From Chiloscyllium plagiosum (taxonomy: Eukaryota): DNA of 64,000 bases. Shown here piece by piece: positions 1-64,000 of the stretch. Within the stretch, counting starts at the first letter, position 1; every line of letters begins with the position of its first letter. The stretch is taken from assembly GCF_004010195.1 (NCBI RefSeq), contig NC_057718.1, positions 104,100,342-104,164,341 of the forward strand. The letters run 5' to 3'. Below the pieces are notes generated by a model. That model had not been told where the DNA came from and did not search any database. It worked only from the letters and a program-made list of their open reading frames with translations. Both the position numbers and the translations under genes were made by a program.

Positions 1-57
1 ACAGTGAGGACCAAGGGCCTGCCAGGAAGGTACATTTAAAATTATACCAAATTACTT

Positions 58-432
58 GAATACAGGAGTTGCAGCTGTAGAGGACATTGGTTGGGCCACT
101 TTTGGAATATTACGTGCAATTCTGGTCTCCTTCCTATCGGAAGGATGTTGTGAAACTTGAGGAGAAAAATATGAAAGAGACCTAAGGGGCAACTTTTTCA
201 CACAGAGGGTGGTACGTGTATGGAATGAGCTGCCAGAGGGTGTGGCGGAGGCTGGTCCAATTGCAACATTTAAGAGGCATTTGGATGGGTATATTAATAG
301 GAAGGGTTTGGAGAGATATGGGCCGGGTGTTGGCAGGTGGGACTAGATTGGGATGGGATATCTGGTCGACATGGACGGGTTGGATGAAGGGTCTGTTTGC
401 GTGCTGAACATCTCTTTGACTCTGTGACTCTA
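58..432 (+). mobile_element. CR1 (HER1-like) LINE, 3' end fragment
   Basis: Decayed ORF2 C-terminal motifs (LEYYVQFWSP; FFTQRVVRVWNELP), CR1 3'UTR and GACTCT-type tail; same family as 33669-34153 and 51130-52089. Confidence 0.9.
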
Positions 433-469
433 TCAGACCATGCTGTATTAAGACTCTATGCCTTTCTGA

Positions 470-1670
470 CCTCGTGTCTAGGCTGAGCAGGAGTGGACAC
501 GGGACTGCTGACTAAGTGAAGTAAGATATTTGAGTGGTTGCGTTCCCCAAAACACTACTTAGGTAGTGTCTCCCACCCATCCGCCTCCCCCAACCAAAAA
601 TAAAGATTCTGTGTGCCAGACTGGTAAGGCAACTAGTTTTATTTATTCTTTATTTTTCTGCAGTTTCTTTGGGAATTTAGAATAGTGGGAATGGAGGTTA
701 GGGCAGTTGAATGTTCCTCCTGCAGAATGTGGGAGGTAAGAGTTACCACTAGTATCCCTGCTGACTACATCTGTGGGAAGCGCACCCAACTCCAGCTCCT
801 CGAAAACTGGAACTGGAGCTAGAGCTGGATGAACTTTGGGAGGCAGAGGAGGTTATTGAGAGGAGTTACAGGGAGGTAGTCACACCTTGGGTTCAAGAAA
901 AACACAGATGGGTCACAGTCAGGGGATGGAAAGGGAACTGGCAGACGGTGCAGGGATCCCCTGTGGCCATTCCCCTCAACCACAGGGGGACAGATAGAAG
1001 GTTCTGTGGGAACAAGACAGCATCATGGTTGGCATGTTGCCTCCCTGGTGCCAGGGTCCGTGGTGTCGCAGATTGTGTTTTCGGGATCCTTGAGAGAGAG
1101 GAGGAACAGCCCTAAGTCGTGGTCCACATTGGCACTTCAACTTTCCAAATATTGATTGGAAATACTATAGTTTACTTTAGATGGGTCAGTTTTTGTCCAA
1201 TGTATGCTGGATGGTTTCCTGACACAGTATGTAGACAGGCCAACAAGAGGTGAGGCCATACTGGGAATGAACCTGGCCAGGTGTTAGATTTGGAGGTAGG
1301 TGAGCACTTTGATGATAGTGACCTCAATTCGTTTATGTTTACTTTAATGATGGAAAGGGACAGGTACATACTGCAAGGCAATACTTATAGCTGGGAGAAA
1401 GGCAATTATGATGCGATTAGGCAAGATTTAGGATGCATAGGATGGGGAAGGAAACTGCAGGGGATGGGCACAATTAAAATGTGGAGCTAATTCAAGGACC
1501 AGTGACTGTGTGTCCTTGATAAGTATATACCTGTCAGGCAGGGAGGAAGTGGTCGAGTGAGGGAGCCATGGTGGTACTCAAGAAGTTGAATCTCTTGTCA
1601 AATGGAGAAGAAGGCTTATGTAAAGGTGAGATGTGAAGGCTCAGTTAGGGCGTTTGAGAGTTACAAGGTA
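470..1670 (+). mobile_element. CR1 LINE 5' part: 5'UTR, decayed ORF1 (zinc finger + SGNH esterase) and start of ORF2
   Basis: ATG at 691 gives MEVRAVECSSCRMWEV...YICGK; then CCLPGARV and VVVHIGT (1116-1136); then endonuclease-end motif GEHFDDSD and KGNYDAIRQDL; many stops and deletions. Confidence 0.85.
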
Positions 1671-1999
1671 GGGAGGGAACACTGGGGGTCCATATCCTGG
1701 ACCCAAGCCCGGGGCCTTAGACTTCCTTTACATGTTCCCAGTGGGTCGAATTGGATTGCTCTTCAAAAGAGGTGTTGCAGACTAAATGGGGTGAATGGCC
1801 TCCTTCATTTCTATAGTGGTCTAAGGTTCTATACCTAAGGCCTGTGGGGTTAATCCACTAAACGCTGTCTGTGTGCCGATTCCAAGATACCCTCCCCCCA
1901 CTGTCAGACACACATGCCCACCTCCTCCAATACACCCTAAACACCGTCACCAGTCCTGGCCTCTTACCCACCAGCTATTCTACTTCTCTGGCATCCCAA

Positions 2000-2525
2000 C
2001 TCCCTGACCCGCTGTGACCCTAACCCCTGATCCGCTTTGACCCTAACCCCCCTGACCAGCTGTGACCCTGACCTCTGACCAGTTGTAACCCTTGCCCCCT
2101 GACCCCCTGTGACCCTGACCCCTGACCAGCTGTGACCCTGACCTCTGACCAGTTGTAACCCTTGCCCCCAATCCTCTGACCAGCTGTAACCCTTACCCCT
2201 GACCTGCTGTGACCCTAACCAGCTGTGGCCCTGACTCCCTTGACCTGCTGTGACCCTAACCCCTGACCCGCTGTGACCCTAACCCCTGATCCACTATGAC
2301 CCTAACCCCCCCTGACCAGCTGTGACTCTAACCCCTGACCCGCTATGAGCCTAACTCCCCTGACCAACTGTGACACTGACCCCCTGTGACCCTGACCCCT
2401 GACCCGATGTGACCCTAACCCTCTGACCAGCTGTAACTCTTACCCCCTGACCTGCTGTGACCCTAACCCCTGACCCGCTGTGACAGACCCCTGACCAGCT
2501 GTGACCCTGACCCCACCCTTACCCT
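2000..2525. repeat. Telomere-like ~22-bp minisatellite (TGACCCTAACCCCTGACCCGCTG variants)
   Basis: About 20 imperfect tandem units containing CCCTAA and CCCTGA hexamers. Confidence 0.9.
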
Positions 2526-3256
2526 TTGACCTTCCTCTTTCCTATCAGACGGTTGTGTTATGTTGCTGGTACAGCCCCCCCACCTCCACCCCTGTCTGCT
2601 GGGGAATGGGTTGTGTTATTTAACCCCTCACTATTGCATTAAGAGGGAACTGTTTGATTTCAGCAATGCTCCACCGTTCTGGAGGGGCCTGGACCAAAAT
2701 TCCCAGCTGGGAATGTGGGGATCAGTCCTAACAGAGAGAAAGATTCTGAGTGTGTTTGTCAGTCCAGGCAGTATCTGGGCATTACCTCCTCAGATACAAT
2801 GACCCTTCTGCTGGGCAGGGCCTACTGAGTTGTGACACATCACTGAGCAAACCGAAACTCAGAGTCAATTTGTCAGCAGATTGTTTTGAAGAAAGTGGAG
2901 TCGGGTATTGAGTTTGCGAATTTCATGAATGTCGGTTTCCTAGTTGATGACGAGCAGTGTTGTGAGGCCTGACACATTGCAGCCAATCTTGTAGGAGTAA
3001 CTAATCCAATTCCTATTAAGATGGGTCTCATCATATTACAGTGTCAAACCCTAATGGCTTGCACAGACTAATGGCTGCACAGATAAACAAAATTCTCTCT
3101 ACACTGCCCATCTGTACAGCCAGAGTCCTGTTCCTGATACACATAATGAACGTCTGTAAGTGTCTTCTTTCATTGATTTTGCACAAGATTAGGGCTGTGA
3201 GATTTTAAAAATAAGGATGCCTTCTTCATTAACTCTGCCCTTGCCCTTGTGCAAGA

Positions 3257-3361
3257 AACGTCGATTCTCCTGTTCCTTGGATGCTGCCTGACCTGCTGCG
3301 CTTTTCCAGCAACACATTTTCAGCTCTGATCTCCAGCATCTGCAGTCCTCACTTTCTCCTA
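3257..3361 (+). mobile_element. Penelope-like element terminal fragment (family A)
   Basis: Nearly identical to 32438-32540 and to the terminus after the PLE RT (36810-36875); GCAAGA repeated on both flanks (3251-3256, 3362-3367). Confidence 0.85.
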
Positions 3362-3527
3362 GCAAGATATATATACCCTTGTCTTAGAGTGTCATCGAAG
3401 AATGACAAGAAGTTGTATTTACAAAGGATCTTGTGAAGAGGTGACAGAGAATAGGAAGGATGTCGGAGCTGGAGGAGGATAGAGAGATAGAGACTGGGTG
3501 TGGGGGGGGGGGGGTGCTGATGAATAA

Positions 3528-3690
3528 GGGGTGTAGGGGACTGGGGGATATTACAGAGATGTGGAGGGGTGTAGGGGGCTGGAGGATATTACAGAGATGT
3601 GGAGGGGTGTAGGGAGGTGGAGGATATTATAAAGATGTGGAGGGGTGTAGGGGGATGGAGGATATTACAGAGGTAGGGAGGGTTGTGGAG
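3528..3690. repeat. ~39-bp G-rich minisatellite (GGGGTGTAGGGGGCTGGAGGATATTACAGAGATGTGGA), about 4 copies
   Basis: Tandem units directly visible. Confidence 0.85.
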
Positions 3691-4351
3691 GATGAGGAAA
3701 ATACAGTTGATATTTCTTAAATAAATGGCATTTAACTAGTTACTGTTTCTAATTTACTGCTGCTGTTGTCATTCTTCTATTGAACCAATTCATAAAGCAG
3801 AATGCAAGGCAACGGGATCACGGTGAATCATGTCCAGGTTACTATCAAGTTATAATCAGCAGACTGACTCTTCATCATCCATTTATTGTTCAATCTGCCT
3901 TTGACCTCAGTCTCACTAAAGATTTGTTATTTTAGCAAATACTTTCCAAAGACCTTAAGAAGGAAAGGAAGTGAAAATGACCAGCCAGCTTCCTCTGAAG
4001 AATGAAGTAGCAGATAAGGAGAGTGTGTGGCTAGAGACAGTTCCTCTAGTTACACGCTGTCACTCACTGGGAAACAAAATGGTAGACAGCACAACTTCCT
4101 GGAGAAGGACAGATCAAGAATTTGAAGAGTAATCAATTTTTAAAATAATGCAAGGAGGTTGATTTTCAAATTCAAATTTCTCATGGAAAGTAACTCTGAT
4201 ATTTCTCATTGTGGGAGAACCGAGATGACAGAGCTGGGGGGAGAAAGCTTTTCTCACTGAGGCACCTTTGGGACTCTATTCCTCAAAACGCAGTGGATGA
4301 AGTGACCTTGAATACTTTTAAGGCAGAGTTGGATGGATGTTTAATAAACAA

Positions 4352-4531
4352 GAGGGTGAAAGGTTATTAGGGATAGGCAAGAATGTGGAGGGTGAAAGGT
4401 TATTAGGGATAGGCAAGAATGTGGAGGGTGAAAGGTTATTAGGGATAGGTAAGAATGTGGAGGGTGAAAGGTTATTAGGGATAGGCAAGAATGTGGAGGG
4501 TGAAAGGTTATTAGGGATAGGCAAGAATGTG
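4352..4531 (+). repeat. 36-bp minisatellite x5 inside a decayed CR1 3' end (about 4085-4620)
   Basis: GAGGGTGAAAGGTTATTAGGGATAGGCAAGAATGTG five times with one substitution; flanks are CR1 tail sequence. Confidence 0.95.
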
Positions 4532-4721
4532 GAGGAATCAGATCCGCCTTGATTGTGGTGAATGGGGGACAGGCCCAAGGACTGAGTGGCTTTACTCCTG
4601 CTCATAATTCATTTGTTCACGTTACAGTCATCTCCATCGGATTGAAATGAAAGAAAATAATACTACTGTTGTCTGTTGGTGTCAAAGTAGAGTCAATTTG
4701 TCTGTGATGTTAATTGCAATG

Positions 4722-6608
4722 AAGATTTCAACGCAGTACAGGCCCTTTGGCCCTCGATGTTGCACCAACCTGTGGAACCAATCTGAAGCCCATCTATCCT
4801 ACACTATTCCATTTTCAACCATATGTCTATCCAATGATCATTTACATACCCTTAAGGTTTACGAGTCTACTACAGTGCGTTCCACAGCCCTGCTACTCTC
4901 TGAGTAAAGAAACTACTGACATCTGTCCTATATCTATCACCCCTCAATTTAAAGCTATGTCTCCTCATGCTAGCCATCACCATCCGAGGAAAAAGGCTCT
5001 CCCTGTCCACCCTATCTAACCCTCTGATTATATTATACATCTCAATTAAGTCACCTCTCAACCTTCTTCTCTCTTTAAGAAACAGCCTCAAGCCCCTCAG
5101 CCTTTCCTCGTAAGACTTTCCCTCCATACCAGCCAACATCTTACTAAATCTCCTCCGAACCCTTCCCAAAGCTTCCACATCCTTCCTATAATGTGGTGAC
5201 CAGAACTGTTCGCAATACTCTTAAGTGCAGCCGCACCAGAGTTTTGTACAGCTGCAACATGACTTCATGGTTCCGAAACTCAATCCCTCTACCAATAAAA
5301 GTTAATGCACCATATGCCTTCTTAACAACCCTATCAACTTGGGTGGCAACTTTCATGGATCTATGTACCTGGACACCAAGATCTCTCTGCTCATCTACAC
5401 TACCAAGAATCTTACCATTAGCCCATTTCACTTTATTGCTGTTGCTCCTTTCAAAGTGAATCACCTCACACTTTTCCACATTAAACACCATTTGCCACCT
5501 CTCAGCCCAGCTCTGCAGCTTACCTGTGTCCCTCTGTAACCTGCAACATCCTTCACAACTCCACCGATCTTAGTGTCACATGCAAATTTACTAACCCATC
5601 CTTCTACGGTCTCATCTAGGTCATTTATAAAATTGACAAACAGCAGTGGCCCCAAGACAGATCCTTGCGGTACATCACTAGTAACTGAACTCCAGAATGA
5701 ACATTTCCCACCAACCAACACCCTCTGTCTTCTTTCAGCTAGTCAATTTCTGATCCAAACCTCTAAATCACCCTCAATCTCATGCCTCCTTATTTTTTGC
5801 AATAGCCTAACGTGGAAAACCTTATCAGACGCCTTATGGAAATCCATATACACCACATCAACCACTTTACCCTCATCCATCTGTTTGGTCACCATCCCAA
5901 AGAACTCAATGAGGTTTGTGAGGCACAACCAACCCTTCAGAAAACCATATTGACTATCCCTAATCAACTTATTCCTCTGAAGAAGATTATAAATCCTATA
6001 TCTTTTAACCTTTTCCAACACTTTACCCACAACCAAAGTAAGGCTCACAGGTCAATAATTACCAGGGTTGTCTCTACTCCCCTTTTTGAACAAGGGAACA
6101 ACATTTGCTATCCTCCAGTCTTCTGGCACTATTCCCGTAGACAATGATGATATAAAGATCAAAGCCAAAGGCTCAGTATTCTCCTTGGCAATATTGTCTT
6201 TTTCCAGTGTGAATACTGATGAAAAATATTCATTTAGTTCCTCCAGTCTTCTGGCACTATTCCCGTAGACAATGATGACATAAAGATCAAAGCCAAAGGC
6301 TCAGCAATCTCCTTGGCAATATTGTCTTTTTCCAGTGTGAATACTGATGAAAAATATTCATTTAGTACTTCCCCAAGTCCTCAGACTCCATGCACAACTT
6401 TCCACTGTATCCTTGATTGGCCCTAATCTTTCTCTAGTCATTCTTTTATTCCTAAAAACGAACCTAGAGAAAGCCTTAAGATTTTCCTTGATCCTATCCG
6501 CCAATGACTTCTCATGTCCCCTCCTGGCTCTTCTTAGCTCTCTCTTTAGGTCTTTCCTGGGCCTGGCTAACTTGTATCTCTCAAGCGCCCTAAATGTGCC
6601 TTCATGTC
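4722..6608 (-). mobile_element. CR1 LINE ORF2 (reverse transcriptase) pseudogene with 3' end
   Basis: ORF fragments SQYGFLKG, VDVVYMDFHKA, VPQGSVLGPLLF, SKFACDTKIGG, FNVEKCEVIH, RRRLRGDLIE; internal 128-bp tandem duplication 6111-6238/6239-6366. Confidence 0.95.
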
Positions 6609-7070
6609 TCCAGTGCCCTCCCTCCAGCGCCCAATTAATGTGCGGTTTGGGGTGGCCCTTCCCTGTAAGAGACAATGCAGGTTTCTTGCCAATTCTGCAG
6701 CTGGCAGTCAGAATGCAATGCCCCAACAAGAACTCACCCAGGGGCTGAGCAAGGACACACACACACACAGTAGAAATCTGTTTCTGAAGGGGAGAGAGAG
6801 CAAGGGTCAGAAACAGTGAGGAGTCAGGGAAACATCTTTACTGGGCTTGGTTGAGGTGAGTAGCAGGGGTGCATTAATGAGAAGTGAGGTAACTGCAAGT
6901 CAGAGGGAAGAAGTGAAGAACACTATGAGAGGAAGTAAGCTGTGGGAAGAGGCTGGAACATAAACACCAGCATTGACTGGTCAAACAACGTCGCTTCCCC
7001 AGTGCTGTATATTCTGTGAAATACCATGAAAAACAATCAACCTAATGTTTCAATGCAGTGGAATCAGTCC

Positions 7071-7225
7071 AAAGATGTGCAGGTTAGGTGAATTGGCCAT
7101 GCTAAATTGCCCACAGTGTTAGGTGCATTAGTCAGAGGGAAATGGGTCTGGGTGGGTTACTCTTCAGAGGGTCGGTGTGGACTTGTTGGGCCAAAGGGCC
7201 TGTTTCCACACTGTAGGGAATCTGA
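7071..7225 (+). mobile_element. HE1-type V-SINE, 3' half
   Basis: Matches 3' half of 8589-8912. Confidence 0.85.
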
Positions 7226-7837
7226 TAAAAAATAAAAAACCTACTTGAACTTCAAGGATGTTTGGAAAATTGAAATGATTAGTCCGTAATGGTTGGAAAT
7301 ATGTTTGGGTGATATTAACTGCTTTATAATCTTATATAGTCACTAAGCTCTGTCTGAGAGCTGTCCACTATAAAGGTTAAAGCTGAAGAAGCGTTGCCAT
7401 TGTATTTTTGAGGAGCAAGAGGGTGAAAGGTTATCCAGGGTAAGCAAGAATGTGGAGGAGTCGGATCAGTCAGGATGGGCAGAGTGACCCAGAGGAGCTG
7501 TAACTTGTTTGCTCCTGTATTTGATTGTAAGCAGTTCTCCAAAAAGCAAATATCACAAACTTCACAATTTAAGAATTAATGTAGCCAATTAAGTGAAATT
7601 AACACCCAGAATGGGGAGGGATAGGTAACAGGACTAAATAGGGGCAATGTACCATTTGGGTAGTTAATGTAACAGCCTGATAATGATCAAACGATTCAAC
7701 AACATTGGTAAAACGTGGTGTTAGGATTTTTTCTCTGTAGAGCACTTTTTGAAACTCTAGCATCTCATGAAATACGTCTGCAGGTTTATATATTCACCAA
7801 TCCATTATTAAATTTGCTGAACTGTTAAACTCTGGGA

Positions 7838-7925
7838 ACAAAAACAGAAGTTGCTGAAAAAGCTCAGCAGGTATGGCAGCATCTGTGGAGAGAAATCAGA
7901 GTTAATATTTCAGGTCGAGTGACCG
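7838..7925 (-). mobile_element. Older PLE-type terminal repeat fragment (similar pieces at about 9525-9615, 9950-10037, 16740-16855, 26648-26735, 33535-33670, 34180-34285, 51043-51125, 52130-52205, 61670-61742)
   Basis: Shared core TTAACTCTG..TTTCTCTCCACAGATGCTGCCAGACCTGCTGAG, homologous to the family A terminus GATGCTGCCTGACCTGCTG. Confidence 0.65.
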
Positions 7926-8258
7926 TCGCACAGAATGAAACTATGGGGAGTGCAACATTGTGTCATCTCAGAGTTAGTAACAAATTATTACATTTTGTTG
8001 CATATGATGTATTAAGACTCAATTGGAAGTGTCTCTTGTCAGAGAGAATGCCAGAGTACAGTGGTCTCCATGCTTGGTTGATCTTCGAAACATGCGAGTA
8101 ATCTTTCTCATGCCTTTCCACATCTTTCCTGAATTCATACAGCAGCCCTCTCAAAGAGTTCCACAACACCTAGCTGACCTTTCCAAACACTTGGCATCAA
8201 AATACTGGCTTCCCCTACAGGCATCTCCCTTTAATAGATGATCTTTGCTTGTTGCTTG

Positions 8259-8570
8259 GAGCGGCATGGTGGCTCAGTGGTTAGCACTGCTGCCTCACAG
8301 CACCAGGGACCTGGGTTCGATTCCTGTCTGCCTGTGTGGAGTTTGCACGTTCTCCCTGTGTCTGTGTGGGCTTGCTCTGGTTTCCTTCCGCACTCCAAAA
8401 ATGTGCAGGTCAGGTGAATTGGCCATGCTAAATTGCCCACAGTGTTCTGTGTGTTAGTCAGGGGTTAAATATAGGGTAGGGGAATGAGTTTGGGTGGGTT
8501 TCTCTCAGGAGGGTCAGTGTGGACTTGTTGGGCTGAAGGGCCTGTTTCCACACTGTAGAGAATCTAATCT
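8259..8570 (+). mobile_element. HE1-type tRNA-derived V-SINE (older copy)
   Basis: A box GGTGGCTCAGTGG, B box GGTTCGATTCC, V domain TGTGGAGTTTGCACGTTCTCCC, CR1-like tail. Confidence 0.92.
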
Positions 8571-8588
8571 AAAAAAGAAACCCACCGT

Positions 8589-8912
8589 GGGCGGCACAGT
8601 GGCACAGTGGTTAGCACTGCTGCCTCACAGCGCCAGAGACCCGGGTTCAATTCCCGCCTCAGGCGACTGACTGTGTGGAGTTTGCACATTCTCCCCGTGT
8701 CTGCGTGGGTTTCCTCCGGGTGCTCCGGTTTCCTCCCACAGTCACAAAGATGTGCAGGTCAGGTGAATTGACCATGCTAAATTGCCCGTAATGTTAGGTA
8801 AGGGGTAAATGTAGGGGTATGGGTGGGTTTCGCTTCGGCGGGTCGGTGTGGACTTGTTGGGCCGAAGGGCCTGTTTCCACACTGTAATGTAATGTAATCT
8901 AATCTAATCTAA
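8589..8912 (+). mobile_element. HE1-type V-SINE (young, CpG-rich, (TAATC)n tail)
   Basis: Complete tRNA head, V domain, GGGCCGAAGGGCCTGTTTCC tail motif and microsatellite end. Confidence 0.95.
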
Positions 8913-9624
8913 TCTTCCTCATTGTAGGCATCAAGTGAACAGACCTACTACTAAATGTGGGGCATTGTTTCTGATGTTTTAATGTTTTAATTCACTCTGT
9001 TAGTCACCTCCACTCCTAACTGTGCCCAATGAGCTTTGCAAAACACTTGGTGCAAACTCTACTGCTGGTTTCCTAGTTTTCAAAATGTGACTTTATTTGA
9101 TTTGATTTATTGTTGTCACATGTGTCTGAGTACAGTGAAAAGTTTTGTTTCATGGGCAATGCAGGCAGATCATAACACACAAGGACATCCAGATTATTGG
9201 GTGTGGAGACAGAGTGAGGCACACAAGGTTACAGCTATACAGGAGATGCACAAAGCAAAATTGACATTAGATTTGAAATTTAATGTTGACCTTGCTTTCG
9301 GTTGCATTAACATATTCTGCCAGGACTTGCAGCATTAATGTACTGCTGTGACTTGGTGAACATGCTATTGCTGTGCTCTGTTCACTATGTGAAGGGACCT
9401 TGGAGCAAATTTGTGATGATGTCAGGAAACTGCACATCGTTGCATATAAATATCACAGAGTGAACTGTAGGTAACACAACAGCCCGATACCTGGTCACAT
9501 CACATCAATATAAAATCACTTTACTACAGATTCTGGAAATATGAAATAAATACAGAAAGTGCAGGAGAAACGAAGCAGATTTGATCACATCAGTGGAGAG
9601 AGAATTAGAGTTAATAGAATTAAT

Positions 9625-9895
9625 CTCAGAATAAGGGTTTGCACATTTAAGGCAGAGATGAGGAGGAATTTCTTCACTCAGAGGTGAGTGAGTCTCTAGA
9701 ATTCTTTAGTGCAAAGTGCTATGGAGGCTGGACCATTAAGTATATTCAAGGCAGAGTTAGACAGAATTTTCATCAGTAAGGGGGAATCAAGGGGAAAAAG
9801 CAGGAAAGTGGAGTTGATGATGATCAGATCAGCCAAGATCTTATAGAATGAAGGAGCAGAAACAATGGGCTGAATGGCCTACTTCTGCATCAAAT
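9625..9895 (+). mobile_element. CR1 3' end fragment
   Basis: EMRRNFFTQR motif and 3'UTR GAATGGCCTACTTCTGC. Confidence 0.8.
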
Positions 9896-10694
9896 CGTAT
9901 GCTGGTGTGGAGTTAACATTCTGGGATGATTTCATGACCTTGCATCAGAATGCATCATCAACCTAGAATATTAACTCTGTTTCTCTCTCTGCAGAAATTG
10001 CCTGACCTGCTGAGTATTTCCATCATTTTCTGCTTTGACAATGAGTTGTATCACTTGATCAGATGGAAACTCTGTTGCTGCATCCAACTTTCTGACTGCA
10101 ACATTAACCCTTCCTTGATGTCTAAACTTTGAAAAGTAGAACAACAGGCAGATTATCAGACCATGTTTCAACAAAGAAAATACAGGACAAACCTACAATT
10201 GAGAAAACAATTGTCAAAATAGCAGCTATTTCAAGTGAACATGTAATAGAGGCTAACTCCGAACACTGGCACAACAAGAAATACAACATTTTGCTAACTC
10301 AATAGTACTGAACTTCAGCACTTGCTCATACTAGGATCTTTATACGTGGGATTTGATCACAGTCGGAGAATCAATTCCACCTGAACTGTAGTCTTGTGAT
10401 ACGAGCTAAGCCTGGGAATAGATGGAGATGCTACCTGAAATCTCTTTATCTTGCCCTTAAGTTGCCAATGTCCAGTAAAGCCAGGGTGCTTGAGAAGGAC
10501 AAAGGTCAGATAGGAACTTTCCATAGTTGCTTGAAGGCTGCCATCATGAGGCAGAGGCAGAGGACAGAGAACCTGAACTTTAGTTAACTAAAAATAAACT
10601 GCAAACTGCATGTTTTCTGCAAAATGTAAGTTGGAGAAGTGACTGATATCTATCTCCAGGGATGTTCGATCCAGCGAGGGAAAACAAAACACAC

Positions 10695-11140
10695 AAATAA
10701 GACCAAAAGAAATAGGTACAGAAGTAGGCCATTCGGCCCTTCAACCCTGCTCCGCCATCCAATAGGATCATGGCTGATCGGGCGTTCCTCACATTCACCT
10801 TCCTCCCCTTTCACTTGATTCCCCGACTGATCAAGAATCTCTCTATCTCAGCCTTAATTATACACAAGGACTCTTCCCCCACAGCTCTCTCTGTGGCAAG
10901 GAGTTCCAAATACTTACAACCCCATGAGAAAAGAAATTCCTCATCATTACAGTCTGAAATTGTGAGACCTTTATTATGAGACTGTACCCACTGGTCCTGG
11001 AGTCTCTTGTGAGGGGAAACATCCTCTCAGTATTTACTCTGTCAAGCCCCTTAGGAATACTGTACGTTTCAATTAGATCACCTCTGATTCTTCTAAACTC
11101 CAGTGAGTAGAGTCCCAACCTGCTTAGCCTTTGACAGTAA
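10695..11140 (-). mobile_element. CR1 3' end fragment
   Basis: ORF RLGLYSLEFRRIRGDLIETY...RNFFSHGVVSIWNSLP and 3'UTR. Confidence 0.9.
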
Positions 11141-11799
11141 GAGCATTCACCAGTGGCTATGGAACATAAGCTCACTGGATGCTGCACTTAGGTTTAATAC
11201 ATCTCTATTTATAAATCCTCTTTGTTACAAACATTTCTCGATATATGTAATTATTGTTTCCTAAAAGCCCATTGAAATTTGCTGTACTTGCATGGTTTCA
11301 GTTTTTTCCCTTTTACTTTAACCTTTCCTGCCTCATGTTCTCATCCTTTACAAACCATTCCCTTTCGAGTTTTCCTATATATTATATAAAGCATTGCGAT
11401 TTGGGGGGAGGGGGGGAGCACGTTGCTCTGATCTCCTTTCAACTTACAGAAGAAAACATGAAATAAAAAGCATCAACGCACTCAGGCAAGGAAATAATAC
11501 TTAATTACACCACCAACTGCCCGAGTATTCCCCACGCCTTGTCAGTCATATTATCGAGCAAAACAGCAAGCTACAGCTCTATCACCCACAGCTACACTCT
11601 CAGTTACTCACTCACAAGAAATAGACTCATGTAATGCTAACTATTTACAGAAAGCCAAATAGTCACTGCATTATTCTAAAAGCATACAGTGCATAAAGAG
11701 AACAAATGCTGGAGGATTAACTATGTAGCAAAGTGCTGAAATTATTAAATGGCAAACACTTATATTTCTGCATCCATAGCCTACAGCCAAGAACGAAGT

Positions 11800-12360
11800 G
11801 GATTTTTTGTTGTTGATACATGGGTCGAGGATGTCGCTGTTTGCCATCCCTAACTGCTCTGGAGAAGGTGATGGATGAGCCACATTATCGAGTTAAACAG
11901 TCATACAACATGGAAACAGACCCTTCAGTTCAACCGGTTTATTCTGAACACAATCCCAACTAAACTAGTCCCACCTACTTGCACTTGACCCATATCCTTC
12001 CAACCATTTCTTATTCATGTAGTTAACCAAATGTCTTTTAAACATTGTAACTGTACCAACATCCACCACTTCATCTGGAAATTCATTCCACACACAAACT
12101 ATTTTCTTTCTAAAAAAGTTGAACTGTTGCAGTCTTTGGCATCTAGGGGCACACACAATGCCCTTTGGAGGGTGGGAGAGGAGGGCGTTCCAGGATTTTG
12201 ACCCAGCAACAGTGAAGGAACGGGTGATATATTTCCAACTCGGGATGGTGAGTGGCTTGGAGGGGAAGGGTTGGTGTTCCCATGTACCTGCTGCCCCTTG
12301 TCCTTCTAGATGGAAGTGATCATGGGTTTGAAAGGTGCTGTCTAAGGAGGCTTGATGAGT
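11800..12360 (-). mobile_element. Second LINE family 3' end, interrupted by a CR1 tail (about 11890-12120)
   Basis: Reverse complement matches 14760-15060; the inserted part encodes VCVWNEFPDEVV..FKRHL. Confidence 0.75.
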
Positions 12361-22465: not shown

Positions 22466-25400
22466 ATCTGGACAGACAAGGGCAGCAGATATATACGAAT
22501 ACCATCCCTGCAAGTTCCCCTCCAAGCCACTCACCATCCTGACTTGGAAATATATCGCCATTCTTTCAATGTCACTGGGTCAAAATCCTGAAATTCCTGC
22601 TGACAGAGCATTGTGGGTCAACCCATAGCACACAGAGGTAGTGGTTCAAGAAGGCAGCTCCCCCCACCTCCTCAAGGGCAACTGGGGACGGGAAATAAAT
22701 GCTGGGCCCAACCAGCGACACACACATCCCATGAAATAAAGTTGATTGTTAAACACACAAGTGCGATGTCTGTCAAATGATAAGCTACAGATTGGCTTAT
22801 TCTGCATTGAATGTATGATTAAATTGTATTCAGTCCATTTTATATTGTTCTTCAGAATGTAGAGTGTGTCATTGTTAATGTGCTAATCTCATTTTACAAG
22901 TTAACTATCGCTTAAACTAATGGGACATGACCTTTAATCTTACCAAATCTACAGACTGAGATCTTACCCCAAGGGCCCTGTGTCTGTCATTGGTTAATTA
23001 GCTATGTATCATTAAGAATACCTAGAGAAGTTGAAACACATATTTAAAGATTTCCATGAGCAGTTTCTAACCAGGTCAAAATTCCTGCAAATGTTTCAAA
23101 CATAGACTGCACGATGACTTTAGACTCCAGACACATCAGGACACACCTCGAGACCAGGTAAGACTTGAACCCAGGTTATGTAAACCCACCGCCAAATCAT
23201 CCACTTTACAAATTGAACAGACAACAGGCACTACCCACCAGGGGCAGTCTGACAATGCCAACAATGAAGGAAGGGCAGGTAAACAAGGGAGGGACTAAAT
23301 CAATGGAGCACAGGCGGGAGAAATGGAGCACTCCAGTTGGTCAGACAGAACTTTCTGATTCAGATTCTGCTTCGTTATCTTCGGTTCTCTGTCTGAAGGG
23401 AGGGCCGACACACAGTGCTGCGATTTCCACCAAAGTGAAGACAAGGAGGCAGGTCCTGAAACTATCCCAGTCAGAATGGGGATCGAACCTCAAAATCAAA
23501 CCCAACCAGCCGGGTTGTCTCTGACTGAAAAAAAAACCATTGTTTGTCTGAAATACATGTTAAGACATATTTAATATTACTTATAATGGACATCTTGAGG
23601 CAACTCCAGTCTATTGGATATCCATTACCTCAAATATAAGACTGTCTGTTATTTGCATAAAACATCATCAAAGAAACTGTGTACTTAAAAGCTGATGCAA
23701 TTAAGTATTTCAAATGTTTTAAAAGAAATGTTGGCACTATTTATGGACAGCTGTCAGTTGTAAAAATCCACATTTAAGGAATCTAGACATTGACACGTAT
23801 TTAGGAATGACTATCGATTGTCACAAGTTCTAACTTTGTCACTATCAGGTTTTAAGCAGGTATTTAAGGATATGCAAACATTGCATGAACCCCCTTTTGA
23901 GAATATCTTGATCATGTAACAAATCCTTGCAACCACACCTTTAAGGATGTTTGTAGATCCCTTTAGCCACTCACATTGTAGAACACAATGACTCTCCCTG
24001 ACAAAATTAAAACACAAGATAATGACTCCGGATAAAGCACCAGCAGCTACTGAGGCAAGAAAGGGTATACTAGCCATGACACGAACCATTCTTGTACAAT
24101 GTCGACAGATTTCTTCAGATAGATAGTTGCTGACAGGAAAACTTAGATACTTATTCAAGGGTGTCTAAAATCTGTCCGTATAAGTGTCTCTTTACTATCT
24201 CTACATATTAAAGGCTGTCAAGAAATTAAACCAACACTCATAAAGGCTTTCTAAACCCTGTTTAAATGCACGTTTAAGGTTGAACAGATACTGCCTCAAA
24301 GTTGTTCTGAGATATTCCAGTACATTAACCATTTTTCAGATTTTGAACACATTTGTTCAGATTTTTCTAGGTTCCTGGCAGCAATTGTACACTGCTACCT
24401 TTTTTTGGAAGGATAGATGTTTAACACTAAACATCGGAAGCCCCTTTCAACAAATGATCTAATTTTATACCGAGCTGCCTCAAGAAGGTGAAACCGTCAT
24501 TATGTTAGGTTAGTTACAATTGTTGCCACTTAGCAGTTGCTTTTGAACAAGGGCTGGAACTGTAAAGAATTATGGCTGACTAAAGAGATTAATAGAGCTA
24601 TGAAATGGAGCAAACAGCATGCATTTTATCTGAGACCAATCATACAAGAAGCATATTGCAATTGACTGGATGGCATAAATTAAATATTACAAGGGCTTAG
24701 TGAGGTATGACTTTTTAATCCATCTGTAGTGTCTATTCCGTTTTAAAATGAATTAAAATATATAAATACCGCAGCCATGGTTAATCGGCAAGAACAGCAA
24801 AATGCTTTAGTACTTAAAATAAGGCAGTGATGAATGGGAAGGTGTACATTTATTATGAGTTTTAGCACACCAGGGACTGCTTTAGCATGATGTGAAGTCT
24901 AGTGCTAAAATGGACCTTTGAGTTTGTCAGATGACAGGTTGGTGTGTGTAATCTTAACTTTATGTTGTAATTTAACGATGCACTTTCCTTTGTTGGTCGC
25001 AATTCTCCTCACTTCAAAGCAGCAGCTCCAAAGCAGAACAAAGGAAGGTTTATCAGGCTGAGAGAAATGGTGTTTTGATCAAACATGATGGAATAGTTGC
25101 AGATTAATGAGAGTGCACTTCTGGTCTGAACCCTAACGCATCCAACAATGGGAAAAACACAGGTGCCTGCAGTTCCCACTCGGACGTGTGAGATTTTCCA
25201 ACACAGTTCATCTGAAATTGGCACCATCGGGCCAAGCAGTGGCAGAATTTTAAGTGTATAAATTAGGTTTCCAGCATCTATTGAAGATAATGCAGCAAGG
25301 AGCTGTCTGTGCCCAAGAGTGAATTCAGCTGGAGTGCCCGCTGATTGTTCACATTTGGGTCTTCAAGACATTAAAACTGGATTCATTTGTAGGCAAAGAC

Positions 25401-25699
25401 TCTCACAGGCTCCATATTAAAATGTTACTTTGTCAAAGCGTTTTGTAAGCACTACCCCAAAACTGACTGGGAAACCGGTTCGCATATTTTTAGAAGTCAG
25501 TCTCCATCATTTAAAATCAGGTTTCTCTCAGAAGCTGGAATGATGCTGTGATTTAAACTGTTTCTTTGTTTTGGGCCATACCTACTTCCAGCTGTGTTAA
25601 TCAAATTGCCACCAAGTTGGCAGCTTCAACTCTATCTATGTTCTTTCAAGTTTTTTTTTTAAATGATGTATACAATAGCCCGTACTCTGCTAAAAGTGC

Positions 25700-25988
25700 A
25701 AATAGAATCATATGATCCCCATAGTGTGAAAGCAGGCCATTCAGTCCATTGAGTTCACACCAACCCTCAAAAGAGCATCTCACCAAGACCCACGCCATCC
25801 CCATAGCTAATCCACCCAACCTGTACATCATCAGATCATGGGAGGAAACCGGAGCACCCAGAGGAAACCCACGCAGACACGGGGAGAGTGTGCAAACTCC
25901 ACACAGACAGTCGCCCAAGGCTGGAATCAAACCCAGGTCCCTGGCACTGTGAGGCAGCAGTGCTAACCACTGAACCACTGTGCCACAC
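25700..25988 (-). mobile_element. HE1-type V-SINE
   Basis: Reverse complement of tRNA head and V domain. Confidence 0.9.
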
Positions 25989-25989
25989 T

Positions 25990-26645
25990 TAGGAGCAGGA
26001 AAAAACCATTCACCCTTTGGGCTTGTCCTGTCAATTCAATAAGATCATGGCTAATCTTTTGGTCTCAACTTCACTTTCCCGTTTACCTCCTGTACCATCT
26101 ATCAGAAATCTCTCTCACTCAGCCCCAAACTGATTCAATGAGCCAGTGTCCTTCCCCTTCTGGAGAAGAATCAAGAATTATGGGGCAGGGTAAGAAAGTG
26201 GACATGAGGAATGCCAGATCAACCATTATCCGATTGAATAGCAGAACAGGCTTATGGGGCTGAATGGCTTATTCCTGTTCCTATTTCTTATGTCCTATGG
26301 TCCTATGATAAGAGAATTTCAGACGAACAGCCCTCTGTGAGAAAAGAATTTATCCTCATTTCTTCCTTAAACAAAAGACCTCTCATTCTGAAAATGAGTC
26401 CCCTAGCTCTAGTCTCTCTCACAAGAGAGATATCCTCTTGATACCCACCCTATCCAGACCCCTGTTTTAATAAGATCGCTCAATCTTATAAAGCCTAATG
26501 GGGACAGGCACAGACTGTTCAACTTGTCTACATAGGATGAAACTCTTAACTGTGGAGCTAGTCAAATGAACTTACTCTGAACACCTTCAAACAAAATCAC
26601 ATCCTTTATCAATAAAGAGACAAAAACTGTACACAGTACTCCAGA
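25990..26645 (-). mobile_element. Decayed CR1 3' fragments (with an opposite-strand tail at about 26170-26305)
   Basis: Similarity to 10695-11140. Confidence 0.6.
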
Positions 26646-27239
26646 AGCAAAAACAGAAGTTTCTGGAAAAGCTCAGCAAGGCTGGCAGCATCTGTGAAGA
26701 GAAATTAGAGTTAATGTTTCGGGTCTGGAGACTGTTAGTATTCCAGATACTCTCTCACTGAGGCCCTCCCCTCATGTTCAATTCTCCTGCAATAAACAAC
26801 AAAATTCCATTTACCTTCCTAATCACCTGCTGCTCCTGTCTTAGTGATTCATGTGCTATGTCATCCAGATCCCTCTGCTCCAGAGTTCCACACTCTCCAT
26901 TTCAGTAAAATGCTGCTGCTATATTCTCCATGCAAAGTGAAAAAGGTCAATTTATACATCATCTGCCAAATTGTTGCCATGCACCTAATTCATTGCCACC
27001 ATTTTGCCAACTTTCTGTTTCTCCCTGTCAATTCACTTTGCTACTGATCTTCCCATCACCTTTTACACTGTGTTGCATTGTGGAAACAAGGCAAGGTGCC
27101 TTTTGCATAGAAGCTGCAGTGTGTGAATAGGACAGAAACACTTTGGACAGTACCTCCCTTGCCCTACAGGGGGTGGCTGTGAACTTGGTATGGGCAGAAT
27201 GATTGGGGATAGTAACATCAGGTGGGCTAGAATTCCTCC

Positions 27240-27548
27240 AGTGTGCAAAGAGGCCATTCAGCCCATCAAGTCCACACTGACCCTACAAAAACCATCCCAC
27301 CCAGACTCATCCCCCTACTCTATCAGTCTGCATTTCCTATGGCTAATTCACCCAACTTACACATCCCTAGATACTATGGGCAATTTAGCATGACCAATCC
27401 ACCTAACTTGCACATCTTTGGACTGTGGGAGGAAACCCACACAGACAAGGGGTGCAAACTTGATACCAATGGTCACCTGAGGCTGGAATCGAACCTAGGT
27501 CCTTGGTGCTGTGAGGCAGCAGTGCCAACCACTGAGCCACAGTGCCAG
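27240..27548 (-). mobile_element. HE1-type V-SINE (decayed)
   Basis: GCTGTGAGGCAGCAGTGCCAACCACTGAGCCAC head and partial V domain. Confidence 0.85.
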
Positions 27549-28439
27549 CCCAATGTGCACATTATGGGGATTGTGCATTCACAACTGCAAACTTGAATCT
27601 CTGGCTCCTTGATGGAAACATCTGTTGAATGATTATGTTAAAAAAAACACCTGTTGGACGATAACCTGGTATCATGTGACTTCTGATAATATTGCAAACA
27701 ACATTTCAAAGAGGTGGCTTCACTAATAACAAGTACAGTAGTAAACAATACTTCATCCAGCAACAGGTTAACAGCCTTGAGTACAATCCAAGTTGTGTAT
27801 ACAAATTTCAGTCAATGGAAAACATTCAATATGTTGTGTATAGACCCCCAGACCCTCCTTCATGTCTAACATGGCCATGCTTTGGTGATGAATAATATCC
27901 CAACTGCCCCTTGGATCAGCAGCTGCTTTTCCATGAAAATGATATTATGGTAACTGAGATCCAGACAAGAGTGGGCAATACTGCAAGTCCATGGTGTCTG
28001 AAATATTGCACATGGCTATGCACAAAGACATTGTAAATTGCCTCCCATTTCTGCTGACAGAGGAGGTGATTTTAAGTTGCTGTCAGGTCATATTTTGGAT
28101 TAATTGTTCTAGATCCTTCCAGCACTGAGATAAGGTCATTCATTGCTAACTTCACATGGGGCCCCACCATCTCACTTTAGCTGTTTGATATGTAAAATTG
28201 TGCCAAAGACTTGACTGTGTCAGTCTTTATAATCTAGATTTCTGAGTAATTCCAAACCCAGGCTGAAATCTCAATTGTTAGCCAAAGCAAATCTCATTAC
28301 TGAATAATTGTTGCTTAATACTTCAGCTTTTTATAAGAGCCCATGGTGTTTGAGGTTGTATATTAGCACGCGGATAGAGGATGGCTAACTAATAAAAGAC
28401 AGAGAGTTGGAACAGTGTTCAGGACAGTAATCTGCAATT

Positions 28440-29445
28440 GCTTTGCTGCATGGATCAGTATTTATATTTATAACAAACATTACTGACTCAGATAAGGGAA
28501 GTGAATGTACAGTGGCCACATTTGCAGATGACACAGAAATAGGTGGGACAGTAAGCACTGTCGTAAAGGTGACACAGATTCTACAGACGGATATAGACAG
28601 GTTATGTGAATGCACAAAAACTTAGCATATATAATATAATGTGGGGAAGTGTGAGGTTATGATCTTTGGCAGGAAGAATAAAGAGCTGAATATTCTCTCA
28701 AAAGGGAAAGCCTGCAGAAAGCTATAGCACAGAGGGATTTGAGATTCCTCATCTGTAAATCACAAAAAGCTCACATACAAGTTCAGCAGGTAATACAGAA
28801 GGCAGATGAAATGTTGGCCTTTATTTCAAAGGGGAGTGAGTATAAAAATAGGGAAATCTTGCTAAAACTATACAAGACACCAGTCAGACACCAGCTGGAA
28901 TACCTTAACCATGCTCTAAAGTGCTCTATACATTGAGGATCCCCTTATGTAAGAGAACACAGACTGGCATTGGAGGCAGTCCAGAGAAGGCTCACTTGGC
29001 TGATCCTGGGTATGAAGGAGAGATGAGGAGATTGAGTAGGTTGGGCCTGTACTCATTGGAATTTAGAAGAAATTAAAACACACAAGGTTCTCTGGAACTT
29101 GACAGGCTAGACGCAGAAAGGTTGTTTTTCCTTGAGGGAGAGTTTAGGACCAGAGGGTGCAATCGCAAAGTAAGGAGTCACCCATTGTAGACAGAGATGG
29201 GGAGGAATTTCTTCTGTCACAGGATTGTAGAATTCTTTACTGCAGAAGGCTGTCAAGGTTGGGCTATTAGATGTATTCAAGGCTGTGATCGACTTTTGAT
29301 CAGGAAGGGAGTCAAGGGTTTTGGGGAAAAGGCAGGAAAATGGATTTGATGATTATCAGATCAGCCATGGTCTCGTTGGATGGAGGAAACATTTCAAAGG
29401 GCCAAATGTTGTACTTCTGCTCCTATACCTTATGGTCTATGGTCT
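28440..29445 (+). mobile_element. CR1 RT and 3' end, decayed
   Basis: VATFADDTEIGG, LQTDIDRL, LKLYKT..LEY, 3'UTR with ATGGTCT tail. Confidence 0.88.
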
Positions 29446-31069
29446 ACTTCCTAAAGAATGTACAATAATGTCCGTGTCTGCAATTGCCAAACATCAAAAT
29501 GGCAACTGTGTACATTTGCTAAATGTCGAGAGATCACTTCTGCATTGAGCCACAACATCACAATCTTCTATCAAAACAAATATTAAAATGCAAAAGTAAG
29601 TATTCTAGTCAAAAATAATTAATTATTCATACAGAATATTCACACAATCATAATATTATTTTTGTCATGCATGCATTATTAACTGGATTATATTACTGTA
29701 ACATCATCAGTTAAATAACATTAATCACAACATTATTTTTATTATCATACATTATTAATTGCACCCTGATATATTGTTACTGCAAAGATCATCAGTTGAG
29801 GAAAGAAGATTGCTTCCATGTTCTCTACACTGCTGGGAACAGTAAATGACATCATTAGAGTTTATTGAGGGGGGGGGGAAGAGGTGTTCGCTGAGGATTT
29901 ATCACATGACACGTGTGCCTTTCACTGCTGACAATTGCCAATAATGTTTCTTCTGTAAGGATCGTCAGGGCCATTGCCTCTTTGTTTCCCATCCAATCCT
30001 GCACAGCGCCCTATGTATGGAAAATCAAGGAACTGAAATATTGGTCACAAGAGATCCTCTTGGTCCCATCTCCAGTCACAATTCCATCAGCTAATTCCAC
30101 TGAACTGTGCTTATACCGTCATTAAAAAAAATACATGAATAGACCACTCTGGGCTTAATGTTTTGCCCTTTTAAAAACAGATCACTCCCTAAGTAGTTTA
30201 CCTGTTGTCAGTGATAGAGTACGTGTTTAGGTTATTGTAATTATTAATGGTATATTCACGGGTATAATAGGTTTACCATTCACACTGTATTTTATTGTAT
30301 TCTTTCCAGGGATGTGGGTTGTGCTGGCTGGAACAGTATTTATTACACATCCCGAATTTCCCTTGAGAAGCTGGTGATGAGCTGCTGCATTGAACTCACT
30401 GCTGTCCATTCATTGTAGGGACACCCACAATGCCCTGAATGAGAGAATTCCAGGATTTTGACTCAGCAGTGAAGGAACAACTATATATTACCAAGTCAGG
30501 ATGGTGAGTGGTTTGGAGGGGAACCTGTAGGGGATAGTGTTCACATGGATCTGCAGCCCTTGTCCTTCTAGATGGAAGTGGTTGAGGGTTTGGAAGGTGT
30601 TTTCTAAAGCTATGATCAAATGGGCTAATATTTCTCTTAGTTGGCATTTCTAACAATGTCTCCCTAGAGGGGCTTGGTATCAAACATTGTTTTGTAACGC
30701 TCCTGTGAAAAGCTTTGGAATGTTAAAGATGCTATAGAAATGTAAGTTGTTGTTGTTGAAACTTTAAACCAAAAAGGGAACAGTTTATGGCAACACCAAC
30801 CAGAGAATACCTTCCTGCAGTTGATCGGGAAGACAGCAGACCAATGCCTGTCGCTCCATTCAGGATCAGTGGAGATGGGGAAATGATTCCTCATTCATTG
30901 CTTTCATACAGCAGATTAAAGATAGTCTCGTGACCACAAGGACCTTCATCGAATCACACTCCCTTCCTGTGAAGGATGTGAATGGAGAATGAGACAGACT
31001 GATCTGACTTCTGCCCTTCAATAACAGGGAGTGGGTTAGCTCAGTTGGCTGGATGGTTGGTTTGTGACA

Positions 31070-31957
31070 TATCGTTGATAGTGAGGAAGGTTATCAAAAA
31101 TTACAGAGGAATCTTGATCAGATGGAAATGGGCTGAGGATTGGCAAATGCAATTCAATTCAGATAAGTGTGAGATGTTGCACTTTGGAAAGTCAAACCAA
31201 GTTAGGACGTATACAGCAAATGGTAAGGTCCCGAGGAGTGTTGTGGAACAGAGGGACCTCGGAGTACAAGTACATAGTTCATTGAAAGCAGCGTCCCAGG
31301 TAGACAGGGTGGTGAAGAAGGCATTTAGCATACTGGCCTTCATCGGTCAAGGTATTGAGTGTGGGAGTTGGGATGTTATGTTACAGGTGTATAAGTCATT
31401 AGTGAGGCTGCACTTGGAGTGTTGTGTACAGTTTTGGTCACCCTGTTATAGGAAAGACATACTTAATCTGGAAAGAGTCCAAAGAAGATTTACAGGGATG
31501 TTGCCAGGACTGGTAGGCCTTAGTTATAGGGAGAGGTCAGCCAGGATAGGACTTTATTCCTTGGAACATAGGAGAATGAGGGTGACCTCATTGAGGTGTG
31601 TAAAATCATGAGAGGCATAGATAGGTGAATACATATAGACTTTTTCCCAGGGATGAGTAATTGAAAACTAGAGGGCATAGGTTTAAGGTGAGAGGGGAAA
31701 GATTTAAGAAGGACCTGAGGGGCAACTTCTTCATGGAGAGAGTGGTGTGTACATGGAATGGGCTGCCAGAGAAAGTGGTTGAGGAAGGTATAACAGCAAC
31801 ATTTTAAAAACATTTGAATAGGTACATGGATGGAAAGGACTTAGAGGGTTATGGTCCAAATGCTGGTAATTGGAACTAGCCGAGTTGGCACCCTGGTCAG
31901 CATGGACCAGATTGGGCCGAAGGGCCTGTTTCCATGCTGTATTACTCTATGACTCTC
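31070..31957 (+). mobile_element. CR1 ORF2 3' half and tail
   Basis: WQMQFNSDKCEMLHFG..QRDLGVQVH..LECCVQFWSP..; GGGCCGAAGGGCCTGTTTCC and ACTCTATGACTCT tail. Confidence 0.93.
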
Positions 31958-32326
31958 CACAACCTCTCCCCTTGCCTGATGCGTGGTGACCCTCAGGTTA
32001 AACCAGCACCGGCCATCTCTCTGTCATGGGAGACTGGGACTATCACTATCTACTTCAAAGTGAAGTTCCAGTACCAACAGCACATTCATTTCCAAGTGCT
32101 CCAGCTCTTTCCCCCTCTGGAAAAGGGATAGCGAGTTTGAGAAGTATTTGTAAAAGAATGGAACTAGACTAGTTTAACATGTTAGATAAGTTTATCCTGC
32201 GTTGCAAGCTCTGGTAATGGAAAGTAGACAAGGAGGTCAAACTGGCACATCAAAGATCCACAGCTCCTGGTGAATGGTTTCATGGTGCAGAGGGATTGGG
32301 CAGAGGAGGAATACACAAAGAATAAG

Positions 32327-32540
32327 GAGCTGGAAATGTGTTGCTGGAAAAGTGCAGCAGGTCAGGCAGCATCCAGGGAACAGGAGAATCGACGTTTCGG
32401 GCATAAGCCCTTCTTCAGGAATCGGGCTTATGCCCGAAACGTCGATTCTCCTGTTCCCTGGATGCTGCCTGACCTGCTGCGCTTTTCCAGCAACACATTT
32501 CCAGCTCTGATCTCCAGCATCTGCAGACCTCACTTTCTCC
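32327..32540. mobile_element. Palindromic PLE family A mini-insertion with hammerhead motif
   Basis: 84-bp inverted arms 32327-32410/32424-32507; 15-bp TSD CACAAAGAATAAGGA (32314-32328, 32540-32554). Confidence 0.9.
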
Positions 32541-33668
32541 ACAAAGAATAAGGAACCTATCCAAGATCATCATACACAAATTGTCCAATACAGCCAGAGA
32601 TGGGGAAATATGTTTTTTATCTCTCAAAGGGCTGCGAGTCTTTGGATATGGAATCTTTCAATATTTTTAAGGGAGAAGTCGAGAGATTTGGGATTACCCA
32701 GGGGATGAAAGATCATTAAGGATGCGCAGGAATGTAGAGTTGAGATTAAAATCAGACCAGCCACAGTCCCTGATCGTTATGTTTGTCTTGGGTCAACCCA
32801 GGATGCTGAGCTGGGAGCTTTGAAGAGTAAGACAGTGACAGAGTATAATGCAAAGAGGTAAAATACACCCAAGGCTGGCATTCCACTGAGATTGCACTGC
32901 CATAGATCTAGCAGGACACCAGTACATTCCCAGGAAACAGTAGAGTAGTTTTAACTCCCTTCCGTCTGTGCCCTGTTCCTATCGGAATCTCCCTGTTGTC
33001 AGTTCCAAGGATGCGCTGCTTATAACCTGACATCATTCCCTCCGTATCGCTGTAACTCCCAGCTCTGCCTTTGAATATCCCCTAACTCCTTCAATTTAAT
33101 GCAGCAGCACACCCCCCAACTTCCATCGCTCCATTGGCGTCTCTGCGCAGCGACATTTGTGTTTGCTGTTGGAGGGAGAAGTTATATTCCCGAATGCAGA
33201 CACTTATTTGCTGACCTTTAACATCCACTGACACACTCAAAGGGAACATCCAAGTGGTGTTAGTCTGCCCACCCGGCTACACCTGGTAAACAGAGGACTG
33301 ACTAACAGGCTGAATGAATGAACATTCTGTACAACTGAACTCGACACAAAATACTTCGCTTGCTGAGAGTTTGAGAGAATGTGGAAGAGCTGATTGATGG
33401 TATTGCAGTTTATAGAATCATTGGAGTTCTACCTTGGAAGAAAGGAGTTTGACTCATGGTCACCGATATCTCTTCAACAGGAGCTACCTACCACCTGCCC
33501 ATTTCAGCGCTCTTTCCCCCCACCCTCTTGGAGCAGAGTGAACGTTTCTGATCCAGGGGTCCTTCCTCAGAACTGATGGCAGCTGGGAAAATGTCAGTGC
33601 CCATGCAGAAGATAGGGTTGGGGGAGGGGTCAAGGAGGAAACGATAGATGGAGGTAGAGCCCAAAGAG

Positions 33669-34153
33669 AGTCATAGAGTCATAGAGATGTACAGCATGGA
33701 AACAGACCCTTCGGTCCAACCCGTCCATCTGACCAGATATCCCAACCCAATCTAGTCCCACCTGCCAGCACCCGGCCCATATCCCTCCAAACCCTTCCTA
33801 TTCATATACCCATCCAAATGCCTCTTAAGTGTTGCAATTGTACCAGCCTCCACCATATCCTCTGGCAGCTCATTCCATACATGCACCACGCTCTGTGTGA
33901 AAAAGTTGCCCCTTAGGTCTCTTTTATATCTTTCCCCTCTCACCCTAAACCTATGCCCTCTAGTTCTGGACTCCTCAACCCCAGGGAAAAGACTTTGCCT
34001 ATTTATCCTATCTATGCCCCTCATAATTTTGTAAACTGCTATAAGGTCACCCCTCAGCCTCTGACACTCCAAGGAAAACAGTCCCAGCCTGTTCAGCCTC
34101 TCCCTATAGCTCAAATCCTCCAACCCCTGGCAACATCCATGTAAATCTTTTCT
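33669..34153 (-). mobile_element. Young CR1 3' end
   Basis: Open frame GLEDLSYRERLNRLGLFSLE..RGDLIAVYKIMRG..NFFTQSVVHVWNELP..GRWD and (CTATGACT)n tail. Confidence 0.95.
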
Positions 34154-36040
34154 GAAGAGAAGGACATTTGGACAGACAAAGGAAACGTTAACTCTGGTTT
34201 CTCTCCACTGATGCTGCGAGACCCCCCTGAGCTGTTTTAGTAATTTCTGATTTCCAGCATCCACAGCTAATTCCGTTTTCAGAACAAAGGGAAGCGTGAG
34301 GCACATCTTGCTGGGGCAGCAGTGATGACCATTGAGCAAGGATAAGGGCCCTGCTGTGCAGCAGATCCTGATGATACTGTGGGGCAACTAGTTACTCGTA
34401 AACCGTCCAGCCAGAAGCACAGTGTGGTTATGTTATTACTGCATAACCAATCCTCCCTATGGTCTGTAAGCGAAAAAGCCCCAGGATTGGCTGGACTGGC
34501 CATAAGTCTGGCCAGGCGGTTGGCTGCCTCAGAAAGGCCTCCATACATATTCCTCATGGCAATGTAGTGAAAACTCCACCGCAGAGCCGAGTACCACACT
34601 ACAGGCTGATGGAATTATTGAGTATCGCAGGATGCTAAAGGAGGCCAGTGGACCCATAACACTGGACTGCTTCTTTAAACATGCTTAGTAATGGGATCCC
34701 CAGGTAGACACAATGAGACACAAGTTCTCTGCTTGACAATTGGTTAAATTAGAGAATGCAGCATTATGTTTATGTTGACCTCCCACTCTAATCCCATCCC
34801 TCAGCTCCTGATCCAAATCCTTATCCAAGTTCCAATGTTTCAGGGAGAGGTCCATGCTCCTGTTCAATGAGTTGGAAGTTTCCACTGGAACAAACAAAGC
34901 TGGGCAGCTCGTTCGAGACACCCAGTCCCCTCTGCGTGAACGTCTGCCCGTCTGTCCTCCCTAATCCCAAACACCTTAATTCTGTGTACCCTAGTAACGG
35001 CCCTCTCTCAGAGGGGTAGCAGCACCTTCCTGGTCTCTCTAGGACCCTCACCAGTTTGTAGACTGTGATTAAGTTACCCTCAGCCTCTTCTGTTCCAAGG
35101 AATCAGTTAACTTTCATTTCCAAGTATCCTTTAAATGGACACGTGGGGAAGAAGGGGATAGAAGGGTATGGGAATGGGGGCAGGAGGCTGGTCTTGGAGC
35201 AGAAACTCTGATTTTGGGCTGAATGGCCTGCCTCGATGCCATACGCTCTATGCCACCCTCAGGATCATGTGTGTTTGTTTGTCCTGTAGCAGAATGTTGT
35301 GTCCAGACACTGTCTACATTGTGGAGCACAGAGTTGCCCAACATGACCAGCCCCCAGTCCCTCTGCAGGGTTTGTCAACAGCTATGGACTACAACAACAA
35401 CCTTTCATCAACATCTCCACCTTCGGACGTCATTATTTAAAACACTTAAAAATGTTGGAAAAACGTGACTCTTCCCTTATCCTCTCACCAGCCAGTACCC
35501 TTCCACTGACACCCTACTTCAACTGACTGAACTGGTCCTCACCCTGAACAACTTCTCTTTCCAATCCTCACTTCCTCCAAACCAAAGGAGTAGCCATGGG
35601 CACCCGCATGGGCCTCTTCGTAGGATATGTGGAACAGTCCGTCTTCCACAGCTCCACTGGCACCACCCCCCACCTTTTCCTCCGCTAAATCGATAACTGT
35701 ATCGGCGCTACCTCGTGCTGCCATGAGGAGGTTGAACAGTTCATCCACTTTACTAACACCTTCCACCCTGACCTCAAATTTACCTGGACCGTCTCAGACT
35801 TCTCCCTCCCCTTCCTAGACCTCTCCATTTCTATCTCGGGTGACCGAATCAACACGGACATTTACTATAAACCGACCGTGTCCCACAGCTACCTAGATTA
35901 CACCTCCTCCCACCCTGCCCCCTGTAAAAACGCCATCCCATATTCCCAATTCCTTCGCCTCCGCCGCATCTGCTCCCAGGAGGACCAGTTCCAAAACCGT
36001 ACAACCCAGATGGCCTCCTTCTTCAAAGACCGCAATTTCC

Positions 36041-36623
36041 NNNNNNNNNNNNNNNNNNNNNNNNNNNNNNNNNNNNNNNNNNNNNNNNNNNNNNNNNNNN
36101 NNNNNNNNNNNNNNNNNNNNNNNNNNNNNNNNNNNNNNNNNNNNNNNNNNNNNNNNNNNNNNNNNNNNNNNNNNNNNNNNNNNNNNNNNNNNNNNNNNNN
36201 NNNNNNNNNNNNNNNNNNNNNNNNNNNNNNNNNNNNNNNNNNNNNNNNNNNNNNNNNNNNNNNNNNNNNNNNNNNNNNNNNNNNNNNNNNNNNNNNNNNN
36301 NNNNNNNNNNNNNNNNNNNNNNNNNNNNNNNNNNNNNNNNNNNNNNNNNNNNNNNNNNNNNNNNNNNNNNNNNNNNNNNNNNNNNNNNNNNNNNNNNNNN
36401 NNNNNNNNNNNNNNNNNNNNNNNNNNNNNNNNNNNNNNNNNNNNNNNNNNNNNNNNNNNNNNNNNNNNNNNNNNNNNNNNNNNNNNNNNNNNNNNNNNNN
36501 NNNNNNNNNNNNNNNNNNNNNNNNNNNNNNNNNNNNNNNNNNNNNNNNNNNNNNNNNNNNNNNNNNNNNNNNNNNNNNNNNNNNNNNNNNNNNNNNNNNN
36601 NNNNNNNNNNNNNNNNNNNNNNN
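36041..36623. other. Assembly gap (N run)
   Basis: Run of n. Confidence 1.
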
Positions 36624-36783
36624 CCTTCCTAACCTGCAATCTTCTTCCTGACCTCTCCGCCCCCACTCCAGTCTGACCTATCACCCTCACCTTGACCTCT
36701 TTCCACCTATCACATTTCTGACGCCCCTCCCCCAAGTCCCTCCTCCCTACCTTTTATCTTAGCCTGCTGGACACACTTTCCTC

Positions 36784-36820
36784 ATTCCTGAAGAAGGGCT
36801 CATGCCCGAAACGTCGATTC
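36784..36820 (+). ncRNA. Minimal type I hammerhead ribozyme motif (family A)
   Basis: CUGAAGA-A-GGGC-UCAU-GCCC-GAAAC-GUC. Confidence 0.8.
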
Positions 36821-36892
36821 TCCTGCTCCTTGGATGCTGCCTGTCCTGCTGCGCTTTTCCAGCAACACATTTTTAAGCCCGTTTCTACAAGT

Positions 36893-37352
36893 GACACACT
36901 CAAATAAATACACATTTACACAAATACACATTCACGCACACAAATACACTCTCACATTTAAATAAAACACACATAAATACCCACCCACGCACACACAAAT
37001 TCATACTTGCACACACAAATACATCCACATACAAATATCTACATACACAGATACACATGTTCGCGCACACAAATACGCACATTTGCACTATACACGCTTA
37101 TGTACAAATACAGGTATGCACACACAAATATACAGTCACGCACACTCAAATGCACACTTACACACACAAATACGTACATGTACAGACAAAGACATATTCA
37201 GGCTCACACAAGTACACACGTACAATCAAATGTACACTTACATACACAAATACGCTCACACACACATAAATACACACTCACGCACACACAAATACACACT
37301 CATGCACAAATACGCACACAGATACACACAAACTTACACAGAAATACATACA
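36893..37352. repeat. Degenerate CA/ACAC-rich simple repeat
   Basis: Low-complexity ACACAAATACAC units. Confidence 0.9.
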
Positions 37353-38066
37353 TAGAGAATATTCTAAAAATATTTTGAAGGTGTGGATGAACAGATTTTT
37401 AAGTGGAGGCAGGGTGAAGTGGGAGGGGTGAAGAGCTATCGGGTTGAAGCAGGAATGTGAAATTGAGGTGACAATCAGATCAGCCATAATCTTGTGAATA
37501 GCAGAATATCTCAAGGGCCTGAATGGCCTCCTCCTACTCCTGAACGGTATGTTTGTCTGGTACATGCCCACAAATAAACACAGATATATACACAAATACC
37601 TAATTCTGTTTCTAGACAGACACAGACACCTCTTCAACCTGGTTACATTGGGGAAATTACTACAAAACATAATACTCTGGAATTTTTACATAAGTTATTG
37701 GCTTGTATTGCAGACCACACTTTCAGACCTGGTTGTATCAGACTTGTGCAATGAAACAGCATCCCCTCAGTTCCCGGGGAACTGACTGATCACAGACATG
37801 AAAATGGGTTACATCACAACCTGATGGCACAAGGCTCTGACCTAACCCTCCCTCACTGAACATATAAAGTCCTGTGACTGTCCGACAGTGCTCCCCATTC
37901 CGCACAAAGGAGCATTCGCCAAATGACAGATGGATATTCTGAAAAATATTTTGCTTTTCATCACTATGCATTCGTACACGGGTGAGAGACACAGCTGATG
38001 ACAGATGGATTCACTCAGCTCAGTGATTGAACAATACTAGGGAAGGTTTGCAAAGTCGGAGTTATA

Positions 38067-38082
38067 CTGCTCCCTAGTGGCC
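38067..38082 (-). promoter_or_regulatory. Candidate CTCF site
   Basis: Minus strand GGCCACTAGGGAGCAG resembles the CTCF core (CCACYAGRKGGC) with one mismatch. Confidence 0.45.
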
Positions 38083-39839
38083 TGACATAGAACAGTCCAG
38101 GGACCATAGAGGGGATAACACTTCACAAAACATCAGATAGAATCAAACTTGACCAGGATCCGACCTAGTGAGATTTAAATACAATATTTTCAATTTGAAT
38201 GAGGCGCTCCTTTTGGGGAGGGGGGGAAACAAATAAAGGATGTTTTGGAACTCTCTTCCAGAAACAGCAATAGATGTTGGATCAGTTGTTAATGTTAAAT
38301 CTGAGATACAGTTAAGCAAATATGAATCACAGGCAGATATATGGAGTGAGGCTACAGATCAGTCATGATCTCATTGAATGGTGGAACAAGCTCAAGGAGC
38401 TAATTGGCCTACTCCTGTTAAAGGCAATAGAAATATCTTCAAAGCATTCTTGTTTTAGATCCGTCACTATGTTTTTGTCAGGCTTGTTGGTAGACTTTAG
38501 CTCAGTGCTCAATTAAGGCAACATCTGATGAGAAAACTCTTCCTACAACCTGACGCAGGAGAAAGTAGGTAGGGTGTGTAACTTCCAAATCCCACATTGG
38601 TTCACTTTATGTTTGCTATCAGTTAAGAGTCTTTGCCATCTTTAACTAAAACCAAAAGTAATTGCAATTGTAGATTTTTTTTAATCATTCAGGGGCTGTG
38701 GGTGTTGCTGGCTGGGTCAGCATTTATTGTCTGTCCCTAATAACCCTGGAGAAGGTTGGGTGAGCTGCTTTCTTGGAGATGACTGAGCAGGTTTCCAGAG
38801 GTTAGTTAAAAATCAATCACTGATCAGTTAGTGTATTGATTGCAATCACTGCAATTATAAGTCTATTAATAAATTTGTGCATTCATTACAGTGACCTCAA
38901 TTAGAAAGCTAATTAATTGCAGGAGTCTTTGCGACTCAGTGCCCTCTCCTGAGGTGGGTGTGCAGGGTAGTTAAGGGGGTGGCAGTATGGTAGATGGGCA
39001 CCCCCTGCCTGACCCCCTCTGTCAGAATTAAATCTGGGGCAATGAGACTTGTAGATAAACTGCCTGCCATGATATTCATCAATTGCTGTCCCAAGTGGGC
39101 AATTAATACCCACTAAGGGGACTTAACCTGCCAGCCAGGCAGGAATCTAGCTATACAGAGTGTCCAGCCTTGTTGGAGTTGCTGGTGGAATTCAGGGGGT
39201 GGGGTGTCAGGGGTTGGGTCCAGAGTTTGGGTTTCTCAAAGTAAAGCTTTTATTGTCTGATTGAAGTACCCCGTCCTAGACACAGACAGGGTGGCCACTG
39301 AGGGTCACCCAAGCGCCTTCTAGGTTAATCCTCCCCTGACCTCCCCACCCTGTAGCCAGAAATATGATAAACATGGCCACACCGCAGCAGCTAAACAACT
39401 ACCTGCAGAGGAACCACCATCAGATTGGTTTCCATCAGAGCTTCTGGGTTCTCAGTGCCTGCAATACTGACAGCAGCCACTACCCTGCCAGTAGCGCTGC
39501 TGGGCAATGCATATCCCAACCTCTGATTGGCCAGTAGCCCCAGGCTATGGGGGGTGGGAGGAGGGGCAGGATTTTTACTTGCCAGGGTTTTGAGATCCGA
39601 GGCAAGGTTGACCCTGTTCCCTTTAAAGTGGCAGGATTGGCTCTTGTCAGCTCTCCAGCCAATGAGCAAGACAGTCAGCACCCCCAAAAAATATCCTCCC
39701 CCCAAAAAAACCCCTTCCTGTGGATCAGGATTACAGAACCGTTATAGTGCAGAAGGAGGCCATTCAGCCTATCATGCCTGTACTGGTTCTGTTACCTTGC
39801 CTTTCACCATTGTCTCTATCTGAAAACATTTTCAAAAGT

Positions 39840-40350
39840 ATCATAGGGTCACAGAGACATAAAGCACAGAAACAGACCCTCCAGTCAAACCAGTCCATGT
39901 CAACCATAATCCCAAACTAAACTAGTCCCATCTGCCTGTTCCTGGTCCATATCTCTCCAAACCTTTCCATCCCTATTCATGTCCTTATCCAAATGCCTTT
40001 TCAATTTTCTAACTGTACCCACAGCCACCACTTCCTCTGGAAGTTCATTCCAAACACAAACTACTCTCAGTATAGAAACATTGCCCCTCATGTCATTATT
40101 AAAGGTGTCTCCTCTCACCTTAAAAAAATGTCCCCTAATATTGAAATGCCCTACCCTAAGGCAAAGACTTCATTCATTCTCCTTATCCATGTCCCTCATG
40201 ATTTTATAAACCTCTATAAGGTCACCCCTCAACCTCCTGTGCTCCAGTGAAGAAGGTCCAAGCCTATCCTGCCTCTCTCTATAACTCAACCTTCCATTCC
40301 CAGCAACATCCTGGTAAATCTCTCTGAACCCTCTCCAGATTAATAATATC
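39840..40350 (-). mobile_element. CR1 3' end
   Basis: RVVCVWNELPEEVV..LKRHLD motif and tail. Confidence 0.88.
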
Positions 40351-40654
40351 TTTCTGATTAAAGTTATATCAACTTTGCAAATGTTGAATTGTTTTCTGGA
40401 TAACTAAACTCAGCCCTTACAATGTAAAAATCAGAACATCAGCCATACCTCAAAGCAAATGCAGAATCATTCTTAATTCCCAATATGTACTAGAGAGCTG
40501 TGTTACAGGGTCAGTGTCATCTACAATAGTTTGTAAATGATAGAATTCACTGAAACTCCCCAGAGCCAGAGAATCATCACTCTTGGTTAGAGCAGAAACA
40601 AAGACACAGCAGACTCTGAGTGGAGAGAATCTGGTTTAAGGGAGTAATGTCTAT

Positions 40655-41205
40655 AGTGCATCTGGAGTACTGAGAGTGGTTTTGGACCTCTTATTTAAAA
40701 AAAGATATTGTATCACTGGAGGCAGTTCAGAGAAGGCTCACTAGGATGATCCCTGGTATAGAGGGATTGTCTTATGAGCAAAGGTTAAACAGATTGAGGC
40801 TCTACTCACTGGAGTTTCAAACAATGAGAAGTGATCTCATTGAGAAATATCAGATTGTTAAGGAGCTTGACAGGGTCAATGCTGAGAGCATGTGTGCCCT
40901 CATGGCAGACCTTAGCACCACAGGACACAGCCTCAGAATAAAAAAGCATCAATTTCAGACTGAGATGAGGAGGGATTTCTTCTCTCAGAGAGTTGTGAGT
41001 CTTTGGAACCCCTTGCCACAGAGAGCTGTGGGGACAGAGTCCGTGTGTATATTTAAGGCTGAGACAGATAGATCCTTGATCAGTCGGGGAATCAAAGGAA
41101 AGGGTAGGTAAGTGAGGAGTGTTGGATCAGCCATGATCCTACTGAATGGGGGAACAGGCTCGAGAGGCCGAATGGCCTACTCCTGCTCCTATTCCTTATG
41201 GTGTT
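40655..41205 (+). mobile_element. CR1 3' end
   Basis: MIPGIEGLSYEQRLNRL..FFSQRVVSLWNPLP and 3'UTR. Confidence 0.9.
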
Positions 41206-42645
41206 TTGCAGGATGGAATCCTGAGTCCCAGACCTCATAGTGGGCAGTATCCGTAAGGATAAAGCAACTCACAGGAGGAGCATCCATAAAGGAAGGTCAA
41301 TGCATGGTTTCAGCTCCAGCCATCACTGACATTTCCTACAGCATTAACCCTCACTGAGCTGAGACACAACAACCAACAGCTACAATCAGTGCTCTTTAGT
41401 AAAGCTGTGCTATAGGATAACCCAGGTTAAAGCAATTCCCTCCGTACATCTTGCAACTTTTCATTTGGATGTTCGGCCTGGGACCAGACACAACTTACAA
41501 CGGGTCACCTTGCTGTTTGTGTCTCTTTGTCCTGGAGTGCACCCTGCCATCCAACTTTGCAGTCTGATAGGATTTTCTCTGCCTCGAAATGCTTCAGTAA
41601 ATATGTGGTATTCCAATTACCAATTCTCCAAACAGTTCTATATCACGATTGGAAATTAAGATCTGTTAATTAAAGTGCTTGCTTATTCCAACCATTATTA
41701 AATTTCATGTTTTCATTAAGTGTGCTCGCCGATAGAGGAATTCAGGAAGATCAGCAATAAAGCAAGTCATGTCATTTGGGGCTTTTTTCACTCTCCAGAG
41801 TTTTAATGTCAAATTCCTGAGATACACACACTCTTCAGGAGGATGTGGCATTGCCGAGATTAAAACATACCAAATATCCTCCATGGACGGTGCAGGCTTT
41901 CTTGTACATCTTCCTTGAGAGAAAGCTCATTCTACAGTGGCTTATCTTTGAGAGATAACATCAGCCAGCCAATTATTAGCCTGTGAGTATATTATTGTGC
42001 ATTAAGCCCAGCAGACAGCAAAAACTGTCAATGAAAAGAATAAACTGACATGATATTGAGGATGAGGCAAAACCCCTCTAAGCTCTTTCCCTCAGCAAAA
42101 AGCTTTACAATTATTAAAAGTTTCTCTAGAGAGAGATATAACAAAAAACAATGAAACTCAGGAGTTTCTCTTAGAGACAGTTCTTGTCTGACAAGCTTCT
42201 CCATGCATTCACACTAATTCAATGCATTATTCATTTGACACTCTTCAAACTAATCAGGAGAAAGGGCATAAAAGACATTTAGGATAATAAGAGTACTCAC
42301 TCATAATTGCCTGACTATTTCTCCTGATGTTGCTCAGTGATTGATAACGTTTACAGGGAATATGTTCCCTGTTGATCCTTGAATCCCAACAATATACTGA
42401 AAGTGTGTCGTCTTTAAGTCCTGTGGATATGTTGCGTTTACAAATCCACACAATGCAAATGTAAAAGATAATTCAACTCCTCTGAAAACATCATCTAAGT
42501 GAATAAACTGCATGACATTTTTTTTTAATTACACATACCTGCTTATTTTTTAACATGTCCATACCTTTTAAGACAAGAAATGAGGCATCATAAGTGAAGA
42601 AGAGTTTGTACACTCAGTTGAAAGTGTTCACGCAGGAGGTTGAAG

Positions 42646-42973
42646 GTTTAGTTTAGTTTACAGCTTAGTTTACATTACAGTGTGGAAACAGGCCCTTCAG
42701 CCCAACAAGTCCACACCGCCCCGCCGAAGCGCAACCCACCCATACCCCTACATGTACCCCTTACCTAACACTATGGGGAATTTAGCATGGCCAATTCACC
42801 TGACCTGCACATCTTTGGACTGTGGGAGGAAACCGGAGCACCCGGAGTAAACCCACGCAGACACGGGGAGAATGTGGAAACTCCACACAGTCAATCGCCT
42901 AAGGCGGGAATTGAACCCGGGTCTCAGGCGCTGTGAGGTAGCAGTGCTAACCACTGTACCACCGTGCCGCCCA
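42646..42973 (-). mobile_element. HE1-type V-SINE, full length, young
   Basis: Reverse complement nearly identical to 8589-8912. Confidence 0.95.
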
Positions 42974-42975
42974 CT

Positions 42976-43362
42976 AGGGCGACCTGATAGAAGTTTATAA
43001 GATTGTAAATGGCAGTAGATAGAGTGGGAAGCATGAGGCTTTTTCTCCAGAGTGGGGGAGGGTCAATTACTTGGGGACTCAGGTTGAAGGGTGAGGAGGG
43101 GGTGAAGTTTATAAGAGATGTGTGAGACAGGTTTTTCACACAGAGGGTAGTGAGTGCCTGGAACACGCTGCCAGAGGAGGGGGTGGAAGCAGACACAACA
43201 GCAGCATTCAGGAAGCACCTGGACGAATACATGAATTGGAAGGGAATAGAGGGATACGGAACCTGTTAGTGAAGACAGTTTCAGTATGGAAGGGCAAAAT
43301 GTGTTAGTGCAGGTTTGGAGGGCCGAAGGGCCTGTTCCTGTGCTGTATTGTTCTTTGTTCTT
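42976..43362 (+). mobile_element. CR1 3' end
   Basis: RGDLIEVYKI, FFTQRVVSAWNTLP, (TTCTTTG)-type tail. Confidence 0.88.
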
Positions 43363-44172
43363 TAAAAGTGTTAGATCAGATATGTAAAAACAATGGCCTT
43401 TGTCTGGGATTCGAAATCAGGCTGTGAACTATGAGGAATAAATGTACAAATGTGTTGTTATGCAGTCACTATTTTAACAGACAAATGGATCAACAACATA
43501 GAACATCGAAGGGATTTTCTGCACATTCTTATTGCTATTAAACCATCGATTATTTTTTAAAATATTAGGAGCTTCAGAAGGTATGGGTGGACAGTGAGAA
43601 TAGAGATGATCGGCCATGATTATATCACATGGCAGAGGAGGCTCAAAGGGCCGAATGGCCTAATTCTGCTCATAGTTTCTGTGTTTCTATAGCACATGGT
43701 GTTACCAGCAGTATTTATTACCCATCCCTAGTTGCCCCTTGAGAAGGTGGGGGTGAGCTGCCTTCTTGAACCGCTGCAGCCCATGTGCTGTAGGTTGACC
43801 CACAATGCCCTTAGGGAGGGAATTCCAGGATATTGACCCAGTGACAGAGAAGGGATGGCAATATATTTCTAAGTCAGGATGGGGAGTGGCTTGGAGGGGA
43901 AGTTGGAGGTTGTGATGTTCCCATGTATCTGTTGCCCTTGTCCTAGATGGTAGGGGTTGTAGGTTTGGAAGGTGCAGTCTGATCCACTGTAGTGATGACA
44001 GCAGTGCATTGTGTCTGTGGTACAGACCGCTGTGACTGAGCACTGGTGGCTGATGGGATTATCTTGCGAAGGAAGGTCATAGGTTGGGCCTGTAGCCATT
44101 GGAATTTAGAAGAATGAGAGGTGATCTTATCCAATACAGGGTGGATAACTGGAGGCTGCTTCCTTTTTTTTA

Positions 44173-44450
44173 AGATTACTTACAGTGTGGAAAGAGGCCC
44201 TTCGGCCGAACAAGTCCATACCGACCCACCCAGACCCATTCCCCTACATTTACCCCTTCACCTAACACCACGGGGAATTTAGCATGGCCACTTCATCTAA
44301 CCTGCATATCTTTGGGCTGTGGGAGGAAACCGGAGCAAACCCACGCAGACACAGGGAGAATGAGCAAACTCCACACAGACAGTTGCCTGAGGCGGGAATT
44401 GAATCCAGGTCCCTGGTGCTGTGAGGCAGCAGTGCTAACCACTGTGCCAC
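44173..44450 (-). mobile_element. HE1-type V-SINE inserted in a CR1 fragment (about 44075-44745)
   Basis: tRNA head, V domain, tail; flanks continue CR1 motifs. Confidence 0.9.
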
Positions 44451-45383
44451 CTGTTGTAGAAGAGACCAGAGCCAGGTATCAAGACAATCCCTTTTATGAC
44501 AGCGACGTGGAGGTTTCTTTTTCTCTCTCAGAGAGTTGTTAATCTGAAGAATTCTCTACTCCAGTGAATGGTAGAAGCTGAGTCAATGATTTTTTTTTTG
44601 CAAGATTGACTTCTATAGATTCTTGATTGACAGTGGGCGGGGACTAGTTGAGACTACAGTGAAGTCAGCCATGATGACTTTGAATGGTGGGGCAGGCTCA
44701 AAGGGCTGAATGATCTAAATCTGCTCCCGTCTCCTGCATTCCAAGGTTCCTTTGCTGTAAATGGCTGAGACTGGTTTCGCTACCATCACTCGTATCTTAT
44801 TATTGTCAGGCGTTGCATTATTTCTGAAGGAATCACCCTGTTTTCATCGGTGGGGGTGGTGGGGGGGGGCGGTTGTTAGGGATATTGCTATCATTCGCAG
44901 CAGCTCACTGAGGCTCCTTTACAAACAAACCTGACAAACCAGTTCCCTGTTTAGACAGAACCTCCAGTTATGGATCCACAAACATTGCTGTAAAATGTAC
45001 TGCTCACTGCGAGCCCTCTCAGAAACTCCACCCTGCCTCCACCCTCACCGGCTGATGCAGAGCTGTCAATATCCGTGCTACCTGATATTAAACACATTTC
45101 CTAACCTTCACCCCTCAGAGGGTAACGCCTTGCTTGATGACTGCATTTTGTGGTTGGAGCCAGTCGAGACATAATATAGCTCCAGGCAGCTGGAGAGATG
45201 TCTTGCCTCATGCTCCAGTCAGTCACAGGGTCATTGTCATACAGTACAGAAAAAGGCCCTTCAGCCCATCAAGTCTGCACCAGTCGAAAAACAACCATCT
45301 GACCACGCTAAATCCATTTTCCAGCTGTTAGCCCAACACCTTGTATACCTGGGCATTGTTATTGTATCTGGCTACTGTTTCCT

Positions 45384-45736
45384 GCCTGACTTGCTGTGCT
45401 TTTCCAGCACCACACATTCGACTCTGATCCACAGCACCAGCAGTCCTCACTTTCTCCTAGTTGATTTCAACCCAACTGCAAAGCCTCTTCCAAGGATGTC
45501 CCTTGAAGAAGTTCTCCTCCTCTTTATCCATCACATTCCCAGCTATCTTCCTCCTAGCCCCATCCCCCTCCCATTTATCTCTCACCCCACTCCCGGCTCA
45601 CAAGCCTCATTCCTGATGAAGGGCTTATGCCCGAAATGTCTATTCTCCTGCTTCTCGCATGCTGCCTGACCTGCTGGGTTTTTCAAGCACCACACTCTCG
45701 ACTCTGATCTCCAGCATCTGCAGTCCTCACTTTCTC
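45384..45736 (+). mobile_element. Internally deleted PLE family A element with direct terminal repeats and hammerhead motif
   Basis: Terminal segment at 45384-45458 repeated at about 45664-45738; CUGAUGA-A-GGGC-UUAU-GCCC-GAAAUGUC at 45613-45640; TSD CTACTGTTTCCT (45372-45383, 45737-45748). Confidence 0.85.
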
Positions 45737-45779
45737 CTACTGTTTCCTACAGCCAACATTCTGTCTGGAATGAAATCAT

Positions 45780-46115
45780 GGAATCCCTACACTGTGGAAG
45801 CAGGTCATTCACTCCATCGAGTCCACACTTCCCCTTTCTGAAGTGCATCCCACCCAGACCCACCCTATGTCTGTAACCCTGCATTTCCTATGACTAATCA
45901 ACCAAGTCTGCACATCCCCATACACTATGGACAATTTAGCATGGCTAATCCATCTAACCTGCACATTGTTGGACTGTGGGAGGAAACCACAGCATCCAGA
46001 GGGGACCCACGCAGGCACAGGGGAGAACGTGTAAACTCCACACAGACAGTCGCCCTCAGGTGGAATCGAACCTGGATCACTGGTGCTGTGAGGTAGCAGT
46101 GCTCATCACCGAGCC
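45780..46115 (-). mobile_element. HE1-type V-SINE
   Basis: Head, V domain and tail in reverse complement. Confidence 0.88.
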
Positions 46116-47649
46116 ATCAGATGAGATGTTTATCAATACAATAAACCATTCAGAAGGAGATCAGCAATACCATGTGACGAAGGAATCTTCATATACCATC
46201 AACAGTCAGTCAGGAAGATTGGCAAAGGCTTAAACCAAGTGTCCTCACACTCTGTCGTACGGAGAACTACAAGGTCAAGGTGTAGGCTCGTTCAGGTAGA
46301 TGGAAAACTCTATCTGGTTATCAGCAAATCACATTCCCTGACACCTTTGCTGAAAATCTGATGATCAGAATTGGGAAGCTGGTGATATGCACCCACCTGG
46401 GCTCTCTGCCATTGATAGATTTACTCAGGACAAAAGTTTGCTGTTTTTGTTTTATCTGTTTTGAGGTTACTTTGAGATTATATTATGACAGTTGCTGTTG
46501 TAAGGGCTTCAGGACCTCAGCGTAGCCTTGCAATAATATCATAGAACTGCACATCACTGAGTATAAATAATAGTGTGGGTGGAGCCAGAACAGACGAGAA
46601 GAATTGAAAGAGCATGTGGATATGAACACTGAAGAAGATAATTTAGTTCATATTTAATGTAACCATAAGTCAGAGCCTGGTGTACCCATGATCACCCAAT
46701 ATGGCAGTATTTAGTACTTTGAAATCTGAAGATATTTCTCTTCTTTGATGAATGGGAATAATTTCTGTGCTGGCTCTGGGACCCTTCAGTAATTTGCTTC
46801 TGTACAGAAGTTGGCCACATGAACTTGCAAGAAGAAAATTATTTAAAATGTGGAAAACTGGATCCTTTAAGTCTCTTCCCCGTCAATCTCTCCACTCTGA
46901 CATCCAGATAACCAGATAGACTGTACTGGAACACGCTGTGTGACTATCAGATATCCATGGAAAACCATGGTCTGCTTACAGTACCAAAGGTTGCCACATA
47001 CCAATTACATCAGGCTGATATAAAGCTATCCTATTATAGGGTAATGGTATGATTCCACTGAATGTAGCACTGGACAAGTCAGACCCCAGAATGAAACTTG
47101 ACTTGATAGATCGTACATTGATTTTTATAGTTGGGTAACTTGGTGGTTAGTCACTGAAATTATAGGAAGTGCCAGTGGAGTCGATCTGCTTATTTGGATA
47201 CCAGAGTGGAGAGATTGAAATACATAAGTTTATTGCACAAAAGAAGAAATTAACTAACAAACAAAGCTACAGAAGACAATTAGAAAAATCTTAACAAAAC
47301 ACCAGTTAATGGTTCAATCTGTCTCCCAACATCATCCATTACAGAAACACAATCCCAGAGAAATATCATTCCTATTTCAAGCTTTTTTTAATCTTTACTT
47401 AACTGTTACTTTCTGGTTTCTTCAACTGTGGAGACAACTTGACCAATCATTTCTGAGTCCACTGACATGAACTTCTCCCAGTTCTGATGGCTTAAATATT
47501 TTCAGTTCTAACAACTTAAATATTTCTCCCCAAACACTCCAGGCTTGAAAGTTCCACAAACTAGAAATCTCCTGAAGAAACTGATTTCCTGAAATGACTT
47601 TGTATTGCTGCTCAGAGCATCACTGGATTCTGGATTCTTCTAAGCTAAA

Positions 47650-47800
47650 ATGAGGACTGCAGTGCTGGAGATTAGAGTCAAGATTAGAGTGGCGCTGGAA
47701 AAGCACAGCAGGTCAGGCAGCATCCAAGGAGCAGGAAAATCGACGTTTCGGGCAGAAGATCAGGAAAGGGCTCCTGCCCGAAACGTCAATTTTCCTGCTC
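47650..47800. mobile_element. PLE family A mini-insertion with short inverted arm
   Basis: 27-bp inverted arms 47729-47755/47774-47800; 22-bp TSD TTCTGGATTCTTCT(A/G)AGCTAAA (47628-47649, 47801-47822). Confidence 0.85.
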
Positions 47801-48614
47801 TTCTGGATTCTTCTGAGCTAAAGCTTTGAACTTGCTGTTCTGAAATCAAAACTAAACTAATTTCCTTAATATGTTTATTCTGCCTGTTATAAGCCTCAAC
47901 AGCATAAACATTTTACCTATTAATACAACATTTTTCCCCAAAGTACTGCATTGCTATTGTAAGTTTTCTTGGAATTAATATATTTAGGTGGCTGTTGTCC
48001 TTGCTAAAAAAGAACTTATAGAACTAACCAAGATCAATCTGCCTCTATTTTAAAATCCAAATCCAAGAAAATGTCACCAATAATACATTTTACATTGCAG
48101 GTGGGAATTATTCTTGTGATTACATCAAGTGATTACATAATGTGCATGTACAATAATCTTCTCTTCACTATTTTTGCCACAGATTTTTTTTTAAACTCAC
48201 TTGTTAGATATGGGTGTTGCTGGATGGGACAGCATTTATTGCCCATCCCTAACTGTGCATTGAGAAGGAGGGGGTGAACTGTCGTCTTTACCTCCCTGCA
48301 GTCCATGTGCTGTAGGTTTAACCCACCATGTCCTTAGGGAGGGCAGTCCAGGATTTTGACCCAGCAACACTGAAGGAACGGTGATATATTTCCAAGTCAG
48401 GATGGGGAGTGGCTTGGAGAGGAGCTTGCAAGGGTTGGTGTAGTCATACAATATCAGAGATGAGTGATTACTTGAGGGTATATCACCGAAATAAGAACAT
48501 TTGTCCAGCAGTAATGTCCATCTTTGATTTCAGCTGATCTGCAATTTCTCACCATTACCTAATGAGGCTTCTGCAGCAGTTATGGTTAGACAGCATTTTA
48601 TACCTTTTAGCTAT

Positions 48615-48980
48615 TCAAAGTTTGTGAGAAGATTTGTAGCTCGGGTGCTTGTTGCTGTGGTTCTGTTCGCCGAGCTGGAAGTTTTTGTTGCAAACGTTTC
48701 GTCCCCTGTCTAGGTGGACAAAAGAACAGCCAGGGAATTCCTAGAAGCATGGCACTCATCCACAAACTCCATCAACAAACACATCGACCTGGACCCAATA
48801 TACCGGTCACTACAGCGGACAGCTGAAACTGACAACCGGAAGCGGCAGGGACAGGCCACTATAAACACCGGAGGAAACACCACAGAAGCGCTTCACTGGA
48901 GGCTCTCAAGCACTGAGGATGTCACCTAGACAGGGGACGAAACGTTTGCAACAAAAACTTCCAGCTCGGCGAACAGAACC
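48615..48980 (+). mobile_element. PLE family C 3' fragment (GIY-YIG endonuclease C-terminus, hammerhead motif, inverted 5' copy)
   Basis: AREFLEAWHSSTNSINKHIDLDPIY; CUGAGGA..GAAACGUU at 48913-48946; 58-bp inverted arms 48659-48716/48923-48980; TSD ACCTTTTAG(C/A)TAT. Confidence 0.88.
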
Positions 48981-49839
48981 TTTTAGATATGCTACACATA
49001 CAGTCCCTGTATATAAGGGCATCTCACCACCAACTGTAAACATACAGAAAGGATTGCCACAGTCCCCTCATCACAGGCAGTAAAGATCATTGGTCAGATG
49101 AGCTGGAGAAATTGTGCAGGTTAGCATCATGTGTGTGATCCGAGCAGGCACCTGTGGAGTACAGTGACACTGCCAGGACTAGTCAGTTTCTGCAGCACCG
49201 AAGACGGGATATTAAAGAAAATGGAATATTTTAGTCGGAATGTTTGACCAGCTAAGTTCATGGCACTACAACAAGGAGAGAGCAGAATGCAGTGTCGAGA
49301 CTGAATTCACAGGGTTCCAGGAGTTTAGCTCATCCTTAAAACCGCCATCTTTGAGACTTCACAGCACAGACATCAGGAGCTTAATGACTGCCTTCAATAT
49401 CAGAAAAGCTTGACGTTTCTTCTCAGCCAAAATAGTCAGCCGTTTCTCCTTGCACCAGGCTTGGCTGAAGCCATTATCCCATTCAGAGAGATTTACACAG
49501 GGAGTCAACACAAAAAAGACGGCTGCATCATTCTCGAGAGCCTGGGCTTGGATCAGGGTTCCACTGGGTAAGGCTTGGCTATCTCCCTCCACCCCTCTGT
49601 ATCTGAACCGAAGTTGTTTGCTCACATTCTGTCATTCTGCTTCACTTGCAGTGAATGCTTCAAAAAGTGGCATGTGATAGTGTGCAGCCAGATTCCATAT
49701 GCAGCCACAGCCAGTAACTGCCAGTTGTGACGGGAACAATAAACAACAGATCTCCGTTTTGGTAAAACATGGGCTTTCATCCCAGAAAGGGAAAGGGCAG
49801 CTGTTAAAGAGGGTACTTGTTTTAGAATGGCTGAAATTC

Positions 49840-50150
49840 TGACGGCTCAGTGGTTAGCACTGCTACCTCACGGCACCAGGGACCTGGGTTTGATTCCACC
49901 ATCGGGTGACTGTCTTTGTGGAGGTTGCACATTCTCCCCGTGTCTATGTGGGTTTCCTCCCACAGTCTAAAGATGTGCAAGTTAAGTAGGTTTGCAAAAT
50001 TGCCCCACAGTGTCCAGGGATGTGCAGGATGGGATGCACTGGCCATGGGATCTGCAGGGTTACAGGGTAGGGGGACATGGTATGCTGTTTGGAGGGTTGG
50101 TGTGGACTTGATGGGCCAAATGGCCTGCTTCCACAAACTGTTGGGATCCT
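49840..50150 (+). mobile_element. HE1-type V-SINE
   Basis: Head GGCTCAGTGGTTAGCACTGC, V domain, tail. Confidence 0.88.
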
Positions 50151-50781
50151 AGGATTCCCTCTCACAAGATCATCCTAAAATCAAAGGGTGGGGGAAGATC
50201 TAAGCTAGGCACTGGTGTTAGGAATGAGGATTGATAGATTGTTCCAGCACAGAGCAGGCTGTTCAGCCCATTGTCCCTATGTTAGCTCTTTGAGAGATCC
50301 CACTCCCCTGTCATTTCTCCTTCAAATGTTCATCCCATTCCCTTCTCAAACTACAGGATAGGACCGAGGGACCAGAATCAAGAAAGCTACCAGCACCAGA
50401 CAGAGGTCATTAAATGGCCATTTGTGCTGGCTCTTTGACACAGCAGTCCAGATCAATCCTGCGTCTGTATTTTGTTCACATAAATCAATTAAATATGCCT
50501 CTTCAAAGATACATTCAGTTGCCTTTTAAAAGCTCCTTTACAAACTATTTTCATATTTTCCAGATAATACTAACCCTCTGTGTGAAGAAATATTACCTCA
50601 CCTCAAATCCTTTTCCCACTATTTGAAACTCTTTGGTTGTTGACCCAGTGGGAACAGTTTCTCCACCTCGTAACTGTAAATACCTCTCTGCTGGGAAGCA
50701 AACGGTCCCAGCTTTCAAAACCTTGCCACATGACTCAGCTCCCTTGTATAAAAGGAAAATACCACAGAAACTAGAAACCTC

Positions 50782-51042
50782 AGGGCAGCATGGTGGCTCA
50801 GTGATTAGCACTGCTACCTCACATTGCCAGGGAGCTGGGTTCGATTCCAGCCTTGGGTGACTGTCTGTGGCAAGTATGCAAGTGTTCCCTGTGTCTGCAT
50901 GGGTTTCCTCCGGGTGCTCTGATTTCCTCCCACAGTCTGAAGGTGTGTAGATTAGATGGGTCAGCCATGGGAAATGCAAGGTTATAGAGATGGGGTGGAG
51001 GTGGTTCTGGATGGAATGCTCTTCACAGTGTAGGGATTCTAT
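50782..51042 (+). mobile_element. HE1-type V-SINE
   Basis: Head GGGCAGCATGGTGGCTCAGTG, B box, V domain. Confidence 0.88.
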
Positions 51043-51129
51043 GAAACAATAACAGACAGTACTGGAGAAACTCAGCAGGTCTGGCAGCACCTGTGGAGAA
51101 AGAAACAGAGTTAATGCTTTGAGCTCATT

Positions 51130-52089
51130 TTGACTTTTGTCATTTACATAAACGATTTGGATGCGAGCATAAGAGGTACAGTTAGTAAGTTTGCAGATGA
51201 CACCAAAATTGGAGATGCAGTGGACAGCGAAGAGGGTTACCTCAGATTACAACAGGATCTGGACCAGATGGGCCAATGGGCTGAGGCTTGGCAGATGGAG
51301 TTTGATTTAGATAAATGTAAGGTGCTGCATTTTGGAAAAGCAAATCAGAGCAGCATTTATACACTTAACGGTAATGTCCTAGGGAGTGTTGCTGAACAAA
51401 GAGACCTTGGAGTGCAGGTTCATAGCTCCTTGAAAGTGGAATCGCAGGTAGACAGGATAATGAAGAAGGCATTTCCTTTATTGGTCAGAGCATTGAGTAT
51501 AGGAGTTGGAAACTGTACATAACATTGGTTAGGCCACTTTTGGAATATTGTGTGCAATTCTGGTTTCCTTGCTATTGGAAGGATGTTGTGAAACTTGAAA
51601 GGGTTCAGAAAAGATTTACAAGCATGTTGCCAGGGTTGGAGGATTTGAACTGTAGGGAGAGGCTGAATAGGTTGGGACTGTTTCACCTGGAGCGTCTGAG
51701 GCTGAGGAGTGACCTTATAGAGGTTTGTAAAATCATGAGGCTCATGAATAGGGTAAATAGACAAGGTCTTTTCCCTGGGGTGGGGGAATCCAGAACTAGA
51801 GGGCATAGGTTTAAGGTGAGAGGGGAAAAATTTAAGAGGGACCTAAGGGGCAACTTTTACATGCAGAGGGTGGTGCAGTGTATAGAATGAGCTGCCAGAG
51901 GAAGTGGTGGAGGCTGGTACAATTATAGCATTTAAAGGGCACCTGGATGGGTATATGAATAGGAAGGGTTTAGAGGGATATAGGCCAAGTGCTGGCAAAT
52001 GGGACTCGATTAGGTTGGGATATCTGGTCAGTACAGACGAATTTAATTAAAGGACCTGCTTCTATGCTGTTTGACTCTATGACTCTATA
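51130..52089 (+). mobile_element. CR1 RT to 3' end
   Basis: FVIYINDLD..SKFADDTKIG..LQQDLD..WQMEF..LEYCVQFWFP.. and (GACTCTAT)n tail. Confidence 0.95.
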
Positions 52090-53034
52090 ACTTTGTCAAT
52101 GAGAAAGGTTTGAAGAACCGGAATTCAAAGGATTCAAATCGCTCACTGTTTCTCTCCAGCGATGCTGCCAGACCTGCTGAATTTCTCTGGCACTTTCTGT
52201 TTTTATTTTATACTCAACTTCCTTATACCTGGTATCATCCTGGTAAATCTCCTCTGTACCTTCCACATGGTCTTAACTGAAGGTGAGGCCACTCCATAAA
52301 GCAATGTACAGGCCCCTGCACTGTTCTATAGTGTAAGGATTAATTTGTACTCTAATGCAGGCAGCTCAGTTAAGCAAATATAAAAGTAGAAAGTGCCAGA
52401 AAGGTCACCTTCTTCAGCAAAATACCATGTAAATGTCATAGAAAATTTTGTCATTAAAAAGTACCAAAGTGCTATGTGAAAGTTATCCAAAGATGAATCA
52501 TGCATCGTATTTAATTTCTCATATTTGTGGAGAACATTATGTACTTTATACATTGTTTATGGCTAACTTTGTTGAGATTAACTACCTTGGCATGTTTGAG
52601 AGGATTGGTCACATTTAATGATGTAACAACACTATCCCAAAAGCAGCACTGGAGTGTGTACAATGTAATAGTCAGTGATAGATGGAGATTACAAAGTAGG
52701 TTAGTTTCTCCGAAAGGGATTTCAAACCCATAGTTAAAATGCAAAGTAAACTCATTATCAAAGAGCCAGATGTACCTGAAATATGTCATTCCAAGGAAGA
52801 GGCATCAGACTCATAACTCTGTTACTCGGCTTCTCCAGCAATTTGTTCTTATTTTGTTTCAAATCGCCAGCCTCCACGGTTTGTTTTTGCATTCACCCGT
52901 GTGTCATGGTGTCACCGGCTGGGCCCAGCATTTATTGCCCATGCCTAGTTGCCCTTGAGGAAGGTGGTGAGTGAACTGCTTCCCTGTGGAGCTCTGGTTG
53001 GTATGGTGGTAATACCCCTGCCTCTGAGCCAGAA

Positions 53035-53250
53035 TGATTTGGAGATTCCGGTGTTGGACTGGGTGTACAAAGTTAAAAATCACACAACACCAGGTTATAG
53101 TCCAACAGGTTTAATTGGAAGCACACTAGCTTTCGGAGCGTCGCTCCTTCATCAGGGGCTACCACCTGATGAAGGAGCGTCGCTCCGAAAGCTAGTGTGC
53201 TTCCAATTAAACCTGTTGGACTATAACCTGGTGTTGTGTGATTTTTAACT
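53035..53250. mobile_element. Palindromic PLE family B mini-insertion with a hammerhead motif on each strand
   Basis: 86-bp inverted arms 53071-53156/53165-53250; CUGAUGA-A-GGAGC-GUC-GCUCC-GAAAGCUA at 53166-53194; TSD CTCTGAGCCAGAA (53022-53034, 53249-53261). Confidence 0.9.
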
Positions 53251-54494
53251 CTGAGCCAGAAGGGCTGGGTTCAAGTCCGACCTGTTCCAGAGGCATGAAA
53301 TTATATCTCTAAATAGGCTGGTTAGAAAATGATTCAGCTGTCTTCTTGACCTGCTGCAGTCCATGTGCTGTAGTGTACACCCACAAAGACCTCAGGGAGG
53401 GAATTCCATGATTTTGAGTAAGTGACACTAAAGGAATGGCGATATATTTCCAAGTGGATAATTCATGAAACCCTGTGAGGACATAACCAGATGTTCGTTT
53501 CTGAGATCCTGGCTGTTTCATTTCGGATCAGGAAGAGGAAGGAGGAGGCCGAGATACAGGACTCTCCGTTACCCGAGGAAGAGCCCAGTCACAGTTTTAA
53601 TAGTTAGAATCCAGAGAGGGGTGATGTCAGGAAGTGTGTGAAATGTTAGCATTGAATTGAGGTTTTCTTCTGTGGCAAAAACATTTCTTCATGTGGTTTT
53701 GAAAGGAGTCAAAGCCCTAAACATTGGCTCCATGTCTTATTATTTGCTCATGGGATGTGGGCACCTCTGGCCGTGCTCGTGTTTATTGTTGATGCTGGAT
53801 CAGTTATTGGCTTGAAATCTAAGATCAATAGATGTTTGTTAAACAAAGGTATTAAGGGATATGGGCCAAAGACAGGTATATGGAGTTAGGCCACAGATCA
53901 ACCATGATCTCATTGAATGGCAGAACAGGCTTGAGGGGCTGAATGGCCTACATCCTTTCCTATCCCTAAATGCCCAACGGACAGTTAAGAGTCATCCACT
54001 TTGACGTGGGTCTGAAATCATGTGCAGGCCAGACTGTGTGATGGCAGATTTCCTTCCTTAAAGGACATTAGTGAATCTTGGGGGTTTTAACAACAATTGA
54101 TGGTTGTTACAGAGTCACTGTAAGTTTAACGTTTTCCCCTTTGAATTCAAGATTTTTTAAAAATTGAACTCTCACCATTAGCCATGGCAGGATTCAAACC
54201 AATACACATTATCACTGCACCATGACCCCTCCTAGCCCTGTCAATGGATGATGAGTTGTGACATATTTGTCCCTGTCGAAGGCTGGGTCCAGGGTCAGGA
54301 CGTGGTGTGGTAAATGTCAGGAGGTGAGGGGAGCCTGAGATAGTTTTGGTGAGGGAGGGGTTCAGGACCGCAGATTCAGGCCAAGCCCCTCTGAGCCTGA
54401 CATCAGCCAACATAGACCAATAGGAGCTCAATGGAACTCTGAGGATGGAGAAGCACAGAATCTGGCACAGTCACTCCCTTTCACATGAATCCAA

Positions 54495-54785
54495 CACCAG
54501 CTCACTCACCATAGCACCCCACCCTGCTACCCCAATTCAACACCACGCCCTCATCCAAATATAATACCCCACCCTCATACCCTGACCCTGATGCAACACC
54601 CCGCCCTCAGCCCCTCAGACCCCAATACAACACCCCACCCTCAGCCCCTCCCACCCCGATACAAACCCCGCCCCACCTCGGCTTCACCCCTCCCATCCCA
54701 ATACAATACCCACCCTCATCCCTCAACAAAATACGCCACCCTCACTCCCCATCCCCTCACTATAATACTCCTCCCCCAGACCCCA
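54495..54785. repeat. C-rich degenerate tandem repeat (..AATACAACACCCCACCCTCA..)
   Basis: About 8 imperfect units. Confidence 0.7.
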
Positions 54786-55084
54786 GTGCTGCTCAGATAG
54801 ACCAAAGGTTAAAATTGTCAGTCATTGCAATCCTGTGCAAATGAGGAAGGAGACAGTCAGTTACGAAAGTGTTATCCCCCTCGCTGTTGTCCGTTATGAT
54901 TGCAAAAGGCAAACAGTTTCATGGCTTGTCTTGATAACTGACCATCATTTCTCACCCAATATCTTGGGTCTGTTTCTGAATACTCAGGTTTAAATCAAAG
55001 TTACAGATACTGAGACTACATTTCAGTTGTAATGACAGAGGGACAGTGAGAAAGGAAGGAATCATACAGGTCTACAGCACTGAA

Positions 55085-55258
55085 AATCTGGTTCATTAAT
55101 ATCCATTAGGGCAGCAAATCTGCCATCCTTACCCAGTCTGGCCTACATATAACTCCAGACCCACAGTAATGTGGTTGACTCTCAATTGCAGTTTGGGCAA
55201 TTAGGGATGGGCAATAAATCCTGGCCCAATCAGCAACGTCCATATCCTGTGAATGAAT
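55085..55258 (+). mobile_element. Second SINE family, 3' part (other copies about 53975-54215 -, 59590-59930 +, 60845-61050 -, 38685-38820 -)
   Basis: Core AAATCTGCCATCCTTACC..GTCTGGCCTACAT..ACTCCAGACCCACAG; tail GGGCAATTAGGGATGGGCAATAAAT shared with the LINE family at 14312-15075. Confidence 0.75.
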
Positions 55259-55849
55259 TATTTTAAGAGGCCATTTGGCCCCTTGAGTATGTGCCTGTCA
55301 AAAACAAACACCTAACAAGTCCCAGGGCACACAGCTGTCAATACGAAGGCTTGGTTCTTGTCTTCTCGTGGACAATCCCACCACCAATCAAAAATCCACT
55401 TCAATTTCCCAGGGGAGGAATGAAGTGCCTGTCACTCTGATAATTGGCCAGTGTCAAGCACACCCCCTGGGATTCTGGGTCTCGTGGTAGAAATCTCACC
55501 CTCTGGGAAACTGGCAAACAATCAGAGGCTAACGGCTCTCCCAAATATTGCCACGTATCTCTGCTTGCCAGCCCTGGTGACACCCTGAGGACTTACTACA
55601 GATCCCTGTTGGATCCCTACATCAGAGATTTGCAGACAGGGTGGGGGTCACAGGAAGAGGGGGGAGAAAACCCTGTTGAAGACGTGGCCAAAGCCAAAGG
55701 GCAAGGGATGACTTTCAGTTGCCCCCTCTCTCTGGGCAGGGCCCCTTGATTGGGCACAGAGCACCAGACACTGATAGCTGGTAGCTCATTGACAAACCCA
55801 TCAGGGCCTCTCTGGAGTCTTGGGATGTGTGGAAAACTCAGTCCCCTGT

Positions 55850-56785
55850 TTCCCTTTCTCCCTACAATAGCCCTAAGGACTATATCTAACTCCATCTTGA
55901 AAACTTTCAGTGTTTTGGCCTTGACTACTTCCTGTGGAAGAGAATTACCCAGGCTCCCCACACTCTGGGTGAAGACACTTCTCCTCATCTCAGTCCAAAA
56001 TGGTCTACCCCATATCCCTAGACTGTGACCTGAAGTCCCTGGTCATTGAGAACATTCTCCTTGAATTTACCCTGTCTAGTGCTTTTAGGATTTTAGTTAA
56101 TTATGAGATACTCCTCATTTATCTAAACTCCAATGAATATAGTCCTAACCAATCTGATATCTCCTCATTCATCATTCCTGCCATCCCAGCAATCAGTCAG
56201 GTAAATCCTACAGCACTCCCTCCATTGACAGAACATCCTTCTCAGATAAGAAGCCCAAATTGCTCACAAAACTTCAGGTGTGGTCTCACTAATGTCCTAT
56301 ACAATTGCAGCAAGACATCCCTGATCTTGTACTCCTGTCTGCTCACTATGAAGGTGCCAACAAACTATTTGCCTTTCTCACTACCTGTTGCACCTGCATG
56401 TTTATTTTCAGCAACTGGTGTATGAGGTCATCCAGGTCTCATTGCACCTCCCCCTTTCCTAATTTATTGCCGTTCAAATAATAAATTGCCTTCCTATTTT
56501 TACTGCCAATCATCTGTCATACACATTTACCTATTTATTCAACTTGTCCAAACCACACTGAAGAATCTCTGCATCCTCTTCACACTCACCCTCCCTCCCA
56601 GCTGTGTGCCATCTGTAAAGTTGGAGATATTAAATTTAATTCCCTCAGTTAAGTCATTCATATATATTGTGAATAGCTAGGGTCCAAGCACTGATCCCTG
56701 CAGTACCCCACTAGTCACTGGCTACGTCTTCAAAAAGACCATTTATTCCTCCTCATTGTTTCCTGTCTGCCAAATTAGTTCCCTA
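55850..56785 (-). mobile_element. CR1 RT to 3' region, decayed
   Basis: Reverse complement includes VTSGVLQGSVLGP and MRRSVFTQSVGSLGNSLP. Confidence 0.85.
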
Positions 56786-57295
56786 TCCCCATCTGTTCAC
56801 TATCTCATTTACACTCATATCTTTTGTTCACCTCAGTCCTATGGATTGAGCCTAGGATCTGGCTTCCTAAAACCAGGTTGTGTGATGGAAAATAAATTAA
56901 ATAATGGCACTAATTCCAAAACTCAAAGAAGATAAAGGCCCTGCTCTACACGCATGAGGTGTAGGACTAGATGCACATAATTATGGAAAGCACACCACTC
57001 CCTGATATGTTTCTGAAAGCAACAGATATTCCAAAGTGTTCTGTCTCCTTTCAGAATTTGGTATCAGAAATCCAAATGTGTCAACATTACACCTTTGAAG
57101 TTATTGCTACAGCGTCCATATATAATGAGCTGAAATTCAGAAAATAAATTTCCAGTTTCCCAATATTACAACAATTTATCCATAAATAAAACTAAAACAT
57201 ATTGCTTCAAGGCAGTTGGAAATGCTCTAACTTTAGAATGTTCTGTTGTTTCAGGAACATCTTACTTTTAAATGAAGTCAAGCTACGAATGTTCT

Positions 57296-57600
57296 TAGAA
57301 CCCTTACAATGTAGAAATTAGGCCATTTGGCCCAGCAAGTCCACACCAACCCACCGAAGAATAACCCACCCAGACCCTTTCCTTATTTCTCTGCATTTCC
57401 CCTGACAAAGGCACCTAACTCTACAGGCAATTTAGCATGGCCAATTCGACTAACCTGCATCTCTTTGGATTGTGGGAGGAAACCCACGCAGACACGGGGA
57501 GAATGTGTAAGGTCCACACAGACAGTTGCCCGAGGCTGGAATCGAACCGGGGTTCCCGGCGCTGTGAGGCAGCAGTGCTAACCACCAAGCCACCGTGCTG
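57296..57600 (-). mobile_element. HE1-type V-SINE
   Basis: Head, V domain and tail. Confidence 0.9.
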
Positions 57601-59049
57601 CATCCGTCGTTGCAGCCTCACCTACTTGTTTTTGTAAATGTATGTTCATTAAGTTAAAAATTCATCAAGTTATTGTAATCAGCTTGACACATATTTTGCC
57701 CCTTTTTTGCAAACCAGAAGAATCTCTAATGATTTCAAAGTGGCATGTTGCAAGGAGTATTCAGTCTGCCAGCTGGGTGGAAAACCTGACCAGCTGATTG
57801 CGTGAGCAGTTTCAATGACATATTCCAGTACTGTAATGCAATGTCACTCAGGCAAACTGCAAAGAGCTTTCTCCTGCTCTTATCTGCATGTTCCCTGTCA
57901 TTGTATCCAGGGAAATGTCCTGCCCCTTTTGAGCATGAACATTTGCTTGTGTGAGTTTGCCACCAGAACACACTAATTTACCCACTTTATGTAATTACAG
58001 ATCTGACAGGCAATGGAGGAGGTGATTCTATTCTCCAGCTAATTGCAATGCCACCTGGGGTTAAGGCTTTTCATATTCAACATCAGAAAAGGCTACAAAG
58101 CTCTCAATTATTCTTTGATTTGTATGAATATACAATAAGCATCATCTCCAATCAATTGGGATAATTTCCTTTACCTTTTAACAAGGTAAACTTTCATAAA
58201 ATCATGTGGTGTGTTAATTTTCCATTTCACGGCTAAGTATCCTATCATTTACAATAAATTTCTCTCCCAAACAAACATCAAATATGTTTATTTAACTTCC
58301 TATGGAGTGATGAAGGTACTTTGCTGTTCCCTGTTGCTAGGATTAGTATTTCTCTGTTTGATTCCAATGATCTATCCGATCAGGCATTACCAACACCGTG
58401 GTCTAGTCTCTAACTCTCTTATTTTTAATCGTCACTTCTCCTTAATGTATTCTGATATGTTTCGACCCTTGAACTTCATGCAGTGCGCAGTCTGCAAATT
58501 GATTTACAATTACATATTTCAAAAATCATTTGTTTAAGGAATCACAATCCCTTCTGGAATACAGCTAGGAGTTCGTATTCAGGTCAATGTTCCTTTTCCT
58601 TTTCCTTTTATAATCTCTACACTTGCATCGTTCCCTTTCCTACTTTCTTCTTCATCGATGAGTCAATGAATCTATTAAATAACATGAATGAAGGTAGGTG
58701 TTATTCTGGAATTAGAAAGCTTGCAAATGTAGAGACTGATAAAGGGATCTCTGGTCCTACCTGCCTGAAGCGGAGGCAGATTCTGAGAGGAATGGGGTTA
58801 AATTTTGCTTGTTCTGTTATCCAAGCCAGCAGGAGTGATTCTCCACCTGTAACGAAAGAAGCTAAAATATAGAGGTCAGAAGGAGAATGTTGTTCAAGGA
58901 TCCTTAGAAGTAGGATTTGTGTCTGATGATTGAAGAGAAAGGAATAAGGCACGAGTATTATTTGGAACCTACAGCAGAAACAGGCCATTTGGCCCAACAC
59001 CAGTGTAACAGTGATTGTGCTCAACATCAGCCTCCTCCCAAACTAAGGT

Positions 59050-59368
59050 CTAATTCCCAGGGTGGGGGAATGCAAACCTAAAGGGTATAAGTGTAGGATG
59101 AGAGGGCAAAGATCTTAACGGGCACTGATGGGCAATGCTTTCATGCAGAGGGTGGTGCGTGTACGGAACGAGCTGCCACAGGAAGTGGTGGAGGCTGGTA
59201 CAATTACGGCATTTAAAGGGCACCTGGTTTGGTATATGAATAGGAAGGGTTTAGAGGGATATGGGCTAAATGCTGGCAAATGGGACTAGATCAGTTTGAG
59301 ATATCTGGTTGTATGGATGAGTTGGACCGAATGGCCTGTTTCCATGCAGTATAACTCTATGACTCTAT
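59050..59368 (+). mobile_element. CR1 3' end
   Basis: QRVVRVRNELPQEVV and ACTCTATGACTCT tail. Confidence 0.88.
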
Positions 59369-59661
59369 ATATCCTTCTAATCCTTTCCCCTTCATTGACT
59401 GATCTAGCCTTCCATCAAATGCACCAACCAATGTAGAGAAAGAGATGGCCCAGCCATCTGCAGACTGCTGAGGCTGACACCCACCATCAGAAAGTTCTTT
59501 GTGGGTTTATCGAAGGATAGAATGAGGAATCAGCTGAGGAAATGAAGAATGGGAAAGGGAGTCAGTGTGGATTTAGGGAGATGTTGCCTGGGGAGACAGC
59601 AGTATAGTGGGCATGTCACAGAGCTAGTAATCTAGGCTAATGCTCCAGGGATAAGAGTTCA

Positions 59662-59750
59662 GCTAGGAGAAAGTGAGGACTGCAGATGGTGGAGGGAGGA
59701 GGAGAGCTTCTTCAAGGAAGGCATCCTTGCAAGAAGATTCGCAGTAGGTT
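59662..59750 (-). mobile_element. PLE family A fragment inserted in a SINE head
   Basis: Reverse complement resembles 45440-45520; TAAGAGTTCA on both flanks (59652-59661, 59750-59759). Confidence 0.7.
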
Positions 59751-61807
59751 AAGAGTTCAAGTCAGGACTATAAAGTGAGACCATGACCAATAATCACCGT
59801 CTTCTAAAAACTCATTTGGTTCAATGAGGTCCTATAGGGAAAGAAATCTGCCATCCTTACCTGGTCTGGCCTTTACTGGCACCATATCTACGGTAGTGTG
59901 ATCATAAATACAACATAAAAGTGGCCCAGCATACTCTTTGTGGTGAAGTGGTAATGTCTGTACCTCTGAGTCAGAAGGTCCAGGTCATGCTCTACCTGCC
60001 CCAAGGATAGGGTGTCAAAGTATGTCTAAACAGGTCAATTAAAGTAAGCAAAGATGACCCAGCAACTCGGCTGTACCAAAGCCACAATAAAAATCTCAAG
60101 CCAAATGGACCGTAGCGGTTAGAGACAGTGACTCAGTACCACCTTCTCAAGGGCAATCCATACTGGGCCAGCCAGCAACAGCCAGCCCATGAAATAATAT
60201 CATCAATAAATCTGTTACTGTGAAGGGAAGCTTTCAGCAATACCTTCCAATACAAAGGTGAGAGGAAAATGTCACAACAGGGTTGGAATGGTAGAGTGAA
60301 GATGGAGAACATTACAGGAAAGAGAGGCTTGGCTTTGGCAGTGGGATAGAGGGGGAAAACACTGAGTGACAGCTTACGATGTACGTCAATGACCTGGAAG
60401 CAGAGACAAGAAAGCGGAGTCTGACCAATCACATCAAGAAGAGAGGGCTTGCAAACAATCAGAGGTGAAATTATGAATGTCCCGGTTGGAGTGTTGGAGA
60501 CCCAGCTAATCACTGGCAGGCGGACAAGGGCAAGGTCATGAGATCGGTAAAGGATAGCGAGTAGCAGCAAAAGAAGATGAAGAGTATTATTTTACAGAAC
60601 GCATTACAGGAGAAGGATTCGGGATTACTGACGGATTGGTTGTCAGAACTATTATTATGGTGTGCAACATCTGTGAAGAAAGCAAATAACATCCTGCTGG
60701 GTATTACCAGAATACGAGGATGCAGTAATCAGTCACTGATTCGGGGTGTTGTACATCACGGCTGTATACCTGAGTACTGTGGATTGTTCAGGGCTCCGAA
60801 CTTCAGCAAATGTATCCAGGCATTTGAGAGGGCTTCTTTTGTTTAGTCATTCAGGGATGTGGGCATCACTGGCTGGGCCAGCTTTTATTGTCCCATCCCT
60901 AAATGCCCAGAGGGAAGTTAGGATCTAATCTCCATACTGTGGGTCTGGAGTCACGTGTAGGCCAGACCAAGTAAGGACAACAGTTTTCCTTCTGTAAGGG
61001 GGCATTAAGTGAACCAGGCGGGTTTTTAGGAAAATATGGCTACCATGACAAAGACTCATTTTCAATCAGTTATTTTAGTATATTCACTTTTCTTCCAGGA
61101 GCTCCAATGATTGTGCATCCCCAGGGTACGAGCCTGGCTTTGTGAAGCAGCAGCCTAGAGACACTAACATGTCATTGTCACCCTAAAGCTATTGGATCAC
61201 TCATTACCAATTCCTTACTGCTCCTCCCCCCACCCTCCCCACCCCACTCCAACTTGGTGGCCAGCTGACACCAAGACCAGCTAGGCCTCCTCCAGGGGGG
61301 TGGGATTTCCCACACAGTGGACACAGCCCCCTCAAGGACACAGTGGCTCCAGAGCCCAGCACAGGGCCAGGAGAGGCTGCGGCATCGAGCAGTGACTGTC
61401 CTGCAGGGAGCTGAGTCCCACTACCTCCACCACCCGGCTGCTGGAGGGCTGCCTTCTTTCATTCATTCTCTGAAGGCAACTGGGACAGGCTCCATATTAA
61501 TGTGTCCTCACTCTCACCGATCTGCCTCAATGGTGCCCCTTGTGGTGTTTGTTATTAGAAGGACCTTCTGTAATCAGCCTGTGTGAGGATGTTAATGACA
61601 CACCTCTGGGGCAAATGGCACTGGACCTCAGGTCTCCTGGCTCAGAGGGAGGGTCACTACAAGACTCATTATGTTAACCCTGTTTCTCTTCCGGCAGATG
61701 CTGCCAGACCTGCTGAGTTTCTCCAACACTTTCTGATTTTAATACTTTGCGTAATCGCAGGGTAGCTTACCTCAGCTAAAAACAACGCACTGCAGGATTT
61801 GACTCCT

Positions 61808-62067
61808 GTGATGCAATGATAATGTCCCTACCCTTAGACCTGGAGGCCCAGGTTCAAGTCCTATCTACTGCAAAGGTGTGCAATAACATTGCTGAATGGG
61901 TTGATTAGGAAAATAAGTTAAATGTTTAAAATAACTTTAATCCACAGATAGGTTGTGGTGGTGCAATGGTTGTGCCCATACCCCTGGACCAGGACACCCA
62001 GGTTCAGGTTCCACCTTCTCCAGAGCTATGTAATAATAACATCTCTGAACAAGTTGATTAAAAGATA
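61808..62067 (+). mobile_element. Two tandem copies of a ~110-bp tRNA-like short element (also 59940-60042 and 53000-53330)
   Basis: A-box-like GTGGTGCAATGGT, B-box-like GGTTCAAGTCC, shared tail AATAACATCTCTGAACAAGTTGATTA. Confidence 0.65.
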
Positions 62068-62106
62068 CTTATTTACAAAAGTCAAAAATTTGGATTCAAA
62101 GACATT

Positions 62107-62475
62107 TAGAGTCATACAGTTGTACAGTATGGAACCAGACCTTTCAGTCCAACTCGTCCATGCCGACCCCTAAATTAACCTTGTCCCATTTGCCAGCACT
62201 CGGCCCATATCCCTCTAAACCCTTCCTATTCGGATACCCATCCAGAGTCCTTTTAAATGTTGTAATTGTAACAGCCTCCACCACTTCCTCTGGCAGCTCA
62301 TTCCATACACGTACCACCCTCTGCATGGAAAAAGTTGCCCCTTAGGTCCCTTTTAAATTTTTCCCCTTAAATCTATGCCCCTCTAATTCTGGACTCCCTT
62401 ACCACAGAAAAAAAAAAGACCTTCTCTATTTACCCTGTCCATGCCCCTCATGATTTTATAAACCTCTGTAAGGTT
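62107..62475 (-). mobile_element. CR1 3' end
   Basis: QRVVRVWNELPEEVVEA..KGLEGYGPSAGKWD. Confidence 0.9.
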
Positions 62476-63189
62476 AAATTCTCACTGACTAGAGTTCTCT
62501 TCGAGGGGTGTTTGGTAGTCTGCAGATCTCTGACAGAGCCAGGATCAGCAAGGGTAGTGAGAAATGTGGAGTTGGCTCCTAACGTGGGAAGTCGCAGCAG
62601 AGTGGTATCTGACTGCAATTGCCTCTTCCTGAGGCTATCTGATTTAATTTCCCATCTCCTGCTTGTGGTTTCACTTGTGGCCCCAGTGTGTGGTAGCTGC
62701 CTGACTGAGGACTGGTCTCACAAACACAGAAAGCTTTTTACATGGCTATTAGTCTTTATGCGCACTTATGCTAATTTTCTGCTCATGATTTTTATGAGGC
62801 AAAAGAAGATTTTTTTTCAGTCTCTACTACCAGTGTGTGCATTAAGCACTCCCAGGTCAGATGTAACATGCATTAGATGAAGGATAAAGCTTCTTCTGCA
62901 GAGTTCCAACAATATGCCTTAACCCCCCCCCCTCAACTCAGAGGATCATCCCTTACCACATCAATGTGACATTTCCAGCTCCTCACAGCACACATCCATA
63001 GCTCCTTTCTGAGGCAAACCTCCAATGTAGCACTAATTAGAGCTGAGTTATGGGCAGTTTTGTGCTGTGGTTCCATACCCACTAGAATCTTAACTGATAT
63101 GGCTCAATTAGATTGCACTTAGTGCAAGAACAGACACCAGTGGCACAATCATTTCACTCCAGCTCTTTAATCTGAGTTCCAGAATCATC

Positions 63190-64000
63190 ATGTCTGTGTG
63201 CATATTACACAGAAATGTACACACCCACAGATGCACACCCAGATACATGCATACTCACATACACCCAGACATACACCCACACAGATACATTCACACACCC
63301 ATAGATACACATCCACACACAGACAGATTATGTGGCTTTAAGAGTTGTATTTCATCCTGTTTTTTTTATGAAGAAAGGTTGACACAGAGATCATAGAGCG
63401 ATCTGCTCAAAGCCAATAAAATAAACAGCTTGTGATGCCTTGGGTTTTTTTAAAAATTTGGAACAATAGAAGCAGTCTGAATGGGTGGGGTCAAGCTCCC
63501 AGAGAACCAGGATGTTTAGTTTTGGCTTTCTGCAATTGCTGGGGTCTTGAAGCTGGTTGTGGAAGCTCTTATTCCTCTCTGTTACAGCTAAAAGCTGGGG
63601 TTCTCTTCCTGCTGCTAGAATTGCATGTGAGACATCTATCTTACTGAATTCACCTTTGCCAAGGGTGTGTTTATGGGATGTTAATATATTGGAACAGTTA
63701 CTGTTTTGGAGTCAAATAATCTATTATTGTGTAAATTTTCCAATTGCGTTAAGTTATTCTAATTCTTTCTGGTAGTTTGACCAATCAGAATGCAACGTTT
63801 GGAACTTGCCTTTAAAATAAGTAAAAAGTTTCATGTCTAGGCTATCTCCCTGACATGGTTTGAGGGGTTTGCTCTGGTCTATAACAATACCCACACACAT
63901 ATTTCCATATCCAGAGACTCATACCCAGACACACATACAAGCATACACCCATAGACACACACCCAGGTACACACCCACACGCATATACTCATACATCTGT
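63190..64000. repeat. CA-rich simple repeat split by a ~560-bp insertion (63328-63886, possible solo LTR)
   Basis: ACACCCA(C/G)A units at 63215-63325 resume at 63887; insert ends ..CTATAACA. Confidence 0.6.

Follow-up and report, generated by a model that had tools for sequence, protein, structure and literature searches.

Positions 53022-53261 of the analysed window, a 64,000-nt stretch of the Chiloscyllium plagiosum genome (NC_057718.1, 104,100,342 to 104,164,341, forward strand), contain a short palindromic insertion that is almost certainly the stub of a Penelope-like element (PLE). Two copies of the end of its pseudo-LTR (pLTR) lie head to head inside older host repeats, as listed below, with arm positions counted from nucleotide C3 of the hammerhead core.

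52885..53455, minus strand: outer old repeat, split by the tRNA-like element (approximate ends)
52982..53331, plus strand: old tRNA-like (SINE-like) element, ~110-120 nt long, interrupted by the PLE stub (approximate ends)
53022..53034, plus strand: left copy of the 13-bp target-site duplication, a direct repeat
53035..53070, minus strand: PLE tail of 36 nt, on the long arm only; outer end, putative distal reverse transcription (RT) start site
53071..53156, minus strand: long arm, a pLTR end with a minimal hammerhead core (C3 at 53155), 1 nt of leader and a broken stem I
53110..53115, minus strand: ATTAAA hexamer of poly(A)-signal type in the long arm, from sequence; poly(A) reads lie 12-15 nt downstream on a family copy
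53157..53164, no strand: centre, two non-templated-looking G and then the short-arm leader to position -7
53163..53197, plus strand: minimal type I hammerhead motif, from sequence, with a 3-bp stem I, a 5-6-bp stem II and a self-complementary 4-nt helix III stub
53165..53250, plus strand: short arm, a pLTR end without tail; outer end, putative proximal RT start site
53206..53211, plus strand: ATTAAA hexamer of poly(A)-signal type in the short arm; poly(A) tails would, by homology, be added at 53223-53226
53249..53261, plus strand: right copy of the 13-bp target-site duplication

The near-perfect palindrome described in the first-pass annotation was recovered intact, with 86-bp arms (53071-53156 and 53165-53250), an 8-nt spacer (53157-53164), a single T-T mismatch between the arms (53141/53180) and a 13-bp duplication at 53022-53034 and 53249-53261. 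The end of the right arm overlaps the right copy of the duplication by its first 2 nt, and the net insertion is 214 bp. That annotation had overlooked the tail, how the centre arose and the poly(A) signals carried by both arms; since the 36 nt at 53035-53070 are the element's tail, the insert is asymmetric. At the centre, the short arm extends to position -7, beyond which stand two extra bases, and just 1 nt of leader remains on the long arm; a pattern search found this exact centre once in the genome, and family loci L083 and L086 carry centre runs similar to 53157-53164. The mismatch at 53141/53180 equals a flipped stem II hairpin loop. An A allele occurs at this site in 10 of 100 arms, mostly in one arm of a pair; micro-inversion, a second template or mutation may each be the source, and the single mismatch cannot separate one template from two.

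In a second organism, contigs from two runs extend across the left junction and 24 nt into the tail (the tool's bridging standard is 31 nt), and a same-organism contig is identical to 53246-53365; among four independent runs, no contig spans the centre. The flanks diverge from the second organism at 5/238 and 13/159 sites, and one mismatch per 86 bp fits neutral decay at that divergence.

The stub had been placed inside a tRNA-like element, itself inside a LINE tail. With relaxed settings, ARAGORN calls the rejoined empty site tRNA-like, which supports the inner layer, and the rejoined sequence matches uninterrupted relatives at 65-69%, relatives at 65-78% being recorded in all. Four degenerate relatives of this element lie at 59934-60034 and 61566-62066, three of them clustered. 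The outer layer is plausible as a LINE tail, but no tool named it so. It is contiguous in other genomic copies and matches the end of an open reading frame (ORF) at window positions 14287-15012 (tblastn E 1.7e-8, 801-nt target), which Pfam, BLASTP and Atlas did not name as LINE; the repeat at 52885..53455 would plausibly be the 3' end of a LINE ORF2. Elsewhere in the window, the open frames at 18154-18960 and 20781-21317 resemble the gag and RT of an LTR retroelement, a degenerate array of 24-42-nt C-rich units occupies 54522-54786, and a weak U6-like match (E 0.2, under the gathering score) lies at 51566-51674.

Element family and hammerhead motif

The family was counted by sequence patterns across the 3.56-Gb genome, with reversed patterns as controls. 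The exact core returned 12,631 matches and a 28-mer downstream of it 35,759, with no match to either reversed control. Head-to-head cores at most 17 nt apart number 6,859 in the genome and belong to at least two families; a centre pattern weighted towards the present family gave 3,255 strand-matches, equivalent to at least ~1,600 loci. Among the first 100 matches listed for the 28-mer, 17 head-to-head pairs fell within 1.3 kb, nine of them with a spacing, counted by eye, of 112-127 nt, like the 124 nt at this locus. The palindrome is real yet ordinary, one among well over a thousand alike stubs.

The earlier assignment to a PLE end is borne out by a linked ORF with RT plus, at its C terminus, a GIY-YIG-type domain, by the tail and by the target-site duplication. 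In longer family copies, ~430-700 nt of untranslated sequence separate the repeat from an ORF farther upstream, which encodes RT, a linker of CX4CxxC type and a GIY-YIG-type domain that contains two cysteines. The linker and endonuclease features were read by eye in the translations of copies L279, L280 and L282 against the part of PMC8557442 that describes them; the combined RT and GIY-YIG ORF was read in L280 and L282, away from 53022-53261. This ORF matched Pfam RVT_1 at E 7e-6, under Pfam's cut-off, and the family protein's first Atlas match, at 0.97, was to an RT/GIY-YIG cluster. Searches with a 96-aa endonuclease piece returned no useful Pfam or PDB match, and a 480-aa ORF had no PDB match. 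In L280 and L282 a matching arm lies downstream of the ORF at 90-95% identity, and L282 is arranged in the classic way, with an inverted pLTR, a truncated ORF, a direct pLTR and a tail. The family copies recovered include no full-length element that retains its 5' end. Judged by its domain description, the element would be of Neptune/Nematis type as defined in the part of PMC8557442 consulted. Within the window, a PLE-like RT fragment at 35689-36651 runs into N, and older decayed pieces of the same PLE end lie at 13819-13882, 14058-14086 and 27649-27682.

A second PLE hammerhead family, of unrelated sequence and the same layout, is present at window positions 32314-32554. It has a palindrome at 32327-32503, a one-sided tail of ~36 nt, a 15-bp duplication and, by eye, different stem letters and a different palindromic stub; further pieces occur at 3246-3349, 13917-14020, 36784-36872, 45599-45727 and 47653-47811.

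Recognition of the hammerhead relied on its core and on its likeness to the minimal metazoan PLE hammerheads in the relevant part of PMC4209133. A complete hammerhead had been claimed on each strand. The conserved core nucleotides can indeed be read on both, but helix III is a self-complementary 4-mer without a loop, so "complete" applies to those nucleotides only. The plus copy has the minimal type I layout (conserved core, stems I and II, palindromic 15.2-16.2), with the 3-bp CAC/GUG stem I reported earlier and a predicted cut between 53194 and 53195; the minus copy carries CCC in place of CAC, which breaks its stem I. Lacking a looped helix III, the motif departs from canonical monomer-active hammerheads, and Rfam returned zero hammerhead matches at E<=1, only generic hairpin (miRNA) models under their gathering scores. 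With the published minimal motifs it shares the conserved core, an extra nucleotide before stem II, a G-C first pair of stem II and the self-complementary helix III stub. It differs from those described in that part of PMC4209133 in its stems (stem I of 3 bp vs 4-5 bp, stem II of 5-6 bp vs 7-8 bp) and in the spacing of opposite-strand dual motifs, which are 100-700 bp apart there and only 10 nt apart here. Both the layout and the ribozyme type are already published.

Across the family, the exact 5' core was found in 38 and the exact 3' core in 51 of 60 sampled arms. The covariation in stems I and II proposed as a check on the ribozyme did not appear, as no two-sided change occurred in 60 arms, a weak test on dead copies of one family; a one-sided C-G to U-G change in stem I was present in 13. 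The 240-nt stretch folds at a predicted -181.6 kcal/mol (z -25.6; 0/200 shuffles as stable), and the idea that a read-through RNA would form one long hairpin at the expense of the ribozyme agrees with predicted energies of -163.8 vs -9.1 kcal/mol. As a prediction from folding this is physically sound, but it applies to thousands of loci. With its self-complementary helix III the motif would need a partner; the two hammerheads, on opposite strands, never occur in a single RNA and would be locked into the hairpin in an RNA spanning both, so that their cleavage is unlikely. Neither a pile-up of genomic 5' ends nor any RNA end was listed at the cut site. In the published work cited here, minimal PLE hammerheads did not cleave as monomers (PMC4209133), and cleavage by a PLE hammerhead needed protein (PMC11167929).

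Ends, centres and polyadenylation across the family

Outer ends were compared in 60 palindromes, namely 59 of the 63 distinct loci among the first 100 of 3,255 strand-matches together with the present locus. The long arm terminates 119-121 nt past C3 in 50 of the 60 and the short arm 83-92 nt past C3 in 42; the target-site duplication measures 9-17 bp in 42 and 11-13 bp in 29. These ends match the tail boundaries of PAc (Poseidon of Anolis), an anole PLE in which they are set by two internal RT start sites and whose enzyme, a predicted dimer as reported in the part of PMC11167929 drawn upon, cuts both strands and extends them. One-sided tails of 30-40 bp are described in PLEs (PMC8557442, PMC11167929; relevant parts).

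The inner ends were surveyed in 79 arms chosen by the downstream 28-mer only, a sample that includes one row consisting of an N run and in which inverted sequence in the references inflates a few of the greatest lengths. Thirty-eight of these arms begin no more than 15 nt before C3, eight of them exactly at -8, and in read-through copies a TATAAA begins 30 nt before -8. Genome-wide, the native C precedes -8 in 18,404 cases, a G in 2,744 and either A or T in 1,227. Among the first loci listed for each class, all 30 G cases were junctions (24 scored as inverted), whereas read-through accounted for 11/20 A/T cases and 24/30 C cases; junction G therefore outnumbers junction A plus T by about five to one, an excess that arises in an AT-rich genome.

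Clean long and short ends were available for 45 of the 60 palindromes. Eighteen of their arms end at -8, each directly after a G (18/18); 12 of these complete arms are short ones and 6 long ones, and five of the 45 centres belong to loop-free perfect palindromes. Both arms are complete with G at 60 loci (control 0). In the 50 of these that were fetched, the leaders represent different family variants in nine, where the mutation rate between arms would predict 1.2 (P 5e-6); at L099, L295 and L318 the arms differ at 2-3 linked variant sites. Centres vary between loci, and other palindromes also have 0-1 mismatches. Arm pairs, scored in 50 of 60, carry 6.8 differences within pairs vs 9.3 in random pairs, with none of 2,000 shuffles as low, and rare changes were common to both arms in 12 instances and confined to a single arm in 141. 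The arms are therefore mostly of one lineage.

Two candidate readings of the centre were rejected. Truncation by ribozyme cleavage was seen at one of 30 core-selected loci (L017) and in no clean case among the 79 arms; at L017 one inverted arm starts exactly at the predicted cut site. A TG indel between arms fails as proof of two templates, as similar slippage occurs at a second TG run and the indel does not track the leader difference. At L285-L334, short inserts between two complete arms copy the element's own first bases, as if cDNA ends had annealed, extended and slipped repeatedly before joining.

Polyadenylation was assessed in one single-cell poly(A) run (X21), of which ~2 in 100 was sampled and 2,550 reads aligned, to family copy L010 and not to 53022-53261. 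Poly(A) loose ends were found 57 and 60 nt past C3 on L010, in 337 and 414 reads (751 in total). The region concerned is 1541-1561 of L010, with window equivalents at 53206-53226 (plus strand) and 53095-53115 (minus strand). The ends fall 12-15 nt after the hexamer and ahead of a GU-rich tract, the genomic sequence there is not A-rich, and main-strand depth drops from ~1,050 to ~290 at the site. The hexamer is ATTAAA in 72 and AATAAA in 13 of 97 arms read, both of signal type. The poly(A) signal of the family's pLTR is thus used, as observed in RNA reads on L010, which come from one sample and may derive from a few host genes ending in inserted copies; at 53022-53261, such signals could end a read-through transcript within the second arm. 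The pLTR accordingly has the order TATA, putative start, hammerhead, poly(A) signal and site, and two putative RT start sites. No pile-up of RNA starts was listed in the X21 reads on L010. For PLE pLTRs, neither a cap G, a fixed run-off point nor a poly(A) site is described in the literature covered (mostly open-access main texts, Repbase aside).

Origin of the palindrome and relation to other retroelements

The palindrome probably arose by run-off from two primers, both cut strands priming RT that runs off the capped RNA end. In a single event, two PLE ends would have been built head to head at a staggered DNA cut. The GIY-YIG endonuclease would cut both strands 13 nt apart, as the 13-bp duplication suggests, and each 3' end would prime within the RNA at either of two positions, ~85 and 121 nt beyond the start of the core, giving a short arm and a long arm with the 36-nt tail; such two-site priming has been demonstrated in vitro for the anole PLE (PMC11167929, part consulted). 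The RNA template, likely capped, would begin 8 nt ahead of the ribozyme core. Both cDNAs would reach or approach the RNA 5' end, where RT would copy the cap G or add a C, and their 3' ends would join through 1-3 nt of pairing or a few added bases, with gaps filled afterwards. In L1 insertions, capped 5' ends are recognised by an extra G (PMC11702581, relevant part). The product lacks a TATA box and is thus a likely dead end.

Against this origin, the start at -8 and the cap are putative, the RNA reads listing no place where many molecules begin. The G can often be read as a base of the other arm and may thus be a favoured pairing partner and not a copy of the cap; the leader adjoins the junction, which may be error-prone, and the count of nine mixed loci in 50 would then be inflated. 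The present locus also fits imperfectly, its short arm stopping at -7 and not at -8. The main competing account is fold-back self-priming, in which the 3' end of one cDNA (or of an antisense template) folds over and primes a copy of the same strand that ends 36 nt early, and later small deletions or slips reshape the centre. This published hypothesis for head-to-head PLE junctions (PMC3846280, relevant part) also predicts arms of one lineage, accommodates the rare private changes common to both, and is compatible with asymmetric spacers that show 1-3 nt of terminal pairing, as a hairpin loop would. Folding back a long cDNA, however, would put the loop on the long arm, whereas the short arm is complete in 12 of 18 cases and at this locus; the loop is absent from 5/45 centres, 60 loci have two complete ends with G, and nine of 50 palindromes join different variants. 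Taken together, short arms that are complete, centres without a loop, loci with both ends complete and arms of different variants favour run-off from two primers over fold-back, to which we give a low probability.

Three further accounts fare worse. A functional RNA element, serving as Dicer/ADAR substrate, as ribozyme switch or as two-way terminator and held near-perfect by selection or by conversion between the arms, would agree with the very stable hairpin, with a poly(A) signal per arm of which family transcripts make use, and with the left junction in the second organism's contigs; it is highly improbable given that the 1/86 mismatch is in line with neutral decay and matched by 0-1 mismatches at other loci, that the stub sits within a nest of dead repeats and has thousands of equivalents in the genome, and that stems I and II show zero compensatory changes in 60 arms. 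Constant size, a terminal duplication and a ribozyme motif would suit a self-spreading palindromic mini-element, retrozyme- or MITE-like and moving as a unit, and animal retrozymes have been proposed as PLE derivatives (10.64898/2026.07.22.740005, part consulted). Such a unit is very improbable here, where the exact centre occurs only once in the genome and centres differ per locus, the tail makes the ends non-inverted, and there is neither tandem array nor promoter; non-LTR retrozymes are head-to-tail tandem units with a type I hammerhead, and the locus holds a single head-to-head pair with a unique centre. The concern that the inversion is an assembly artefact draws on the difficulty of assembling palindromes and on the unspanned centre, but the exact 13-bp duplication, one-sided tail, asymmetric centre, identical layout family-wide, left junction in the second organism (short of the bridging standard, as noted above) and identical same-organism contig leave it hardly any probability.

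Under the favoured run-off from two primers, the pLTR invites comparison with retroviral LTRs. Retroviral minus-strand strong-stop synthesis primes ~100 nt inside the RNA and runs off at the cap, within a U3-R-U5 layout. The likeness lies in the succession of promoter, start, poly(A) signal and site, and priming sites; the difference is that the primer here would be nicked chromosomal DNA and not a tRNA, and that strand transfer is a hypothesis. In L1 twin priming, different parts of one RNA are copied, giving inversion without duplication, whereas both primers here would copy the same stretch, partly from two variants. The two processes would share priming by both target strands, a microhomology junction and an extra G at the complete 5' end (for the G, PMC11702581, relevant part).

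Among PLEs, the insertions carrying an endonuclease (EN+) described in the relevant parts of PMC3846280 (Pen2a_Av and others), PMC8557442 and PMC2377424 (D. virilis Penelope) share an inverted, 5'-truncated pLTR beside a direct one, a one-sided tail of 30-40 bp, a target-site duplication of ~8-13 bp and a palindromic head-to-head junction. Unlike in these, no body is left here and both arms end at a single fixed position, and the published EN+ scheme proposes self-priming, whereas the junction counts here favour two primers. The TATA-like box of the Adineta pLTR (PMC3846280) has its counterpart here, unlike the TATA-less internal promoter of D. virilis Penelope (PMC2377424). PAc likewise has two internal RT start sites bounding the tail, both DNA strands cut and extended, a hammerhead just upstream and no RNA ends at the cut site, as reported in the part of PMC11167929 drawn upon, which treats neither inverted junctions nor a cap G. 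It belongs to the Penelope/Poseidon clade and its ORF starts at an ATG within the core; in the present family the core-ATG frame stops after 8 codons and the protein has an extra linker Zn-finger.

How PLEs build their inverted ends is called undefined in PMC8557442 and only outlined in PMC11167929, as far as the parts consulted go. It is conceivable, though doubtful, that PLE pLTRs function like retroviral LTRs under target priming. In the corresponding scheme, offered as speculation, RNA would start, capped, just before the hammerhead and receive its poly(A) tail ~65 nt further on, within the next pLTR; from either side of the cut, an enzyme acting as a dimer would prime two RNAs beyond the poly(A) site, and two strong-stop cDNAs would join (palindromes) or one would transfer to the polyadenylated RNA 3' end to copy the body. 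If true, this would explain tail, inversion and pseudo-LTR together, with the stubs as its fossil record. The locus alone matters little, but the family is a large natural data set on the construction of PLE inverted ends, whose junction counts suggest a fixed start for the RNA plus an added G, two-sided priming and, in part, two templates; the run-off and poly(A) results are direct predictions for the in vitro PAc system.
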